This document shows, one piece after another, positions 1 to 64,000 of a DNA stretch of 64,000 nt. The notes under the pieces were generated by a model. That model searched no databases. It was not told the DNA's origin and saw nothing but the letters and a program-made list of their open reading frames with translations. Positions within the stretch are counted from its first letter, which is position 1; the number at the start of each line of letters is the position of its first letter. The stretch lies in assembly GCA_043721835.1 (NCBI GenBank), contig JAYSQD010000111.1, positions 60,703 to 124,702 on the forward strand, written 5' to 3'. A program made the translations under genes and the position numbers. The stretch is from Arenimonas sp. (GTDB lineage: Bacteria > Pseudomonadota > Gammaproteobacteria > Xanthomonadales > Xanthomonadaceae).

Positions 1-1814
1 ATAACATGGGATTGTCTAAGCGTCGCGCAGTCGCGGTTAAAGGCGTACTTGATCCATTGCTTACTCAGCGCATTTCGATCTCGTCGTACGGGGAAACCAA
101 TCCTGCTACATCAAACGATACGGTAGAAGGCCGCAGTCGCAATCGACGCGTGGACATTCGATTTGCTAGTGATCGGCCGCCCAAGAAAGACGACCCGCCA
201 AAGAAAGATGATCCCCCCAAGAAGGACGATCCGCCAAAGAAAGATGATCCCCCCAAGAAGGACGATCCGCCTAAAAAAGATGACCCACCAAAGAAAGACG
301 ATGACGACACTATTTTTTGCCTTGAATATCCAATTCTGTGCGGGATAGGTCTAGCGCCATTTTTTGCACCGTTAATTTGTTTGGTTGCGCCGGAAATATG
401 TGTTGCTATTGCCTGTGCATTGCTGCCCGAGTTATGCATTCCACCTATTCCACCGGGCCCACCAGAACCGCCCAAGCCTCCGGAGAAGCCACCCGAGAAT
501 GATGGCAAAAACCCGCACGTGATTTTTACGCCACAAATACGCGCCGATAACACACCAAGACAGATGAATGATCGCATCGGTATTCGCGATGACGTCAGCG
601 TAACGGCATTGGTGCTCAACCCTCCAACTGATGGTTCGCATATCAATATTTTTGTCAGCGCACCAACAGCCGATACTGGCAATGCCACTGTCAATGGACA
701 ACAGCAAATATCTATAACAGGTACTACTTCGCTAAATATTCTTGGCACACAAATGTCGGGGGGTAATTACTTGTTGAGCCCAAATATTCAACTAGGTGCT
801 AACTGGTCTTCTGGCCTCGTGGGACAAAGTAACCGCTTCGCGGTCTCCACAATTGCAGAAGATTGGTCAGTGACCGATGCAGGCAGCAATGTCGGTCGTT
901 TTGGATATGTATCAAAGGCCGATATGGATTGGGTTTCGGATAGCGGTGCGTACTCGCATCTGGATGAGTGTCGTTATGTTGAGCGCGTCGAATTGGCTAG
1001 TGAAAGCGGCAGCATGGAAGGCTTGTGTACCGGCGGAGTCAATGATCCCGACGATGTAAACACCTGTGATTTTCACCCCGCGTTCGACGAACACGGCACA
1101 CCGTTCGAAAATACACGCGATGCACACCGGTCCGGCACTAGTCGATTGCGCCAATTGTTTACCATCCGAGATATGCGTTCCAACTCTGACTGGGCAGCCT
1201 CGCGGGGCTCGGGTTTTGAAATTCATCGCGATTACCAACGTGATCCGGAAAATCCCAAGTGCTGGCGTCTGGACGTTAAAAAGTTTGGTGCATCGGTTAG
1301 CGCTGGCGGTTGGAGTGCCGACGCAGGCTCGGGTAGCTACTCGCATGAGTTTCGGGGAATTGATTGCGATCAGCCGCCGCCCAAGAAAGATGACCCGCCA
1401 CCGAAGAAAGACGACCCACCACCGAAAAAGGATGACCCGCCACCGAAGAAAGACGACCCGCCAAAAGTGCAAGAGCCATGTTGCGATCGGCCAGAAATGG
1501 CCACGCGTGTAAATTTGTGCATAGACGCTGCAAAACAGGATGCGATAAATTGCACGCTGGCAACTCTCGAGCCACCGTATGATCCTTTGAATAACATCAA
1601 AAAACTGGCGGAATACTATCAGTGCCTAGATAGCCTCAAAGCCAATCTCTTGGAATGCGATAAAAAAGCCAAAAGCGACACCAATTGCCCTGATCAAAAT
1701 ACACCATCGGACTGTAGTAGCGAGGAGTTCATTGCGCAACATTCAGTTGCCGATTTTGTGACCTCACTGCCAACACCGAGCAATCCTGATGAGGAGGCAG
1801 AACGACTTTCTTAG
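1..1814 (+). CDS. 5'-truncated OmpA_C-domain protein with two Pro/Lys/Asp spacer arrays, a Cys-rich hydrophobic segment and a Cys-rich C-terminal domain
   Basis: The frame of ORF 6..1814 is open to the window edge. The first ~55 aa (LSKRRAVAVKGVL...YGETNPATSNDTVEGRSRNRRVDIRF) are the C-terminal half of an OmpA/MotB peptidoglycan-binding domain, so the true N-terminus lies upstream. Next come (PPKKDD)x7, a hydrophobic C-x6-C-x12-C-x6-C-x4-C-x6-C stretch, a ~300-aa unassigned domain, (PPPKKDD)x4 and an 8-Cys tail. Confidence 0.75.
   Translation, partial: NMGLSKRRAVAVKGVLDPLLTQRISISSYGETNPATSNDTVEGRSRNRRVDIRFASDRPPKKDDPPKKDDPPKKDDPPKKDDPPKKDDPPKKDDPPKKDDDDTIFCLEYPILCGIGLAPFFAPLICLVAPEICVAIACALLPELCIPPIPPGPPEPPKPPEKPPENDGKNPHVIFTPQIRADNTPRQMNDRIGIRDDVSVTALVLNPPTDGSHINIFVSAPTADTGNATVNGQQQISITGTTSLNILGTQMSGGNYLLSPNIQLGANWSSGLVGQSNRFAVSTIAEDWSVTDAGSNVGRFGYVSKADMDWVSDSGAYSHLDECRYVERVELASESGSMEGLCTGGVNDPDDVNTCDFHPAFDEHGTPFENTRDAHRSGTSRLRQLFTIRDMRSNSDWAASRGSGFEIHRDYQRDPENPKCWRLDVKKFGASVSAGGWSADAGSGSYSHEFRGIDCDQPPPKKDDPPPKKDDPPPKKDDPPPKKDDPPKVQEPCCDRPEMATRVNLCIDAAKQDAINCTLATLEPPYDPLNNIKKLAEYYQCLDSLKANLLECDKKAKSDTNCPDQNTPSDCSSEEFIAQHSVADFVTSLPTPSNPDEEAERLS
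177..302 (+). repeat. Coding tandem repeat, 7 x 18 bp (PPKKDD)
   Basis: Read directly from the sequence. Units 2-3 (195-230) and 4-5 (231-266) are an identical 36-bp duplication (ccgccaaagaaagatgatccccccaagaaggacgat). Confidence 0.95.
1374..1457 (+). repeat. Coding tandem repeat, 4 x 21 bp (PPPKKDD)
   Basis: Read directly from the sequence. It lies in frame within ORF 6..1814, and a partial fifth unit runs to 1466. Confidence 0.95.
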
Positions 1815-2105
1815 GCTTAACAACGATGTGAATTATGCAAGAGCTAATTGGTGTCTGTTTGGGGACCACTTAAAATTAGACATTGCCCGTCCACATGATC
1901 ATCGGGGGCATTAGAAATAGGAATTGATGAACGAAAATAATTTGCAATCACTTGGGTACACTTTTTTCCCTCCAGCGAAATACGGACATCAATAAAACAA
2001 CAGGCTATTGTAGGCAGTTAGAGTATTGGGACCTCAACTCTCAATAGTGGCCGCTGGCAACTTAGAAAAATGTGATTCCGCAACTAGATTAGAAAGCGTT
2101 GAATT

Positions 2106-4385
2106 TTGGAAACTCCCATGACAGAACTAGCGACATCGCTAAAGGCTAATGCTCCGGAACAAAAACGAGCAACAGCACAAAATGTCAATGAACAAATTTC
2201 CGCATCGAACGCCGAACCAAGCATGCGTTCTGCATCATGCGCCTGCGGTGGCGGCTGTGCGCGATGTAATAACAGGAAAAACAGCAGCCGTGGAATATTA
2301 CAAGCGAAACTAGAGGTCGGTGCACCTGACGATGCTTATGAACAAGAAGCAGATCGGGTTGCTGATGAAATTCTAGCAACTCCATCGGGCAAGGCTATCA
2401 GCAGTAAAACGCCACCTCTTATCCAGCGACTGACAAGTCAAACTAATGGATATAAAACTGCAGCACCACCGAGCGTGGAAAGCGTCCTTTCTGGATCTGG
2501 TAAACCCCTTGACACACAACTACAACAAGATATGGGCCAAAGATTCAGCCAGGATTTTTCTGAAGTGCGAATTCATACTGGTATGGATGCAGAACAATCA
2601 GCACAAGAAATAAGCGCACACGCCTATACAGTTGGAAGGAATATTGTATTTGGTGCAGGACAATTTGCACCAAGCTCGCAGCAAGGAAAACGATTGCTTG
2701 CACATGAGTTGACGCATGTAGTGCAGCAGAGATCAGAAATTAACAGGCAAATAATACAAAGAGACATTTGGTATAGAGGCGAAGGTACAGGGGTAGCGCC
2801 CGCTGCACCTGGTAGTGTGATTCATGATTTTGGTGATGGCCTGTACATGACAGATAGCCCAGCGTTAGCTGCTGAGTATGCAGCATTAAGGTCTGGGTCT
2901 ATGGAAGGGTCAGCTCCTCTTGTTTTAGCTGCAGATATAGAAAGCAGTTCTTTGGGAAGAATTCTGAATCTCTTGAGTGACACACGATGGCAGCAATTTT
3001 TAGCAGAGAGCCCCATACCAGGAGGTCCGACACATCAAGCACTCATTCAAATGGCCAACGAAAACTATGAGGCAATATTCCAAAATTTTTTACAGCGAAA
3101 CAATTTACATCTGGAAAATTTTGATACCGTTATTGGCCAGGAATTTGTCCGGGGCGGCACTCAAATCTGTGTACGTAATCCTTCCATTGTTAGCCAAATA
3201 AGGGCTGCGCTCAGACCGTATGTGCCATCAGCAGCAGGTGCAACCACTTCAAGACCTGGTTCAAGTGCAAGTGAGCCTCCGACCACTCCGGTTAGCGTAG
3301 CAACTCGGTATAACATCTTAAATACTACTGTTAATGAAGCGGGCAATACAGTAGCCGAGGTCGAAATATTATTAGGACGCGGCGCAGAAGATCTGAGCAG
3401 AGTATCAGGCGGTACGTCGATGCCATCGAGGATTGTATTGCGCATAACAACGAGTGCGGAAGGTGCATTTGTTGGGGCAGAATCGGTGGGCATAGAATTA
3501 AGTTCTGGGGTGACAGAAGCATTGGCAAGACAAATTATTGCAACCTTGCCTGAGGCCGCCGCAGTCGGTGCCGAAGGCGCTGTCGTAGGCACTGCTGCTA
3601 CAGCCGCTCGAGCATCCAGATGGGTAAAAGGATTAGGTTGGGCCGGAATAATTTTATTCATCGGTGTTACAGGTTATCAATATAGTCAGGCGACTACTGA
3701 CCGGGCTAGGCGCAGGGTGCTAGTCACTGCTGGGGCAGGTTTAGCGGGAGGCACAATCGGCACCTATGTTGTGTGCAATCTAATATTTGGAATTGAAACT
3801 TTTGGACTTAGCTTAATTGGCTGCGGTTTGGTTGCGGGAGGTGCAAGTGCTTACATTGCTTCAGAAGCATCAGGGGAAGTGTACGACGAGGCAACAGCCA
3901 CGCCACTTGAAAGTAGTTTGCATGAACTAGAGTCACTACCCGAAATGGTAAGACGATTATTTTTTGGCATGCTTGACTCAAATGGAGATCTAAATGGTGT
4001 GCCACTTTCCAGTGAATTTGTCAGAGAATTCATGAGAGTAGTTCCCTCTGGAATATCACAGTATGAAGTCAGTGTTTTATTGGGTAACTTAAGGCAATCA
4101 GGCAGCACTGACACAATTGCTTCGATCATCTCTTCGCTTCAAACGGCTATTAGCCAATTACCTGGGCGAAGACTTGCACAACCACCCGCTACTCTTGGAA
4201 TTCTCGATGTAACAGGCGGTAGTGCGATTTTTCCATTTCATATTGATACGGATATCTCGATTCCACTTGGCCCAATGCGCCTATTGCCCCCGCCCAGACC
4301 TTTGCCGGGAGGACTAGGACGTGATGAAGTTCCTACAGACAGGAGAATTGCCCCCTCCCTTCCTGCTGCAGAAATTAGGTTTTGA
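2106..4385 (+). CDS. DUF4157 (HExxH zincin-like) head protein with an unassigned globular domain and a glycine-zipper transmembrane tail (P1)
   Basis: 759-aa ORF with a TTG start at 2106 and an alternative ATG at 2118. It has CACGGGCARC at 2238-2267. It carries the DUF4157 signature GKPLDTQLQQDMGQRFSQDFSEVRIHTG...AYTVGRNIVFGAGQFAP...LLAHELTHVVQQ, with HELTH at 2703-2717. Hydrophobic Gly-rich segments (WAGIILFIGVTGY, VTAGAGLAGGTIGTYVVCNLIFG, LIGCGLVAGGASAYIA) lie at ~3621-3863. Confidence 0.85.
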   Translation: METPMTELATSLKANAPEQKRATAQNVNEQISASNAEPSMRSASCACGGGCARCNNRKNSSRGILQAKLEVGAPDDAYEQEADRVADEILATPSGKAISSKTPPLIQRLTSQTNGYKTAAPPSVESVLSGSGKPLDTQLQQDMGQRFSQDFSEVRIHTGMDAEQSAQEISAHAYTVGRNIVFGAGQFAPSSQQGKRLLAHELTHVVQQRSEINRQIIQRDIWYRGEGTGVAPAAPGSVIHDFGDGLYMTDSPALAAEYAALRSGSMEGSAPLVLAADIESSSLGRILNLLSDTRWQQFLAESPIPGGPTHQALIQMANENYEAIFQNFLQRNNLHLENFDTVIGQEFVRGGTQICVRNPSIVSQIRAALRPYVPSAAGATTSRPGSSASEPPTTPVSVATRYNILNTTVNEAGNTVAEVEILLGRGAEDLSRVSGGTSMPSRIVLRITTSAEGAFVGAESVGIELSSGVTEALARQIIATLPEAAAVGAEGAVVGTAATAARASRWVKGLGWAGIILFIGVTGYQYSQATTDRARRRVLVTAGAGLAGGTIGTYVVCNLIFGIETFGLSLIGCGLVAGGASAYIASEASGEVYDEATATPLESSLHELESLPEMVRRLFFGMLDSNGDLNGVPLSSEFVREFMRVVPSGISQYEVSVLLGNLRQSGSTDTIASIISSLQTAISQLPGRRLAQPPATLGILDVTGGSAIFPFHIDTDISIPLGPMRLLPPPRPLPGGLGRDEVPTDRRIAPSLPAAEIRF

Positions 4386-4486
4386 ACTTATGGATTTTTA
4401 CATCGATTAGGCAAATTAAATGATGACGGCAAGATATACATTTTTGATATTTCAACTCTAAATTACTTCTTTTTTACGGACTACAA

Positions 4487-7009
4487 ATGGCAATGCTTTC
4501 TACAGCATCAAAAAATAGCTTTAACGGATCGCAAAATACCTCGACTAAAAATACTGTTGGAAAAAACTTGGTATCAAACGCTCAATTGCCAATGCGCACC
4601 ACTCCATGCGCTTGTGGTGGCGGCTGTGCACGATGCAATAGCAAAAAAAATCAGAGCAATAAAATATTACAGACCAAGCTGCATATAGGGGACGCAAACG
4701 ATGTTTACGAACAAGAAGCAGACCGTATCGCTGACCATATTTTAGCCTCATCAACGCCTTCAGCAATCAATGCGGCACCACTATCTATCCAACGCGTGAC
4801 AGGGCAAGCTAATGCTCAAATTGGCTATACAATTCCCGCAAGCATTGATCACGTTATTTCGAGTGGCGGCAGCCCATTGGAGCAAACACTGCAACAAGAT
4901 ATGGGCCAACGCTTCGGCCACGATTTTTCTGATGTGCGAATACACGCCGACACTAACGCAGAAAAATCTGCACAAGACTTGCAGGCCAAGGCATACACCG
5001 TTGGACAAAAAATTGTATTTGGCGCTGGTCAATTTGCACCAGGCACCCATGCAGGGCGACACTTGCTTGCACATGAGTTGACCCATGTTGTGCAACAACG
5101 TACCGATGCATCGTCCGCCACAAACTTACAACGACAGCCCTCTACAAGCACTGCAAGACCACCACACATCACACAAATAGTGGTTGATCAAAACACACCG
5201 CAACAAGTCACTGCGACCTTTAGTGATGGCCATACGGAAAGTGACACCTGTTCTACTGGCAAAGGCCATTGTTGTTTCGATGATGATGCCGGTACTGCCA
5301 AAGGTGGTGCCTGCTCTGCCGCCCGCTCTGTACAAGTCGGCAACAATTGCACTCCCATTGGTGACTTTACCGTTACCACCCAAGTGCCAGTGACCAGCGG
5401 CGGGGTTCGACTATGGACACAATTTCACAATGCAAAAAGTGTTGCCCTGCATGAATATTCTCCAGTCGATGGCACACCTTTGTCGCATGGCTGTGTTCGC
5501 ATGAATACCGCCATGGCACAAACCATTTACGACGGTACCCGAGTAGGAGTAACGCGCGTCAGGGTACAAGGCTTGGCAAGGCCGAGTTGTACAAATACAA
5601 ATTTGCAGAATGAATGGAGCGGTGATTTTAGTTCGGCGGGCACAACACCGCCAGACGGAACCACGATAGATCCGATGCTAGGACGCCGTCTCACGCCAAC
5701 AGAAGTTACTCAGGAAAGAAATCATATTCGTGAGTCACGTGAAGAACTACGCAACGCCTATGGCGTCAACGACGCTGGCCTGGATACTGAATTGGCAACG
5801 GTACAAGGCGGCGCCTCTATTGTTTCAAGAATCCCACGCTGCGTGCCTGCATTAACCACGGAAGAACAGCAAGTTCCCGCCGCACAAACCAGCGGTTTCC
5901 TGACAACAGGCGCCACTACTACCGCTACTGCCTTCACCACAGCATTGAGCGCTTTACGTTCAGAGGCAAGTGCAGTTCAGCTCGTACAGCAAACAGGTGA
6001 ACAACTTTGGCAAGCGGCGACCGCTGCTGCGCGTGCCGGGGGTAGCGGTAGCGATGACCGTCAGTTGTATTGGACAAGATTGATGATGACCACCGCATTG
6101 CGTCAATGGAACCCTTCATGGCTCAGGATTAGTGCAGTCAGTAGTAATGTAGATGCGCTAAGAAGATTACAAGCACGGCTTTTACAATTGCTGGAACAAA
6201 GCTCGCGCGGTATCACTAGCACCGCTTTCCCTACCAGTAATCCGGATGAAAAAAGAATCCTTATCAGCGGCTTTGACCCGTTTGGTTTTTCTACCGGCGG
6301 TGACATTCGTCAGAGCAATCTTTCTGGCGCAGCAACTTTGGCATTGGATGGTGAAACGCTGACCCAAGGCAGCATTACGGCACATGTAGAAGGCGTAGTT
6401 TTTCCTGTTCGTTATAGGGATTTCAATGATGGCATTGTTGAAAATAGTCTTCGCCCGCATCTGACAGGATCACAGCCACCGCATTTGGTCATGAGCATCA
6501 GCCAAGGCAGCAGTCAATTTGAATTTGAAGAAACCGCTGGTCGTAGAAGATCGGCGGGTAGTTTTCTGGACAATTTAAATCGCCCCAGTGGAACCGAAAC
6601 TAATCCAACAATACCGCCAGGATCACCGGCACTTGCCGCTAGTCCCGAATTTTTGCCGCATAGTGTGCCTTCAGCCATGCTCGGAGCAATGCGTGGAGCC
6701 GAAGGGCGCACAGGCGCAATCCCCGAAGAAACTACCGTCAAAGATTTACCAATTGGCGCAACGCAACCACGCACCTTACCTGCGGGGCCAGGAACAAATC
6801 CCGGTATCGCCGTCGAAGGTTCTGGCGGTGGTTTTCTGTCTAACGAAATTTTTTATCGCAACAGCTTATTGCGTACTCAACTCGGCTCAACCATACCCAT
6901 GATTCATTTGCACACACCGCGACTTCCACCGGGCGCTACCGATACGGTGCGAAATAATTTTATTGATCGAACGCGGGCCATTTTAAGAGCATCATTACCC
7001 AGTCTTTAA
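4487..7009 (+). CDS. DUF4157 head protein fused to a YkuD-type L,D-transpeptidase fold and a peptidase-C15 (pyroglutamyl-peptidase)-like fold (P2)
   Basis: 840-aa ORF with CACGGGCARC at 4607-4636 and HELTH at 5072-5086. The YkuD-like region is ~5168-5572 (IVVDQ...STGKG...TPIGDFTV...ALHEY...GTPLSHGCVRM, with SHGCVRM at 5483-5503). The C15-like region is ~6251-7006 (KRILISGFDPFG ... FEFEETAG ... GGGFLSNEIFY ... MIHLHTP). Confidence 0.85.
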   Translation: MAMLSTASKNSFNGSQNTSTKNTVGKNLVSNAQLPMRTTPCACGGGCARCNSKKNQSNKILQTKLHIGDANDVYEQEADRIADHILASSTPSAINAAPLSIQRVTGQANAQIGYTIPASIDHVISSGGSPLEQTLQQDMGQRFGHDFSDVRIHADTNAEKSAQDLQAKAYTVGQKIVFGAGQFAPGTHAGRHLLAHELTHVVQQRTDASSATNLQRQPSTSTARPPHITQIVVDQNTPQQVTATFSDGHTESDTCSTGKGHCCFDDDAGTAKGGACSAARSVQVGNNCTPIGDFTVTTQVPVTSGGVRLWTQFHNAKSVALHEYSPVDGTPLSHGCVRMNTAMAQTIYDGTRVGVTRVRVQGLARPSCTNTNLQNEWSGDFSSAGTTPPDGTTIDPMLGRRLTPTEVTQERNHIRESREELRNAYGVNDAGLDTELATVQGGASIVSRIPRCVPALTTEEQQVPAAQTSGFLTTGATTTATAFTTALSALRSEASAVQLVQQTGEQLWQAATAAARAGGSGSDDRQLYWTRLMMTTALRQWNPSWLRISAVSSNVDALRRLQARLLQLLEQSSRGITSTAFPTSNPDEKRILISGFDPFGFSTGGDIRQSNLSGAATLALDGETLTQGSITAHVEGVVFPVRYRDFNDGIVENSLRPHLTGSQPPHLVMSISQGSSQFEFEETAGRRRSAGSFLDNLNRPSGTETNPTIPPGSPALAASPEFLPHSVPSAMLGAMRGAEGRTGAIPEETTVKDLPIGATQPRTLPAGPGTNPGIAVEGSGGGFLSNEIFYRNSLLRTQLGSTIPMIHLHTPRLPPGATDTVRNNFIDRTRAILRASLPSL

Positions 7010-7079
7010 TTTATTTTTAAACTGAACAGCCAGCCCGCATCAACGCTTACGAGAGGATTGCAAATCACCGCAATGAATC

Positions 7080-9929
7080 ATGAATAAATTAAATACAAAC
7101 AAGAATGAAAATTCGAGCACGGCGGCTATTAGAAAGCCTTTAGCGACACGTCACTTGGGAGGAAGCAATCTAAATAGTCAGCCTGTTAGCAGCCAATGCG
7201 CTTGCGGTGGCAGCTGCCCTGCTTGCCAAAAAAAATTAAATGACATCAATATTTCACAACCTGCCGATGCAGCAGAAATGGAAGCCGACCAGATTGCCGA
7301 TAAAGTTATGCGAATACCTGCGGGAAAAACTACAGCCGTGGAAAGCAGAAAAAAATCTCCTGGTGCTATCCTACGCAAATGCAGTACCTGCGAAGATGAC
7401 GAAAAAAAGATTCACAGAAAACCGGTTTCTACCGGCGGCGCTGTGCCATCGCAAAGCGCAGCACATGTCAGCAATGCCATGAGTTCTGGCGGTCATCCGC
7501 TAGATAGCGAAACCCGCAATTTCTTCGAACCACGCATGGGTCGCGATTTTGGCAATGTCCGTGTTCATAGCGATTCAAGCGCCAATCATTCCGCTCGAGC
7601 GATTGATGCAAAAGCCTATGCGCTGGGCAACAATATCGTATTCGGCCAAAATCAATACAAGCCGGATTCTGACAGTGGCAAACATTTACTGGCACATGAA
7701 TTGGCGCATGTAGTTCAATCAGACAATTCTTCTGCGACTATTAACAGGCAAATGATTTATCGACAGCCTGCAAACGGTAGCACAGGTGATTTGGCAGTTA
7801 TCGATTACGAAATCCAGATGCTGAACGAAATGCCGGTAATGGACCCATTGGCCGCTGCCGCCGTGAATATGCAGCTGATCCAACTTCTTAAACGACGCGA
7901 CGAATTGTTGCGAGAGGGCGCGGGCACTTATGCGATAGCGCCCACAAAGCCAAAAACGGCAGTGAAGAAACCCGCTACCGGAAATGTCAATGACGATTTA
8001 TTTGCATCGCTGGACGACATGACACAACTTGAACAGGACCGGATGCATCAACAAATGCAAGACTTCAATACCATGGCCAAAGGCGGCTTGGGAAACCAGA
8101 ACTTCCAGTTCAAGCCGGTGCAGAAGCCACAGGTTGCGCAGAGCGGCTGCCATGTTGATCCTTACGTCCGATCGACGGGCGCAAGTACGTGCGGATTCAA
8201 ACGACCCGATGATGCAACCCGCGCGACACAAAAAGCGATGCAAATGCCCGCTCCTGATTTCAGTGCGGAAAACGCGAAAGAACGGGCGATGCTGGATCGT
8301 CTCAACTCGGCACATCTGACATGGAAAAGAACGGGTAAATTCACCAGCAGTAGCGAGTTCAGTCCCTACGAAATCGAAAAAGACAGGATCATTGTCCTTT
8401 ACAAGCGCTGGGACCTGTTTGAAAAAAGCGATCCGGATAAGGACGTCATAAAAAATCCGCTTGAATACTATTTCCGCCACGGGGGCGAATACATCAAGGA
8501 AAAAGAACGCCGCATATCGATGAAGCCATTCAAGGACAGGCTATATGCGGCCAGACAAAAAGCACGCTCCCGGTCAGACTATTGGTACTCGGCACACGAA
8601 GCCAATGAAAAAATGACTGGAGAGGAGGTCTGGCACGCAGGCTACTACGGCAGTCTTTTCATCGAAAGCGAGAAGGCACGCGTTTACAAGGAACAAGGTG
8701 CGCTACAAGAGCTTGAGCGCGAAGAGCGTGAAGAACGCCAGGCTCAAGACAGGCGCAATTTCGAGATCCAAAAAGAAAACAACTGGGAAGCACAGGGAGA
8801 TCAGCTTTCATCGCCTGCTACCATTCTTCAACCGTTTGCCATGGCCGTATTGGGAGCGCCTATTGCCGGCATTTATACCGGCATGCAGATGGGAATGATG
8901 GGTAACGAGGCCTACCAAGCCTGCAAGGATGGTTTTAGCTTTGATTGTGCCTTGTCTGCGGCTCCCATCGTCGCGACCGTCGTCATCCACCAAGTCACCA
9001 AACCTTCGGTAACGGCAAGACCTTCACTACCGAAATTGGCAACTGCTGCACCGACCATTATTGAACCCATCGTGAAACCCGGCATTGCCGAGCCCGTCCT
9101 GACATCGACAATCACAGAACCTGCAGTCAAACCTTCAGTGACTCCACCTGCTGTCAAACCGGTAGCGACAGAACCTGCCATCAAGCCCTCGACCACTGAA
9201 CCCGCTATCAAACCCGCAGAGACTCAAGCTACTGTCAAACCGGCAACAACAAAACCTCCGGTCAACCCAAGACAGGCGATGGAAGAGGCAAAGCTGGCCA
9301 ACGAAAAACGCATCGCCGAACTTGACGACAAGATTCGAAAACACCAGACAAATCAAAAAGACTATAACGACAAAGCGACTCGTATCGAGGCTGAACGGAA
9401 AACTTCGGATTTCCGCGAAAAGGCTGCCAATGCAAAAAGACAGGCTCGCAATGAAAAAAGACTCGCCGATGAAGCTGCCGCAGAACGTCAAAACCTTCGT
9501 TCACACAATGACATAATCGACAAGACACTAAATCCACCACCGCCCCGCCAGATTGGACCGGGACCTGGCAAAGCCCGTGGCGGCGCACACAGCGCACTAG
9601 AGGTCGCCGGTGGCGAGAGAAACCATATCCCGGCAGACGATTCCACCAAAATCCCTACCGGCAAAGGACCGGCCATCTGGATGGAAATAGAAGATCACAA
9701 GCAACTCAATAGTTCGGGCCAGCGCAATTTCAAGCCGACAGGAAAGTATCACATCTCCTCGGCTTCCGAATGGCGTGCAATGCAAAAGGATTTGATAAAG
9801 CAAGGCAAGTATATGGAAGCAATAAAAATGGATATTGACGACATCCGATCAAAATTTGGGTCGAAGTATGATGTCGGTATCCAGGAAATGCTGGAATATG
9901 TCAAAACGCTCAGACCTGGCGAATTCTGA
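7080..9929 (+). CDS. DUF4157 head protein with a helical region, a TM segment, a 9-aa repeat linker, a coiled coil and a small HNH-like C-terminal domain (P3)
   Basis: 949-aa ORF with CACGGSCPAC at 7197-7226 and the DUF4157 core GHPLDSETRNFFEPRMGRDFGNVRVHSD...AYALGNNIVFGQNQYKP...LLAHELAHVVQ (HELAH at 7695-7709). The hydrophobic stretch is LQPFAMAVLGAPIAGIYTGMQMGMMG...AAPIVATVVI. The C-terminal ~118 aa (9573-9926) contain ERNHIPADDS...GPAIWMEIEDHKQLNSSG. The head call is firm; the HNH-like call for the tip is tentative. Confidence 0.85.
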   Translation: MNKLNTNKNENSSTAAIRKPLATRHLGGSNLNSQPVSSQCACGGSCPACQKKLNDINISQPADAAEMEADQIADKVMRIPAGKTTAVESRKKSPGAILRKCSTCEDDEKKIHRKPVSTGGAVPSQSAAHVSNAMSSGGHPLDSETRNFFEPRMGRDFGNVRVHSDSSANHSARAIDAKAYALGNNIVFGQNQYKPDSDSGKHLLAHELAHVVQSDNSSATINRQMIYRQPANGSTGDLAVIDYEIQMLNEMPVMDPLAAAAVNMQLIQLLKRRDELLREGAGTYAIAPTKPKTAVKKPATGNVNDDLFASLDDMTQLEQDRMHQQMQDFNTMAKGGLGNQNFQFKPVQKPQVAQSGCHVDPYVRSTGASTCGFKRPDDATRATQKAMQMPAPDFSAENAKERAMLDRLNSAHLTWKRTGKFTSSSEFSPYEIEKDRIIVLYKRWDLFEKSDPDKDVIKNPLEYYFRHGGEYIKEKERRISMKPFKDRLYAARQKARSRSDYWYSAHEANEKMTGEEVWHAGYYGSLFIESEKARVYKEQGALQELEREEREERQAQDRRNFEIQKENNWEAQGDQLSSPATILQPFAMAVLGAPIAGIYTGMQMGMMGNEAYQACKDGFSFDCALSAAPIVATVVIHQVTKPSVTARPSLPKLATAAPTIIEPIVKPGIAEPVLTSTITEPAVKPSVTPPAVKPVATEPAIKPSTTEPAIKPAETQATVKPATTKPPVNPRQAMEEAKLANEKRIAELDDKIRKHQTNQKDYNDKATRIEAERKTSDFREKAANAKRQARNEKRLADEAAAERQNLRSHNDIIDKTLNPPPPRQIGPGPGKARGGAHSALEVAGGERNHIPADDSTKIPTGKGPAIWMEIEDHKQLNSSGQRNFKPTGKYHISSASEWRAMQKDLIKQGKYMEAIKMDIDDIRSKFGSKYDVGIQEMLEYVKTLRPGEF
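9114..9275 (+). repeat. Coding tandem repeat, 6 x 27 bp (T-E-P-A-[IV]-K-P-x-x) inside P3
   Basis: Units run 9114-9140, 9141-9167, 9168-9194, 9195-9221, 9222-9248 and 9249-9275. They were read in frame as TEPAVKPSV, TPPAVKPVA, TEPAIKPST, TEPAIKPAE, TQATVKPAT and TKPPVNPRQ. Confidence 0.9.
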
Positions 9930-9945
9930 ACATGGGAGATAGTCA

Positions 9946-10365
9946 ATGAATTACCCGATCAAACCCTATTCCGGAGTCGGACAAATCAATTTCCGGATGA
10001 CGATTGCCGAAGTTCGAAAAACACTTGATAGCGAACTTGGAAATTCATTGAAGCCAGGCAAAGATATGCCTTCGGATTTTTTCAAATCGCTCGGTATCTT
10101 CGTGGATTACCGCTCGCCAGGCATTTGCCAGGCCGTGGAATTCACTGGCCCCGCCAGCCCGACCTTCGAGGGCCGCGAGTTGATTGGAGAGCCGTTTGGC
10201 AACATCGCAGCCTGGATAAAAACATTGGATCATCATGTTCTTCTGGATGGCGCAGGGCTCAAAAGCATGAAATACGGTTTCGGCCTATACGCACCGTCGG
10301 CGGAAAAAAATCCGGAGCTACCCGTCAAGGCAGTCCTTATTTTTGACCGCGGTTACTTTGAATAA
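9946..10365 (+). CDS. Small cytoplasmic protein directly downstream of P3; candidate cognate immunity protein
   Basis: 139-aa ORF starting 17 nt after the P3 stop on the same strand, with no signal peptide and no motif I can name. The assignment is purely positional, from the toxin-immunity gene order. Confidence 0.45.
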   Translation: MNYPIKPYSGVGQINFRMTIAEVRKTLDSELGNSLKPGKDMPSDFFKSLGIFVDYRSPGICQAVEFTGPASPTFEGRELIGEPFGNIAAWIKTLDHHVLLDGAGLKSMKYGFGLYAPSAEKNPELPVKAVLIFDRGYFE

Positions 10366-10403
10366 CGAATTGCTGATATCGAATGATCATTTGAAAATAA
10401 TGA

Positions 10404-10645
10404 TCAAGTCGACAAATGCGACAGTTGGGTCGCATTGTCTTCCCAGTTTTGTCCATCAAAAGCTTCCACGGTCATATTCATAACGGTTCCCGCATCCAAG
10501 CAACGGGCATTCACATCCACACCATCGGGATTGCTGCGGGGAATGTAAAAACTTTTGATGCCGCAAACTTTACAAAAAACTATGTTTGGCAACGTCCGTG
10601 TTGAAAGTGTATTCGCTCAAAATTCATGCCCGCTAATCAATTGTA
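10404..10645 (-). pseudogene. Decayed 3' fragment of a GFA/CENP-V family gene (partial duplicate of 13400..13804)
   Basis: The 62-aa ORF 10404..10592 (FCKVCGIKSFYIPRSNPDGVDVNARCLDAGTV.NMTVEAFDGQNWEDNA) aligns with the C-terminal half of the intact 134-aa protein at 13400..13804. Nucleotide similarity continues to ~10645 with frame-breaking indels, and the N-terminal Cys-rich half is missing. Confidence 0.8.
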
Positions 10646-10695
10646 GGTGGCGGCAATGGCAAGCACCGCGATGAATAACAATATCGGAAACTTGC

Positions 10696-11694
10696 ATGGA
10701 TCAATATCCCATTTTATCTTTGCCTTTGTTTTCATGCTTTTCTTTTTTTTCTTTAAGGGCCGGTGCTACACCATATCGATACATGCCGCTGCCCGTGTCT
10801 AATACAATACTGAAATCAATTGCTGCGCCAATGACTAAACCAACTTCGACTCCAGCAGCAACTTCAACGCCTATACCTGTCCAAACAACGAAACCAAATC
10901 CAACATCTACTATTGATTCGGCAAAGCCAGCTTCACCCGACCCTGCGGTCGGATCAAAGCCAGCTACTCCCGTCATAACAACCAAGCCAGCGATTGGTCA
11001 GGGACAGCGACGCTTTGTAAATATTCAAACACCCGATCGGCAAATAACGCCCGCCTTTATTACACCTCCGCAGGACGTATCTGCGATCAGGTAGAGAATC
11101 GAAACCCTCGCCGACAAACCGGTGATAGTTGGAGTGCAGGCGAAGATAAACGTCGGCACCGAAAATGTTTTAACCGGACTCACGCATGCTGGGTTCACGA
11201 AAATGGATAATACGCGTGCCCAAGCACTGGGTGGAATCGGCGAAGCGGCGATGCTGCCACAAGTAACACAGCCGCCCGGAACACCGGCGAAAGCAGGCAA
11301 CCAGCCTTCCACCGGAATGATCGTCCGCCCTTTGGGACAGTCGGCACAATTGGAGGTCTTAGCCTGGAATACCGGCGCTCCCAGAAGTGACAACAAACCC
11401 TCGCATGCCGAAAGGCAATTCATAGAATGGTTTCATGGCCAAAGCCTGAAATGGAAAGAAAATGTTACCAGCGTTGATGTGCTCGTTTTCGGGCGCAACA
11501 TTTGCCCGAATTGCGATGCTGATCTCAAATGGTTGGAAGACAATAATCCGCATATCAAATTTAGTTGGATACGGGGCGACAAGTATCACCTGAAATCAAT
11601 GCACATTGCCCTTGTACAACGAACACTGCCAGAAGCTAGCGAAACATATCACCCACCAACAATGCTAACGAAACTGGCAATGAAACTACACTAG
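10696..11694 (+). pseudogene. Head-less (orphan) toxin cassette: P/T/K-rich linker plus zinc deaminase-like domain, split by one in-frame TAG
   Basis: ORFs 10696..11094 and 11122..11694 share a frame, separated only by TAG at 11092-11094 and 27 stop-free nt. The downstream part carries SHAERQFIEW (HAE at 11404-11412) and, 30 residues later, ICPNC (11503-11514), which is the H-x-E...C-x-x-C deaminase zinc signature. The 190-aa ORF could still be expressed from GTG 11122 or ATG 11203. Confidence 0.6.
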
Positions 11695-11708
11695 ATTAAT
11701 TGAAAAAG

Positions 11709-13301
11709 TCATCGTAATTTTTTATCACATTCCAGATTCTCGAACTTGGGAAGATGCTCAATAATTCCATGTACAGCATCCGGATTAGTTTTTGGATAAT
11801 ATTTAAGAACTTCGTTTTTCCAGTTGACAAGGTAGTAGTTGATCTTCGATTCATCTGCCTTGTCTTTATCGAATTCCGACAAATCCAGATTGGGGTCACC
11901 GTCGGCATAGACATGGCTCGTGTCATGTGGATGCGAATGATAAAAGCCTACCAGTTTTTCATCGGGAGTCTCTTGTTTTACAATCTGTCCACATTCATTG
12001 AGTTTGCCGGAAACCGGACCGGTAATTCGATAGCTTCCATCCGACCTAGCGATAATGTTGCCGCAAAATTCAAGGCCCTTGTTGACGATACCGCAACGAG
12101 CCTGTCTCAGCTTAGGCATTACCTGGTCATCCATCGCGTTCAGTGTCGGCGGCTTTTTCTTAGGTGTCGGTGGAGTACCAGCTAAAGAATCAATGACGTC
12201 TTTATTAATGTCATATAGTTCCCATGACGGCATCTTGTCTTTTGCTTCAAACGCAACAATGGCCGTGAAAACATAATAGCGATAATTTTCTATAAGTTTT
12301 TTTTGCAAGTCAGGATCGCTGTTCAAGCTTTTGCTTGTGCGATCACGAGCTTCAAGGAACCATTTGCGCATGACAATTAAGTCATCGCGCAAACTATTGG
12401 GGAAGCGTTCTGGATGTGACAATAGTTCACCGCTACTGTATTGCCAGCCGCTGAAAGACAGCAACCAAATCACTCCCTCTACAAAACTCTTGGCATCTTT
12501 TTCGTTGGGATCAAGCTTATTGATTTTTTCTTCATTACTTTTGGCACCAGCGTTCTCATGACCAACTTCCGCTTCAGGCTGACGCTGCAAAGTCGCAGAA
12601 CCCTGGCTCATAGGCATTTGCGGGCGCAGCCGTGGAGTATCTTGTGGATCGAAAGCAGACTGCTGCACCACATGCGTCAACTCATGCGCCAGCAATCGCT
12701 TGCCTTGATTCGTTGTTGGTGTGTACTGGCCTGCACCAAATACAATATTATTTCCAACCGTATAAGCATTGGCACTTACATCGCGGGCCGATTGTTCTGC
12801 GGCGGCTCCGGAATGCACTCGCACAGCTGAAAAATCATTACCAAAGCGCTGTCCCATATCATGTTGTATGGAAGCTTCAAGCGGCTTACCCGAACCTGCA
12901 AGCACGTGGTCTACGCTTGCGGGTGCTGCATTATTCGATGCTTCCGCAGCATGTGCTGTGAAGCGCTGAATACGTGGCGCCGAGTTGCTCACTGCCGAAT
13001 GCGTAGATGTCGCCATGATCTGATCTGCTACTCGATCGGCCTCTTGCTCTAAGGGATCATTACTTGCACCAATGCTAAGTTTTTTTTGTAGCTTGCTTGT
13101 GTCGTCTGATTCGGAACCTGCTTGGCAACGGGCGCAGCCGCCACCACAGGCACAGCTAGACTTGCGTTGAATTTGCATCGAGCGAGCCGAGCGATTTGCT
13201 GTTTTTTTTTGATGAGCAGACATCAACCCTGATTCTCTCGAAGAACTGGCTAACATTGCAATCACTTCACTTCTCCTACTCGGCAGAGCGCACCACTTCA
13301 A
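11709..13301 (-). CDS. DUF4157 head protein with a DUF4329/JAB-like C-terminal domain (P4)
   Basis: The longest ORF is 530 aa, and the likelier starts are ATG 13256 or 13223. It has CACGGGCARC and the DUF4157 core GKPLEASIQHDMGQRFGNDFSAVRVHSG...AYTVGNNIVFGAGQYTP...LLAHELTHVVQQ (HELTH at 12672-12686). The C-terminus reads EFCGNIIARSDGSYRITGPVSG...VGFYHSHPHD...LSEFD...INYYLVNWKNEVLKYY (motifs at 11868-11939), which matches the pattern I associate with DUF4329. Confidence 0.8.
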   Translation of the reverse strand: MKWCALPSRRSEVIAMLASSSRESGLMSAHQKKTANRSARSMQIQRKSSCACGGGCARCQAGSESDDTSKLQKKLSIGASNDPLEQEADRVADQIMATSTHSAVSNSAPRIQRFTAHAAEASNNAAPASVDHVLAGSGKPLEASIQHDMGQRFGNDFSAVRVHSGAAAEQSARDVSANAYTVGNNIVFGAGQYTPTTNQGKRLLAHELTHVVQQSAFDPQDTPRLRPQMPMSQGSATLQRQPEAEVGHENAGAKSNEEKINKLDPNEKDAKSFVEGVIWLLSFSGWQYSSGELLSHPERFPNSLRDDLIVMRKWFLEARDRTSKSLNSDPDLQKKLIENYRYYVFTAIVAFEAKDKMPSWELYDINKDVIDSLAGTPPTPKKKPPTLNAMDDQVMPKLRQARCGIVNKGLEFCGNIIARSDGSYRITGPVSGKLNECGQIVKQETPDEKLVGFYHSHPHDTSHVYADGDPNLDLSEFDKDKADESKINYYLVNWKNEVLKYYPKTNPDAVHGIIEHLPKFENLECDKKLR

Positions 13302-13399
13302 GGGATGCCTTTAGAAAATAGAACGCAAAATAATGCCATCTGTGGACAACAAACTTTTTATGAATCAGCTATTTCAATGGAAACGGTGCTGGGCTCCAT

Positions 13400-13804
13400 C
13401 TAGCCTTTGGAAAGATGTGCCAATTTCGCCGCATTGTCTTCCCAATTCTGCCCATCAAACGCCTCAACCGTCATTTTCGTGACCGTTCCGGGTTCCAAGC
13501 AACGGGCGTTGACATCAACACCATCGGGATTACTGCGCGGGGTGTAAAAACTTTTTATGCCACAGACTTTACAGAAAATATGTTTGGCGACACCGGTATT
13601 GAAGGTGTATTCGGTCAAAAATTCATGACCGCTAGTCAGTCGAAATGCCGGGCGTGGCACGATCAAATGTAAAAATCCGGTCAGGCTACATAATGAGCAA
13701 TTGCAGTCTTGCACGGTGATATTGGCAGGTGCATCGACCTCAAAAACAACGCGGCGACAATGACAGCCGCCGCGATGAGTAGTCCAGTCAGAGCCTTGAA
13801 TCAT
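13400..13804 (-). CDS. GFA (glutathione-dependent formaldehyde-activating enzyme)/CENP-V family protein
   Basis: 134 aa with the Cys-rich zinc motifs GGCHCRRV...CNCSLC...FCKVCG typical of the family. Confidence 0.8.
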   Translation of the reverse strand: MIQGSDWTTHRGGCHCRRVVFEVDAPANITVQDCNCSLCSLTGFLHLIVPRPAFRLTSGHEFLTEYTFNTGVAKHIFCKVCGIKSFYTPRSNPDGVDVNARCLEPGTVTKMTVEAFDGQNWEDNAAKLAHLSKG

Positions 13805-14379
13805 TAGTGGCCTTTACCGTTCTTTTCCTTGCCTTTAGCAGGCTTGCCCATGTCTTTCGATTTGCCGCCTTTATTTGAATTTCCAGGGCCGTGGTCGTTG
13901 CCGCCATGCATATTTGAGCCCTTATCTTTGCCATGTCCTTTGGTCTTGAACTTGCCGTTTGATTTACCAACCTTGCCCTTTAAGGCATGAAAAGCTTCCG
14001 AGCCAGGTTTGATGCCCATGCGTTTAGCAATAACGCCCCAGCCTTGTCCATGATTTTTATCGTAATCGCGCAACACATTTTGGCAGGGTACGCGAAGCTG
14101 ATAAGCCAACGCGCAGCCGTAGTAAACGTCACCAGGTGCCCAGCGGCGGTCAACAATATATTCGTTTACCACGTAACGCGGTGCACCGAAGCTATTGACT
14201 ACATCATCAATGAAATAATTGCGGTCATCACGCTCATATCGGTTCATATCACTGAGCTGTGCGTCCATCCAGACATCGCCAGTGCGGGGATTGAAACCGA
14301 ATATATAATTATCAACTTGGGCCTGGGCATTGAAACTGAAAGCCAAGCCCAATGCGAGTAATAAATTGCGAAAATTCAT
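13804..14379 (-). CDS. Secreted hypothetical protein with a Lys/Gly/His-rich tail
   Basis: 191 aa with the signal peptide MNFRNLLLALGLAFSFNAQAQ and the C-terminal low-complexity stretch GKSNGKFKTKGHGKDKGS...KGKEKNGKGH. Its stop overlaps the gfa start (TAATG at 13802-13806). Confidence 0.6.
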   Translation of the reverse strand: MNFRNLLLALGLAFSFNAQAQVDNYIFGFNPRTGDVWMDAQLSDMNRYERDDRNYFIDDVVNSFGAPRYVVNEYIVDRRWAPGDVYYGCALAYQLRVPCQNVLRDYDKNHGQGWGVIAKRMGIKPGSEAFHALKGKVGKSNGKFKTKGHGKDKGSNMHGGNDHGPGNSNKGGKSKDMGKPAKGKEKNGKGH

Positions 14380-14538
14380 AAGAACAACTCCTGTTTCAGG
14401 GACGACCAGTTTGAACTTAGCGAATGAATACCCGATGAAGTTCTGCCGTGGCGCGATTTAATAGCTGCTTGTGGTTCAGTTTAACCCCTCTTTTATCAAT
14501 GGCACGTTAATGCACTTATCCAACGCAGGAGGTGTGCC

Positions 14539-15192
14539 ATGAGCCAAGCTTTAATCCACTTAACCGAACCCCTTAGCCCGCCACGCATCGGCGGCATAGC
14601 CAGCGCCATGGCCATGCATGTGGCCGCTTTTATGCTGCTGATGGCACCGATGAGCTATGTGCCGCCGATGGCTGATGTGCAGGAGCAGATTTTTGTGCCG
14701 GAATTTATAAAGCCGATCGTGCCAGTGACTCCGCTTCCACCTGTCATTAATATCATTCGTAAACCTGAGGTAGTGCCTTTAGTGAGAACCCCATCGACCA
14801 CCACCAAGGTCGAGATTCCCACGGTTGTTGTGGCTGACGGTGGCGAGATGGATATTCCCTACGTCGAGACTACAATACCTGAAGTTATTGGCACTCCGTT
14901 CCAACCACCTAGCGGCCCAATTAGCTTGAGCACGGAATATGCACCTGCACCAAATTACCCACCGCTATCCATACGTAATGGCGAAGAAGGTACGGTATTG
15001 TTGCTGGTCAAAGTCGATGCTACCGGCAAGCCCATTGACGTCACACTGAAGAAAAGTAGCGGCTATCGCGAGCTTGATAAAAATGCCATGAAACACGTGT
15101 TGGCAACTTGGCGTTTTCATCCGGCCATGTATCAGGGCATCGCAATTCCTGCGCTGGCCCTGGTGCCGGTAAATTACAAGATTAATGAGTGA
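14539..15192 (+). CDS. TonB family energy transducer (C-terminal domain protein)
   Basis: It has an N-terminal TM segment, a Pro-rich spacer and the TonB_C signature YPPLSIRNGEEGTVLLLVKVDATGKPIDVTLKKSSGYRELDKNAMKHV..WRFHPA. Confidence 0.8.
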   Translation: MSQALIHLTEPLSPPRIGGIASAMAMHVAAFMLLMAPMSYVPPMADVQEQIFVPEFIKPIVPVTPLPPVINIIRKPEVVPLVRTPSTTTKVEIPTVVVADGGEMDIPYVETTIPEVIGTPFQPPSGPISLSTEYAPAPNYPPLSIRNGEEGTVLLLVKVDATGKPIDVTLKKSSGYRELDKNAMKHVLATWRFHPAMYQGIAIPALALVPVNYKINE

Positions 15193-15270
15193 ATAATGGT
15201 GGCGCTGGTGATGGGCATCAGCGCTATTTAGCGTTAACATGATTTCCGCTTTCACTTATGCTGGAGCATC

Positions 15271-16017
15271 ATGGTGCGCATTTTTATTGTTGTCGTATCG
15301 GCGGCTTTATCATTCTCGCTGGTTGGCATTACTCATGCTGACTCTTTGGGCTCAAAGATTGAGCAGCAGTTAAAAAAACAAAATAATTCCAATTATACGA
15401 ACACTAACGTCAGCCAAGCCGAAGCCGCAGGCGGCATTAAAGAAGCCATGGCGCAAGGTGTAAAGCGTGCCATTACGCAACTAGGCCGCGAAGATGGTTT
15501 TAATAATGATCCAGTTGTGCGCATTTTAGTGCCAAAGCAAATGCGAAAAATCGCTGATATGGCACGCCAGTTAGGCGCCGGAAAAAAAGTTGATCAATTT
15601 GAATTATCGATGAACCGCGCTGCTGAAAAAGCGATACCTGCTGCCGCCGATATTTTTGCCGATGCAGTACGCCAAATGACCGTGCAAGACGCCATCAATA
15701 TTGTGCGTGGCAATGAAGATGCCGGCACGCAATTTTTTCGTCGAGTAACGGAAGAGAAACTGCGGGCAAAATTTATGCCGATTGTTGCCGATGCCACTGC
15801 AAAAACCGGCGTGACAAAACGCTACAATGAAATGTCCGGTAAAAATTCCGGAATAACAAAATTACTGGGCGGCGGTGAATCGATTGATCTTGATCGCTAC
15901 GTTACCGATAAATCCATGGATGGCTTGTATCACTATGTCGCCGAACAGGAAAAAGATATTCGCAAAAATCCGCTGAAACAAAGCAGCAGTTTGTTGCGGA
16001 AGGTTTTTGGCAGGTAG
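15271..16017 (+). CDS. DUF4197 domain-containing secreted protein
   Basis: Signal peptide plus GIKEAMAQGVKRAITQLGREDGFNNDPVVRILVP...MNRAAEKAIPAAADIFADAVRQMTVQDAINIV, as I recall for DUF4197. Confidence 0.7.
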   Translation: MVRIFIVVVSAALSFSLVGITHADSLGSKIEQQLKKQNNSNYTNTNVSQAEAAGGIKEAMAQGVKRAITQLGREDGFNNDPVVRILVPKQMRKIADMARQLGAGKKVDQFELSMNRAAEKAIPAAADIFADAVRQMTVQDAINIVRGNEDAGTQFFRRVTEEKLRAKFMPIVADATAKTGVTKRYNEMSGKNSGITKLLGGGESIDLDRYVTDKSMDGLYHYVAEQEKDIRKNPLKQSSSLLRKVFGR

Positions 16018-16023
16018 TCCAAC

Positions 16024-16051
16024 TGTAGGAGCGAGCTCTGCTCGCGATTGG
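16024..16051. repeat. REP-like palindromic element (tgtaggagcGAGCtctGCTCgcgattgg)
   Basis: Intergenic GC palindrome between convergent genes. It is related in style to the elements at 44873, 45026 and 59364-59493. Confidence 0.6.
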
Positions 16052-16053
16052 TT

Positions 16054-16323
16054 TTATCGCAGCAACAAAACTACGCAATAAATAGCGGCGGCAAAGCCGA
16101 CCAGCGTGGTAAAAAAGCAGGTCAATATAGCGCTGTACAAAGCAAAACGGCTCATCCAGCGCTGACGCGAAGTCAGCGTGTGGTAATGGGTGCCAAACGC
16201 GGTACCCGATGCCAGTGCGAACATGCCCGAGAATGCCGCCGAACCTGTCATCACAAAGGCCACAATCAGCCACACCCACCAGATCGCGGCGATCTCTTGC
16301 AGGAATGCTATTGCTTGCGTCAT
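16054..16323 (-). CDS. Small integral membrane protein, unknown function
   Basis: 89 aa with three hydrophobic spans, starting 4 nt downstream of the tkt stop on the same strand. Confidence 0.5.
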   Translation of the reverse strand: MTQAIAFLQEIAAIWWVWLIVAFVMTGSAAFSGMFALASGTAFGTHYHTLTSRQRWMSRFALYSAILTCFFTTLVGFAAAIYCVVLLLR

Positions 16324-16327
16324 GGCC

Positions 16328-18328
16328 TTACAGCGCCTTTACGGCGGCGACAGCGGCATCCACCGTAATGCCGAAGTATTTATAAAGTGCCTCAATGGGT
16401 GCCGATGCACCAAAGCTGTCGATGCCAATCACCGCGCCATCAAGGCCGACGTACTTGCGCCAGAAATCGGTGACACCCGCTTCAATGGCCACACGTTTGC
16501 GACAAGCCGCTGGCAGTACCGATTCACGATAGGCTTGGTCTTGTTTGTCGAAGGTATTGGTACTTGGCATTGATACCACGCGCGCCTTGATACCCTGGGT
16601 ATCGAGTTGTTTTGCGGTTTGCATCGCCAGCTCAACCTCGGAACCAGTCGCAATAATAATGACATCGAAGTTCGCCACATCATGCAAAACATAAGCGCCA
16701 CGTTCAATATTGGCAACCTGTTTTTCATCACGAATTTGATGGGCAAGATTTTGACGCGAGAAAATCAAGCAGGTCGGACCATCTTTGCGTTCAATCGCTT
16801 TCTTCCAACTAACCGCCGATTCAACTGCATCGCAAGGACGCCATAAATCATTGTTCGGGATATAACGCAACGAGGCCATATGTTCGACCGGCTGATGCGT
16901 CGGGCCGTCTTCACCCAGACCAATCGAGTCGTGAGTAAACACATGAATGCTGCGTGCAGGAATTAATGCCGACATCCGCAAGGCATTGCGCGAGTAATCC
17001 GAAAACACCAGAAATGTTGCATCGTAGGGCAGGAAGCCGCCATGCAATGCAAGGCCATTGCTGATCGCGCTCATGCCAAATTCGCGAACACCGTAATACA
17101 CGTAGTTGGCATCGGCATCGCTGGAAGTAACCGATTTGCTGCCTTTCCATAAGGTGAGATTCGAGTGTGCAAGATCGGCCGAACCGCCGATCAATTCCGG
17201 CAATAATGGCGCAAAGGTTTCAATCGCCATTTGCGAGGCTTTACGCGAGGCCACGACCGGGCCTTCGATTTGCAGCTTGGCTATATAGGCATCGGCATCA
17301 TCGGCAAACGTTTCCGGTAACACACCGTGCGAGCGTCGGGTTAATTCCAAGGCTTCTTTTGGAAACACATCTGCATATTTATCGAACAGTCGGTTCCATT
17401 GTTCTTCGCGCACCAAACCAGTATTGCCTGCGCGCCAACCGGCATAAATTTCTTCGGGAATTTCAAAAGCGGCATACGGCCAATTCAATTGTTTGCGAGT
17501 GGCTTCAACTTCTTCTTTACCCAGCGGTGCACCGTGTGCCGATTCTTTACCGGCTTTATGCGGTGAGCCAAAACCAATGGTGGTACGGCAGCAAATTAAG
17601 GTTGGCTTATGGGTTTCTGCTTGCGCGGTTTTAATCGCCTGGATAATTTCATCGCTATCGTGGCCGTCAACGCCGCGAATAACTTGCCAGCCATAGGCTT
17701 CAAAACGGGCGGGCGTGTTATCGGTGAACCAGCCGTCAGTATTGCCGTCAATCGAAATTTTATTATCGTCCCAGAAGCAGGTTAATTTTCCCAAACCCCA
17801 AGTACCGGCGAGCGAAGCCACTTCATGTGAAATACCTTCCATCAAACAACCATCACCCAAAAATACCCAGGTGTTGTGATCAACGATTGAAAATTCCGGG
17901 CGATTAAAACGCTGCGCCAATAATTTTTCCGCCAAGGCAAAACCTACTGCGTTTGCCAAGCCCTGCCCCAGCGGACCGGTAGTCGTTTCAATGCCGGGTG
18001 TTTCGCTGGCTTCTGGATGCCCGGCCGTTTTTGAATGCAATTGGCGGAATTTTTTCAATTCTTCCATCGGCAAGTTATAGCCGGACAAATGCAAGAGTGC
18101 GTAATGCAGCATTGAGCCGTGCCCGTTAGACAGCACAAAGCGGTCTCGGTTAAACCACTTCGGGTTATTCGGGTTATGACTGTAGAAGTCGTTCCAAAGC
18201 ACTTCAGCGATATCGGCCATGCCCATCGGCATGCCGGGATGCCCGGATTTGGCGGCTTCTACGGCATCAATAGCAAGAAAGCGGATGGCATTGGCGAGTT
18301 CGCGGCGAGTTGGCTGGGTAGTCGGCAT
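16328..18328 (-). CDS. tkt: Transketolase
   Basis: 666 aa with N-terminal [38 protein letters not shown] and the ThDP motif [12 protein letters not shown]. Confidence 0.97.
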
Positions 18329-18426
18329 GGGCGGCTCATTCAGATAAGGGCTGCCCAGATCGTCGGGCAGCCTATTTTCTCAGAGACCGACGCAGATGTC
18401 GCGATTGATTTAGCAAACCTTGAATG

Positions 18427-19752
18427 CTAGCTCTGGATTTCATCGACAACGGCCAGTTCGGCCTCTCCACTGCGCTTCGATACCACCACGGCGGTCGCTA
18501 AATCGCCAGTTACATTCAACGAAGTCCGGCACATATCCAGGAAGGTATTCACGCCCAGAATAATGCCGATGCCTTCGGGTTTCAGGCCGATAATGCCGCA
18601 AATCATGGCAATTACCGGCAAAGAACCTGAGGGAATACCCGCGGTACCGATGCCGCCTAGAATACATAGGCCGAGTACCATCACTTGCTGCGTCAAAGGC
18701 AAATGCAAGCCTGACACCTGTGCCAAAAATAAAACCGTAATGCCTTCAAATAAAGCCGTGCCGTGATGATTGGCAGAAGCGCCAACGGTCAAAACGAAAC
18801 GTGATACTTTGCGCGGTAATTTTAAATTTTCTTCGGCGACTCGCAAAGTTACCGGCAAAGTTGCGGCCGATGAGGCCGTTGCAAAGGCCGTTAATATGGC
18901 TTCCTGGCTGTCGCGAAAGAACGAACGCGGCGACATGCCGCCCATTATTTTCACCCATAGTGGCAAGACAATAAACCCGTGAATTGCCAGCGCTATTAAA
19001 ACCGTTGCCACGAAATACGCCAGGCCTTTCAGCACATCCCAGCCTAAGTTGGCGCACAAGATAAACATGAAGCAAGCGACGGCATACGGCGCCAGCTTAA
19101 CAAACAAGCCAATCAAGCGCATGCATATTTCAAATAAACCCTGCAGTGCATTTTTAAACGCTTGTGTCGCTGGCGATGGCGTCATCACCAAACCAATACC
19201 AAACATCAGCGCAAAAAACACCACGCCCAGTTTTTGTTTATCGTCAATTGCAGCGGCAAGCAAATTTTTCGGAACAATATTAATCAGCAGATCCATGAAG
19301 TTCATCTGCTGCCCGGACGCCACAATTTCTCCCGTCTTGCTGGCGTATTGCTCCATTGCCTTAGCGACGAGCGCTTGATCCAAGTGCAAGCCCGGCTGGA
19401 TTAAATTCACCATCAATAAACCAATGGCGACGGCAATACCAGTCATTGTGGCAGTGTAAATCAAGGTGCGCCAACCTAATCGCCCTAAACTTGCGATATC
19501 ACCTAATTCAGCAACGCCCAAAACCAAAGCTGAAAACATCAGCGGTATTACCAGCATAAACAACAAATGCAAAAATATTTGACCGAAGGGGTTGGCGACA
19601 TAAGTGATGATGCCCTGCACCCGCGGGTCATCAGCACCGACATATTCATGCACAGCGATACCGATTAGCGCGCCTAGAATAAAACCAATCAGCACTTTTA
19701 TGTGCAGTGGAATGCCAGGTTTTTTTTCTGTCATTGCGGGTTGATTAGTCAT
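18427..19752 (-). CDS. Dicarboxylate/amino acid:cation symporter (DAACS/GltP family)
   Basis: 441 aa, polytopic, with family motifs such as AFATASSAATLPVT and GASANHHGTALFEGI. Confidence 0.9.
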   Translation of the reverse strand: MTNQPAMTEKKPGIPLHIKVLIGFILGALIGIAVHEYVGADDPRVQGIITYVANPFGQIFLHLLFMLVIPLMFSALVLGVAELGDIASLGRLGWRTLIYTATMTGIAVAIGLLMVNLIQPGLHLDQALVAKAMEQYASKTGEIVASGQQMNFMDLLINIVPKNLLAAAIDDKQKLGVVFFALMFGIGLVMTPSPATQAFKNALQGLFEICMRLIGLFVKLAPYAVACFMFILCANLGWDVLKGLAYFVATVLIALAIHGFIVLPLWVKIMGGMSPRSFFRDSQEAILTAFATASSAATLPVTLRVAEENLKLPRKVSRFVLTVGASANHHGTALFEGITVLFLAQVSGLHLPLTQQVMVLGLCILGGIGTAGIPSGSLPVIAMICGIIGLKPEGIGIILGVNTFLDMCRTSLNVTGDLATAVVVSKRSGEAELAVVDEIQS

Positions 19753-19761
19753 AGATAATCC

Positions 19762-21306
19762 TTATAGCGACGCAACGGGCTCATCGAGTGGCTCTCGATG
19801 TGGTTTTAACTCGCCTGATTTTAGCCGGGCAAAATAGGATTTCATTTCACGTTTAACGACAGGTGCCAGCAAATAAAGTCCGATGACATTGGGTACTGCC
19901 ATCAAGAAATAAATGGCATCCGAAAAATCTACCAACTTTTTGAAGTCCATCGTGCAACCGACAACAAGCAAAATTAAAAATACGAATTTATAAATTATCT
20001 CGACCCAGCGATTCTCACCGAATAAGTAAGTGGTTGCCTTCAACCCGTAATAGGAATAAGCAATCATGGTGGCAAATGCAAACATAAACACAATGACTGC
20101 CAACACATTCGGAAACCATGGCATCACTGTTGCAAACGCATTGGAAGTGAGCTCCACCCCATCGGCGCTGCCGCCTGGGCCAGCCACACCCGAGATCACG
20201 ATCATTAACGCAGTCATCGTGCACATCACCACGGTATCGATGAAGGGTTCCCATAAAGAAACCAGTCCCTCGGTAATCGGCTCTTTCGTCTTCACCGCCG
20301 AGTGGGCAATAGCTGCTGTGCCGATGCCTGCTTCGTTTGAAAAAGCTGCGCGACGAAAGCCCGTGAGCATGACGCCGATAACACCACCAGTGATGCCCAC
20401 TGCAGTAAATGCACCATTAAAAATGGTCATGATTGCATTAGGCAATTGCTGAATATGCGCACCAATAACCACAACACCTGCCAGCATGAAAATCGCTGCC
20501 ATGAAAGGGACTAGCTTGTCTGTCACCCGAGCGATACTTTTCATGCCGCCGATGATTACCATGCCCACAAGAACAGCGACTACAACGCCAAACATTGCGG
20601 CATTACCGGCAAGAAAACTGGCTTCACCGCCGCTGATAAATTTCAATTGTTGGTAGGCTGCATTGGCCTGAAACATATTGCCGGCACCAATGGCACCACC
20701 GATACAAAAAATGGCAAACAAGACGCCGAGTATTTTCCCGACCGGTGCCAATGCCGGATATTGCTGGGCAATGCCTTTGCTCAAGTAGTACATCGGGCCG
20801 CCGGATACCGTGCCATCAGGATTGTCATTTCGATACATGACACCCAATGTGCATTCGCAAAACTTTGCCGACATGCCAAGAATACCGGCGACAATCATCC
20901 AGAATGTTGCACCTGGACCGCCAATGGCAACGGCCAATGCAACGCCGGAAATATTTCCTAAGCCGACGGTGCCCGAAAGTGCTGTTGCTAATGCTTGAAA
21001 GTGACTAACTTCGCCAGGGCCGCGTGGGTCACTGTAATCTCCGCGAATAATTTTAAAGCCTTGCTTGAAGCCTCGCACATTGATGAAGTTGAAATAAAAC
21101 GTGCAAAACAAGGAAACCGTGATCAGCCAGAATAAAATCCAGGGAACGCTTTGCCCGAACATAGTGATCGGATAGAAAACTACCGTGGATACCGCGTCTG
21201 CTACCGGCTTCATTGCATTTGATAATTTTTCATCAATACCGGTCGCGTTACTTGCGCTGGCATAAAAAAACGTCAACAACGCGATTAGCGAAGTTCTTGC
21301 AGACAT
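19762..21306 (-). CDS. Alanine/glycine:cation symporter (AGCS family)
   Basis: 514 aa with the motifs FQALATALSGTVGLGNISGVA.AI..GGPGA.FWM and SNEAGIGTAAIAHSA. Confidence 0.9.
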   Translation of the reverse strand: MSARTSLIALLTFFYASASNATGIDEKLSNAMKPVADAVSTVVFYPITMFGQSVPWILFWLITVSLFCTFYFNFINVRGFKQGFKIIRGDYSDPRGPGEVSHFQALATALSGTVGLGNISGVALAVAIGGPGATFWMIVAGILGMSAKFCECTLGVMYRNDNPDGTVSGGPMYYLSKGIAQQYPALAPVGKILGVLFAIFCIGGAIGAGNMFQANAAYQQLKFISGGEASFLAGNAAMFGVVVAVLVGMVIIGGMKSIARVTDKLVPFMAAIFMLAGVVVIGAHIQQLPNAIMTIFNGAFTAVGITGGVIGVMLTGFRRAAFSNEAGIGTAAIAHSAVKTKEPITEGLVSLWEPFIDTVVMCTMTALMIVISGVAGPGGSADGVELTSNAFATVMPWFPNVLAVIVFMFAFATMIAYSYYGLKATTYLFGENRWVEIIYKFVFLILLVVGCTMDFKKLVDFSDAIYFLMAVPNVIGLYLLAPVVKREMKSYFARLKSGELKPHREPLDEPVASL

Positions 21307-21373
21307 ATTGTGACCCCCCGGAACTGTTGGCTGAGATTACACCAGTTTAAACTTGCCTGAAACGGCTAGTGTT

Positions 21374-22549
21374 TTATTTTAGTAATTCTTCCAGCGTTTG
21401 CGGCTTGCCAATCAAATAGCCTTGGGCATAATCACAGCCCAAATCACGCAGGGCTTGCAACATCGCTTCGGTTTCAATGCCTTCAACAACAATATCGGCA
21501 TCAATAGCTTTTGCCATCGCAACAATAGCCTTCACCAAGGCCATCGAGCGTGGGTGTTCCAGCATGGCTCTGGTAAACGCCTGGTCCACTTTCATGGTGT
21601 CGAAAGCGAGTCTATGCAAGTGAGTGAGATGCGAATATCCGGTGCCGAAATCATCTAGGGCGACTTTTATGCCATGGCTATGGCATAGCGAAATTACCTT
21701 TTCCACCATCTCGTAATTCAATGCCTGGCTTTCGGTAATTTCAACTTTTAAACTACCTTGTGGTAAACCAGCAGCATCCACTCTTGCGACAATGCGTTCG
21801 ATTAATCCCGGATGCGATAACTGTCGTGCAGAAACATTCACTGCAATAAATGGTTTGGGGTCGGCGCCGTGTTCGATAAATGTTTTTACTGCAGCGCAGG
21901 CGGTATCAAATACATATTCGCCCACGGGTACGATGAGTGAAGTTTCTTCTGCCAGGGCTACAAATTCTACTGGCGATATCGGCCCACGTTCTGGATGATT
22001 CCAGCGCACCAAGGCTTCATAGCCTGCAATTTTATTACTCTGCACGTGCAGCAATGGTTGATAGCGAACATCCAGCCCACCAGTGCTTAGCGCTTCGCGC
22101 AGTTGCGATTCGAGACGAATTTTTCCGATACCTAATTTCTCGGATCCACTGTCACTATCGCTTTTATGGACGGCTTTGCCTTGCATTGCCGCCAAAGCCC
22201 CTCGATAGCGCTTGAGCTGGCCTTCAAGCAAGGCCCGAATAATGGGGTCGGTACCCGCGAGCCGCTCGGAAATTTGGGTTTTATCAATTTGAAACAAGAC
22301 CGAGTCAGTCAAAGCAATAGCCGTCGCAGTACGCGGAGCATCATCAATAACCGCCATCTCGCCTAGCAAATCACCCGCCCCCAGCTTGCTAAGCACTAGC
22401 CGTTCACCGGCCTGATGTGTACTGATCTCAATTTCGCCCGATTCAATCAGGTAAGCCACGGTAGGTGGGTCACCCTCCCTGAACAGCACCTGGCCTTTTT
22501 CTAGAACTATGCGATCCATATTGGCACTCGAATATATGCGCGTGAACAA
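21374..22549 (-). CDS. Cyclic-nucleotide-binding domain / EAL phosphodiesterase protein
   Basis: The N-terminal cNMP-binding fold reads FREGD...YLIESGEIEIS...GDLLGEMA. The EAL domain reads GYEALVRW...EITES...DDFGTGYS...KVDQAF. The TTG start is at 22549 and the likelier ATG is at 22519. Confidence 0.88.
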   Translation of the reverse strand: MFTRIYSSANMDRIVLEKGQVLFREGDPPTVAYLIESGEIEISTHQAGERLVLSKLGAGDLLGEMAVIDDAPRTATAIALTDSVLFQIDKTQISERLAGTDPIIRALLEGQLKRYRGALAAMQGKAVHKSDSDSGSEKLGIGKIRLESQLREALSTGGLDVRYQPLLHVQSNKIAGYEALVRWNHPERGPISPVEFVALAEETSLIVPVGEYVFDTACAAVKTFIEHGADPKPFIAVNVSARQLSHPGLIERIVARVDAAGLPQGSLKVEITESQALNYEMVEKVISLCHSHGIKVALDDFGTGYSHLTHLHRLAFDTMKVDQAFTRAMLEHPRSMALVKAIVAMAKAIDADIVVEGIETEAMLQALRDLGCDYAQGYLIGKPQTLEELLK

Positions 22550-22570
22550 GCTATCTATATCTAACGTATT

Positions 22571-22601
22571 TTACAAAAAAACAAGGCCGCATATGCGGCC
22601 C
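22571..22601 (-). terminator. Rho-independent terminator downstream of pilQ
   Basis: A perfect 16-nt palindrome ggccgcatatgcggcc (22585-22600) is followed on the minus strand by TTGTTTTTTTG. Confidence 0.8.
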
Positions 22602-22627
22602 TGTTTGGGATGTAATAAACAAATCAA

Positions 22628-24967
22628 TCAATTACGGAATTCAGGAGGACTCAGCACCTGAGTCTGAGAACGTGCGGTTTGCAATACGCGAGGAGTCAAA
22701 AAAACCAATAGCTCTGCTTTGCTATCGCTCTTGCCCTTATTGCGAAAGAAGTTACCGAAGAATGGCAAATCACCAAGAAAAGGCACCTTCTTCACATCAT
22801 CGCGATTACGGAACTCGTAGACGCCACCAATCACTACTGTCTGAGCATTTTCTACCAAAACGGCCGTGTTAATTTCGCGCTTGGTAAAAGATGGAACAGA
22901 GCCAGCAGATGTTTGTGTGAATCCACTCACGTCGTCCTTCTTGATTGCAATGGTTAGATACACCCTGCCGTCTTGCGTGATTGTAGGAGTCACTTTTAAC
23001 TCTAGCAATGCCTCTTTAAATGCTACGGTTGAAGCAGCTTGCGAACCACTAGCACCAGGCGTAGACGTTACATAACCGATTTCTTGGCCCTGACGGATAA
23101 CTGCTTCACGTTGATTACTTGTGATGACCCGCGGATTAGCAACAATCTCGCCTCGACCCGATTGTTCCAGTGCCGAAAGCTCAACATCCAAAGCACCTGC
23201 GGCATTAAGCACCGAGAAAGCCAACGCACCCGCAGGGTTATTAACAGCGAGGTCGGTAATCAAGCCACGTGAAATGGTCGGAGCCAAAATCGCTGGTGGA
23301 GCAGCGTTTGGGTTGGTCAGCAAGGCATTTCGATATAGTTGTTGATTGTTGGCATTTTGCAATGCTACAGAGTTAATGGAGTTTATTGTAGAACTATTCG
23401 CGCCAAGACTGCCGCTCAAGTTGCCAGTATGACTATTGCCTTCATGCGGCGTGCTGACACCAAATCGAGCTCCAATTTCTTTAGCAAAACTTTGATCTGC
23501 AATCACAATACGAGCTTCGATCAGCACTTGATCCACTGGGCGATCCAAAATGGTCAAAAGTTCTTTTATTTCTTGAACTTTTTTAGGTATATCAATCACC
23601 AGCAATGTATTTGTACGAGTGTCGAAACTCACGCTGCCGCGTGGAGACAAAAATCCTTTCTGTTGCTGAGCACCACTACCTGAAGCGCCACCACTAGAAC
23701 TGCCCTTGCTGTTGTCTGTTAGCAATTTTGCAATATCTTCCGCGTTACCATAATTAATTGCTATGTATTCAGTGATAGTTTCAGCACGTGTTTCAAGTGC
23801 AATACGAGCATCTTCACGGGCTTGTTCATAGTCCGACAGTTCTTTCTGAGGACCAACCCAAACAACATTTCCGTCACGACGTTTGTCCAGAGACTTTGCA
23901 CGAAGAACTATTTCCAAGGCTTGGTCCCACGGCACATTGATCAGTCGAAGCGTCAGGTTTCCAGACACTGAATCAGATGCCACAATATTCAAATTGGACT
24001 CTTCTGCAATTAACTGCAACACAGTCCTGACTGGCACATCTTGAAAATTAAATGTTACTGGTTTTCCGCCATAACGCTGTGGGCTGGTGCTGTTTACAGC
24101 GCCGGCTGAGCGGCCTGATGCCACTTTATTAGAGGCTGCTTGGGCACTACGCTTAGGGCTGATTTCTATTACGTACTCATTGCCCGTTTGATAGGCCATT
24201 GAATCCGAATTACCCGCTGTATTGATCACCAAACGCGTACCACCAGCATTGGTATTTGGCTCTAAGCTCGATACTGGCGTTGCGAAATCAGAGACATCCA
24301 TCTTGCGGCGCAGTCTTTCAGGAAGTTGCGCATTGCTGACATCGACGACAATTTTATTGCCTTCGTTACGCATATCTGCGTTTGCCGCATCTCCATCAAA
24401 CTTCAGAATAATACGGCCAGCTCCGTTTTCCCCACGACGAAAATCAATATTAGAAACTGAAACCGTGTTTGCCGAACGCTTGGCTGGATCATTCCCAGAA
24501 GCCATTGCTGCTGATGCACCGCCTCCCTTGGAGCCAGCATCAACGGTAAGAACGAGGAGGTTTCCGTTACTGCGTGTGGTGTAACCAGCTGGCCTGAATA
24601 AATCAACTACCACTCTGGTTCTACCACCCGCCTCAGCTGCCGACACCGCCGATGTTGCACCTGCACCGATCGCTATACGACGAGCGCTAAGTCCATTGCT
24701 AGTGCCGGGCAGATCAATAGCAATCCGTGGTGGGCTATCGGTAGTAAAGGCTTGAACGTCACCTACCGGCTCGGCGAACTGCAAAGTAATATCTACTTTG
24801 CCGCCTGGCGCAGATGCGTATCGAACATCTTGGAGGACATTCGCGGCCATTGCGGGCATGACAACTACCAGCCCAAAAGCTAGTAGTGCCACGTTGATCA
24901 TCCATGCACGTGGCTTATTCATGCTCACTCCGTTGTTTGTCTTTGTGGTCATCATGCTATCCCCCAA
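22628..24967 (-). CDS. pilQ: Type IV pilus secretin PilQ
   Basis: 779 aa with a signal peptide, AMIN-type N-terminal repeats and a secretin C-terminus (VPFLGDLPFFGNFFRNK). It is the last gene of pilMNOPQ. Confidence 0.95.
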   Translation of the reverse strand: MGDSMMTTKTNNGVSMNKPRAWMINVALLAFGLVVVMPAMAANVLQDVRYASAPGGKVDITLQFAEPVGDVQAFTTDSPPRIAIDLPGTSNGLSARRIAIGAGATSAVSAAEAGGRTRVVVDLFRPAGYTTRSNGNLLVLTVDAGSKGGGASAAMASGNDPAKRSANTVSVSNIDFRRGENGAGRIILKFDGDAANADMRNEGNKIVVDVSNAQLPERLRRKMDVSDFATPVSSLEPNTNAGGTRLVINTAGNSDSMAYQTGNEYVIEISPKRSAQAASNKVASGRSAGAVNSTSPQRYGGKPVTFNFQDVPVRTVLQLIAEESNLNIVASDSVSGNLTLRLINVPWDQALEIVLRAKSLDKRRDGNVVWVGPQKELSDYEQAREDARIALETRAETITEYIAINYGNAEDIAKLLTDNSKGSSSGGASGSGAQQQKGFLSPRGSVSFDTRTNTLLVIDIPKKVQEIKELLTILDRPVDQVLIEARIVIADQSFAKEIGARFGVSTPHEGNSHTGNLSGSLGANSSTINSINSVALQNANNQQLYRNALLTNPNAAPPAILAPTISRGLITDLAVNNPAGALAFSVLNAAGALDVELSALEQSGRGEIVANPRVITSNQREAVIRQGQEIGYVTSTPGASGSQAASTVAFKEALLELKVTPTITQDGRVYLTIAIKKDDVSGFTQTSAGSVPSFTKREINTAVLVENAQTVVIGGVYEFRNRDDVKKVPFLGDLPFFGNFFRNKGKSDSKAELLVFLTPRVLQTARSQTQVLSPPEFRN

Positions 24968-25498
24968 TCAATTATCTTCTAGGGCTATTTTGGCTTGGCG
25001 TTCCAACCAACCGCCGGCCCCATCTGGTACAAGTTCTACAATCTCGATACGGTCTTCGTAAACAGCTGTTACCCGACCATCATTTTGTCCAAGGTAGTTC
25101 CCTGGTCTAATCCTGTAAGTAACTTTGTCAGGTGCAGTTACCAACCCAACCAAAGCTTTACCAGCACCGATAGTACCTGCCATATTCATGCTATCGAGTG
25201 GAAAGGCTTCAAGGACCTCTTTTCTGCGTTCAGGATCTGGCCTAGGGCCTGAGCCTTCGTTGCGATCCGGAACCGGCGGCGAGAATGGGTCACGCAAATT
25301 TTGAGCAGCGTATTCAAAACTCTCAAACTGCTGCATCACAGGAAGCGGTTGCAACGGCGGAGCAGGCTCTGCTTTGGTTTTAGCAACCCAAGTCTCTAGA
25401 TCTGATTGCCCCCGCGTACACCCGACGAGAACCAATAGCAGCGAAAGCGACAGCATGCTACGACTAATGACCTTACTGAGCTTGATCATATTGGTCAT
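24968..25498 (-). CDS. pilP: Type IV pilus assembly lipoprotein PilP
   Basis: 176 aa with the lipobox LLVLVGC, in the expected position between pilO and pilQ. Confidence 0.85.
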   Translation of the reverse strand: MTNMIKLSKVISRSMLSLSLLLVLVGCTRGQSDLETWVAKTKAEPAPPLQPLPVMQQFESFEYAAQNLRDPFSPPVPDRNEGSGPRPDPERRKEVLEAFPLDSMNMAGTIGAGKALVGLVTAPDKVTYRIRPGNYLGQNDGRVTAVYEDRIEIVELVPDGAGGWLERQAKIALEDN

Positions 25499-26133
25499 TT
25501 GGCTGCTCCCGCTGCTGGTGCTACTTCAGCCTCGGCTTCATCTTCTGAGAGATAGCGATAAGTTCTGACAGTTCCCTTCAGCTCCAATGCTGGATCAGTC
25601 GGGCTTCTTGGCTTCAATGAAATATTATGCATGGTCATGATAACCACACGCGGCAATGAAGCTACACCGCTCACAAATGCACCGAACTGATGATAACTAC
25701 CCACCATTCTTAAATTAATAGGTTTTTCAGCATAGAACTCGCGCTTAGTTTCAGGCTGTGGTTCAAAGAGTTCGTTATTAATGCCGGTTGCAAGTGCCGT
25801 CTGTGAAATATCCACGATCAAGTCAGGCATTTCATTTTTGCTGGGCAACTGCCTCAACATTTGCTTGAGCATTTGTTCCATCTGAACCAATTGCAATTTC
25901 AGTGGTTCCAAATTAGCTGCCTGACCTTGTTTCTCAGTCAGTGTCTGCTTGAGAGTGCCTTCTTGAGCTTCTAAGGATTTAAGCGTGTCCTGCCTTGAAC
26001 TGACGAACAGATACCAAGCCAAGAATAAAATCACAGCACCTATTAGCAGACAAGCACCCACTTTTGCCGGGTATGGCCATACGCCAGTGTTGTTGATATC
26101 CAGAGAGCTCAATTCAAATTTTTTCTTGCTCAT
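25495..26133 (-). CDS. pilO: Type IV pilus assembly protein PilO
   Basis: 212 aa with an N-terminal TM segment and a coiled coil. It has 4-nt overlaps with its neighbours. Confidence 0.85.
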   Translation of the reverse strand: MSKKKFELSSLDINNTGVWPYPAKVGACLLIGAVILFLAWYLFVSSRQDTLKSLEAQEGTLKQTLTEKQGQAANLEPLKLQLVQMEQMLKQMLRQLPSKNEMPDLIVDISQTALATGINNELFEPQPETKREFYAEKPINLRMVGSYHQFGAFVSGVASLPRVVIMTMHNISLKPRSPTDPALELKGTVRTYRYLSEDEAEAEVAPAAGAAK

Positions 26134-26848
26134 TGGGCACCTCCTGTTGTCGTACTTGCGTCTAAGTCACAATCATCGCTAGATGACGATGCAGCGGCGG
26201 CGGGGGTTACGGCCGCGGGTGCAGCAGGAGTCGCTGCAGGTGCGGTACCGGCTGCAGGCGGTATTGCTGCCACTGTGCCAGTAGAGCTTTCAGCATCGGC
26301 TTTAGTGCTCGGATTACCAATCGTCGTTATCAATGTGAATTGATAAGGCAATCCCTTATCGCCACCCTTCGCTTCAATAATGGTAAGTTCTGGCTGACTC
26401 ATCCAGCCCGATACTTGCAAATTTCGCATGTAGGCACTGACGCGAGCATTTGACTGTGAACTGCCATTCACCGTCAGCTTGCTGCCATCTTGCTCAAGGC
26501 TTGTAAGCTTCACGCCATCAGGAATGGTACGGACTAAATCATCAAATAAATGCACCATCAAGGAGCGGCGTCCTTGTAAGCATTCAATCGCTTTTTTACG
26601 CGACAGCAAATCCGCTTTTTGTTTATCTAGATCTTTAATTTCTTCAATTTGCTTATCAATCGTTGCAATTTGAGTCGTTAGATAATTATTACGGCCTTCT
26701 TGACCGCTGATCTGGCCGTTGTAATACAAGACAATTAAAATACTGAGGCCTACCGCGATGGCAGCTGCGGTACCAAGCATGGTGATAAATTCTTTTTGCT
26801 TCAGTTTGCGGCGCTCAAGGCGCCACGGTAATAGATTAATTTTAGCCA

Positions 26849-26849
<1 letters not shown>
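26130..26849 (-). CDS. pilN: Type IV pilus assembly protein PilN (with an Ala/Pro-rich C-terminal extension)
   Basis: It begins INLLPWR and has a TM segment and a coiled coil. The ~45-aa tail reads AAIPPAAGTAPAATPAAPAAVTPAAAASSSS. Confidence 0.85.
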
Positions 26850-27931
<1,082 letters not shown>

Positions 27932-28166
27932 TTACACGCAACTCGTGTGCAGTTACATTAATAACAAATTTTTTCGAATTGGCAATGCCCCCAGCCAAAT
28001 TTTCTTTAAATTGGTCCACATCGCCTCCCTCATCACAGCTCATTTGACGCAGTTTATAGTCTAAACCGGACGCTGAAACCCCTAAATAACGGGTTTTTTA
28101 CTGTGAAGCCCCGCACGTTCTATACTTCGCACTTCAAAATAAGTAAACCTTCAGGAGTGGCCCAGG

Positions 28167-30653
28167 ATGGCCGGTTTTTTTCGACTATTGCGCAAACTTT
28201 TCATTATTGGTCTCATTTTTGCCTTACTTGGGCTTGCCGTGGCGGTGGGGACTTATTTCTATTTAATGCCCAAGCTGCCGGATGTACAAGAACTTAGGGA
28301 CATCAAGCTACAAGTGCCTTTAAGCGTCTATACCAAGGACACTAAGCTTATTGCGCAATTTGGTGAGACTCGACGCTATCCGGTCGATATCAAGGACGTT
28401 CCACTGCAAGTGAAGCAAGCTTTCATCGCCAGTGAGGACGCCCGCTTTTATGAGCATGAGGGTCTAGATTACAAAGGGATTGGCCGCGCGATCTGGCTGA
28501 CAATGACTACTAGCGACAAGCGAGTGCCGGGTGGCAGCACCATTACCCAGCAGGTAGCCCGAAACTATTTCGAGCTCAGCCGTGACGTGGATTACAGCCG
28601 CAAACTCAAAGAAATGCTGCTGGCGCTGAAGATGGAGCGCGAACTGAGCAAAGAAGAAATTCTTGGTTTGTACCTGAATAAGATCTTTTTTGGCCACCGC
28701 GCTTACGGTATTGCGGCAGCGTCAGAGTTTTATTACGGTAAAAAACTCGATGAATTGACGCTGGCGGAAGCAGCCACCTTGGCTTCATTGCCAAAATTTC
28801 CTTCCAGCGGCAACCCAATCGTCAATCCCAAGCGCGCGATGGAGCGTCGCGCTTACGTTTTAAGACAAATGCTGGAAGAAAGCTATATCACGCAGGCTCA
28901 ACTCGATGCCGCCAATGCCGAACCCAATACGGCGAGGCGACACGAACCCAAAGTCGAAATGAATGCGCCGTATCTTGCCGAAATGGTACGCCGTGAAATG
29001 CTCGACCGTTATGGTGAGGAGGCGCTCGTCAGTGGCTTCAAGGTTTACACCACGGTCAACAGCATTGACCAGATTAATGCCGAAAAAGCCGTTCGCTCCG
29101 GCCTCATTGAATACGACCATCGCCATGGCTGGCGTGGAGCAGAAAGCCATGTCGATTTGCCAGCGGATGCCAGCACAGCGGCCTATATCGAAAAGGCGCG
29201 TAGCGTGCCTGTTATTACCGATTTCCCGGCGGCCATCGTCACTGGCTTTACCGGTAACGATGCGAACCTGGTGATATTCAATGGCACTGACTATCTGCTA
29301 ACCAGTACGGCAAGCAAGTGGACCGGGCGCTCGCCCGCGGCATTGCTGAAGCGTGGCGATATTGTTCGCTTATTGCTCAACGATAAAAAACTGGATGAGA
29401 ACAAGCCGGGGGATAAAACCCAGACTTACACACTATCGCAGCTACCTTCTGCGCAAGCGGCACTGGTATCGCTAAACCCTGAAGATGGCGCGCTGCGCGC
29501 GATAGTCGGTGGCTTCAGCTTTAACCAAAATAGCTTTAATCGCGCGATTCAAGCGACGCGCCAGCCCGGTTCGAGCTTCAAACCCTTTGTGTATGCGGCC
29601 GCTTTTGAGCGCGGCTACACGCCAGCGAGCATCGTCAATGATGCACCGGTCGAGTTCAAATACGGCAATGGCAAAGTCTGGCGCCCACAAAATGATGGTG
29701 GACGATTTGCTGGCCCCATTCGAGTTCGTGAAGCGCTGGTGCAGTCGCGCAATCTTGTCTCGGTACGTTTGCTATCGGCTATTGGCACCGATTTCGCAAG
29801 AACCTACATCACGCGATTTGGTTTTGATAAAGAACAACTGCCACCCAATCTTTCCATGTCCTTGGGAACTGCTTCGCTAACACCGATGTCAATTGCACGT
29901 GGTTATACGGTTTTTGCCAATGGCGGTTTTTTGGTGACTCCCTATTTCATAGAAAAAATTATTGATCGCAATGGTGATGCCGTTGCCCTGACGCGGCCAC
30001 TAACCGCTTGCCGCGCATGTTCGCAACGCACGTCGATGGATCAGCGCACGGCAACGGTGGTGGATGGCTTTGATTTCAGTGCCGGTGGCCCTAAAAAAGC
30101 AGCGGTTACAGAACCATCAAAAACCAAAGACCCGAATTTTGTCGGGCCACAGGAACTTTCCCTGGCGCCACGTGCCATTGATGAACGCATTGCCTATCTA
30201 CTTAGCTCCATGATGCGCGACGTTGTAAAACGCGGCACCGCTACCGCTGCCAAGGTATTAAAGCGCGAAGACATTGGTGGAAAAACCGGCTCTACCAATG
30301 ATCACCGTGACGCTTGGTTCAGTGGTTTCGGCGGAAATGTAGTAACGACGGTTTGGGTCGGCAAAGATAATTTTAAACCACTCGGCTATGGTGAATACGG
30401 TGGTCGTGCCGCACTACCAATCTGGATTGATTTTATGGGCGTTACATTAAAAGACGTTCCCGAAACCGATCTAACGCCACCCAATGGCATTGTGACCGCC
30501 AAGATCAGCGCAAGTGGAAATCTGCTGCCCGAAGGCACTCCAGGCGCATTGACCGAATACTTCAAACAAGAAGATTACGACCGCCTCATTTCCAGCGGCT
30601 ATAACTGGGAAGTGCCAGGCGGTGACAAAACCGATTTTGAAGATATTTTCTAA
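28167..30653 (+). CDS. mrcA: Penicillin-binding protein 1A (bifunctional transglycosylase/transpeptidase)
   Basis: 828 aa with the GT51 motifs EDARFYEH and GGSTITQQVARN and the transpeptidase motifs SSFKP and KTGSTND. It is divergent from pilM, as in many gammaproteobacteria. Confidence 0.95.
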   Translation: MAGFFRLLRKLFIIGLIFALLGLAVAVGTYFYLMPKLPDVQELRDIKLQVPLSVYTKDTKLIAQFGETRRYPVDIKDVPLQVKQAFIASEDARFYEHEGLDYKGIGRAIWLTMTTSDKRVPGGSTITQQVARNYFELSRDVDYSRKLKEMLLALKMERELSKEEILGLYLNKIFFGHRAYGIAAASEFYYGKKLDELTLAEAATLASLPKFPSSGNPIVNPKRAMERRAYVLRQMLEESYITQAQLDAANAEPNTARRHEPKVEMNAPYLAEMVRREMLDRYGEEALVSGFKVYTTVNSIDQINAEKAVRSGLIEYDHRHGWRGAESHVDLPADASTAAYIEKARSVPVITDFPAAIVTGFTGNDANLVIFNGTDYLLTSTASKWTGRSPAALLKRGDIVRLLLNDKKLDENKPGDKTQTYTLSQLPSAQAALVSLNPEDGALRAIVGGFSFNQNSFNRAIQATRQPGSSFKPFVYAAAFERGYTPASIVNDAPVEFKYGNGKVWRPQNDGGRFAGPIRVREALVQSRNLVSVRLLSAIGTDFARTYITRFGFDKEQLPPNLSMSLGTASLTPMSIARGYTVFANGGFLVTPYFIEKIIDRNGDAVALTRPLTACRACSQRTSMDQRTATVVDGFDFSAGGPKKAAVTEPSKTKDPNFVGPQELSLAPRAIDERIAYLLSSMMRDVVKRGTATAAKVLKREDIGGKTGSTNDHRDAWFSGFGGNVVTTVWVGKDNFKPLGYGEYGGRAALPIWIDFMGVTLKDVPETDLTPPNGIVTAKISASGNLLPEGTPGALTEYFKQEDYDRLISSGYNWEVPGGDKTDFEDIF

Positions 30654-30689
30654 TCGAGAATAACGCGCTGCGTTTCAGAAACCGGCGCG

Positions 30690-31271
30690 TTATCGATGAG
30701 GCGGCTCAAAAACCAATCGTCCTTCATAGCAGAATAACTGCCCAATCCATGGCATCGAAAAACTGACATGGAATTGGTAATACTGATCGACAATTTTTTT
30801 GTAGGCCTTTGAATGCGGGAATAGCACCAGGGGTATTGGCCAGCCAAAAACACAGACGCCAAGCACCCGCCAATGCCAGGCAGAATCAATAATATCGATA
30901 GTAAGCTTTAGCTCAATCGGCCCGGTTTTTTCCAGCCAATATCCAGCAGGGTAATTTCCGAAAGCCTGAAAAATCGATAGCACTGTATTTTGCCGATCAA
31001 AACAACGATTCCAATACAGACTATTTTCGCGATGACGAATTTCCACTCTTAATTCATGCTCGCCCGGTTGCAGGGGAATACCGAGTTTTTTTGCCAGGCG
31101 TTTGCCAACAAATCCGGCCAATCTTTCGCCAAAATTTAAACTAACTTTTCCTACCAATGTCCCGCCATCACGATGGAGCAATTGCAAATCAGGATGCAGT
31201 TGGAAAAACGCTTCGCCAAACCAGTTTGCAACAGCGTTGTTTTCATCATTTCGCCGGGGCATGCTTTGCAT
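30690..31271 (-). CDS. DUF4166-like protein
   Basis: 193 aa. The pattern LHPDLQLLH...GERLAGFVGKRLAKKLGIP...WNRCF...FSMPWIGQLFCYEGRL resembles DUF4166 as I recall it. Confidence 0.5.
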   Translation of the reverse strand: MQSMPRRNDENNAVANWFGEAFFQLHPDLQLLHRDGGTLVGKVSLNFGERLAGFVGKRLAKKLGIPLQPGEHELRVEIRHRENSLYWNRCFDRQNTVLSIFQAFGNYPAGYWLEKTGPIELKLTIDIIDSAWHWRVLGVCVFGWPIPLVLFPHSKAYKKIVDQYYQFHVSFSMPWIGQLFCYEGRLVFEPPHR

Positions 31272-31350
31272 CCTTAGTCACCCACACTTCCAGCACATGC
31301 CCTGCCCGTAGATATTATTTAATGTTGCAGTACACAACAAGAGAAAAGTC

Positions 31351-31548
31351 GTGGAGAGCACTCGTTTACTTCGCAGAACAAGCCAGGACAAAATGATCGC
31401 AGGCGTAATGGGTGGAGCAGCGCAGTATTTTGGGCTAGACGCCAATCTATTGCGTATCGTGTTCGTCGGCGGCTCAGTTTTATCGGCCGCATTTCCTGGC
31501 ATTTTGGTGTATTTGGTGTTGTGGCTTGTCATACCTAAGGATCAGTAA
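31351..31548 (+). CDS. PspC-domain small membrane protein
   Basis: 65 aa reading RRTSQDKMIAGVMGGAAQYFGLDANLLRIVFV...LVYLVLWLVIP. The start is GTG. Confidence 0.75.
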   Translation: MESTRLLRRTSQDKMIAGVMGGAAQYFGLDANLLRIVFVGGSVLSAAFPGILVYLVLWLVIPKDQ

Positions 31549-34500
31549 ATACCAGAGTTTGCAGTAACTCTTGTAAATCTGCCGTGTTAACAGGTTTGCG
31601 AATAAAAGCCTTCATTCCCGCTGCTAGGGCAGCGGGTTCTGCTTGTGCATCGGCACGTGCAGTAATGGCCACTAATGGCAAACAATAGGCTTGGGCTTGA
31701 ATTAAACGTGCTAGCTCGAGCCCGTCTATGCCCGGCAAATCCAGATCTAGTAATGCCAAGTCGAAATTTTGCAAGGCCAACTGAGAAAGCGCTTGTAAGC
31801 CTTGCTGTGCATGACTGACGTGATGCCCCATTGCCTGTAACAACCCCATTAACACTTCCGCTACCAGTGGCTCATCTTCAACCAAAAGTATTTTCAAGGC
31901 ACTATTTTGATAAGGTTTCTGGGTCTCCGAAATACTACCTTCAATCATTTTTTCTGCCCTAGGTAACGCCAGTTCAACGATAAAAATGGCGCCTTGACCA
32001 AGACTGCTTTTTATTTCGACATGACCATTCATTGCCATGGCTAATTCCTGACAAATTGCCAAGCCCAAACCACTGCCGCCGTAACGCTGGTTAGTACGAT
32101 TACCCTCGGCCTGTTCAAATCGTTGAAATAAACGCGCTTGCTGTTCGTCGCTCATCCCTGGACCTGTGTCGGAGACTTGTAATTGCAGACCCTGTGGAAT
32201 CAACCCGGCACTACGAATTAATACCTGACCCTGCTCGGTAAATTTAATAGCGTTGTTGCCTAGATTGAGTAATATTTGCCGTACTCGACCGGCATCACCA
32301 CGGCAAAAATCCGGCGTGCTTTTATCTATCAGACAACTGAAGCTTAAGCCCTTAATTTCTGCCAAGGGCTTGAGTAGTTCTGCCACTTCCAGAATCAGCG
32401 CCTTGACATCAAATACTTCATCATGCAAACGTAACTTGCCTGCTTCAATCTGCGCCAAATCTAGCACGTCATTAACCAAGCGTAGCAAATGTTGGCCCGC
32501 ACGTTGAATGGCACTGACACGATGCCGCTGTTGCAAATTTAACTCACCCGCCTGTAGTAGCTCAGCCATACCCAACACACCTGTCATGGGCGTGCGAATC
32601 TCATGACCCAAGGTCGCCAAAAAATGAGACTTGGCAGCAGAATTGTGCTGTGCTATTTCACGTTCCTGGTCGCGCAAGCCTTGTTGATGACGTAGTTTTA
32701 CACGGCGACGATAAAGCAAAGCCAGCGCCAGAAAAACCATGCCAAATAATAACCCCCAAAGAATTTTCGCCCAAGCCGTTTTCCACCATGGTGGCTGTAC
32801 AATAAATTGGAATTTTAGTGGCTCAGACCAGCGACCTTCGGCATCGGCAGCTTTTGCCAGTAGCTGATAATTCCCTGCCGGCAAACTTGAAAATACGCGT
32901 TCGCCCGAGCTGCCAGCATCTACCCAGTCATTGTCGTAAGCTTTCAGTAAAAAACGATAACGATGCATGGATGCATCCGCAAATGAAAGCAATCGCAGCT
33001 TGACTGTTAAATCACGATCATCCGACTGCAAATCAACTATCGGCGAGGTATTAGGAAAATATATTTTATCCTCACCACGCCGCACTGAAATACTATCCAA
33101 TACAAGTGGTGACAAAACACTTTGATTACGAATTTTTGCAGGATCAAACACGACCAATCCCTTGGTCGTGCTAACCAGCACAAGCCCGCTTGACATGAGC
33201 AAGGCCGGCTGCATATCAAACTCTTGGCTAGGCAGTCCATCACGTTCACCAAACATGCGCAGCTGATGGGTCAAGACGTTATAACGCAGTAATCCGCGTG
33301 TCGTGGTCAGCCATAAGTTGCCGCTTCGGTCAGGCACAATTGAGCCGACCTCTACCGGCGGTAAACCATCATCACTGCTAACACGCCGCAAACTTTGAAG
33401 TTTTTTTCCATCCCACTGAAGCGCTTCCAGAACACCAATATGATGCACCCAAACAGTATCTGCGGCTAAAAAACAGAAAGCATCTACGCGCTCGTTCGGA
33501 CTACCTGCGATCCTAAAGAATTTTTGAGCATCATCATCCCATCGCAATAAGCCTTCCGCAGTGGCAACCCACAACTCTCCGTCTGGACTCAAAGCAAATT
33601 GATCTGGGTCTGCAGACGCCAAGCCTTTGCCATCACCAGGGACAATCTGATGTATGACATGGCCACTTTCATCGCGTGCCTGAATACCACCGCCGTAGGA
33701 GGCTGACCATAGTAGGCCGTCGTTGGTTTGGATTAGGAGGCGAACTGGACCTAATAACGTACCTCCCATCTTAGAACGGATAGTAAAGTATTTTGATTGC
33801 CGAGCTGGTGGATCAAACCGTAACAAGCCCTTGTCATGCCCCAGCCAAACAGCGCCATCACGAGTTTGTAACACCGACCATATATGTGTTGTCCACTTTT
33901 CCGTGTCGACGAGCACCTGCTCAATGCTACCTATTAACAGATTTATCCTGTCTAAGCCGCCACCTTGACTCACTGACCAAACATGATCTTTGTCAGCTTC
34001 AGATGCCGCATGCACCATAGCACCCGACAACGTTTTCGTATTCAAACCCTCATGTCGAAAAACCGAAAAATTACGCCACCCGGCAGGCAATCGTAAAAGA
34101 CCACGATCTTCCGTCGGAAACCAGAATCCGCCTTCGTGATCTTCGAATACACCGTATATTTTTGCTGGTGTTTGCGCGTCCGGTGTATAACTCAACAACT
34201 GTTTATCTCGCCATTGAAAAACATTGGGACCATCACTAAACCAAATCGCACTCTGCTGATCTTGCCAGAGACCGGTAATTGATTTTCCTGGTAAAAACAC
34301 CTCATCCAGCTTCTCGCCTTTATCAGATAGATGGATTAGTCCTTTATTGGTTCCTGCCCAGATACTTCCATCTTGATCCGCCATCAGTTGCAAAATAAAA
34401 GTGTTGAGCTGATCACCCATCTTAAGGGTGGTAAATTTTTTCCCGTCCCAAAAACATAAACCCTTTGTAGTACCAATCCAAAGTCGATCGCGTTTATCAA

Positions 34501-35047
34501 CAGCCAAAGACATAATCGTCTCGCTGGGTAGGGAGTCATTACTATTTTTTCCCGGCATAAAACGCTTAATATGCCCATTGGCATCCATACGGTGCAGACC
34601 ACCACCATAGGTACCAAACCACAAGCTGCCATCGGCGGTTGAAGTCATCGCCCAAATATCATCGCTACCGATTTCAGGATGTGTCCTTCTGCGAAAATGT
34701 GTCATATCGGTACGTTCCGCATTCAAACGGCTAATACCCTGCCCTTCAATCGCAATCCACAGCCGGTCCTGTTTATCAACATGCAAGGCTTGCACTACAT
34801 TGCCAGGCAAGGAATTGTCATCACCGGGAGCATAACGATAAATTTTATAGCCAACCCCGTCGTAACGGGCTAAGCCGTCTTTACTGGCTATCCACAGATA
34901 GCCTTTTTTATCTTGCGTGACAGCATACAAAGTGCTCGACGGCAAACCATCGGCCACCGTCAATTGCCGGAATTGTGGCGTTTCCGGCAGTCCCGCTAAC
35001 ACCGAAGAGCAGCACAGCAGCAGCCCAAGCAATAGGCATAAACGCAT
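31535..35047 (-). CDS. Hybrid sensor histidine kinase/response regulator with a periplasmic beta-propeller (Reg_prop/Y_Y_Y-type) sensor
   Basis: 1170 aa with a signal peptide and many repeats of the type LW[IF][GA]T..GL. It also has a TM segment, the H-box FLATLGHEIRTPMTGV, an HATPase domain (GGSGLGLAICQ) and a C-terminal receiver (LLVEDEPLV...LDLDLPGIDG). Confidence 0.9.
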   Translation of the reverse strand: MRLCLLLGLLLCCSSVLAGLPETPQFRQLTVADGLPSSTLYAVTQDKKGYLWIASKDGLARYDGVGYKIYRYAPGDDNSLPGNVVQALHVDKQDRLWIAIEGQGISRLNAERTDMTHFRRRTHPEIGSDDIWAMTSTADGSLWFGTYGGGLHRMDANGHIKRFMPGKNSNDSLPSETIMSLAVDKRDRLWIGTTKGLCFWDGKKFTTLKMGDQLNTFILQLMADQDGSIWAGTNKGLIHLSDKGEKLDEVFLPGKSITGLWQDQQSAIWFSDGPNVFQWRDKQLLSYTPDAQTPAKIYGVFEDHEGGFWFPTEDRGLLRLPAGWRNFSVFRHEGLNTKTLSGAMVHAASEADKDHVWSVSQGGGLDRINLLIGSIEQVLVDTEKWTTHIWSVLQTRDGAVWLGHDKGLLRFDPPARQSKYFTIRSKMGGTLLGPVRLLIQTNDGLLWSASYGGGIQARDESGHVIHQIVPGDGKGLASADPDQFALSPDGELWVATAEGLLRWDDDAQKFFRIAGSPNERVDAFCFLAADTVWVHHIGVLEALQWDGKKLQSLRRVSSDDGLPPVEVGSIVPDRSGNLWLTTTRGLLRYNVLTHQLRMFGERDGLPSQEFDMQPALLMSSGLVLVSTTKGLVVFDPAKIRNQSVLSPLVLDSISVRRGEDKIYFPNTSPIVDLQSDDRDLTVKLRLLSFADASMHRYRFLLKAYDNDWVDAGSSGERVFSSLPAGNYQLLAKAADAEGRWSEPLKFQFIVQPPWWKTAWAKILWGLLFGMVFLALALLYRRRVKLRHQQGLRDQEREIAQHNSAAKSHFLATLGHEIRTPMTGVLGMAELLQAGELNLQQRHRVSAIQRAGQHLLRLVNDVLDLAQIEAGKLRLHDEVFDVKALILEVAELLKPLAEIKGLSFSCLIDKSTPDFCRGDAGRVRQILLNLGNNAIKFTEQGQVLIRSAGLIPQGLQLQVSDTGPGMSDEQQARLFQRFEQAEGNRTNQRYGGSGLGLAICQELAMAMNGHVEIKSSLGQGAIFIVELALPRAEKMIEGSISETQKPYQNSALKILLVEDEPLVAEVLMGLLQAMGHHVSHAQQGLQALSQLALQNFDLALLDLDLPGIDGLELARLIQAQAYCLPLVAITARADAQAEPAALAAGMKAFIRKPVNTADLQELLQTLVFTDP

Positions 35048-35208
35048 TAGATTTCCCCAAAGTCACCAACTCAATCGTTTCAAAGATCGTCAAATTGAGC
35101 AATACCTTACGCATCACTACTTTGATGTTTCCAGCCTGCAACGGTTCATTTCATTACGGTTAGTATTCAAACACCGTCGTAGCGCTAGAATGCGCCAAGG
35201 AGAATTCT

Positions 35209-35832
35209 ATGAAACTCAAACTGTTCGCACACGCATTTTTATTTCCTCTCGGCTTATTACTTAATGGCAATGTGCAGGCCAAACCTGAGCCGTTTGATAT
35301 CGACCCAATACATACTCGCGTTGCTTTCATGGTGTCGCATGCTGGATTCTCGAATCCAATCGGAACTTTCTCCGGCAGTACCGGGCAATTGCAATTTGAT
35401 GAAGGCAACTGGAGCCAATCGTCGGTATCAGCCAATATTCCATTGGCGAGTTTGAATTTGGGTGATTTAAATTGGCAGGAAAAAATACTCGACAGCACAT
35501 TCTTCAACGTCAAAAAATTTCCCGCGGCAACTTTCGTTTCGCAACGCATTGAAAAACTATCCGACCACAGCGGCATTGCGCATGGAACTTTGACTATTCA
35601 TGGCAGCAGTCAACCGGTCGACCTTAACTTCACCTTGAATGCCTTGAAACGACATCCATTGAACTTTAAAAAAACGATTGGTTTTTCAGCAACAGCTACA
35701 CTAAGCCGAAAGGCATTCGGCATTGCTGCGTGGAGCAATCTTATTGGCGATGAAGTAAAAATTATTATTGAACTTGAAGCCACGCGCAGTAAAACCGAAC
35801 CGCTCGGAGAAAACAGTGTCGATACGAAATAA
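35209..35832 (+). CDS. YceI family periplasmic protein
   Basis: 207 aa with a signal peptide, plus IDPIHTRVAFMVSHAGFSNPIGTFSG and GTLTIHG. Confidence 0.85.
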   Translation: MKLKLFAHAFLFPLGLLLNGNVQAKPEPFDIDPIHTRVAFMVSHAGFSNPIGTFSGSTGQLQFDEGNWSQSSVSANIPLASLNLGDLNWQEKILDSTFFNVKKFPAATFVSQRIEKLSDHSGIAHGTLTIHGSSQPVDLNFTLNALKRHPLNFKKTIGFSATATLSRKAFGIAAWSNLIGDEVKIIIELEATRSKTEPLGENSVDTK

Positions 35833-36373
35833 TTCGCAAGCCTGGGGCAGCCTGAGCATCGGTTTGCATTGGCTGACCTTTATCCTGATTTTAGGTCTGG
35901 CAATGGTCGGCTTGATCATGACCGACTTGGCGAATGGTCCGCTGAAAATACAGGTTTACGCCCTGCATAAAAGTTTTGGCCTGACCGTATTGGCTTTAAC
36001 CATCATTCGATTACTTTGGCGACTACTCTCCACCACGCCTGAAATCACCATTAATACTCCTGCATGGCAAAAGTGGATCGCCAAATTAACCCATGGCCTG
36101 CTTTACTTATTGCTATTCGCCATGCCGATCAGCGGCTGGCTTTATAACTCGGCCGCCGGTTTCCCCCTGAAATATTTTGGCCTGTTTAAACTGCCCAAGC
36201 TAAGCGTTTACGATCCCGAGTTAAAACAACTTGCAGGCGATGCGCACACTACTTTTTTCTACATTCTGGCGTTATTGATGTTAATGCACGCCAGTGCCGC
36301 GCTGAAACATCATTATCTCGATAAAGATAATACCCTAACCCGCATGCTACCTTGGCTTGCGAAAAAATCATGA
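35816..36373 (+). CDS. Cytochrome b561 family protein
   Basis: The ORF is open from 35768. The likely start is GTG 35816, preceded by GGAG 7 nt upstream. It has four TM helices with conserved His residues (LHWLTF..., YALHKSFG, HGLLY, ALKHH). Confidence 0.85.
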   Translation: MSIRNNSQAWGSLSIGLHWLTFILILGLAMVGLIMTDLANGPLKIQVYALHKSFGLTVLALTIIRLLWRLLSTTPEITINTPAWQKWIAKLTHGLLYLLLFAMPISGWLYNSAAGFPLKYFGLFKLPKLSVYDPELKQLAGDAHTTFFYILALLMLMHASAALKHHYLDKDNTLTRMLPWLAKKS

Positions 36374-36963
36374 GGTTCACCATGCGCGCATTAATTTTTT
36401 TCTGTGTTCTGTTCAGTGGCAATGTTTTTGCAACCGAGTATGCACAGCAAGCAGGTTCGAGTCTGGGCTTCACCGGAAGCTATCAGGGCGAGGCCTTCAG
36501 TGGTAGTTTTGCAAAATTTAATTCCAGCATTAATTTTGATCCTGCAAAACTGGCACAAAGTCGTTTCGATGTTCGCATAACACTCGGCAGCGCCAATACA
36601 AAAAATTCCGAGCGCGATGAAATGTTATTGTCTTCGGATTTTTTCAATTCCAAAGCACAGCCTGAAGCACGTTATGTCGCGACAAAATTTCGCGCGCTGG
36701 GCAATAACCGTTTTGTTGCCGATGGCGTGCTGAGCCTGCGGGGCATTTCAAAAGCAACGCCGCTTACCTTTACCTGGATAACGGGCGCCAAACCACAATT
36801 AGTCGGCAGCGCAAAAATTCAGCGACTCGATTTCAAAGTAGGTATCGGTGATTGGGATGATGTGGAATTAATTCCGAATGCCGTCACTGTCAATACCCGT
36901 TTACTATTGTCGCCCGCTACAACGCCAGTTAACGCAATCAAACCTGTTCCGAAGAAGCCATAA
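36370..36963 (+). CDS. YceI family periplasmic protein (second copy)
   Basis: The ATG at 36370 overlaps the cytochrome b561 stop (ATGA). It has a signal peptide and the motifs ...SERDEML..SDFFNS... and GVLSLRG. Confidence 0.85.
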   Translation: MRFTMRALIFFCVLFSGNVFATEYAQQAGSSLGFTGSYQGEAFSGSFAKFNSSINFDPAKLAQSRFDVRITLGSANTKNSERDEMLLSSDFFNSKAQPEARYVATKFRALGNNRFVADGVLSLRGISKATPLTFTWITGAKPQLVGSAKIQRLDFKVGIGDWDDVELIPNAVTVNTRLLLSPATTPVNAIKPVPKKP

Positions 36964-37180
36964 GCTCCCGCACCTGTTCGGCTGTAAAAGGCCAATCCAA
37001 CTCCATACTGTTGCGTGTGTACTTGAGCACTGGCACACGCAACCCGTATTGATTTTCCAATGAGGTATCGCCTTCAATCCAGATTGACTCGAAATCAGAC
37101 ACCTGCGCTTGTGCCAACACTTCCCATGCTAGTTCGCACAGATGGCAGTGATCACGCTGAAAAAGAATTAAATGAGACAT
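36938..37180 (-). CDS. Glutaredoxin-like small protein (DUF836 type)
   Basis: 80 aa with the CHLC redox motif near the N-terminus (LILFQRDHCHLCE) and VPVL. Confidence 0.7.
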   Translation of the reverse strand: MSHLILFQRDHCHLCELAWEVLAQAQVSDFESIWIEGDTSLENQYGLRVPVLKYTRNSMELDWPFTAEQVRELMASSEQV

Positions 37181-37388
37181 TAATAGGGGCTTGGGGCTGG
37201 AGGCTAGGGATTATGGCTTCGTCAAAAAAATCTAAATTATACTAATCCTGCGTTTCATTGATTTAATCACATGATGATTTAACGCTAGCAATTTGGAGGC
37301 AGCATACCAGCAGAAAAGCCTCCAATCCGTAGCCCCCAGCCCCGGCTCTTAAAGGCATACAATACGCCATCGTAAAGGGAAGCTCATC

Positions 37389-38771
37389 ATGGCGGTTAGT
37401 ACGTTTGATTTATTCAAGATCGGCATTGGGCCGTCTTCTTCGCATACCGTAGGTCCGATGCGCGCGGCGGTTCGCTTTGCACAACGCTGGTTGCGCGATA
37501 CCGACTTGATGAAAAACACGACACGCGTTCGTGTGGAATTATTTGGTTCACTGGCGCTCACGGGTCGTGGCCACGGCACCGACAAAGCCATATTGATGGG
37601 GCTTGAAGGTCATTGGCCGAATGAAATAAATCCCGACGATATTCCCGACACGCTCGCTCGCATACGTAAAGACAAAAAACTTCTCGTCTTGAATACCCAT
37701 GAAATTTCTTTCGACGAAAAAACCGATCTGGTATTCAACAAGCGACAAAAACTGCCGTTTCATTCCAATGGCATGCGCTTTACTGCCTACGACTCCGATG
37801 CCAATGTATTGGCAACTCGCGATTATTATTCGGTCGGCGGCGGCTTTGTCGTCAATCAGGATGAAGCCGCAGAAAATCGCATTGTGGCCGATACCACCGA
37901 ACTCAAATATCCCTTTCACAGTGGCGACGAACTTCTGGCACAGTGCGAAAAAAATAAAATTACCATTGCGCAGTTAATGTTTGAAAACGAAAAAGCCTGG
38001 CGTAACGAAGCTGAAATATTTGCAGGTCTGCGAGAAATTTGGTGCGCGATGCAAGACTGTGTTGCCCGCGGCATCCGTGAAGAAGGCATTTTACCCGGCG
38101 GCTTGAAAGTAGTGCGCCGCGCACCTGCCATGCATAACGATCTTGTGATGCGGCCCGAAGCCGCCATGAAAGACCCGCTCACCGTACTCGACTGGGTGAA
38201 TTTATATGCGCTCGCCGTCAACGAAGAAAATGCCGCCGGCGGTCGCGTCGTGACCGCTCCAACTAATGGTGCCGCCGGCATTATTCCTTCCGTGCTGCAT
38301 TATTTTGATCGCTTCTGTGCCAATGCCAGCGAACAAGGTGTGTTTGATTTTCTACTAACGGCATCGGCCATTGGCATTTTATATAAAGAAAATGCATCGA
38401 TCTCCGGCGCTGAAGTCGGTTGCCAAGGCGAAGTCGGCGTTGCCTGCTCGATGGCAGCAGGTGGTTTAACTGCTGCATTGGGCGGCAGTTTAGGGCAAGT
38501 CGAAAACGCTGCCGAAATTGGCATGGAACACAACCTTGGCCTTACCTGCGACCCTATAGGTGGCTTGGTGCAAATCCCCTGCATTGAGCGCAATGCGATG
38601 GGCGCGGTAAAGGCAATCAACGCCAGTCGCATGGCTTTGCGTGGCGATGGTAAACATCGGGTTTCGCTAGACAAGGTTATTAAAACCATGCGTGACACCG
38701 GTCGTGATATGGCCGAAAAATACAAGGAAACATCGCGTGGCGGGCTGGCCGTCAATGTTATCGAATGCTGA
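37389..38771 (+). CDS. sdaA: L-serine ammonia-lyase (iron-sulfur type)
   Basis: 460 aa with [22 protein letters not shown], ...GGGF and [13 protein letters not shown]. Confidence 0.95.
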
Positions 38772-38846
38772 TATCAAGATGCCATGCCCCTTGATTTCGG
38801 TCTAACATCGGTGCATAAAACAAGCATGGCTGCAACTGGATAACGC

Positions 38847-41030
38847 ATGACGCGTGTACTACTTTTTTTTGTTCTCTATCTGCTCGGCGCCTATCTTGCC
38901 GAGGCATTTATTCATGCGCCTGGCCAAGTGTCATTATTCTGGCCATCGTCTGGCCTAGCCCTTGGTTTTCTGATTCGTTATGGGTTGCGCTGGCTTATAG
39001 CACTCGTCTTCGCCATTGTGTTGGTACATCTTTTCATAAGTCCAGTACCTATCAGTTTTTTGTTTTTCTCCGTGATGAGTAATGTGACTGGCGGTGCGCT
39101 GGCGGCTATTTACGTGCGCCGTAAAAATTTACCTACTTTTATTTCAGTTCGTAGCGGCTTTGTCTTGTTACGTGGCGGAATAATCATGGCGAGTGTTAGT
39201 GCATTGATTGGCACGTTTGGCCTGCATGTTGCCGACATGATCGACAGTGAAACTCTCTGGCCAGCATTTGCAAAATGGGTTATGGGCGATTTGCTCGGCA
39301 TTATTAGCGTAGCGCCCACGGTTTTTTTATTGACCACTCATCCATCGACCAATCCCGACCAGCCCTTAAACAGCGAATATGGAAAAACCCGGGAAAAAAT
39401 AAGCTGGCTGATTTCCCTATTCTCTACCTATGCCTTGGTTTTTTTAGGCGGCAGCACTGGTAGCAATTACGCTCTTGGGCTATCGGCATTACCCATCGCC
39501 TTGATTATTTGGAGCTCGATTCGTTTTCAACCGATATGGACCGCCGCCGGCATTACCGTCACCATATTAATTTTGACTTCCATGACCGGCTTTGGCATGG
39601 CGGGTTTCAAACCGCCGGACACCTTAATCGATGCCGCGCTGTTACTGACTTTTTTATGCCTAATCTCGATTATTCCCTTGGTCTTGGTGGCTGCCAATCA
39701 CGAAAATAGAATTGCAACGCGAAAAATGATTCGCCGTGCAACCACCGATAGCGCCACCGGGCTTGCCAACCGTACTGCCTTTGAAGAAGCCGCCCGCGAA
39801 GCACTTGGCAAAAGTGGTTTACCACAAACACTGGCGTATCTTGATCTGGATCATTTTACTCTCGTCAACGACACTGCCAGCCACGCAGCGGGCGATGAAT
39901 TACTACAGGGCATTTCTTCATTGCTCGTCACCAAATTGCATGTTGGTGATCGTCTATTTCGAATTGGCGGCGATGAATTTGCATTGCTGCTACTTTGCGA
40001 AGGCAAAGAAGCCGAACTTCGTTGCCAGCGAATTCTACAAGCGATTGAGGCTTTTAGAATCGGCTGGGCATCCAATATGATTTCCACCACTGCCAGTATT
40101 GGCATGGTGACTTTGCGTCCAGGTCAAAGTGAATTTGCCGCCTTGCTTTCACAAGCCGATGCGGCTTGTTTTACTGCAAAAGAACTCGGTGGCAATCGCG
40201 TTTTTATTTCCAGTTTACTTGAACCACTATCACAAGATCGTACCGAAGCCATGCGTTGGGCCGTGCGTATTCGTGATGCACTCAATCAAAATTTGTTTGA
40301 AATTGATTGCCAAACCATAATCTCCTTAAAAAACCCGAGCGATCGCGGACGTTATTTTGAAGTATTACTTCGCATGCGAGACCCGGTAACCCAACAACGC
40401 TTATTGCCAGGGTATTTTATTCCGGCGGCCGAGCGCTTTCATCTCGGCACCCAAATTGATCGACATGTCGTTGAACTGGTCTTGAGTTGGATGGAAAAAC
40501 ATCCCGAAGCCGCCGAAACCGTCAGTGGCTGTTCGATTAATCTAACGGCCGCCTCCATGGTGGATGAAAGTTTTTCGCAATTTTTAAAAACCCGTATATT
40601 GACTTCAAGTTTTTCTGCCAGAAAAATTATTTTTGAAATTACCGAAACCAGCGCCGTGCGTGATTTGTCACGCGCACAAAACTTGATCAATGACATGCGG
40701 GCACTGGGCTGTCGGTTTGCACTGGATGATTTCGGCACTGGGTTTTGTTCATTTAATTATTTGCGAAACCTGGATGTAGATTACTTCAAAATTGACGGCA
40801 GCTTTGTCCGCGACCTGCAAAGCTCCTCTTTATCAACGGCAGTCATTAAATCGATTACCGACATCGCCCATGTGCTCAACAAAAAGACTACCGCTGAACA
40901 CTGCGAAAATGAGGAACTGGCAGAAATATTGCTGAGCCTGAACGTAGATTATGCGCAAGGCTTCGGCATTCACACTCCCGAACCCATAGACGAGTATTTT
41001 TCTGCCATAAGCTCTAAAATTAGCGAATGA
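38847..41030 (+). CDS. MASE1-GGDEF-EAL c-di-GMP signalling protein
   Basis: 727 aa with a polytopic N-terminal sensor, an intact RIGGDEFALLL motif, and an EAL domain carrying the EVL variant (YFEVLLRM) and DDFGTGF. Confidence 0.88.
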   Translation: MTRVLLFFVLYLLGAYLAEAFIHAPGQVSLFWPSSGLALGFLIRYGLRWLIALVFAIVLVHLFISPVPISFLFFSVMSNVTGGALAAIYVRRKNLPTFISVRSGFVLLRGGIIMASVSALIGTFGLHVADMIDSETLWPAFAKWVMGDLLGIISVAPTVFLLTTHPSTNPDQPLNSEYGKTREKISWLISLFSTYALVFLGGSTGSNYALGLSALPIALIIWSSIRFQPIWTAAGITVTILILTSMTGFGMAGFKPPDTLIDAALLLTFLCLISIIPLVLVAANHENRIATRKMIRRATTDSATGLANRTAFEEAAREALGKSGLPQTLAYLDLDHFTLVNDTASHAAGDELLQGISSLLVTKLHVGDRLFRIGGDEFALLLLCEGKEAELRCQRILQAIEAFRIGWASNMISTTASIGMVTLRPGQSEFAALLSQADAACFTAKELGGNRVFISSLLEPLSQDRTEAMRWAVRIRDALNQNLFEIDCQTIISLKNPSDRGRYFEVLLRMRDPVTQQRLLPGYFIPAAERFHLGTQIDRHVVELVLSWMEKHPEAAETVSGCSINLTAASMVDESFSQFLKTRILTSSFSARKIIFEITETSAVRDLSRAQNLINDMRALGCRFALDDFGTGFCSFNYLRNLDVDYFKIDGSFVRDLQSSSLSTAVIKSITDIAHVLNKKTTAEHCENEELAEILLSLNVDYAQGFGIHTPEPIDEYFSAISSKISE

Positions 41031-41938
41031 ATACACGTTATCTATTTTCCTGTGCTCTTGGTTTTTGTGGTTTCCTGATCATTGGCTTGCAGTTTGTGCC
41101 ATTGCCATTAATTGGAAACCAACAAGCCAATGGTCCGAAAAAACAAATACTAAAAAAATCTGCTGCACACAATGAAGCTGCAGGACAAGCCTCGCCTTCA
41201 TCATTTGGCAATGAAATAGAATTTGAAACAAACAATGGCATCGTTTATGTTTATGTCAACAACCTTTTGGCAGGTCCCTTGCAGGTGCAATTAAGTGCTG
41301 GCAGTTCAACTCGCAATATGGATGCTTGGCCTTCATTGCCCGTCACGTATGTGCTTGAAGCCAAGAAGCGAAAGTTACTCACTCAACTGCAAGCCATCGA
41401 CACCAATGCACCGATGATTCGTGATTTGCAAAGTTTGCGCATACCCGGCGACCCGCACGCCATTCCCGATGAAGTGAGCTATTCGCTCCCTATCGATGAA
41501 AAAAGTCGCTGGGAATTAGGCCAGGAATTTAACGGCGAATATTCACATCATGATGAACAAAATCGTTATGCCGTCGATTTTATTGTGCCTATCGGCACAC
41601 CCGTATTGGCAGCACGTGCCGGCGTGGTGATGGAAACCATCGCCAGTTACAGTACCGGCGGACAAAACGCAAAAATGTATGCCAATCGCGCTAACTTTAT
41701 CCGCATTCTGCATGACGACGGCAGCATGGCGCTTTATGCACACTTGAAAGAAAACGGCATTCTGGTAAGTACCGGCCAACGAGTCGGATTAGGTGAACCG
41801 ATTGCCTACTCCGGCAACACCGGTTTTTCCAGCGGCCCGCATTTACATTTTGCCTTGCAAATCAATACCGGCATGCGGCTGACATCGATTCCCTTTCAAA
41901 TGGTTGGGCCGCAGGGTTTTCTCCCATTGTCCCATTAG
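41027..41938 (+). CDS. M23 family metallopeptidase (secreted)
   Basis: 303 aa with an N-terminal TM/signal segment. The LytM-type motifs are HHDEQNRYAVDF and GNTGFSSGPHLHFAL. Its ATG overlaps the upstream stop (ATGA at 41027-41030). Confidence 0.85.
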   Translation: MNTRYLFSCALGFCGFLIIGLQFVPLPLIGNQQANGPKKQILKKSAAHNEAAGQASPSSFGNEIEFETNNGIVYVYVNNLLAGPLQVQLSAGSSTRNMDAWPSLPVTYVLEAKKRKLLTQLQAIDTNAPMIRDLQSLRIPGDPHAIPDEVSYSLPIDEKSRWELGQEFNGEYSHHDEQNRYAVDFIVPIGTPVLAARAGVVMETIASYSTGGQNAKMYANRANFIRILHDDGSMALYAHLKENGILVSTGQRVGLGEPIAYSGNTGFSSGPHLHFALQINTGMRLTSIPFQMVGPQGFLPLSH

Positions 41939-41973
41939 GGGCGCCCGCTTGCTGCGCCGGCCTTTGATGGCCA

Positions 41974-42029
41974 TGTGGGAGGGCCCTTGGGCAAGACCGA
42001 ATCCGTCGCCCGCAAGCGGCCTCCTACGG
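41974..42029. repeat. REP-like GC-rich element upstream of prfC
   Basis: The sequence tgtgggagggcccttgggcaagaccgaatccgtcgcccgcaagcggcctcctacgg has the tgtgggag / ctcctacg-type ends typical of proteobacterial REPs. Confidence 0.45.
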
Positions 42030-42136
42030 AAATATTATTCGGCGAACAATTCCTGCGAGCAGGGTTTCAGAGGCCTTACGCAGCTGAGCTTGCGATATAA
42101 TGCCGCCCTTGTCTTCAAGCCCTCGCGGCCCGCCTA

Positions 42137-43741
42137 ATGTCTGAACATCTGAACCAAACCCATCGACGCCGCACGTTTGCGATCGTCTCGCATCCCGATG
42201 CGGGTAAAACCACCCTCACCGAAAAATTATTATTATTCGGCGGTGCCATTCAAATGGCGGGCAGTGTCAAGTCGCGTAAAGCTGCTCGTCATGCCACTTC
42301 AGATTGGATGGCGCTGGAAAAAGAGCGTGGCATTTCGGTGACCTCATCGGTCATGCAATTTCCTTATGAAGATCGCATCATTAATTTGCTCGACACGCCA
42401 GGCCATGCCGACTTTTCGGAAGATACTTATCGCGTGCTTACAGCGGTCGATTCGGCATTGATGGTGATCGACTGCGCCAAGGGCGTTGAAGAACGCACGA
42501 TTAAATTAATGGAAGTTTGTCGCCTGCGTGACACGCCCATTATGACCTTCATCAATAAATTAGATCGCGAAGGTAAATCACCGATTGATTTGCTTGATGA
42601 AGTCGAGTCGGTGCTCGGCATTCAATGCGCGCCAATTACCTGGCCCATTGGCATGGGTTCGCGCTTGAAAGGTGTGGTGCACTTAATTAGCGGCGAAATC
42701 CATATCTACGAACAAGGGCGTAATTTCACACGGCAAGATTCCACCATTTTTTCATCGCTTGATGACCCGCAATTAGCCAGGCGTCTCGGTGCCGACATGC
42801 TGAGAGAAGTGCGCGAAGAACTGGAACTCGTCGAAGGTGCATCACATCCCTTCGATAAGGAAAAATATTTGTCCGGCCAGCAAACGCCGGTATTTTTTGG
42901 TTCGGCCGTGAATAATTTCGGCGTGCAATTGCTGCTGGATTTTTTCGTTGAACATGCACCAGCACCGAAATCACACGGCACTACCGGCCGTGAAATTCAA
43001 CCGGAAGAAGAAACTTTCTCCGGATTCGTCTTCAAAATTCAAGCCAATATGGACCCGCAACATCGTGACCGGGTTGCATTCATGCGCATTTGTTCTGGTC
43101 GTTTTGATGCAGGCATGAAAGCTTTTCATGTCCGCAGTGGCAAGGAACAAAAACTGGCTAACGCGCTTACCTTCATGGCGAGTGATCGTGAAATTGTCGA
43201 AACCGCCTATCCTGGCGACGTGATTGGTTTGCACAATCACGGCACTATTTCTATCGGCGATACCTTTACCGCAGGCGAGTCGGTCAGCTTTACCGGCATT
43301 CCAAATTTCGCACCCGAATTATTTCGACGTGCGCGCCTGCGTGACCCGTTAAAATTGAAACAACTGCAAAAAGGTTTGGCACAATTATCGGAAGAAGGTG
43401 CTACGCAATTCTTTCGGCCACTCATGAGCAATGATTTAATTCTTGGCGCGGTCGGCGTGCTCCAGTTTGAAGTCGTGGCGTATCGTTTAAAAGACGAATA
43501 CAGCGTCGATGCCAGCTTTGAGCCGGTGAGCGTTGCGACTGCCCGTTGGGTGCGTGGTGGCACTGCCAAAAAAATGGAAGAGTTTCGCGATAAAAACGCG
43601 ATGAACCTAGCGATTGATGCGGCCGGACAATTGGTTTATCTGGCGCCATCGCGGGTTAACCTGCAATTGACGCAGGAGCGCTGGCCCGACTTCACTTTTG
43701 CCGCAACACGTGAGCACGCCTATGCCATTAGCATTGATTGA
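42137..43741 (+). CDS. prfC: Peptide chain release factor 3
   Basis: 534 aa with [37 protein letters not shown] and NKLDR. Confidence 0.97.
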
Positions 43742-43773
43742 GTGCAGCATTGATTGAGCGCAGTATTGATTGA
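43725..43773 (+). repeat. Three tandem ~16-bp units (GYGCAGYATTGATTGA) spanning the prfC stop codon
   Basis: The units are ccattagcattgattga, gtgcagcattgattga and gcgcagtattgattga, read directly from the sequence. Confidence 0.8.
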
Positions 43774-43811
43774 TCATAGTAAGGCATCCTCTACCTCCAC
43801 CAGGACAGGCC

Positions 43812-44159
43812 ATGTTTGAGCACAAGAAAAAACCGCTGTTGAACCCGCATCTGTTTTATCGCCGTGTATTGCTGCATAGCTCGATTTCATTGCTGGCCAT
43901 TGTGTTGGCGCTCGGCCTTGGTGTTATCGGGTATCACTTGCTTGGCAAATTGGGTTGGGTTGATTCCATATTGAATGCCTCGATGATTCTCGGCGGCATG
44001 GGTCCGGTGAATACTCTGGACGGCAATGCTGCAAAATTATTCTCGTCCGCTTACGCATTATTCTCGGGTTTATTTTTTATTGGTGTCGCCGCATTATTGA
44101 TTGCACCGTTTGCACATCGCCTGCTACACCGGTTTCATTTAGACGACAAAGATAAATAG
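43812..44159 (+). CDS. Small membrane protein, unknown function
   Basis: The ORF is open from 43770 and the likely ATG is at 43812 (MFEHKKKPLL). It has three hydrophobic spans. Confidence 0.55.
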   Translation: MFEHKKKPLLNPHLFYRRVLLHSSISLLAIVLALGLGVIGYHLLGKLGWVDSILNASMILGGMGPVNTLDGNAAKLFSSAYALFSGLFFIGVAALLIAPFAHRLLHRFHLDDKDK

Positions 44160-44237
44160 GCTTTTCATTTTAGGGTGACACCTCGATTTAATTCTGGCAC
44201 CGTCACACTCACAACGCGCCCTGACCATGAGTAATGT

Positions 44238-44873
44238 ATGACGGATATGCATGATGTTCGAGAAGAGCTTTGGAATGCCATTACCCACGGTCTTGGCGCC
44301 ATACTCAGCGTTGCCGGTGGCGCAGTATTAATAACGCTGGCGGCACTGAAAGGCACTAACTGGCAACTTATCAGCGCGATTGTTTTCACGATGGCATTGA
44401 TGCTGCTCTACACCGCATCAACTTTGTACCACTCCATTCCGCATATCAGCGCCAAACAAAAACTAAAAGTTTTTGACCACTGCGCTATTTATATTTTGAT
44501 CGCCGGCAGCTACACACCCTTCACCTTGATCGGCCTGCGTGAACATGGCGGCTGGTGGTTATTCGGCATCATTTGGACACTTGCTTTAGCAGGTGTGATC
44601 TTCAAATTGTTTTACACCGGCCGCTTTGAATTAGTCTCAACCCTGATTTACATCGGCATGGGCTGGCTAGTGGTTTTCGCCATCAAACCCATGCTGCAAC
44701 ATATCGATATGGCCACTTTAATCTGGCTGTTTGTCGGCGGCTTTTTCTATACCCTCGGCACCATTTTCTACATGAGCAAAAAAATCCGCTACACCCACGC
44801 CATCTGGCATGTATTCGTGATGCTAGGCAGCGCCAGCCACTTCGTCGCCATCAGCAGACAAGTCCTCTTGTAA
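44238..44873 (+). CDS. Hemolysin III / PAQR family membrane protein
   Basis: 211 aa with seven TM segments and the motifs EELWNAITHG, STLYH and HAIWHVFV. Confidence 0.9.
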   Translation: MTDMHDVREELWNAITHGLGAILSVAGGAVLITLAALKGTNWQLISAIVFTMALMLLYTASTLYHSIPHISAKQKLKVFDHCAIYILIAGSYTPFTLIGLREHGGWWLFGIIWTLALAGVIFKLFYTGRFELVSTLIYIGMGWLVVFAIKPMLQHIDMATLIWLFVGGFFYTLGTIFYMSKKIRYTHAIWHVFVMLGSASHFVAISRQVLL

Positions 44874-45053
44874 GAGCACTCACGAGCGCGATAAACCTGC
44901 GACGCAGTTGAAAATTACGTAGCCCGGGTCACGCTCCACTGACCCGGGATGGCCTGCGATTTTGCCAACACAAAAAGAAAACACAAAGGTTACAAAGCAA
45001 TCACAAAGGCCACAAAGATAAACCCGCAGGAGCGCTCACGAGCGCGAAAAACC
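44873..45053. repeat. Repeat-rich intergenic region: two direct REP copies (44873-44907, 45026-45053), a 9-bp-stem hairpin (44923-44948) and four CACAAAG-type short repeats
   Basis: The REP core is gCGCTCACGAGCGCGAtA/aA. The hairpin is cccgggtca-cgctccac-tgacccggg. The short repeats read cacaaaggttacaaagcaatcacaaaggccacaaag. Confidence 0.75.
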
Positions 45054-45128
45054 AGCTGAACTTAGGGCGATAGGAACACCCTCTCATCCGATGAAAATCT
45101 ACGCTTTTCATCGGATACCAGGCACACG

Positions 45129-45557
45129 CTAACTACTAATATACTGCTGCAAAGCCTGTATTTCTTGCTGTTGATCTTCAATCACCGCTTTCACTAAATC
45201 ACCAATCGACACCATTCCGATAATTTCTCCATTATCGCGCACAGGTAAATGACGACATTTTTTCTCCGTCATCAAACTCATGCATCTTTGCGCAGTGTCG
45301 CCGGGTGAAACGCAGAGTACCGGGCTGGTCATGATGTCGCTGATCGGCGTGTCGGCGGAATTTCTACCGAGTAGCACAACCTTTCTGGCGTAATCGCGTT
45401 CGGTGCTTATACCAGCAAGTTCATTGCCTTTCATCACCAACACGGCGGCAATATTATGTTCGGCCATTAGGCTGATGACATCACGTACGGTAGCAGTCGG
45501 GGCGACGCTGATAACGCGATGGCCTTTTTGATCCAAAATTTGCTGGACGTTGCGCAT
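45129..45557 (-). CDS. CBS-pair domain protein
   Basis: 142 aa reading VRDVISLMAEHNIAAVLV... and RHLPVRDNGEIIGMVSIGDL. Confidence 0.85.
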   Translation of the reverse strand: MRNVQQILDQKGHRVISVAPTATVRDVISLMAEHNIAAVLVMKGNELAGISTERDYARKVVLLGRNSADTPISDIMTSPVLCVSPGDTAQRCMSLMTEKKCRHLPVRDNGEIIGMVSIGDLVKAVIEDQQQEIQALQQYISS

Positions 45558-45558
45558 A

Positions 45559-46551
45559 TCAGCCTCCGTTTGGGTTGTGACTTGTGCTCTCTATCATATG
45601 CCTGTTGCGCGGTACTGGATATTGTTTGGCGATTAAATACAGTGGCCGCCGTTTGGTTTCCATATACAAACGCCCGAGGTATTCGCCCACCATACCCAGC
45701 GCCATGAGCTGCATGCCGCCGAGCAATAAAATTACGGTCATCATGGTTGGCCAGCCCTGTACGTTATCGCCCCAGACCAGGGTTTTCAAAACGATCCAGA
45801 GCCCGTAAATAAAGGCTAGCAAGGCAGTCAATAAGCCGATATAAGTTGCCAGCCGCAATGGCGCTGTTGAAAAACTGGTAATGCCTTCGAGTGCCAGATT
45901 CCATAAACGCCAGTAATTGAATTTACTCGCACCGGCAATTCGTGCTTGTCGTGTGTAGTGCAATGCGGTTTGCCGGAACCCGACCCAGGCAAATAGGCCT
46001 TTCATGAATCGTTGACGCTCACCCATTTGTGACAAGGCGTCCAGAACATTACGTGACAACAAACGGAAATCACCCGTATCGGCCGGGATGGCAATATTGG
46101 ACAATGAATTTATCACTCGATAAAACGCGGCTGAAGTTGCTCGCTTAAACCAGCTTTCGCCTTCACGTTCCGAACGCGTACCGTAAACAACATCAAACCC
46201 TTCCCGCCATTTCGCAATAAATTCAGGGATTAATTCCGGCGGATCTTGACCATCAGCATCGAGCACAATCAAGGCACTACTATCGTTTGCGACGTGATCC
46301 AAGCCTGCGGTAAGTGCAGCTTCCTTGCCGAAATTCCGTGATAAGCGAATGAGAGCAACGCGTGAATCTGACTCGGCGATTTTTTCGAGCAAGGCCCACG
46401 TGGCATCGGTACTACCGTCATCAATGTAAAGCATTTCAAATTCTGCATCGCAGTTTTTTATGGCATCGCAAAGACGCATATGCAGGGTCGGCAGACTGGC
46501 TTCTTCGTTATAGGCAGCAACCAGTAGGCTAATTTTTTCGTTTGTGCTCAT
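45559..46551 (-). CDS. Family 2 glycosyltransferase (polyprenyl-phosphate sugar transferase-like, two C-terminal TM segments)
   Basis: 330 aa with LLVAAYNEE, YIDDGSTD and LDADGQDPP, plus C-terminal hydrophobic helices. Confidence 0.85.
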   Translation of the reverse strand: MSTNEKISLLVAAYNEEASLPTLHMRLCDAIKNCDAEFEMLYIDDGSTDATWALLEKIAESDSRVALIRLSRNFGKEAALTAGLDHVANDSSALIVLDADGQDPPELIPEFIAKWREGFDVVYGTRSEREGESWFKRATSAAFYRVINSLSNIAIPADTGDFRLLSRNVLDALSQMGERQRFMKGLFAWVGFRQTALHYTRQARIAGASKFNYWRLWNLALEGITSFSTAPLRLATYIGLLTALLAFIYGLWIVLKTLVWGDNVQGWPTMMTVILLLGGMQLMALGMVGEYLGRLYMETKRRPLYLIAKQYPVPRNRHMIESTSHNPNGG

Positions 46552-46616
46552 GGCTGAATGGTAAAGGTTTTAAGCGACTTGTTGACATTATTCTATATTT
46601 CTGGAATTATCGAATA

Positions 46617-46937
46617 ATGGACAATACATCTGCACTCAATGCCTTAAAAGCACTCGCACAAGAAAGCCGCCTAGCTGCCTTCCGTTTACTGGTACAGGCC
46701 GGAGAGCCCGGCATGGCGGTCGGCGACTTACGTGAAGCATTGGATATTCCACCGGCCACATTAACGGCGCATCTAAATATTTTGCGTGCAGCGGGGTTAG
46801 TCTTAGACCAACGCCAGGGCCGGGTCATTCGCATCCGTGCCGATTATTCGCGCATGAATGCTTTGCAAGGCTTTCTCACAGAAAACTGCTGCCAAGGTGC
46901 TGTTTGTGAGACTTCAACTATTTGTAAAGAGTGCTGA
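46617..46937 (+). CDS. arsR: ArsR/SmtB family transcriptional repressor with a C-terminal Cys cluster
   Basis: The likely ATG is at 46617 (MDNTSALNALKALAQESRLAAFRLLV). It has a winged HTH and a C-terminal ENCCQGAVCETSTIC. Confidence 0.85.
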   Translation: MDNTSALNALKALAQESRLAAFRLLVQAGEPGMAVGDLREALDIPPATLTAHLNILRAAGLVLDQRQGRVIRIRADYSRMNALQGFLTENCCQGAVCETSTICKEC

Positions 46938-46938
46938 A

Positions 46939-47325
46939 ATGAAACGCATATTATTTGTCTGTGTGGAAAACTCCAATCGCAGCCAAATGGCGGAAGCCTT
47001 TGCGCATATTCATGGCGGTGATTCTGTTGATGCGCAAAGTGCTGGCTCAAAACCTTCGGGGGTAATTAACCCGAAAGCGATTCGCTTTATGGGTGAGTTG
47101 AATTACGACCTTAGTCGGCATGCTTCAAAATCGCTTGATGATATTGAAGGTGAGTTTGATGCCGTGATTACCATGGGTTGTGGCGATAACTGCCCCTGGG
47201 TGCCGACCAAATTACGCGAAGACTGGGGCTTGCCTGATCCGAAAAATATGGATGATGAAAATTACCGAATCGTTCGTGATGAAATTTCTGCGCGCGTAAA
47301 AAACCTACTGGCATCACTGGCATGA
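46939..47325 (+). CDS. arsC: Arsenate reductase, low-molecular-weight phosphatase type
   Basis: It starts at ATG 46939 and has the CX5R(S) P-loop (FVCVENSNRSQMAE) and downstream GCGDNCP. Confidence 0.85.
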   Translation: MKRILFVCVENSNRSQMAEAFAHIHGGDSVDAQSAGSKPSGVINPKAIRFMGELNYDLSRHASKSLDDIEGEFDAVITMGCGDNCPWVPTKLREDWGLPDPKNMDDENYRIVRDEISARVKNLLASLA

Positions 47326-48011
47326 GCTTACGAAATAAAGTGATTGCCGAATTTTTAGGCACCGGCGTGTTATTAGCGACCGTTGTCGGTAGCGGCATTA
47401 TGGGTGTGAATTTATCTCAGGGAAATAATGCCGTCGCCTTGTTAGCCAATGCTGCGGCAACGGCGGGCATTTTGTATGTATTGATCAGTACGCTCGGGCC
47501 TATTTCGGGCGCGCATTTTAATCCGGCGGTAAGCTTGGTAACGCGGGTTAATGGTGAATTAAATAATCGCGAGCTTTTATTGTATTTTGTCGCGCAATTG
47601 TTTGGCGCAGTACTGGGCGTGCTGCTTACGCACGCGATGTTTGAACAAACATTAATACAGCCTGGAACGCACATGCGTAGTGGTTTTGCACAATATTTAT
47701 CTGAAGCAACGGCGACCTTCGGTTTGCTTATAACGATCTTGCTTGCCGCAAAACAAAAATCGACTCAAATTCCTGCCTTGGTCGCCAGCTATATTTTTGC
47801 GGCTTACTGGTTCACTTCAAGCACGTCATTTGCCAATCCGGCGGTCACTATTGCGCGCTCATTAACGCAAAGTTTTGCTGGTATTCGGCCTGAGGATGTT
47901 TTGGGTTTTATCGCGGCGCAATTAATCGGTGCGTGCCTGGCTTATCTTCTTTTTCGTTTTGTTTTTGGCTTTGCGATTGGCACTTCGGTTTCTGAATCTT
48001 CAGCCAAATAA
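47322..48011 (+). CDS. MIP-family channel (aquaglyceroporin-like) in the ars operon
   Basis: 229 aa with two NPA boxes (HFNPAVS, FANPAVT). Its start overlaps the arsC stop (ATGA at 47322-47325). Confidence 0.85.
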   Translation: MSLRNKVIAEFLGTGVLLATVVGSGIMGVNLSQGNNAVALLANAAATAGILYVLISTLGPISGAHFNPAVSLVTRVNGELNNRELLLYFVAQLFGAVLGVLLTHAMFEQTLIQPGTHMRSGFAQYLSEATATFGLLITILLAAKQKSTQIPALVASYIFAAYWFTSSTSFANPAVTIARSLTQSFAGIRPEDVLGFIAAQLIGACLAYLLFRFVFGFAIGTSVSESSAK

Positions 48012-48733
48012 CCCGGGCCGCCTAATTGCCGCATTTGCCGTTGAATCCAGCGCGCGCGCCTTTGCACATAGGCGCTGGGATTTTTAGCACTATATTTTTT
48101 CGGGTTCGGCAATACCGCTGCGAGTCTCGCACTTTCACTAGGGGTAAGATTTTTCGCCGATTTACCAAAAAATCTTTTCGCAGCAGACTCTGCACCATAC
48201 ACACCATCACCAAATTCGGCGATGTTGGCATAGACTTCAATAATGCGATGTTTAGGCCACATCATCTCGATCAACAAGGTGTACCAAGCTTCAAATGGCT
48301 TGCGTAAATAACGCATAAAGCCGCGGCCGTTCCAGCAAAATAAATTCTTTGCTACTTGTTGGCTAATAGTGCTGCCGCCTTTTATTTTTTTATTTTTCTT
48401 ATTATTTTCCAGCGCCTTTTCCATCGCTTCAAAATCAAAACCATCATGGTCGGGGAATTTTTGATCTTCGGCGGCGACTAAGGCAATTGGCAAATGCTTG
48501 GACAACTGATCTTCATCTTTCCATTCATAAGAAGCGCGAAAACTCCAGTCTTTTTCAAGCCAGGCATCGACTTGTCGGCCGATCATAAAACTGGAGGTAA
48601 ATGGATCCACCCAACGCAATACCACTACTTGCGATATCGATATCAAAATAAATAACAGTGGCAACCAGAGAAAAATAAAACGTAAGAATTTTCGTCCACG
48701 TGAACGGCGTGGCTTCATTTTGGTCGCGGTCAT
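47942..48733 (-). CDS. mtgA: Monofunctional biosynthetic peptidoglycan transglycosylase
   Basis: It has the GT51 motifs EDQKFPDHDGFD and GGSTISQQVAKN. The ORF is open to 48877, but a start at Met 48733 or 48718 just before the TM helix (KPRRSRGRKFLRFIFLWLPLLFIL) is more plausible. Confidence 0.9.
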   Translation of the reverse strand: MTATKMKPRRSRGRKFLRFIFLWLPLLFILISISQVVVLRWVDPFTSSFMIGRQVDAWLEKDWSFRASYEWKDEDQLSKHLPIALVAAEDQKFPDHDGFDFEAMEKALENNKKNKKIKGGSTISQQVAKNLFCWNGRGFMRYLRKPFEAWYTLLIEMMWPKHRIIEVYANIAEFGDGVYGAESAAKRFFGKSAKNLTPSESARLAAVLPNPKKYSAKNPSAYVQRRARWIQRQMRQLGGPGYLAEDSETEVPIAKPKTKRKRR

Positions 48734-48852
48734 AAAATGGGATGGCTCAAGCAGGCGTGCTGGTGACTCCATGCTAAACCAGTACCCGTCATACACCAAG
48801 ATAGATTGATGTCTGGCACGCGAAAACTCGTGAAACCCGTTAAAATGAGCGC

Positions 48853-49746
48853 ATGACAGAAAAAGCCTACGACTCACTTCATCGTTTTATGCTCGAACGC
48901 GCTGGCGTACGCGGTGTGTGGGTTCGCTTGGAACATTCTTGGCAGGCGATTCAGGCGCGCGCCAGTTACCCGAGTGGCGTACTGCATCGATTAGGCGAAA
49001 CCTGCACGGCAGCGGCGTTGTTTACCGGCCATGTAAAAGTCGAGGGCCGACTGAGTGTTCAACTTCGCGGCACTGGTGCGCTTCGTACCTTGTTCGCCGA
49101 ATGTACCGCCGAAGGAACCCTGCGCGGCATTGCACGTTATGACGAACCGGTTCCGCTCGTGCTCACGCCTGATTCGTTTGGTGAAGGCTCGCTACTGGCC
49201 ATCACGATCGAAACCTTGGCACCCGGTGCACGTGAGCCAGTTCGATATCAGGGCATCGTGAGTCTTGAAGCCGATAGTTTGGCCGATGCCTTCGAGAATT
49301 ATTTTCTGCAATCGGAACAATTGCCCACGCATATTCTGCTCGCTGCGACCGAAACCCATACCGCAGGTTTATTGATCCAGCAGTTGCCCAACCAAAAAAG
49401 TGATGACGATGCCTGGCAACGGGTATCGGCGCTTTTTGAGACCTTGGGTAATGAAGAATTGTTGAGCACGAATCACGAAACACTACTTTGGCGGCTATTT
49501 CACGAAGAAGGTGTGCAATTACTAGACAGCAAGCAGCTCGAGTTTGGCTGTTCTTGTTCGCGCGCAAGAGTTGAAGACGTCATGCGAAGCCTAGGCCCAG
49601 ATGAAGCATTCGCTTCATCAGAAGAAGAGTTGGCAACCGTTCATTGTGATTTCTGCGGCCAAGCCTATGTTTTTACAAGAGAAAATATAGAAAACCTGTT
49701 CACGGTCCCTATCACCAGCGCACCAGGCTCAGAACGGCTGCAATAA
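48853..49746 (+). CDS. hslO: Hsp33 redox-regulated chaperone
   Basis: 297 aa with the C-terminal zinc centre CSCS...CDFCG. Confidence 0.92.
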   Translation: MTEKAYDSLHRFMLERAGVRGVWVRLEHSWQAIQARASYPSGVLHRLGETCTAAALFTGHVKVEGRLSVQLRGTGALRTLFAECTAEGTLRGIARYDEPVPLVLTPDSFGEGSLLAITIETLAPGAREPVRYQGIVSLEADSLADAFENYFLQSEQLPTHILLAATETHTAGLLIQQLPNQKSDDDAWQRVSALFETLGNEELLSTNHETLLWRLFHEEGVQLLDSKQLEFGCSCSRARVEDVMRSLGPDEAFASSEEELATVHCDFCGQAYVFTRENIENLFTVPITSAPGSERLQ

Positions 49747-49847
49747 ACTGCCCGATTTGGTTAAAATCCCGTAAAATGGTGTATGTTAAGAACTGGAACT
49801 TTACGGGTTCCTGATGTTCCAAAGCTACTCTCGAAAGGGGTTTTAAC

Positions 49848-50795
49848 GTGAAATTGCGACTACTCGCCAGCTTGATCATTGCCGCTACGGCAACGGCTGC
49901 GCACGCGCAAAATTCCGCCAAATCAGCACTTTTTGATCGCCAAGCACCTACCATGCTGCCCATTTGGAATACCCTCAACGGCAAAATGGAAGGCATGCTA
50001 TTGGTCGAGTCCAATGGCAATAATAGCCGTACTGTAATTCGTCCCGCGAATTCATTGGCAACTTTGAATATTCCGCTGACCTCGCAACTAAAATTCAGCA
50101 GCGCGTTAAGCCTTTCCAATAATCCCGGCCTTGGCTTGGTGTGTAATGGACAACCTGGATCATTTAATAATCTGGGCAATCTGGCGCAAAACTGCCGCAT
50201 TGGCGATTTACTAAACCCGAACAATAATTTTGGTAGTTCAAGGCCCGATTTGCTAATGCAATCGCAGTTACGCTATAAAAATTTATTGTTGTCAGCAGGT
50301 GGTGTGTGGTCGCAATTTAATTTCAATGCTTTCACCGGCAATAATAAGTCTGCATTGTTGAGTAGTGGCAACTCAAGAATAACTACCGCAACCGTGCAGC
50401 AAAAAGAAGTCAGCCTTAGCGGTGAAATTGCTATCGGCCAAAAAAGCTGGTTGAACCTGGGTGGCACACTGGCGCAGGCCAGAGTCATTCCCGCATCGCA
50501 ATTATCGGGCCGCGGCTTATTGCCTGATGAGTGGCAAACAAATTCCGTCACTATTGGTGCCGGTCGCGGCAATTTTGGCGGCGAAATCACCGGCTCGAAT
50601 ATTCAAATACCCGGACAAACCAACAGCTTTAAAAGCGTTGGCGCAGGCGTCACCTGGAAAACCCCATGGCGCGGTAAATTGTCGGTCGGTGCAGACAATA
50701 TCAACAGCTCGGGAACCAATCCCTTCAAAGCCAGTGACAACAACCCACTGGACAACGGCGCAGTACCGTTTGTGAAGTATGAAGTGGATTTGTAG
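49848..50795 (+). CDS. Secreted N/S/G-rich beta-rich protein (possible outer-membrane protein), unknown function
   Basis: It has a GTG start and the signal peptide MKLRLLASLIIAATATAAHAQ, followed by alternating-pattern beta-like sequence. I recognised no family motif. Confidence 0.55.
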   Translation: MKLRLLASLIIAATATAAHAQNSAKSALFDRQAPTMLPIWNTLNGKMEGMLLVESNGNNSRTVIRPANSLATLNIPLTSQLKFSSALSLSNNPGLGLVCNGQPGSFNNLGNLAQNCRIGDLLNPNNNFGSSRPDLLMQSQLRYKNLLLSAGGVWSQFNFNAFTGNNKSALLSSGNSRITTATVQQKEVSLSGEIAIGQKSWLNLGGTLAQARVIPASQLSGRGLLPDEWQTNSVTIGAGRGNFGGEITGSNIQIPGQTNSFKSVGAGVTWKTPWRGKLSVGADNINSSGTNPFKASDNNPLDNGAVPFVKYEVDL

Positions 50796-50994
50796 GTGGT
50801 TTTGGTTGAAGCAGAGGCCAGATCCGATTGTTCGACTGAAACTATTTTCGAGAACTTCCCGCCAGCGAGTGCATATTCAGTTATTGAAGTAATTCGTATT
50901 CAATATGCTCAGGCAAATTTGAATACAATAAAAATCTGGTAATAACATGACAAATGATCGCGGATCCTTTCCACGATTATTCTGAGATTATTCT

Positions 50995-51993
50995 ATGGGT
51001 ACAGTGCTAGACCTGAAAATACAGAAAAATGGCTCGTTATTTTTCCCTGTCGATCTAGATGTCAAATCTAAATGCTTTTTTTTCAAGAGCACTTCGCTTG
51101 AAGCCCTTAGAAACAATACATTTTTAGACAACCGCTTTTTCCAGGCAGATTTAGAACTGAAAAGACTTGAACTTGCAGAGTTTTCATCGATGCATTGGGA
51201 TCTCGCCCCAAAGACTGGCTTTCTTTTTCATACATCTTTTTGCTGCTCAACCCTACTAGCGCGCCTCTTGGATTTTACCGATCATTCTCTCGTACTAAAA
51301 GAACCCCTCATTCTGCGTCGCTTATCTGACGCCGAACTTGTTGGCAACCAAGACAAAGCGCTTCATCAAACAGCACTTAATCTACTATTTCGTTCGGTCG
51401 CTGAAGATTACGCAGTACTAATCAAACCGACCCACGTAGCTTTAAATATAGCCGAACCCATGCTGTCTTCTCGACCTGAAGCAAGAGCGTTGCTTATCAC
51501 GTCAACATTAAAAGATTTCCTAGTAAGTAATATTAAAAAATCAGCACAGAGCCAGCAAAAAGTGCCTGAATTAGTTGAACGCTTTATGTCGGCATCCGAC
51601 TTCCCAACCAGATTACCATCCCCGGCATTTTCTCCGCCGACATTTTTATGCGGCGTTGCATTGCAATGGTATGCACAACAATCGGTAATCCAAAAATTAC
51701 TCAATGGTTCAAATGCACATAATATAAAACTCATGTGGGAAACAGACTTGCTAGATATGCCTAATGAAACACTTGCAAGCTGCCTAAACTGGCTTGATTG
51801 GTCGATTCCCGCTAATGTGATTGAAACCCAAATCAACTCGGTCATGAAACAACATGCTAAATCAACTACAAGACCATACAATCCAAAAGAAAAAAATTAT
51901 GAAGATAATTTGCTAATGAACAAATATCGCGACGATCTAAATCTTGCGTTGAGATGGTCAGAACAATATCTAAACCCTTTTTTGGACAATTAA
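50995..51993 (+). CDS. Hypothetical protein, weakly sulfotransferase-like
   Basis: 332 aa. FLFHTSFCCSTLLARLL sits where the neighbouring gene has the PAPS-loop IVGMHRSGTTLLEQML. The stop overlaps the next ATG (TAATG at 51991-51995). The assignment is weak. Confidence 0.4.
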   Translation: MGTVLDLKIQKNGSLFFPVDLDVKSKCFFFKSTSLEALRNNTFLDNRFFQADLELKRLELAEFSSMHWDLAPKTGFLFHTSFCCSTLLARLLDFTDHSLVLKEPLILRRLSDAELVGNQDKALHQTALNLLFRSVAEDYAVLIKPTHVALNIAEPMLSSRPEARALLITSTLKDFLVSNIKKSAQSQQKVPELVERFMSASDFPTRLPSPAFSPPTFLCGVALQWYAQQSVIQKLLNGSNAHNIKLMWETDLLDMPNETLASCLNWLDWSIPANVIETQINSVMKQHAKSTTRPYNPKEKNYEDNLLMNKYRDDLNLALRWSEQYLNPFLDN

Positions 51994-53567
51994 TGAATAA
52001 TCTCTCCCCTGAAATACAACGCCATTGGCATGCGGCAGAAACTGCGCTCATAAAAAAAGATTGGTTGACTGCAGGCAAGCATTACCAATCCATTATTACC
52101 AAAGACGGCCAACACGTTCATAGCTTGATTAGATTGGCCAGCGTTCAACTTCAATTGGGTGACTACAATGGCGCACGTAACTACACGCTACGTGCCTGCC
52201 AAATTGACACCGATGATGAAACGGCCATGGCTATGGCCGCTAGACAATTGATGCTATTTTCAGAATCACAAAAATTGAGCCACTACTTAACCCAAATATG
52301 TTTTCGTAAATTTCAAAAGCCGATGGTGTTGGCGGAGATGAGTGTACTGTTGAATGCCATCAGTGAAAATAATCATGCCCTTAGCTTTGTTAATCGCGCG
52401 ATCGAACTTGACCCTGGCTTTGCTCCCGCTTTTTATTTTCGTGGCAATTTGCACACCTTTGCTGGTGACCAGGTGCAAGCTCGCGCGGACCTTGAGCACT
52501 GTCTAAAATTAAACCCACGCTTTGCACAAGCGTATTGGGCTCTATCAGGATTATCGAGCAAAGAAATCCCGGCAATGCTTGCAGATAATTTAAGCAATCA
52601 GCTTAAACAGGCAACCGTGGGCGGAAGCGATGAAGTTTATTTTTCTTACGCTATGCACAACGAGTTGCATAAACGGGGAGATATATCTGGGTCCTGGCAT
52701 GCACTGGAATATGGCTGCCATGCAAAGCGAAAAAAAGTTGCTTACAGCCCTGCCGATACCAAGGCACTATTTGATGCTCTTAAATCGGTGGACTGGGGCA
52801 GCATGCAATCATCGACAATTCCACAAGCAGGACAAGGCACTCCCATTTTTATCGTGGGCATGCACCGCTCCGGCACAACTTTACTAGAACAAATGCTGGC
52901 GGGGCATTCCGAGATTAGCGATGGCGGTGAGTCATCCACTTTCTTGTCACAACTTAAACGGGCGGCGAATTATCCCGGTGATTTAAAGCAAGCATTTGTC
53001 GAAAAACTCCAGCAAACGGATTTATCGCAAGTTGCTGGCTGGTTCGCAGAAAAATCAACGTGGCGTTTCGGTAAGTCACCCTACTTTACTGAAAAATTAC
53101 CCTCTAATTTTTTATTGATTGGCTTCATTCTGAAGGCCATACCGAATGCAAAGATCATTCACTTAGTGCGTGATCCAATGAGCACCTGCTTTTCCAATCT
53201 TAGGACATTGTTCCATTTTGAATGTGCTTATTCCTATGATCAAACTGAACTGGCAGACTATTTTTCTTGGTACAGAGATTTAATGACATTTTGGCATAGC
53301 CAATTCCCCGGCCAGATACTTGATATGCCATACCAGAATCTAGTGAGCGAACCAGAAACTTCAATGCGCGAAGTTTGTCAGTCCCTGGGCATTGAGTATC
53401 AAGGCAAAATGATTGACGTGCGCGATAGAAAATCAAACGTCACCACCGCAAGTACCGTGAGTGTGCGCGAAGGTATTCAAGCAGACCGAAATGAACAGTG
53501 GAAACGCTATGCCGAACAACTTGAACCCATGCTAGCCAAATTTAAATCACTTAATTTTGTTCCATAA
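51993..53567 (+). CDS. TPR-repeat / sulfotransferase fusion protein
   Basis: The likely ATG is at 51993 (MNNLSPEIQRHW). The N-terminal ~280 aa are TPR-like helical repeats. The C-terminal half has the 5'-PSB loop FIVGMHRSGTTLLEQML and the 3'-PB-like IHLVRDPMSTCFS. Confidence 0.8.
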   Translation: MNNLSPEIQRHWHAAETALIKKDWLTAGKHYQSIITKDGQHVHSLIRLASVQLQLGDYNGARNYTLRACQIDTDDETAMAMAARQLMLFSESQKLSHYLTQICFRKFQKPMVLAEMSVLLNAISENNHALSFVNRAIELDPGFAPAFYFRGNLHTFAGDQVQARADLEHCLKLNPRFAQAYWALSGLSSKEIPAMLADNLSNQLKQATVGGSDEVYFSYAMHNELHKRGDISGSWHALEYGCHAKRKKVAYSPADTKALFDALKSVDWGSMQSSTIPQAGQGTPIFIVGMHRSGTTLLEQMLAGHSEISDGGESSTFLSQLKRAANYPGDLKQAFVEKLQQTDLSQVAGWFAEKSTWRFGKSPYFTEKLPSNFLLIGFILKAIPNAKIIHLVRDPMSTCFSNLRTLFHFECAYSYDQTELADYFSWYRDLMTFWHSQFPGQILDMPYQNLVSEPETSMREVCQSLGIEYQGKMIDVRDRKSNVTTASTVSVREGIQADRNEQWKRYAEQLEPMLAKFKSLNFVP

Positions 53568-53675
53568 AAAAAGCCCATTTAGGGACGTGTAATTTCCGAG
53601 TTACAATTTTTGTTGGTATGTGCAGTAGCGGAACGTCCTGTTTCTTCGTGCGCAGGGCCGAGCTATTGTCGAAAG

Positions 53676-53800
53676 TGGTGAGCGTGCCGAACTACAATCC
53701 GTCAAAGCAAAATGATAGACACGCAAGCGCCTGAGTATATCTTGAGAGCTGTGCGCACGAAGGTATTCAAGCATACTGAAATAAGCATTACGAATACTCT
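53676..53800 (+). pseudogene. Decayed remnant of the 3' end of a sulfotransferase paralogue
   Basis: agtggtgagcgtgccgaactacaatccg...caaagcaaaatgatagacacgc...gtgcgcacgaaggtattcaagcatactgaaataagcat aligns with 53341-53500 of the intact gene, with substitutions and a ~30-nt deletion. It has no open frame. Confidence 0.65.
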
Positions 53801-53860
53801 GCTATCGCTAATCCTCTAAATACTCCTAATCAAGTGTTTTACTGATCGAATAATTTAATT

Positions 53861-53942
53861 GTCATCCCCACGCAGGCGGGCATCTGCGTCGTTGCTCTGC
53901 GCATGAAGTCGCTGGGTCCCCCACAAAAGCATTCGGGGTGAC
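53861..53942. repeat. REP/MITE-like inverted repeat (gtcatcccc ... ggggtgac)
   Basis: The terminal inverted 8-9-mers enclose an inner hairpin acgcag-gcgggcat-ctgcgt. It resembles the gtcatccc-gcaggcggg repeat family common in gammaproteobacteria. Confidence 0.55.
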
Positions 53943-54054
53943 GTTTTTTGATTTTAATGATGGGATCTGGTTTGCCAACAATTGAGTTATTTACAAGAGT
54001 AGCTATAAATAACTCGCAAGCTTACTGACTAATCTAAAAGCACATAATTTTACA

Positions 54055-54088
54055 ATACAAAAAAACGGCCCCATATAGGGGCCGTTTG
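54055..54088 (-). terminator. Rho-independent (bidirectional) terminator downstream of the TonB-dependent receptor gene
   Basis: The stem is cggcccc/ggggccg (54066-54084) with loop atata. It is flanked by an A-run on the plus side (a T-run on the minus strand) and by TTT on the other side. Confidence 0.85.
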
Positions 54089-54112
54089 ATTTCTGAATTA
54101 AATGAATAAGGA

Positions 54113-57013
54113 TCAGAATTTTTGTTCGTACTTCATGTACCAGAAACGTCCTGGAATTTCATACTGCGGGTCGAAGCTGTTGGCAAAAGTAGTAACTGAA
54201 CGTGGTGGATCTTTTGAGAACACGTTGTTGATACCGAGCGAGACTTTTGCGTCCCAAGGTGTTTTGTAGAAGAACTGGATATCGTGATACGTGGTAGCAC
54301 CGATGTGATTCGTACCAGTTGCTCCATTTACAGCAGCACCGTAATTGGGATTTGGATCGGAACACAGGTAAGCAAAACCGTAGTATTCCAAATCCGCGCA
54401 ACCTTCAACTTGTTCCGAATAGAAACGGGTTGTCAAAGAAGCACCAAAATCGCCTTTCGTCCAACGCGAAGACAAGTTGGAACGGTATTTCCAGTTATTA
54501 TTACGATTTTGGTACAAACCAACTATGCTGCCACCATCATCTGCGTTGATCACACCATCCGCGTTCTGGTCAGACTCGTTGTTAGACATATAGGTGGTGT
54601 CCCAATTGAATGAGAAAGCACCCCAGCTACCTGCGTCAAAACGATAGTTAAAGGTCAAGTCATAACCTTCAACCACTTGTTTGCCGGAGTTTAGACCTGC
54701 CGATAACAAGGTATCAATTGCGCCCGTTGAATTACGTGAGTACAAAGAGCAGTAGTTAGCAAAGCCGCCTTTAATACACTGGTCGAGGATGAACTGAGCA
54801 CCATAGGCTGAAATAGTGTTCTCAAGGTTAATTTTCCACCAATCAAGAGAAACATCGAAGCCTTCAATAAAGCTAGGCGACCAAACAAAACCAAGTGTTT
54901 TGGAAATCGAAGTTTCTGGTGTCAAATTAACATTGCCACCGACCGAGGTACGGATCTGCGCGTTACCTTGATCATAGCCACCGGCAGGAACACCTTGGGA
55001 GGTACAACGCGCTTGCTGTGTAGGGGTTAAGCCAGCATAAAGCGAGTTATTACAAGGATCACCCACTTGCGGGAAGCTGTCGGCTACGCCTGCGAACAAC
55101 TCGCCAATAGATGGAGCGCGGAAGCCTTCCGACCAGTTACCACGAATTAATAAATCATCAATTGGTTTCCATTTGAAACCGAATTTACTATTGGTGGTAT
55201 TACCAAAGTTGCTGTAATCAGAGTAGCGAGTAGCTAGGCTGAATTCCAAGGTTTTGGCGAAAGCCACATCTTTAAGCACTGGGATAGCCAATTCGAGATA
55301 GGCTTCATCCAAGCTGTAAGAACCGCTTGTTGCTGTGCGTGCATTGCCCGTGGTGTTGCCTGAGCTGATCAAGGCATCCGGCGAGTCAAAACCTTCTTCA
55401 GTACGGTGCTCTAAACCTGCTGCAAAACCCATGGTGCCACCTGGCAGCTCGAACAAGTCGCCGCTGACATTAGCGTAATACTGCAGCATTTTATAACCCG
55501 TAGTATCGTGGGCAACAAATGTGGAATAACCCAGCATTGCCGGGGTAATAGTACCCACATTGCCTAGCAGATTTAACGGTACGCAACCTGCAATAGGACC
55601 GGTAAAGGTAATGCCGTCAGAGTTTTGATAGCAAATACCGCCGCGCGATGGGCCCAATGCGTTACGAAGTGCAAGCACATTGAACAGACCATTGGTGGTA
55701 TCGCTTTCTTCATTGCGGGCATACACCATGCCTGCGTCCCAGGAGAAATAACGCTCACCAATATCAAACGAGCCTTCCAGGCCACCGGAGAAGCCAAAAG
55801 TATCGACATTCTGGTTGAAGCTACGGCCACCAGTTTCAATGGCACGGCGCTGGATACGCGACACTTGTACGCCAAAAGGATTGTATTGGCTGTATCGGCT
55901 GATCGTGATTTGTCTCGCTTGAACGCCAGCGCCAGGGCCCGAACCCAATACAATAGGCATGGACGCTAGCAGTTGTTCTGATTTACGGTTGTTAAACGTA
56001 ATCTGAGCATCAAATGCAATGTTATCGGTAATTTGGAAACGACCGCGGGCAAAAGTAGAGATGCGCTCTTGCGGGGTAGCTAAATAATTGTCTGGGGCAA
56101 AGTTGTACAAATCTGCGCCAGTACGATTACGCCAATTTAGACCCGACTGACCGGCATTGTAGGTGAATTGACCGACCGTACCATTTGGCCGTGTTTGTGC
56201 CACTGAGCAGGTACCCGTGGTGCCATTGAATGTGCCGTTGCAAAGTGCGAAACGACCACCAGGAATGGTAGAGCTGCCAAACAGAGTACCGGTGCCAATT
56301 TTTGGCTCGGTAGAAATGTAGCGATCACCCGCGCCGACTGGATCTTCTTTCACATAAGAAGCACCCATCATGGCACTGAAACGACCATCATCAGAGGCAG
56401 AACCGACGGTTACGTCAACAGATTCCTTGGCACCATCACCTTCAGAAAATTGGCCGTAATAGGCATTTACTTCAGCACCCTCATAGCTTTTTTTCAGCAC
56501 GATGTTAACTACACCGGCAATAGCATCTGAACCGTATAAAGTAGAAGCGCCGTCTTTCAGCACTTCAATACGTTCAACGGCTGCGGTTGGAATGGTGTTT
56601 AAATCGACCGCACCACCTAAACCTGTACCGCCGACCCAACGACGACCATTCACCAACACCAAGGTGCGGTTAGAGCCCAAGTTACGCAGGCTTACACGGG
56701 TTTCGCCATTACCGCCGTTGTTGAACGTGGTGTTCAATGTTGAGCCGTTGGCGGTTAAATTTTGGATTACATCACCAATGGATGTAAGACCTTGTTCGGC
56801 AATCGCCTGTTTGGTCAAAACGAATACGGGCTGCGATGTTTCTGCATCGACGCGTTTAATACGCGAACCGGTTACTTCAACACGCTCGAGTTCTTTTGCT
56901 TCATCTTTCTTGGCGGCATCTTGCGCAAATGCCGAAGCAGTTGCTAAAGAAGCAGAAGCGCCGACAAATAATGCAAATTTGATTGCATTAGACAGCTGAT
57001 TAATTTTAGACAT
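54113..57013 (-). CDS. TonB-dependent outer-membrane receptor
   Basis: 966 aa with a signal peptide, a plug domain (LERVEVTGSRIKR...VLKDGASTLYGSDAIAGVVNIVLKK) and a C-terminal beta-barrel ending ...WYMKYEQKF. Confidence 0.93.
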   Translation of the reverse strand: MSKINQLSNAIKFALFVGASASLATASAFAQDAAKKDEAKELERVEVTGSRIKRVDAETSQPVFVLTKQAIAEQGLTSIGDVIQNLTANGSTLNTTFNNGGNGETRVSLRNLGSNRTLVLVNGRRWVGGTGLGGAVDLNTIPTAAVERIEVLKDGASTLYGSDAIAGVVNIVLKKSYEGAEVNAYYGQFSEGDGAKESVDVTVGSASDDGRFSAMMGASYVKEDPVGAGDRYISTEPKIGTGTLFGSSTIPGGRFALCNGTFNGTTGTCSVAQTRPNGTVGQFTYNAGQSGLNWRNRTGADLYNFAPDNYLATPQERISTFARGRFQITDNIAFDAQITFNNRKSEQLLASMPIVLGSGPGAGVQARQITISRYSQYNPFGVQVSRIQRRAIETGGRSFNQNVDTFGFSGGLEGSFDIGERYFSWDAGMVYARNEESDTTNGLFNVLALRNALGPSRGGICYQNSDGITFTGPIAGCVPLNLLGNVGTITPAMLGYSTFVAHDTTGYKMLQYYANVSGDLFELPGGTMGFAAGLEHRTEEGFDSPDALISSGNTTGNARTATSGSYSLDEAYLELAIPVLKDVAFAKTLEFSLATRYSDYSNFGNTTNSKFGFKWKPIDDLLIRGNWSEGFRAPSIGELFAGVADSFPQVGDPCNNSLYAGLTPTQQARCTSQGVPAGGYDQGNAQIRTSVGGNVNLTPETSISKTLGFVWSPSFIEGFDVSLDWWKINLENTISAYGAQFILDQCIKGGFANYCSLYSRNSTGAIDTLLSAGLNSGKQVVEGYDLTFNYRFDAGSWGAFSFNWDTTYMSNNESDQNADGVINADDGGSIVGLYQNRNNNWKYRSNLSSRWTKGDFGASLTTRFYSEQVEGCADLEYYGFAYLCSDPNPNYGAAVNGATGTNHIGATTYHDIQFFYKTPWDAKVSLGINNVFSKDPPRSVTTFANSFDPQYEIPGRFWYMKYEQKF

Positions 57014-57240
57014 TTACTCTCTCTCCAACGTCAGAGTTCATTGACTCATGTGAGTTCTAGGATAAAGCCTCGGGGTGACTGTCCGGTTTTGGTCAGGTAC
57101 CCTGGCTCAGCGAGCATAACGCAATTTTTACGTAGTGCCAAACCCGTAAAGAGGGGGTAAAGCGTGCGTTACTAGTCAAATCGAGAAATTGTCTGGTGTA
57201 AAAATTCTAATTTCTATTTTTTATCTTTATTTTCAGCAAC

Positions 57241-58158
57241 TTACTTCAGCTCAATAGCAATGTCGCCCGACATAGTATTGAGGTCAATGCGGGCTTTACC
57301 CTCGCCCAAACGAGCATTGAGACTTTGACCGGGCCCATACTCTTCCTTAACAACTTTGCCGATTGCGCTGGAAATGTCACCGCTGAAGCTTTCGACCTTA
57401 AATTGGGCCGAGCTGGTTTTAGGAAGCGCGAGGTGTAAATCACCACTGACGGAGTCCATTTCGACTCGACCGTCATTGGCTAAGCTAGTCTGGAAGCGGC
57501 CGTCGCCCGACACCGAGTTGAAATGCAGTTGATTCAACACTGGGGTATCGAGCTCTACATTGCCTGAAACGGTTTCAATATCCACACGGCCATTGAGATG
57601 CCCCAGCATTTTCATATCGCCGCTAACGGTATTGACGCTGACTTGCGAGCTGGTGAGCTTCAAGCTGACGTTGCCGCTGACACTTTCTACCGTCAGCTTT
57701 CCGGGCGATGAGGCGAGTACGCTGCTATCGCCACTCACACTATTAATGCTCATGCGCGGAGCGGCACTGCCCTGCACGTCGATATTGGCGCTGACGGCTT
57801 CCAGTGCCAGCGCTGCCTTGACTGGCACCATCAGCTCCAAGCGGGTCTCTTGTTTTACATTGATGCCGCCGCCCCAGTTGAACCAACCACCCTTGCGTTC
57901 CGGGTATTTCACTTTGATGTGCAGGCTGCGGGCATCGCCTTCAATAATCAATTTTTCGGCGCCCTCGCCCAGGGAGCCGGTGATTTGTACTTTGGCTTCG
58001 TTCCACACGCGTACTTTGATCAGGCCGCTAATGTTTTCTACCTTGATTTCGCCGTCGGCATTCAATGCACGGGTTTGATTGATAGGAGTGGCGGCCAATG
58101 AAAGCAGCGGGAACGCTGCAAAAGCGATAGCCAATAAAAATGTTTGATAAGTTTTCAT
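57241..58158 (-). CDS. DUF4097-type beta-strand repeat protein (putative adhesin fold), secreted
   Basis: 305 aa with a signal peptide and repeated V/I-S-G-D/N-[IVM] strands (SVSGDSSV, SVSGNVSL, TVSGDMKM, TVSGNVEL, SVSGDGRF, SVSGDLHL, SFSGDISS, TMSGDIAI). Confidence 0.75.
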   Translation of the reverse strand: MKTYQTFLLAIAFAAFPLLSLAATPINQTRALNADGEIKVENISGLIKVRVWNEAKVQITGSLGEGAEKLIIEGDARSLHIKVKYPERKGGWFNWGGGINVKQETRLELMVPVKAALALEAVSANIDVQGSAAPRMSINSVSGDSSVLASSPGKLTVESVSGNVSLKLTSSQVSVNTVSGDMKMLGHLNGRVDIETVSGNVELDTPVLNQLHFNSVSGDGRFQTSLANDGRVEMDSVSGDLHLALPKTSSAQFKVESFSGDISSAIGKVVKEEYGPGQSLNARLGEGKARIDLNTMSGDIAIELK

Positions 58159-58166
58159 ACTATTTC

Positions 58167-58664
58167 CTAGGAAAAATGGGGAGCCATTGCACGTTGGGTC
58201 AACTGCAATCGCTGTAAATAGGTACGACGCAACATGGGGATGAGATAAAGTGATTGTGGACTTTGATTCAAGGCTTGGCGGAGTTTGTTGGCGGAGTTAT
58301 CAAGCAAGGCCAAATCCATTTTTACTTCAGGTGCTAATTCGACGGTCGAAAATTCTTTCAGCGCTGCCTGGTATTCGGTATCCATGGCTTTAACTTGGGT
58401 CGAGACCACCTGCGCTTCGATGGTGTTCGGTGTACTTAATGGCTGCCCTGAAAACAAAGGCAATGCGATGACCGCCACCAATGCCAAGCTCGCCGCCATG
58501 GCAAAACTCGACCACGGCCAGTATTTTTTTTGCCTTGAGGTATTTTGAATACTCGCCTCAATACCCGACCACAGATCGCGCTCCAAGCCGCGTTCTTTTG
58601 GAAGGCCGCGAAGCTGCAAGCGAAGCTCGGCATCATTTATTTGACTGTGGTGGTTTTTATTCAC
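58167..58664 (-). CDS. Putative anti-sigma factor (single-pass membrane protein)
   Basis: 165 aa with a central TM segment (WSSFAMAASLALVAVIALPLF). It overlaps the ECF sigma gene by 8 nt. The call is positional. Confidence 0.55.
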   Translation of the reverse strand: MNKNHHSQINDAELRLQLRGLPKERGLERDLWSGIEASIQNTSRQKKYWPWSSFAMAASLALVAVIALPLFSGQPLSTPNTIEAQVVSTQVKAMDTEYQAALKEFSTVELAPEVKMDLALLDNSANKLRQALNQSPQSLYLIPMLRRTYLQRLQLTQRAMAPHFS

Positions 58665-59262
58665 GATAAGCTCCTAATTTTTCGCGCAATAGACTTCTAG
58701 CGCGGTGCAATTGCGCTTTTGAACTGCCCACCGCCATATCGCAATATTCCGCAATGGCTTCGTGGGTCCAGCCTTCAATATCAAATAACACCAGCACCGC
58801 ACGGGCACGTGGCGGCAAACTGCTGACGGCCCGTTCCAGATCCATTTGCATACGGGTTTGATGACTCGCGGTATCGGTACTTCGCTCGAACTCCAAAACG
58901 CTATCGTCTTGTTCCAGATCTTCGGTGCCTTTACGTGAACGCAATTGCATCAAAGCAATATTTACCGCCAGACGATGCAGCCAGGTAGAGAACGCGCTTT
59001 CATAACGAAAACTCGGCAAAGACTGCCAGGCTTTGACGAAAGCTTCCTGCAAACAATCTTCGGCACGCGCTTGCTGGCCGCCACACAAACGCCAGATTAC
59101 CGACATCAAGCGCTTGGAATGTTTTCGATACAGTTGCTCGAAGGCTTTTTGATCACCACCGCTCGCCGCCCGCACCAGAACGAAATCGTCTTCGCGTGCA
59201 TCCGCAAACGATTCGGTATGAAGGGCGTCAATCATGGTCATGGCGGCATTGAGCATAAACAC
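58657..59262 (-). CDS. ECF-subfamily RNA polymerase sigma-70 factor
   Basis: Region 2 reads FEQLYRKHSKRLMSVIWRL...AEDCLQEAFVKAW. Region 4 reads LPPRARAVLVLFDIEGWTHEAIAEYCDMAVGSSKAQLHRAR. Confidence 0.9.
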   Translation of the reverse strand: MFMLNAAMTMIDALHTESFADAREDDFVLVRAASGGDQKAFEQLYRKHSKRLMSVIWRLCGGQQARAEDCLQEAFVKAWQSLPSFRYESAFSTWLHRLAVNIALMQLRSRKGTEDLEQDDSVLEFERSTDTASHQTRMQMDLERAVSSLPPRARAVLVLFDIEGWTHEAIAEYCDMAVGSSKAQLHRARSLLREKLGAYRE

Positions 59263-59363
59263 TCTGATGCCGGAATGCAGCCAATGGTTTAAAGCTGATA
59301 CTTCGAATTAATCAATGGCGTGCGGGTGTGGGCTATTGGAGCTTAGCCATAAATTTAACCCTT

Positions 59364-59493
59364 AGGACCGCTCACGAGCGCGATAGGCCTGCGACGCAAA
59401 CAAATAGTTCGTTATCCACGCTTACATCAGGAAGACGTTCTATTTTATTGATATCGCAGATTCAAGATCTATCGCGCTCGTGAGCGCTCCTAT
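59364..59493. repeat. Inverted pair of REP elements (BIME-like)
   Basis: aggaccGCTCACGAGCGCGATAGg (59364-59387) and its near-perfect reverse complement cTATCGCGCTCGTGAGCgctcct (59469-59491) are separated by ~80 nt. The distal copy overlaps the stop codon of the deacetylase gene. Confidence 0.8.
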
Positions 59494-60389
59494 GCGAAAC
59501 TCGCTGCCAGTTGCACGGTTTGCGCGTGGATATCGGCAATATGCTCCACTTGCGGGCAATAGCCACCGGCCATGGAAACGGCCATTGGCAAGTTTGCCCG
59601 ATGGCAAGTCTGCATAACGAAACGATCGCGATGCGCCAAACCGAGCTTGCTCAATGATAGATAGCCCAGGCGATCATCTTCGTAAGGATCGGCACCGGCC
59701 AGATAAATCACGGCATCGGGTTCTGCTCGCTCAATGGCAATGGGCAGATACTGCGCCAAGCTGTCTAGGTATTCGGCATCGCCGGTGTGATTGCGCAGCG
59801 ATACATCAAGATCAGAATTAGGCTTGATAGCGGGGTAATTTTTTTCTGCATGCATTGAAAAAGTAAAAATACTGGCATCGTCCCGACATAATTCAGCGGT
59901 GCCATTACCTTGATGTACATCTAGATCAACGATTAATATTTTTTTGGCCAGTTTTTTTGCCTGCACATGGCGGGCGGCAACGACGCTGTCATTGAAAACA
60001 CAATAACCACCGCCGCGATCATAGGCAGCGTGATGCGTACCACCGGCAAGATTCACCGAAATTTTATCACCTTGAATCGCTGACTCGAGTGCTTGCATGG
60101 TGGCGCCGGATGACCGGCGCGTGCGCTCAACCATTTGTGCCGACCATGGGAATCCAATCCGCCGCATTTCCTGTTCGCTCGGATTACCCACACTCATTCG
60201 TTGAATGTAATCGGGACAATGCACACGCAACAAATCTTCGTCGCTTGCAGCGACCGGCTCGATCAAATCGATATTCCATAGCGTTGCATTTTGTTTTACC
60301 CGCTCGTAAAGCAAGCGGTATTTGTCCATTGGAAAGCTGTGGCCTTCGGGCAATGGCAATACAAAGTGGTGGCAGTAGTAGGCTTTCAT
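59490..60389 (-). CDS. Histone deacetylase-family (AcuC/Aph-like) deacetylase
   Basis: The likely start is Met 60389 (MKAYYCHHFVLPLPEGHSFPMDKY). The motifs are GGTHHA, DLDVHQGNG and MAGGY. The 74 codons upstream (to 60611) overlap pckG and REP sequence and are discounted. Confidence 0.88.
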   Translation of the reverse strand: MKAYYCHHFVLPLPEGHSFPMDKYRLLYERVKQNATLWNIDLIEPVAASDEDLLRVHCPDYIQRMSVGNPSEQEMRRIGFPWSAQMVERTRRSSGATMQALESAIQGDKISVNLAGGTHHAAYDRGGGYCVFNDSVVAARHVQAKKLAKKILIVDLDVHQGNGTAELCRDDASIFTFSMHAEKNYPAIKPNSDLDVSLRNHTGDAEYLDSLAQYLPIAIERAEPDAVIYLAGADPYEDDRLGYLSLSKLGLAHRDRFVMQTCHRANLPMAVSMAGGYCPQVEHIADIHAQTVQLAASFA

Positions 60390-60419
60390 GGATGCTGGTT
60401 TATATCCGGCGTATTCGTA

Positions 60420-60500
60420 CCCTCTCCCGCCCCTGCGGGGCACCCTCTGATGAAACCCCTCCCTGCGGGATCCCAGAGGGAGAGGGAGTAGATCCCTTCG
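60420..60500. repeat. Cluster of short GC hairpins / REP-like element between pckG and the deacetylase gene
   Basis: The outer pair ccctctccc (60420-60428) and gggagaggg (60478-60486) encloses gcccc-tgc-ggggc and tccc-tgc-ggga. These are followed by gtagatccc-ttc-gggagctac. Confidence 0.6.
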
Positions 60501-60507
60501 GGAGCTA

Positions 60508-62256
60508 CTACGCCAGTTGCTTCGCAATCTTCGCCTGCTCATCCAACAAGGCTTTCGGCGTGCGGTCGCCGTAGCTTTGCAAATATTCGCCAACGGCTTC
60601 CATTTCTTCATACCAGTCTTCGCGGTTCACTTCTAACAGTTGGTTCAATGCGGCAGCATCAAGATTCAAACCTTCGATATTCAAATCACTCGCATTAGGC
60701 AAGTTGCCGATGGGTGTTTCGTTCGCGGCAGCTTGGCCAGTCACGCGTTTCAACATCCATTCCAGCACGCGAAGATTATCGCCAAAGCCCGGCCACATAA
60801 ATTTGCCATCGCTATTTTTGCGAAACCAGTTGACGTGGAAAATTTTCGGTAACTTCGCACCGGGCTTATCGAAACTCAGCCAGTGTGAAAAATAATCGGC
60901 AAAGTTATAACCGGCAAACGGTTTCATTGCCATTGAATCGCGACGTACTATGCCCACCGCACCAGTGGCAGCTGCGGTGGTTTCCGATGCCATTGAAGCG
61001 CCGACTAAAACGCCGTGCGTCCAGTTGCGGGCTTCAAATACTAATGGCACTAATGATTCGCGACGACCGCCAAAAACGATGGCCGATAAAGGCACCCCCT
61101 GCGGGTCTTCGGCCTTATCGGTATAGCTCGGGCAATGCTTTGCCGACACCGTAAAGCGCGAATTGGGATGCGCGGCCGGGCCGTTGGCCTTGTCGTAATC
61201 GCGACCCTGCCAATCTTTCACTGGCACGCCGTCTGGCAAACCTTCCCACCAAGGTTGATTATCGGCAGTCAAACCGACATTGGTGAAAATTGCATCCTGG
61301 TTCAACATCGCTAACGCGTTCGGATTTGTTTTTGCACTTGTACCCGGTGCAACACCAAAATAACCGGCTTCGGGGTTGATCGCATACAAACGACCATCGG
61401 CACCGGGACGCATCCAGCAAATATCGTCGCCAACGGTCCAGACTTTCCAGCCGTCTTTTTTGTAACCGTCGGGCGGAATCAGCATTGCAAGATTGGTTTT
61501 ACCGCAGGCGCTCGGGAATGCGGCGGCGATATAATGGGTTTCAGCTTTTGGATTTTCGATACCGACGATCAGCATGTGCTCGGCCAACCAACCTTCGGTA
61601 CGAGCTTGGTAGGAAGCAATACGCAACGCATGGCATTTTTTGCCCAGCAAGGCATTGCCACCGTAACCGGAACCAAAACTTTGAATCGATAGTTCTTCGG
61701 GGAAATGCATGATGAAACGACGATCAGGATTTAAATCACCAATCGAATGCAAACCCTTGACGAAACTGCCCTCACGTTCAATTCGTTTCAATGCCGCATC
61801 ACCCATGCGGGTCATGATGCGCATATTGGCGACTACATACGGACTATCGGTAATTTCAACACCGCAACGTGCGAGCGGCGAATCCATCGGGCCCATGCAA
61901 TAAGGCACGATGTACATCGTGCGGCCACGCATGCAACCGGCATATAAGTCAGCCATTTTGGCCTGCGCATCGGCGGGTGCCATCCAATGATTGTTGGGAC
62001 CGGCGTCTTCTTTGTTTGAAGTGCAGACAAAGGTCAGATGTTCAACACGCGCAACATCGGACGGACTTGAACGATGAAGGAAACAATTGGGATGGGTTTG
62101 TTCGTTGAGCTTGATCAGATCGCCAGTAGTCAGCATCAAATCGACCAAGGATTTGTATTCGGCTTCGGTACCATCGCACCAGTGAATATTCTCGGGCTGA
62201 GTTAAACAAGCGACAGATTCGACCCACGAGTTAAGCGCGGCAAGTTGGCTGGCCAT
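60508..62256 (-). CDS. pckG: Phosphoenolpyruvate carboxykinase (GTP)
   Basis: The likely start is Met 62256 (MASQLAALNSWV). It has GTP-PEPCK motifs such as FPSACGKTN and WMRPG. Confidence 0.93.
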   Translation of the reverse strand: MASQLAALNSWVESVACLTQPENIHWCDGTEAEYKSLVDLMLTTGDLIKLNEQTHPNCFLHRSSPSDVARVEHLTFVCTSNKEDAGPNNHWMAPADAQAKMADLYAGCMRGRTMYIVPYCMGPMDSPLARCGVEITDSPYVVANMRIMTRMGDAALKRIEREGSFVKGLHSIGDLNPDRRFIMHFPEELSIQSFGSGYGGNALLGKKCHALRIASYQARTEGWLAEHMLIVGIENPKAETHYIAAAFPSACGKTNLAMLIPPDGYKKDGWKVWTVGDDICWMRPGADGRLYAINPEAGYFGVAPGTSAKTNPNALAMLNQDAIFTNVGLTADNQPWWEGLPDGVPVKDWQGRDYDKANGPAAHPNSRFTVSAKHCPSYTDKAEDPQGVPLSAIVFGGRRESLVPLVFEARNWTHGVLVGASMASETTAAATGAVGIVRRDSMAMKPFAGYNFADYFSHWLSFDKPGAKLPKIFHVNWFRKNSDGKFMWPGFGDNLRVLEWMLKRVTGQAAANETPIGNLPNASDLNIEGLNLDAAALNQLLEVNREDWYEEMEAVGEYLQSYGDRTPKALLDEQAKIAKQLA

Positions 62257-62365
62257 AGGATGCTCTTGAAAAAGTAGAAAAAAGAATGCGCGATGCAATA
62301 GAAATATTGTAACCGGAGTGTCGTAATTTTCTTATATGTAGTTTTGCTACATCGCTAGTCATTAC

Positions 62366-63109
62366 TCAGGTACTTTTTCGCCGCAATTGATCAAACAACT
62401 GTAAGGACCATGGACGTTGCGCAAGTACAAGGCTCACACCTACACGCTGTGCCGTCGGTAAAACAGCGTCTTGCACCAGCATGCTGTCGAATTCTTCAGC
62501 CGCTTCTTCAAGCCGCAAACCAATCTTGGCTGCCGATGCCGGCGAAATCATGCCGCTAAGCAAAAGAAGATGCTCATGTGCACCCAAAAATGGTCGATTA
62601 AAATATTCGGGCAATAAGCGCTTTAAAAAAAAGCGCTCCATCGGGCCGTCTTTACGCCACCGAAAATTACGAGCGGTACGCAAGCGATAACGGTTTTCAG
62701 GCAATAACTCAATCACACCAAACCGATCCAGTTTCGCCAGAACGCCAATCCATTGCGGCTTGGTAAAATCGTATCGAACCAATACATCTTCTTCTTTCCA
62801 GCGATTTAAAGTCAGATAAAGACCCAATAAATAAGGCGGATTATCGACCAGAAGCTGCTCGGTTTCTTCACTTAATTCCGCCAAAGGTGGCGGCCCACCA
62901 CTTTTGGTTTCGGTCGCTAATTCCGATAAACCAACATCCAGTACCGCGCAGACTTCTTCAAGACGAGCCAAACTAATCGCCTGCTGCGAGAACATGCGCT
63001 TGACCGCCGCCTCACTTAAATTAAGTTGCTTGGCCAAGGCCGCATAGGTAATGCCCTGGGCTTTCAATAAGCGCTTCAGCGCGGCAATTAGTTCAATGCG
63101 TAAGCTCAT
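62366..63109 (-). CDS. XRE-family HTH transcriptional regulator with a C-terminal uncharacterised domain
   Basis: The likely start is Met 63109 (MSLRIELIAALKRLLKAQGITYAALAKQLNLSEAAVKRMFS). The ORF is open to 63259. Confidence 0.75.
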   Translation of the reverse strand: MSLRIELIAALKRLLKAQGITYAALAKQLNLSEAAVKRMFSQQAISLARLEEVCAVLDVGLSELATETKSGGPPPLAELSEETEQLLVDNPPYLLGLYLTLNRWKEEDVLVRYDFTKPQWIGVLAKLDRFGVIELLPENRYRLRTARNFRWRKDGPMERFFLKRLLPEYFNRPFLGAHEHLLLLSGMISPASAAKIGLRLEEAAEEFDSMLVQDAVLPTAQRVGVSLVLAQRPWSLQLFDQLRRKST

Positions 63110-63219
63110 AAGTAGCGCTTTTGAATACGTTAGAGGGAATAAGCCTAGCCTTTGTCTAATAAATTTGCGAGTTTTTGCGTTCGGGCTAGCTTTGGGAACC
63201 TCGGAAATCCGGAGACCCC

Positions 63220-63627
63220 ATGAAAACGACCCTACTTCTATCCATGCTGATATTCGCACTACCCGTGCACGCCGAACCTCAATCAGACACGCCTAGCCAA
63301 GCCTCTGCTATTTCCCTAGCACCTTCGGTTGAATTAGCGGCGATTGGCTTGCAGGCGATTCCGGCCGGATCACGTTTAATCGTAAGATCACTGCGGCCCG
63401 TCGGCGAGTTGGTTGAAGTGTTGGCCATTAGTGTTGCGACCGGTGCTTCGATTGTATTGCATATAGGTTCCGAGGCTTTAAAAGTTAGTGGACTCGTTAT
63501 TGGTGGCGCATTGGTAGTCACCGTTGTTAGCGCGGGATTTTTATTGATGGCCGGTAGCGAAGCCGTTGCATTTATACCCAATGATAGTTGCCGTTCGCAT
63601 ATTCACCACCGGAATTTATCGCGATGA
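63220..63627 (+). CDS. Small secreted/membrane hypothetical protein
   Basis: 135 aa with the signal peptide MKTTLLLSMLIFALPVHA and a C-terminal hydrophobic segment (LVIGGALVVTVVSAGFLLMAG). It is divergent from the XRE gene. Confidence 0.5.
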   Translation: MKTTLLLSMLIFALPVHAEPQSDTPSQASAISLAPSVELAAIGLQAIPAGSRLIVRSLRPVGELVEVLAISVATGASIVLHIGSEALKVSGLVIGGALVVTVVSAGFLLMAGSEAVAFIPNDSCRSHIHHRNLSR

Positions 63628-64000
63628 AACGCCTATTAATTATTTTCACGCTTATTTACTGCCAGCCGGTTTTTGCAGGCATCCAATGTTCGGAAAAAAC
63701 CGCTAGTCCGCGAGCATTGGCGACAGCAGCTGAATCGGCGCAACGGGTACTTAAGCAGCTTGAAAAAAATCCGGCTTCGGTTGCACTACTGGCACGTCAC
63801 GGCACCAATCTGGACAAATACGGATTGCATTATTCACATGTGGGTTTTGTTGTTCGTGACCATCAAGACGGCAAATGGACCGTTGTGCATTTATTAAATC
63901 AATGTGGCTCATCGCGATCTGATATTTATGCACAAGGCTTAGTCAATTTTTTCATGGACGATTTGCAAAGCCAGGACGTACGAATCGTCTGGCTCAAACC
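63624..64000 (+). CDS. DUF2145-like secreted protein, 3'-truncated by the window end
   Basis: This frame is not in the ORF track because it runs off the window. The ATG at 63624 overlaps the previous stop (ATGA). My translation is MKRLLIIFTLIYCQPVFAGIQCSEK...LARHGTNLDKYGLHYSHVGFVVRDHQDGKWTVVHLLNQCGSSRSDIYAQGLVNFFMDD, a pattern I associate with DUF2145. Confidence 0.6.
   Translation, partial: MKRLLIIFTLIYCQPVFAGIQCSEKTASPRALATAAESAQRVLKQLEKNPASVALLARHGTNLDKYGLHYSHVGFVVRDHQDGKWTVVHLLNQCGSSRSDIYAQGLVNFFMDDLQSQDVRIVWLK

Follow-up and report, generated by a model that had tools for sequence, protein, structure and literature searches.

The first 13.4 kb of the window, as we call the whole 64,000-nucleotide stretch of DNA that was analyzed, are probably the cargo (3') end of an operon encoding an extracellular contractile injection system (eCIS) of the Afp/PVC type, whose structural genes would lie upstream of position 1. 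The island abuts the left edge of the window, its first gene is cut there, and the corresponding arrays of related genomes adjoin eCIS genes. On these grounds, the injection machinery would most likely be located just beyond that edge, and the apparent mystery of an effector island devoid of delivery genes would result from cropping. Variable toxins behind one constant zincin head are a layout already published in 2012 and again in 2021-2024. What is new here is the family defined by the C-terminal tip of the third cargo protein together with its linked immunity partner.

Cargo genes, heads, and tails

The island comprises the following features.

3..1814, plus strand: 3' part of a truncated fifth cargo gene (DUF4157-OmpA-X), head outside the window
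2106..4385, plus strand: cargo protein 1; PF13699, E 1.5e-31; DUF3990, E 9e-5, sub-threshold
4487..7009, plus strand: cargo protein 2; PF13699, E 7e-32; YkuD, E 1.2e-10; Peptidase_C15, E 0.11
7080..9929, plus strand: cargo protein 3; PF13699, E 3e-30; repeats, TM-like segments, and tip family
9531..9929, plus strand: C-terminal toxin tip of ca. 130 aa, extreme C terminus of protein 3
9946..10365, plus strand: candidate immunity gene, 139 aa, cytoplasmic; conserved linkage to the protein-3 tip
10390..10680, minus strand: GFA/CENP-V-type pseudogene (decayed copy); direct repeats; internal deletion and stop in the translation
10696..11694, plus strand: head-less orphan toxin cassette; P/T-rich linker and deaminase-like domain (HAE...CPNC)
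11709..13301, minus strand: cargo protein 4; PF13699, E 6e-32; DUF4329, 29.7 bits; JAB, E 0.011
13400..13804, minus strand: intact GFA-type gene; homology to the Pfam GFA gene of relative L089

An earlier note on this DNA had described four large ORFs opening with the same head. All four are present, but the head-bearing genes number five if the DUF4157-OmpA ORF cut by the window edge is counted. The profile search proposed in the earlier note placed the four complete heads in PF13699 (DUF4157, now "eCIS_core"), with E values of 3e-30 to 7e-32 and scores far above the 22-bit cut-off. Alignment of the four heads, which are pairwise 36-50% identical, revealed the common motifs CxCGGxCxxC (the knuckle), E[QM]EAD, and LLAHEL[TA]HVVQ, with C45, C47, G48, G49, C51, C54, E..EAD, and LLAHEL.HVVQ invariant. 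Similarity ended past an [IL][NQ]RQ junction containing a conserved R, bearing out the complete divergence that had been described beyond HExxH. The leaders are polar, and no hydrophobic stretch was detected in the first 60 residues (maximum 19-residue Kyte-Doolittle mean of ≤0.46), in agreement with the reported lack of a Sec or Tat signal. The knuckle was found in 23 of the 28 heads of the lineage and also in one cargo-like protein without the DUF4157 core.

ORF 3-1814 (ORF1) opens partway into an OmpA domain, matching profile positions 51 to 98 at residues 2 to 47. Its orthologues in loci L001 and L002 are DUF4157-OmpA fusions, and PF13699-OmpA fusions account for 28 of its 34 homologues. 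The ORF specifies, in order, the C-terminal half of the peptidoglycan-binding OmpA domain, PKKDD repeats, a Cys-rich hydrophobic (TM-like) segment, and a domain of ca. 330 aa; PKKDD repeats then recur in another block, and the C terminus is again rich in Cys. The true start of cargo protein 1 is likely the ATG at 2118, the start from which the exact product was called on a Logan contig. In this protein, a polar leader, the Cys knuckle, and the DUF4157 head, ending at about nt 2750, precede a tail with a sub-threshold match (22.6 bits versus a cut-off of 32.2) to DUF3990, a member of the ADP-ribosyltransferase (ART) clan found as an Rhs C-terminal domain. A TM hairpin region (TM-like segments, aa 538-586) and a C-terminal region without assigned function follow.

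Cargo protein 2 consists of the head, a YkuD l,d-transpeptidase-fold domain with an SHGC motif, a linker, and a C-terminal domain whose resemblance to Peptidase_C15 is weak, since the match (E 0.11) extends over 45 profile positions; L001 likewise holds a DUF4157-YkuD gene. In cargo protein 3, the head is followed by a helical region, a TM hairpin (TM-like segments, aa 580-639), a TEPAxKP linker encoded by five 27-nt repeats (9086-9268), and a K/E-rich helix. Cargo protein 4, encoded convergently with the remaining array, carries a spacer of ca. 170 aa between its head and a DUF4329/JAB-like domain; tail 4 alone exceeded the DUF4329 cut-off of 28.6 bits, and its JAB match was weak. The TM segments of tails 1 and 3, the YkuD fold of tail 2, and the DUF4329/JAB-like character of tail 4 had all been recognized in the earlier note, whose labels "HNH-like" for the tip of tail 3 and "C15-like" for tail 2 are tentative.

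Toxin tip, probable immunity partner, and proposed scars of recombination

The protein-3 tip is a member of a family of 1,967 representative clusters for which there is no Pfam model and which is always located at the extreme C terminus. Besides eCIS_core proteins, the tip is fused to RHS, Fil_haemagg/TPS/PT-VENN (CdiA-type), MafB, and PT-HINT proteins. ORF 9946-10365, which begins 16 nt (rather than 17, as previously given) past the toxin stop, has no Pfam match itself; one member of its family matches DUF7738. Scoring with a profile made from this ORF indicated that the next downstream ORF (128-147 aa) belongs to the same family in 68 of 69 metagenome loci containing the tip domain (41 of 42 if distinct sequences are counted). 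This conserved linkage strongly supports the immunity function previously suggested for the small ORF, which is very probably the cognate immunity gene of the tip.

These data bear on the reading of the five genes as non-toxin envelope or housekeeping enzymes, i.e., paralogous zincin proteases fused to wall domains and remodeling the peptidoglycan of their own cell. OmpA-like and YkuD domains are typical cell wall modules, and an immunity partner is missing for three or four of the five genes. This reading is nevertheless scarcely credible, since the N termini are not of the Sec or Tat type, the tails are mutually unrelated and swapped among close relatives, the tip of protein 3 also occurs in Rhs, CdiA-type, and MafB toxins and is almost always followed by its downstream partner, and the deaminase cassette and the ART-clan-like domain are foreign to wall remodeling. 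For toxins, the peptidoglycan-directed domains (OmpA and YkuD) and the dedicated immunity gene point to a use that would be at least partly antibacterial.

The head-less deaminase cassette described in the earlier note was recovered with its HAE and CPNC motifs and its P/T linker, but not as one uninterrupted ORF: the linker (10696-11094) and the deaminase (11122-11694) are in the same frame (11122 - 10696 = 426 = 3 x 142) and are parted by a single TAG (11092-11094). The Pfam matches of the deaminase ORF were sub-threshold (APOBEC_N, E 6.5e-4; SNAD4, E 2.5e-3), and no immunity ORF follows the cassette. The GFA pseudogene and the intact copy at 13400-13804 form direct repeats of ca. 80% DNA identity flanking a 2.8-kb block that comprises the orphan cassette and cargo gene 4. 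In relative L089/L090, the GFA gene beside the immunity gene is intact. The copy at 13400-13804 is the right border of the island, beyond which lie ordinary chromosomal genes.

The in-frame stop, the GFA pseudogene, and the rearrangements relative to L090 would also be expected of an old cargo array that has lost expression or delivery and is eroding by pseudogenization. Such a nonfunctional remnant is very unlikely: none of the four long ORFs (530-949 aa) is disrupted, HExxH is preserved and the head motifs are invariant, and the immunity gene, likewise undamaged, shares 93% identity with its L090 homologue. In a functional cargo array, recombination would replace the tails while the head stays conserved, leaving the orphan cassette and the duplicated GFA gene as scars.

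Related loci and the predicted delivery route

All five related loci that were retrieved (L001, L002/L007, L004, L005, and L090/L091) have their DUF4157 array immediately behind eCIS genes, and the adjoining eCIS genes are co-directional, overlapping or near-abutting. ORF1 is shared, at 61-68% identity, by L001, L004, L005, and L002/L007. In L001, L004, and L005, genes for DUF6519, Beta_helix, and Big_1 proteins are immediately followed by three to eight DUF4157 genes. L002/L007 contains a Pvc16_N cap, an AAA ATPase, Phage_base_V (spike), GPW_gp25, and baseplate J (P0035, whose homologues are named "putative baseplate assembly protein"), and then DUF6519 and the array. In the closest relative, L090 (JGI Ga0654468_0000031), Phage_base_V, gp25, three baseplate-size genes, DUF6519, and a 298-aa gene precede four DUF4157 genes, the last encoding the protein-3 orthologue (83% aa identity), and then the immunity gene, in the same position, and GFA. 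Proteins 1, 2, and 4 of the window are alike to those of L090 in their heads only, and the head-less ORF1 fragment of the window has no match there. The L090 gene at the position of cargo 4 encodes a head 61% identical to that of protein 4 with a Peptidase_C2 tail, so that tail turnover, for which the earlier note had suggested such an alignment, was seen directly. None of the tails of proteins 1, 3, and 4 occurs in the remaining related loci.

In the window itself, the region between 14 and 64 kb contains housekeeping genes, and no CIS, T6SS, Rhs, or CdiB gene was detected among the 30 large ORFs scanned there, a set from which only five ORFs of ≥150 aa are missing. The earlier report of missing delivery genes stands for the window; as a trait of the island it is not supported, nor is the notion of an open export route, since every retrieved related locus has its array directly downstream of eCIS baseplate and spike genes.

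A stand-alone DUF4157 toxin island, in a genome without an eCIS or with one that does not serve the array, is unlikely. Its products would leave via a T6SS encoded elsewhere, lysis, vesicles, or an unknown exporter recognizing the leader and knuckle. In addition to the lack of CIS genes in the 64 kb read, this alternative draws on DUF4157 in some T6SS effectors (PMC8213781/PMC11297309) and on Sphingomonas sp. HF-S4, in which no CIS gene lies within 10 kb of a more distant ORF1 homologue (DUF4157-OmpA, 45% identity), indicating that stand-alone DUF4157 genes exist. It is at odds with the truncation of the first gene at the window edge, with the synteny of all five related loci, and with the leader and knuckle signature, which the island shares with these eCIS-linked arrays and which is missing from the Sphingomonas orphan. 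Against the cargo array reading counts the location of cargo gene 4 on the opposite strand behind a pseudogene, which makes co-transcription of all array members with an upstream operon impossible.

The eCIS of the Arenimonas genome itself, upstream of position 1, is one that we infer from the relatives. A 36-mer from the window start had zero matches among metagenome contigs; the exact cargo proteins were recorded only from a 4.8-kb Logan contig and one NCBI contig.

As a cargo array, the five full genes and the decayed cassette would provide modular effectors, whose secretion, loading, and toxicity are predicted from sequence. The polar, probably disordered leader with its lineage-specific knuckle may be the loading signal, by analogy with AlgoCIS Cgo1 and Cgo2. 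The E.EAD helix and the DUF4157 zincin core (HExxHxxQ) that follow would be an accessory or processing module, predicted to cleave off the toxin. The C-terminal variable region would be OmpA-X, ART-like plus a TM hairpin, YkuD plus a second domain, DUF4329/JAB-like, or, in protein 3, the TM hairpin, linker, and Pfam-less toxin tip. Particles freed from the producer would bind a target cell, contract, and inject this cargo.

Comparison with known systems

The link between DUF4157 and eCIS made in the earlier note is correct according to PMC8213781/PMC11297309 and PMC3482391. The PVC-metallopeptidase polymorphic toxins (Zhang, de Souza, Anantharaman, Iyer, and Aravind 2012, Biol Direct 7:18; PMC3482391) also combine a constant N-terminal HExxHxxQ zincin with highly variable toxin C termini, including OmpA (Tox-OmpA), LD-peptidase-type, deaminase, and pore-forming TM hairpin domains, with several genes per genome, immunity genes often missing, and predicted delivery by PVC/Afp-type phage tails. 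In contrast to these toxins, tails 1 and 3 here match no Pfam-annotated toxin family (as judged by Pfam only), the leader carries the CxCGGxCxxC knuckle, not found in the available part of PMC3482391, and the delivery genes are outside the present window.

[quoted passage not shown] 2021, PMC8213781; Danov et al. 2024, PMC11297309). These EATs have a hydrophilic, disordered N terminus without a Sec signal, and immunity genes accompany some and are missing for many. Here, the operon position is deduced from relatives, and the tails are not among the experimentally tested EATs in the available parts of these papers.

AlgoCIS Cgo1 and Cgo2 (Xu et al. 2022, PMC8894135; PROCIS preprint 10.64898/2026.05.27.728243) display the same three-part layout of disordered N terminus, DUF4157, and variable C terminus, with C-terminal domains varying greatly in length and N-terminal similarity among cargos of one system. 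Their loading into the tube lumen needs the disordered N-terminal domain, DUF4157 being dispensable. AlgoCIS, for which alone loading is demonstrated, is from Bacteroidota and has two cargos, whereas the present array, known from its genes, has at least five, belongs to a gammaproteobacterial lineage, and has a four-Cys motif in the leader.

A head kept constant in front of variable tails, with an orphan cassette and an immunity gene, fits the grammar of polymorphic toxins proposed earlier. Rhs, CdiA, and MafB loci have in common with the island the protein-3 tip domain (in Rhs, filamentous-haemagglutinin/TPS/PT-VENN, and MafB proteins), a small cognate immunity gene after the tip, and orphan head-less cassettes. 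They differ in that the window contains no Rhs repeats, PAAR, TPS, VENN, or MafB N-terminal domain, in that three or four of the five toxins here lack an immunity gene, and in that the trafficking module here is DUF4157.

T6SS effectors with the l,d-transpeptidase fold, such as Salmonella Tlde1, are injected antibacterial proteins whose YkuD-fold domain targets peptidoglycan. Unlike Tlde1, cargo protein 2 has no adjacent periplasmic immunity gene, and its YkuD domain, the activity of which is predicted, is combined with a DUF4157 head and a second C-terminal domain.

Shared heads and divergent tails of the array

Pfam searches placed the four large ORFs that the earlier note had described as DUF4157-headed (proteins 1 to 4) in PF13699, with 104.6 to 110.1 bits (E-values of 3e-30 to 7e-32), the gathering score being 22. 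The current Pfam name of this family, formerly DUF4157, is "eCIS core domain" (eCIS, extracellular contractile injection system).

Features at the left end of the window
3-1814, plus strand: ORF1, cut by the window edge; TM-like hairpin at aa 103-151 of the fragment
2106-4385, plus strand: protein 1; tail with a sub-threshold DUF3990 match (E = 9e-5) and a TM-like hairpin at aa 538-586
4487-7009, plus strand: protein 2; tail with a YkuD match (E = 1.2e-10, SHGC motif) and a chance-level Peptidase_C15 match
7080-9929, plus strand: protein 3; tail with a TM-like hairpin at aa 580-639, a TEPAxKP linker encoded by five 27-nt repeats, a K/E-rich helix and a conserved ~130-aa tip
9946-10365, plus strand: small ORF downstream of protein 3
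~10390-10680, minus strand: decayed GFA/CENP-V-type copy with an internal deletion and a stop
10696-11694, plus strand: orphan cassette (head-less)
11709-13301, minus strand: protein 4; tail with a DUF4329 match barely above threshold and weak JAB matches
13400-13804, minus strand: intact GFA-type gene, with 80% DNA identity to the decayed copy 3 kb away

Alignment of the four N-termini by MAFFT (36 to 50% identity to one another) bore out the proposal of a common head, since the C-x-C-G-G-x-C-x-x-C knuckle, the acidic E-x-E-A-D helix and LLAHEL[TA]HVVQ were invariant in all four. The zincin motif HExxH(xxQ) is intact and invariant in the form AHELTHVVQ or AHELAHVVQ. A conserved third-ligand Glu past HExxH was not evident in the aligned heads because the sequences diverge directly after HVVQ. 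The short [IL][NQ]RQ junction retains a conserved Arg, and past this junction proteins 1 to 4 cease to align, as expected from the claim that their tails are unrelated. The proteins thus have the layout of an eCIS-associated toxin (EAT), namely, an N-terminal DUF4157 domain followed by a C-terminal effector region with differing Pfam assignments. The reported lack of a Sec or Tat signal, which we judged from the hydropathy of the N-terminus, also held: the mean over the first 40 residues was -0.5 to -0.9, and the best 19-residue window in the first 60 residues reached no more than 0.46.

The four heads are present, but they do not make up the total, since ORF1 is a fifth head-type gene whose head lies beyond the window edge. 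The ORF opens partway through an OmpA-like domain (residues 2 to 47 match profile positions 51 to 98), and both PF13699 and OmpA were found in 28 of 34 ORF1 homologues from a collection of 5.8 billion proteins. In two genomes, ORF1 has orthologues that fuse DUF4157 to OmpA (924 and 1035 aa). Judged by homology, the head of ORF1 is removed by the window edge. The nearest relatives of ORF1 in GTDB representative genomes are only 61 to 64% identical, an NCBIfam scan yielded OmpA-type matches for ORF1 and no further gain, a 36-mer from the window start had no match in metagenome contigs, and no relative was found in IMG/VR. ORF1 also contains tandem repeats of 18- to 24-nt units encoding PPKKDD in two blocks (window positions 159-320 and 1377-1475). 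Between these blocks lie a hydrophobic, Cys-rich segment and a ~330-aa domain. One Logan contig (L003) has an assembly break within the first block.

Among the tails, the YkuD L,D-transpeptidase fold claimed for protein 2 was recovered with 42.1 to 42.6 bits against a cut-off of 23.4, and SHGCVRM is present. The C-terminal domain of the same protein (6239-7009) matched only profile positions 1 to 45 of Peptidase_C15, with 12.9 bits and an E-value of 0.11. It contains ILISGFDPFG, GGGFLSNEIFY and MIHLHTP, which we take to be motifs like those of pyroglutamyl peptidase I, and a Ser at what is presumably the position of the catalytic Cys of C15 peptidases. In protein 1, the DUF3990 match scored 22.6 bits against a cut-off of 32.2, yet spanned profile positions 23 to 150 of 152; DUF3990 belongs to the Pfam ADP-ribosyltransferase clan and is found as an Rhs C-terminal domain in Serratia. 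A single-sequence AF2 model of the globular domain of protein 1 was unusable (pLDDT of 41.6). Read from ATG 2118, protein 1 has an exact match on a Logan contig of 4.8 kb whose start lies within the window; no exact match was found for protein 1 read from the TTG start, for protein 2 or for the transketolase. Searches of the PDB with all tails, the deaminase and the tip profile gave chance-level matches only, with no sequence relative.

In three of the five cargo proteins, an internal TM-like hairpin follows the head-proximal domain and precedes the C-terminal effector. Head, domain, TM hairpin, K/E linker and tip also occur in this order in a 1282-aa DUF4157 protein of another lineage (L009). 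In the target, these hairpins may serve in membrane insertion or in translocation.

The protein 3 tip and its partner ORF

The C-terminal tip of protein 3 defines a large family. A word-indexed search returned six relatives, and the profile built from these was run exhaustively against 1.84 billion representatives, giving 1,967 clusters (at 50% identity) with E-values up to 1e-3. Among the 150 matches listed of these 1,967, the tip was nearly always at the extreme C-terminus of proteins of 100 to 3,072 aa. Scanning 41 long members against Pfam identified RHS (5), eCIS_core (5), Fil_haemagg_2 (3), PT-VENN (2), TPS (1), MafB (1), PT-HINT (1) and PT-TG (1) on the N-terminal side of the tip. No Pfam family covers the tip itself, with no match at E-values up to 10 for four tips. 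Such a distribution over different trafficking modules is, in terms of domain architecture, the signature of a polymorphic-toxin C-terminal domain. The pattern [E/V]HH.PA ... GPAI.M..DH is conserved in the tip and resembles the xHH...H motifs listed for HNH/EndoVII toxins by Zhang et al. 2012 (PMC3482391). An AF2 model of the tip from a 7-sequence alignment had a pLDDT of 70 overall and below 50 in the motif region. Foldseek comparison of this model with the PDB gave nothing significant (best E-value of 1.7).

The earlier note had also proposed ORF 9946-10365 as a candidate immunity gene. Eighty metagenome loci were fetched for a survey of tip neighborhoods, and the tip ORF was located in 73. 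An ORF starting about -22 to +153 nt from the toxin stop was present in 69 of these 73 loci, mostly with a length of 128 to 147 aa. Direct phmmer comparison matched 52 of the 69 downstream ORFs to ORF 9946-10365. After one profile iteration, this rose to 68 of 69, corresponding to 41 of 42 distinct sequences, with a spacing of -22 to +58 nt. In all six frames, a tip locus never contained more than one ORF of the immunity family. Because an ORF of the same family lies directly downstream of the tip in 68 of 69 loci, ORF 9946-10365 is a conserved partner of the tip across unrelated delivery contexts and, by this genomic definition, very probably the immunity gene for it, as had been proposed. 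BLASTP had left the gene downstream of a distant tip homologue (L008) unmatched to this ORF, a point settled by the 69-locus survey. One member of the immunity family matched Pfam DUF7738. The tip family also occurs in many human-gut metagenome contigs (L047 to L086) as short proteins of 194 to 203 aa, each with a 132-aa member of the immunity family directly downstream (0 nt).

Proteins 1, 2 and 4 and the deaminase cassette have no ORF of at least 80 aa downstream before the next gene and are therefore devoid of an adjacent immunity gene.

Genomic setting of the island and turnover of its cassettes

The 64 kb were accurately described as free of delivery machinery. Outside the island, the window has ordinary chromosomal genes, encoding a transketolase, transporters, pilMNOPQ, PBP1A, a hybrid kinase, a serine dehydratase, RF3, PEPCK and similar proteins. 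A connection of the island with the pilMNOPQ secretin cluster (22.6-27.9 kb) was rejected, since the cluster is a regular type IV pilus operon and housekeeping genes lie between it and the island. Promoter-like sites did not exceed the number expected from shuffled sequence, terminator-like sites exceeded it as a bulk count only (30 versus 18.8), and the base composition of the island was not distinct from that of the chromosome.

The island reaches the left edge of the window, and related loci indicate what may lie beyond. EATs are recognized by location within ~10 genes of an eCIS core operon (sheath, tube, gp25, baseplate J, spike, AAA ATPase and cap), and the DUF4157 genes had this proximity in 5/5 related loci (L001, L002/L007, L004, L005 and L090/L091). 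In three relatives that share ORF1 (L001, L004 and L005), DUF6519 and Beta_helix/Big_1-like genes precede three to eight DUF4157 genes. L002/L007 contains, in co-directional order, a Pvc16_N cap, an AAA ATPase, a Phage_base_V spike, GPW_gp25, baseplate J-like genes, DUF6519 and a DUF4157 array including an ORF1 orthologue. On JGI contig Ga0654468_0000031, the closest relative, the genes for Phage_base_V, gp25, three proteins of baseplate size, DUF6519 and a protein of 298 aa are followed by four DUF4157 genes, the last of which is the protein 3 orthologue, and then by the immunity gene and an intact GFA gene. The notion of an island devoid of delivery machinery was not supported by this comparison, the absence being best explained by the cut of the window, since the arrays follow eCIS genes in all five loci. 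From this synteny, the eCIS of the source genome probably begins within a few kb to the left of position 1. A DUF4157-OmpA gene of Sphingomonas sp. HF-S4 (45% identity), which stands alone among unrelated genes, is the chief caveat. It leaves room for a source genome devoid of any eCIS, in which the polar leader and CxCGGxCxxC knuckle would be the signal for another, undescribed export route, and DUF4157 would then not be bound to contractile injection systems. In view of the five syntenic loci, we consider such an island improbable. Gene order is best explained by the island being the cargo end of an eCIS operon.

DUF4157-OmpA orthologues with 61 to 64% identity to ORF1 and syntenic eCIS modules were found in a Solibacteraceae MAG (L002/L007) and a Gammaproteobacteria MAG (L001). 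This occurrence in an acidobacterial and a gammaproteobacterial genome, together with a primase, an integrase and a transposase immediately downstream in L002, suggests that the whole system was transferred horizontally.

Comparison with Ga0654468_0000031 provided a direct view of tail replacement behind conserved heads, which we count as new. The two loci share protein 3 (83% amino acid identity) and the immunity gene (93%), and over 3.5 kb their DNA is 85 to 90% identical. For proteins 1, 2 and 4, matches in this contig were confined to the heads (residues up to ~240), the head-less ORF1 fragment of the window had no match there, and the minus-strand DUF4157 gene after GFA has a calpain-type Peptidase_C2 tail rather than DUF4329. 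In the other related loci, no tails of proteins 1, 3 and 4, no deaminase and no immunity ORF were found. The cassette variation anticipated for relatives of the locus is thus observed in the closest one, and it supports a polymorphic-toxin reading of the sequences.

The orphan cassette consists of ORFs 10696-11094 (P/T-rich linker) and 11122-11694 (deaminase-like), which are in one frame and parted only by TAG 11092-11094; discounting this codon, the cassette is a single frame of 332 codons. HAE and CPNC motifs are present with ~28 residues between them, and the Pfam matches are all sub-threshold (APOBEC_N, 20.2 bits versus 25; SNAD4, 18.3 bits versus 27). No ORF of immunity size lies downstream. 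The split cassette may be silent or a pseudogene, and read-through is conceivable. The two GFA copies flank a 2.8-kb block containing the orphan cassette and the gene for protein 4, and the GFA copy adjoining the immunity gene is intact in the closest relative (L089). From this arrangement, the paired copies look like a recombination scar left by the gain of the flanked block. Beyond the intact GFA gene of the window, positions 13804-14379 (minus strand) encode a 191-aa ORF with a signal-peptide-like N-terminus, a Gly/Lys/Asn-rich C-terminal tail and no NCBIfam match; the matching position next to GFA in L089 is occupied by a 114-aa gene.

Relation to known toxin and injection systems

The island ORFs lack Rhs repeats, PAAR, TPS/FHA repeats and the MafB N-terminal domain in Pfam scans. 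Their assignment to the Rhs, CdiA, MafB or T6SS-PAAR toxins was rejected in the absence of these markers, although the protein 3 tip is common to such toxins. Zhang et al. 2012 (PMC3482391), who named the domain PVC-metallopeptidase, described a strongly conserved N-terminal peptidase joined by recombination to variable C-terminal toxins, in several genes per genome and often in the absence of immunity genes. Among their toxin classes are Tox-OmpA, LD-peptidases, deaminases and TM pore-formers; autoproteolytic release was predicted. Geller et al. 2021 (PMC8213781) set DUF4157 as an eCIS core marker and validated DUF4157-bearing toxins, and Danov et al. 2024 (PMC11297309) found DUF4157 in 36% of known eCIS toxins versus 0.06% of other genes. 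In light of these three descriptions, the constant-head/variable-tail grammar of the locus is established knowledge. The locus opens no new secretion question and offers a clear and rich illustration of an eCIS cargo array, in which a single type of head precedes at least five effectors. One new lead is a widespread toxin/immunity pair, comprising ~2,000 clusters of a toxin that has no Pfam model and occurs in Rhs, CdiA-type, MafB and eCIS toxins.

We also count as new the separable Cys-knuckle leader. Of 28 head-type proteins encoded in the window and in seven related or comparison loci, 23 have the CxCGGxCxxC knuckle; it is absent from the orphan Sphingomonas protein and the L009 DUF4157 protein of another lineage. 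A 254-aa protein encoded at 16196-16960 in L004 has a polar leader and CACGGGCPTC, lacks a DUF4157 core and continues with an Aspzincin_M35-like HEAGH domain. Because this protein joins the leader and knuckle directly to the Aspzincin-like domain, they are separable from the DUF4157 core, which suggests an independent module. In AlgoCIS, loading into the tube lumen requires a disordered N-terminal domain specific to the system, and DUF4157 is dispensable (Xu et al. 2022, PMC8894135; preprint 10.64898/2026.05.27.728243). By analogy, the leader and knuckle would be a candidate loading signal of the lineage represented by the window, and the DUF4157 zincin core may act as an accessory or processing module. 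A detachable four-Cys leader of this kind would aid the reprogramming of eCIS particles, and its separability agrees with the loading of AlgoCIS cargo by a disordered N-terminal domain.

Follow-up and report, generated by a model that had tools for sequence, protein, structure and literature searches.

A probably decaying orphan toxin tip of AID/APOBEC-like type in an eCIS cargo array of Arenimonas sp.

Introduction

A stretch of 64,000 nucleotides from an Arenimonas sp. contig (JAYSQD010000111.1, positions 60,703 to 124,702; hereafter the window) contains an open reading frame at 11122-11694 (plus strand, GTG start, 190 aa) that encodes SHAERQFIEWF and, 30 residues later, CPNC. An initial annotation had recognized in this pair of motifs the zinc-binding signature of nucleic-acid deaminases and had taken the ORF, together with a proline- and threonine-rich ORF upstream of it, for the tail of a DUF4157 protein that had lost its head. 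The question is whether this cassette is a working gene, a spare part for other toxins or the remains of one. The reading that we favor, with a probability of about three in four, is that it is a decaying, non-functional orphan composed of the C-terminal linker and toxin tip of a former eCIS (PVC-type) cargo protein.

Cassette layout and genomic surroundings

The features referred to throughout, including those defined by comparison with L002 (a short contig from a relative), are the following.

7080-10365, plus strand: full-length carrier P3 (eCIS_core, P/T-rich linker, unrelated tip; Pfam) and the 139-aa ORF after it
10410-10697, minus strand: GFA', a pseudogene that is paralogous to the intact GFA gene (13400-13804) and has decayed (tblastn, E 9e-41)
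10704-10793, minus strand: remaining 3' end of an ORF191/ORF189-like gene (match to the C-terminus of L002 ORF189, E 5e-6)
10831-11091, plus strand: linker remnant, P/T-rich, pre-toxin, with a conserved 'RRFVNIQTP' motif (composition and homologue alignment)
11092-11094, plus strand: TAG nonsense codon, from CAG (Gln) via C-to-T (L002 comparison)
11095-11580, plus strand: toxin tip of 162 residues ('RIETLADKPVIVG...FSWIRGD'), deaminase-like and of AID/APOBEC-like type, with every conserved residue intact
11404-11412, plus strand: H-A-E codons, predicted zinc-ligand His and catalytic Glu (E97 of the 190-aa ORF)
11503-11514, plus strand: C-P-N-C codons, two predicted zinc-ligand Cys
11581-11694, plus strand: foreign read-through tail, 37 codons plus TAG (KYHLKS...KLH, residues at 11581-11691), native TAA lost
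11581-13399, minus strand: 1.82-kb insertion relative to L002, carrying P4 (L002 alignment)

The upstream ORF (10696-11094) is indeed in frame with 11122-11694, separated from its GTG by the TAG and 27 stop-free nt, but the first 35-45 codons of this 132-aa ORF are not derived from a toxin. Its apparent ATG at 10696 is an antisense overlap with the start codon of GFA', which abuts the cassette, and its T-rich beginning ('ILSLPLFSCFSFFSL...') is the ORF191-like fragment read on the plus strand. A signal peptide at this start ('MDQYPIL...') was ruled out, since the stretch is antisense to GFA' and to the ORF191 fragment. The 5' breakpoint of the linker remnant falls between ~10795 and ~10830, and blastn matches L002 1110-1191 to window 10649-10727.

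The remnant itself, in which neither head nor start signal is present, was aligned with the linkers of P0004, P0005, P0008-P0010, P0012, P0016, P0017 and P0028. As the initial annotation had noticed, its composition mirrors that of the P3 linker (P 18 %, T 17 % and A 10 % in the 87 residues before the TAG; P 20 %, T 15 % and A 14 % in P3). Both the 'RRFVNIQTP' and the 'AIR*RIETLA' segments align with full-length homologues, so that conservation spans the TAG, in whose column the homologues hold Q, E or N. Further downstream, the codons of the predicted active site are found at 11404-11406 (H), 11410-11412 (E), 11503-11505 (C) and 11512-11514 (C).

The toxin array to which the cassette belongs begins near the 5' end of the window and holds four eCIS_core genes; in those parts of the window that were inspected, no eCIS structural or loading genes turned up. 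P3 (7080-9929) and the next ORF (9946-10365) both lie upstream of the orphan tip. Over its head and middle, P3 shares 32 % identity with P0005, which bears the deaminase-like tip instead. P4 (11709-13301) joins eCIS_core to a DUF4329/JAB-like tip (Pfam), and no ORF lies between the orphan tip and P4. No head homology was detected upstream of the orphan tip, where pseudogene fragments occupy the DNA. GFA' is ~80 % identical at the DNA level, with a 1-nt register shift, and its tblastn alignment contains a 35-codon gap and an in-frame stop. The three-way GFA identities are 74-81 %; a recent duplication of the resident GFA was ruled out as the source of GFA', which matches either GFA copy at only 74-76 % identity.

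Comparison with an intact relative: three lesions

A way to read the history of the cassette is to compare it with L002, where the gene order is syntenic (deaminase, convergent GFA, ORF189, TonB, transketolase). L002 is 79 % identical to the window from 10934 onward, with a frame open to its contig end, and over the tip (11095-11580) the identity is 79.4 % without gaps. As judged from this alignment, the window copy carries three lesions relative to L002: the head is missing, there is a TAG at 11092 and the native stop is lost. A single nonsense codon had been proposed before; it stands (L002 reads AGG CAG CGA where the window has AGG TAG AGA, and the L002 gene is intact across this position), but the 5' truncation and the stop loss have to be added to it. 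Recoding of TAG was ruled out, as this codon terminates 8 of the 29 long ORFs in the window.

The third lesion is visible at the other end of the tip. Family members stop at or near 'RGD', and the L002 gene ends there ('RGD-TAA'). Homology to L002 breaks off exactly after the GAC of 'RGD', and L002 position 757 maps to window 11580 as well as to window 13400, on the two sides of the P4 insertion. The foreign tail read through from the tip is modeled by AlphaFold with a pLDDT of 53-62. The initial annotation had attributed the missing immunity gene to the convergence of P4 on the tip. This does not hold: P4 was inserted later, and intact relatives have no immunity gene either (Iyer 2011, PMC3239186; Geller 2021, PMC8213781).

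For the tip, dN/dS versus L002 is 0.15-0.19, there are no indels and the conserved residues are all kept, which points to purifying selection on the tip for most of the divergence. Its decay would thus be recent, or the tip would still be of some use. What is said here on how, and in which order, the rearrangements took place is deduced from one short contig of a relative.

A family of eCIS cargo tips

Relatives of the tip turned out to be numerous. A word-indexed protein search was nearly empty (3 matches with the single sequence, 6 with the 39-sequence profile), and the family came to light only with an exhaustive HMMER search. This retrieved 159 representative clusters (50 % identity), in many of which the protein measures 600-1500 aa and the domain forms its very C-terminal end. 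The genome scan used 8 close sequences as query, and the scanned collection excludes the window's own genome. The tip family has no dedicated model in Pfam or NCBIfam; NCBIfam likewise has no family for the tip, P0004, P0053, the P3 tip or the 139-aa ORF.

The head-linked versions that the initial annotation had suggested looking for were found (e.g., P0004 and L003). The arrangement eCIS_core, linker and deaminase tip occurs in P0004, P0005, P0006, P0008, P0012, P0017, P0022, L003, L005, L006 and L007, which bears out the proposal that the cassette is the tail of a DUF4157 protein. In L003, L005 and L007 the family members are adjoined by AAA ATPase and CIS tape-measure (CIS_TMP) genes. Downstream of the intact relatives we found no immunity gene, the next genes being an AAA ATPase or MCP. 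For AlgoCIS, an N-terminal region has been reported to be required for loading (preprint 10.64898/2026.05.27.728243). The window cassette has neither an N-terminal loading region nor the eCIS_core domain that its relatives possess, which marks it as a remnant rather than a working member of the family.

Two other short proteins deserve mention. P0003 (117 aa) is a second apparent orphan, located inside a cluster of six eCIS_core genes. P0002 was considered as a stand-alone 282-aa protein without DUF4157 and discarded, as L001 shows it to be the last piece of a long, frameshift-split toxin gene.

The tip as a deaminase-like domain

The only invariant columns in the alignment of 39 sequences, whose mean column identity is 27 %, are H, A, E, Q+2 and both Cys. 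In the window copy these motifs correspond to SHAE at tip residues 103-106 and to C137 and C140, so that the deaminase signature noticed at the outset is present, is conserved in all 39 diverse homologues and does not stem from chance. The matches of the window tip to Pfam are confined to APOBEC_N (20.2 bits, cut-off 25), SNAD4 (18.3, cut-off 27), NAD2 (17.9, cut-off 27) and APOBEC2, all of them below threshold. Distant relatives go further. P0053, found with the tip profile (E 1.2e-14), exceeds the gathering cut-offs of NAD1 (35.5; 27), APOBEC_N (33.9; 25), SNAD4 (32.6; 27) and APOBEC2 (32.1; 26.8), as do P0054 for SNAD4 (31.2) and P0063 for APOBEC_N (25.9). Across the 39 members only deaminase models were matched, chiefly SNAD4, APOBEC_N and NAD1.

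Along the same lines, the top solved-structure matches of the family profile are APOBEC3C, 3B, 3G and 3F (E 0.014-0.024), and in these alignments the HAE and CxxC of the family fall on the APOBEC3 zinc ligands (HAE of 3C/3B; PCxxC). An hhalign comparison with AID gave E 0.0025 with the motifs in the same register. Both the equivalence to zinc ligands and the AID/APOBEC-like or toxin-like affinity suggested by the initial annotation are supported. The similarity to AID/APOBEC, NAD and SNAD spans only ~60-90 residues (strand 2 to strand 4), and in the close subfamily the Pro before CxxC is replaced (GR-x-I-C); distant members have SPCxxC. The invariant motifs and the profile matches support the assignment of the tip to a zinc-dependent deaminase-like domain related to AID/APOBEC.

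In the confident AlphaFold model of the tip (pLDDT 83), a strand leads to the HAE helix and a second one to the CxxC helix, after which comes another strand; HAE is at the start of helix 105-114, the middle strand at 124-133 and CxxC at the start of helix 138-149. The fold search that had been proposed as a check did not bring the expected result, as none of three Foldseek searches, run with two models (twice against the PDB and once against BFVD), returned a match at E <= 1e-3. In the PDB, the cytidine deaminase 4eg2 appeared at E 0.25-0.54 with a local match of 56 columns, and a guanine deaminase ranked lower. In the close homologues the chain stops 0-20 residues beyond strand 4 ('F.W.RGD'), without the complete five-stranded deaminase core, in which helix 4 and strand 5, or a C-terminal hairpin, come next; distant members keep 50-90 more residues and a full-length C-terminus. 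Since helix 4 and strand 5 are missing in the close subfamily, catalysis by the tip stays a prediction.

Origin and fate of the window copy

An intact relative consists of a disordered N-terminal loading sequence, eCIS_core/DUF4157, a long linker and a tip of ~160 residues, in which His104, Cys137 and Cys140 (tip numbering) would hold zinc and Glu106 would act as proton shuttle. After injection, the tip would presumably deaminate cytosine in nucleic acid of the target cell. In the window, such a gene was cut within the linker, and the DNA upstream is now made up of the P3 tip, the 139-aa ORF, the GFA pseudogene and the ORF191 fragment. The cut looks like the displacement or replacement of a tip by incoming DNA. 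As the L002 comparison shows, a C-to-T change at 11092 introduced the nonsense codon and the insertion of the P4 cassette took away the native stop. No promoter-like site above chance was detected for the cassette, and no Shine-Dalgarno-like sequence is visible before either GTG 11122 or ATG 11200. With no loading head, promoter or recognizable ribosome-binding site, the orphan would be neither made as cargo nor delivered, and the window copy is almost certainly dead.

The alternative that survives best, although we regard it as improbable, is that of a silent reserve cassette, a spare tip kept for recombination with a full-length carrier such as P3, in the way that orphan CT modules serve in CDI, Rhs and other polymorphic toxin loci. 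The orphan sits just downstream of a full-length carrier and a small ORF, about 90 linker codons have been kept, and in P0005 a P3-type head and middle are joined to a tip of this family. The low dN/dS with intact catalytic residues and the existence of P0003 as another apparent orphan among six eCIS_core genes would fit as well. Diversification of tips through recombination with standalone cassettes has been described (Zhang 2012, PMC3482391). However, the conserved module begins right at the TAG, and any crossover in the linker would bring the nonsense codon along. The P3 linker and the orphan linker share no repeat of at least 25 nt, the native stop is lost and the adjoining DNA is itself pseudogenised.

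Less probable still is a stand-alone enzyme active inside the producer, either as the 190-aa product from GTG 11122 or as a 163-aa product from ATG 11200 (P0001), which is the call of the public annotation. The ORF can be called, the 163-aa P0001 being recorded in NCBI and Logan, all conserved residues are retained and the GTG product would include most of the conserved N-terminal strand. Against this, besides the lack of expression signals at both starts, the 163-aa form is devoid of the near-invariant N-terminal strand (V12) and a foreign tail of 37 residues is appended. An unshielded nucleic-acid deaminase without immunity would also harm its producer; EAT11, a DUF4157 deaminase, is lethal to E. 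coli and yeast (PMC8213781).

We give little credence to the view that the tip is no deaminase at all, its CxxC stemming from a thioredoxin/glutaredoxin-like or other fold and its HAE being coincidental. Searched as a single sequence, the tip has a thioredoxin oxidoreductase as top solved-structure match (E 0.23), with glutaredoxins also appearing, and the Foldseek results, like the absence of helix 4 and strand 5 from the close subfamily, would agree with this view. But HAE and CxxC are jointly invariant at deaminase spacing, the family profile ranks APOBEC3 above the thioredoxin-like match, and members pass the AID/APOBEC-like Pfam cut-offs with redox-family matches in none of the 39. Distant members, moreover, have the canonical SPCxxC and a full-length C-terminus.

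That the TAG, a single-base difference from L002, is a base-call error in a really continuous gene is hardly credible, as a Logan contig (L012, 11,863 nt, reported in two samples, possibly from reads of the same isolate) is 100 % identical to the window including the TAG, and the head and stop are missing regardless of it.

Significance

If the window copy is the decaying orphan that we propose, the locus reflects the ordinary turnover of toxin genes (tip displacement, a nonsense mutation and a stop-removing insertion) and has no present function. Its value lies in the family to which the tip leads (~160 clusters), carried by eCIS cargo proteins, with AID/APOBEC-like deaminases as nearest catalogued relatives and an unusually truncated core in the close subfamily. 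Were the family active, it would represent a bacterial and archaeal branch near AID/APOBEC, would put to the test whether helix 4 and strand 5 are dispensable for a deaminase and would provide small base-editing candidates. The copies worth testing are the intact orthologues (the L002 tip, P0004, L003 and L005), not the one in the window.

The short-form tips (~150-160 residues, ending in 'RGD', with a conserved N-terminal strand and an 'LPxVxQPPGTPA' segment) allow a bolder and rather doubtful proposal, namely that they are active minimal polynucleotide cytosine deaminases, a structurally new AID/APOBEC-like branch delivered by CIS without an immunity protein. If true, the N-terminal strand would replace the missing helix 4 and strand 5, delivery would take place in bacteria and at least one haloarchaeon, and the window copy would be one of them that died not long ago. 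Such enzymes would have implications for the origin of AID/APOBEC in bacteria and could offer a compact base-editor scaffold.

Comparison with known systems

The closest parallels are the DUF4157 eCIS toxins, among them EAT11 of Amycolatopsis nigrescens, likened here by description only. Their full-length members share with our full-length relatives the N-terminal DUF4157, the linker and the C-terminal toxin (Geller 2021, PMC8213781; Iyer 2011, PMC3239186), and likewise the proximity of eCIS AAA ATPase and tape-measure genes without an immunity gene. The window copy differs in being headless and interrupted. The PVC-metallopeptidase-linked deaminases were placed in the OTT_1508 clade (Iyer 2011, PMC3239186); the tip studied here, in contrast, matches AID/APOBEC-like models.

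Wolbachia B3gp45 and Pseudomonas brassicacearum PSEBR_m1207 are also toxin domains of bacteria for which the AID/APOBEC profiles are the closest (PMC3239186). Both are without immunity genes, evolve rapidly, are linked to RHS repeats/SpvB and keep strand 5 plus two extra C-terminal helices (Iyer 2011, PMC3239186), whereas in the close subfamily, compared with them by description, the linked domain is DUF4157, the chain breaks off after strand 4 and an N-terminal extension is conserved. The eukaryotic AID/APOBEC, NAD1/NAD2 and SNAD proteins have the same succession of HAExxF..W, strand and (S/P)CxxC (Krishnan 2018, PMC5889660), but the window tip scores below the cut-offs and Foldseek gives no link to APOBEC structures.

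In DddA and SsdA, too, a zinc deaminase tip stands at the C-terminus of a large polymorphic toxin that is secreted (de Moraes 2021, PMC7901873). They differ, however, in clade (SCP1.201 and DYW-like), in delivery by the T6SS and in the immunity gene next to them; none of these features was seen here. Finally, in the manner of the orphan tip cassettes (Zhang 2012, PMC3482391), the window holds a headless tip downstream of a full-length toxin of the same class, with part of the pre-toxin region still attached. The orphan departs from them in having neither a cognate immunity gene nor DNA homology to the linker of the resident carrier, and in its nonsense codon and the loss of its stop.

Gene neighbourhood and extent of the cassette

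Positions 2106-13301 of the window hold a cluster of four full-length eCIS_core (DUF4157) toxin genes. Among them lies the cassette that had been described as the linker and toxin tip of a DUF4157 protein deprived of its head. We find this reading, i.e., the head-less remnant of an eCIS cargo toxin killed by a nonsense codon, to be essentially correct, as is the sequence-based proposal of an AID/APOBEC-like, deaminase-like tip. The locus is a case of ordinary gene decay.

Features of the toxin neighbourhood (window coordinates; eCIS_core proteins by Pfam)
2106-4385: eCIS_core protein, full-length
4487-7009: eCIS_core protein, full-length
7080-9929: P3, eCIS_core protein, full-length
9300-9929: C-terminal tip of P3, ~200 aa, contains 'GGERNHIPAD...WMEIEDHKQ'
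9946-10365: 139-aa ORF after P3
10410-10697, minus strand: GFA pseudogene (35-codon internal deletion, in-frame stop, 1-nt frameshift); intact paralogue at 13400-13804
10696-11094, plus strand: 132-aa ORF in frame with the tip ORF, ending in TAG 11092-11094
10704-10793, minus strand: 3' end of an ORF191-like gene, resembling ORF191 (13804-14379) and its counterpart ORF189 in the syntenic contig L002
11122-11694, plus strand: tip ORF, GTG start, 190 aa, with SHAERQFIEWF and, 30 residues on, CPNC
11709-13301, minus strand: P4, eCIS_core protein, full-length

P4 combines eCIS_core with DUF4329 (31.7 bits, cut-off 28.6) and weak JAB matches, and no ORF able to encode immunity follows it. The P3 tip and the 139-aa ORF matched no family in Pfam or NCBIfam and could be an undescribed toxin/immunity pair. 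The large ORFs of 14500-64000 encode transporters, pilMNOPQ-type genes, PBP1, transketolase and similar; no contractile-injection structural genes were found among them, so any particle genes would lie beyond the window.

By composition count, the 87 residues preceding the TAG (18% Pro, 17% Thr) are like the P3 linker (20% and 15%), and 27 bases without a stop separate the TAG from GTG 11122. Positions 9086-9268, in the P3 linker, contain a tandem array of five 27-nt units that share 61-76% identity with the reference copy and encode 'EPAxKPxxT'-type nonapeptides. The limits first given to the cassette, 10696 and 11694, were wrong at both ends. What reads as the beginning of the 132-aa ORF ('MDQYPILSL...') is antisense noise, because the GFA pseudogene and the ORF191-like fragment (the Lys/Gly-rich C-terminus of an uncharacterised protein) lie there on the minus strand, and the toxin-derived sequence starts at about 10795-10830. 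The downstream end is foreign, as described below.

Three lesions

The syntenic L002, a 4.2-kb contig labelled as an uncultured Arenimonas MAG, contains linker and deaminase, a convergent GFA gene, ORF189, TonB and transketolase. Its positions 111-757 align with window 10934-11580 at 79.4% identity with zero gaps, and its frame stays open from the edge of the contig via '...GQGQRRFVNIQAPARQ...VATVRQRIETLADKPVIVG...FNWVRGD' to a TAA stop. The nonsense codon of the initial annotation stands, TAG in the window versus CAG in L002 (one C-to-T change), but it is one of three lesions rather than the only one. Homologues have Q, E or N at this column, and conservation extends over the TAG into the upstream 'RRxVxxP' motif; the frame was therefore formerly continuous. 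The second lesion is a lost stop: homology to L002 breaks off exactly past the GAC of 'RGD'; relative to L002, window 11581-13399, the stretch with P4, has been inserted, which took away the native stop and appended 37 foreign residues. This 1.82-kb insertion is clean, placed exactly between the final deaminase codon and the GFA stop. The third is the head, none being found upstream of the linker remnant.

Proposed assignment of the tip to the deaminases

Against Pfam, the window tip alone gave only matches below threshold, all to AID/APOBEC-like models (APOBEC_N, 20 bits with a cut-off of 25, followed by SNAD4, NAD2 and APOBEC2). A word-indexed protein search retrieved three relatives only; an exhaustive search by HMMER, using the profile of these three, reached 159 representative clusters at E <= 1e-3, of which 29 were at E <= 1e-30; in many, the protein is 600-1500 residues long and matches at its extreme C-terminus. 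In the 39-sequence alignment (mean column identity 27%) invariance is limited to columns H104, A105, E106, Q108, C137 and C140, counted from the first residue past the TAG, and deaminase models were the only Pfam matches when all 39 members were scanned (SNAD4 10, APOBEC_N 8 with best E 2e-6, NAD1 6, Deam_C 5, APOBEC2 4). The HAE/CxxC signature noted at the outset is borne out across the family. More distant members have the canonical SPCxxC motif and exceed the curated cut-offs, e.g., P0053 (NAD1 35.5 against 27, APOBEC_N 33.9 against 25, SNAD4 32.6 against 27) and likewise P0054 and P0063. Among solved structures, the family profile best matched APOBEC3C, 3B, 3G and 3F (E 0.014-0.024), with HAE and CxxC falling on the APOBEC zinc ligands; in a profile comparison, human AID aligned in the same register (E 0.0025). 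At the sequence level, the tip is a real conserved family, an uncatalogued and structurally unusual variant of the AID/APOBEC-like deaminase-like domains and putatively catalytic.

A confident AlphaFold model from the same alignment (pLDDT 83, core blocks 88-97) has a strand (85-92), the HAE helix (105-114), a strand (124-133), the CxxC helix (138-149) and a strand (155-160), preceded by a conserved strand (12-20) and more short strands. The fold comparison proposed in the initial annotation did not place the tip among the deaminases: Foldseek with the tip models gave no match at E <= 1e-3 in PDB or BFVD, cytidine and guanine deaminases appearing as short local matches only. The close subfamily stops 0-20 residues past strand 4, at 'F.W.RGD', so that helix 4 and strand 5 of the canonical core are missing; distant SPCxxC members retain 50-90 additional residues. 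Toxin deaminase clades of this type tend to C-terminal degeneration (Iyer et al., 2011, PMC3239186).

Proposed history of the locus

The head and middle of P3 are 32% identical to those of P0005, which bears the deaminase tip in place of P3's. In the simplest account, a P3-type carrier would formerly have borne the deaminase tip beside GFA, as in L002. Incoming DNA, made up of a different tip, the ORF behind it, GFA and a portion of ORF191, would then have pushed the old tip downstream, cut inside its linker; the ORF191-like fragment at 10704-10793 would mark the edge of this DNA. The nonsense change and the P4 insertion are separate lesions. The GFA pseudogene was considered as a recent local duplicate and rejected, since its identity to the resident GFA, as to the L002 GFA, is no more than 74-76%. 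Relative to L002, the domain has a dN/dS of 0.15, the overall value being 0.19 (dS 0.73), so most of the divergence accrued under purifying selection and the gene was inactivated comparatively recently.

A reserve cassette for tip switching is plausible in form, but the TAG falls right where the module begins, the cassette and the P3 linker have no DNA repeat in common and the native stop is lost. An active stand-alone enzyme is unlikely: no promoter-like sites beyond chance precede the cassette, no Shine-Dalgarno sequence was seen on inspection before GTG 11122 or ATG 11200, the conserved N-terminal strand is missing from the 163-aa form of the annotation, the tip now ends in a foreign tail and self-toxicity would be expected. 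A thioredoxin-like CxxC protein, suggested only by single-sequence matches at E 0.2-2, is contradicted by the family profile and Pfam results. A sequencing artefact at 11092 is contradicted too, a base-call error being unlikely because the TAG recurs in the 100% identical Logan contig L012 (11,863 nt, reported in two samples). TAG itself is an ordinary stop in the source genome, ending 8 of 29 long ORFs.

Intact relatives and eCIS cargo architecture

Seven homologues (P0004, P0005, P0006, P0008, P0012, P0017 and P0022) have eCIS_core near the N-terminus and the tip at the C-terminus, and the same plan appears in Chlorobaculum (L003), Rhizomicrobium (L005), Dechloromonas (L007) and the haloarchaeon Salinigranum (L006), so the tip family spans the bacteria-archaea boundary. 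The Salinigranum sp. protein (NZ_JBHTAO010000001, 5928-8573) has 881 aa. An AAA ATPase is the gene right after the toxin in L003 and L005, and the toxin gene of L007 has a CIS tape-measure gene and an AAA ATPase immediately upstream. Biochemical tests of intact orthologues would be worthwhile.

Other occurrences of the tip are less regular. P0002, at first sight a head-less 282-aa protein, was rejected as such: it is the terminal segment of a long, frameshifted toxin gene. In its contig (L001, ENA ERZ25039464 contig_43864, 7100-10849) frameshifts at otherwise conserved sequence (e.g., '...LLGPG*' versus 'LLGLGDISG' in relatives) divide this gene into several ORFs, probably through assembly indel errors and not real decay. 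P0035, P0036, P0043, P0047 and P0021 have other architectures, including ~290-aa proteins with a hydrophobic N-terminus, a small Cys-containing domain and then the tip, a layout that suggests secreted, non-eCIS forms, and one 542-aa protein with the tip at the N-terminus. In a JGI contig (3300041967), P0003 is a 117-aa piece of the tip, beginning at 'VLPQVPQPPG', that stands by itself within a group of six eCIS_core genes; it may be another orphan or truncated copy of this tip.

DUF4157 ('PVC metallopeptidase') is the mark of eCIS toxins in which a long linker leads to a C-terminal toxin domain and an immunity gene is mostly absent; EAT11, one of these toxins, is a deaminase with toxicity towards both E. 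coli and yeast (PMC8213781; PMC3239186). In AlgoCIS, loading needs the disordered N-terminal region and DUF4157 is dispensable (preprint 10.64898/2026.05.27.728243). The missing immunity gene, initially ascribed to the convergence of P4, is thus normal for this class, and no conserved immunity-sized gene follows the toxin in L003, L005, L006 or L007. With their head, long linker, C-terminal toxin and lack of an immunity gene, the tip-bearing relatives are like the described DUF4157 eCIS toxins.
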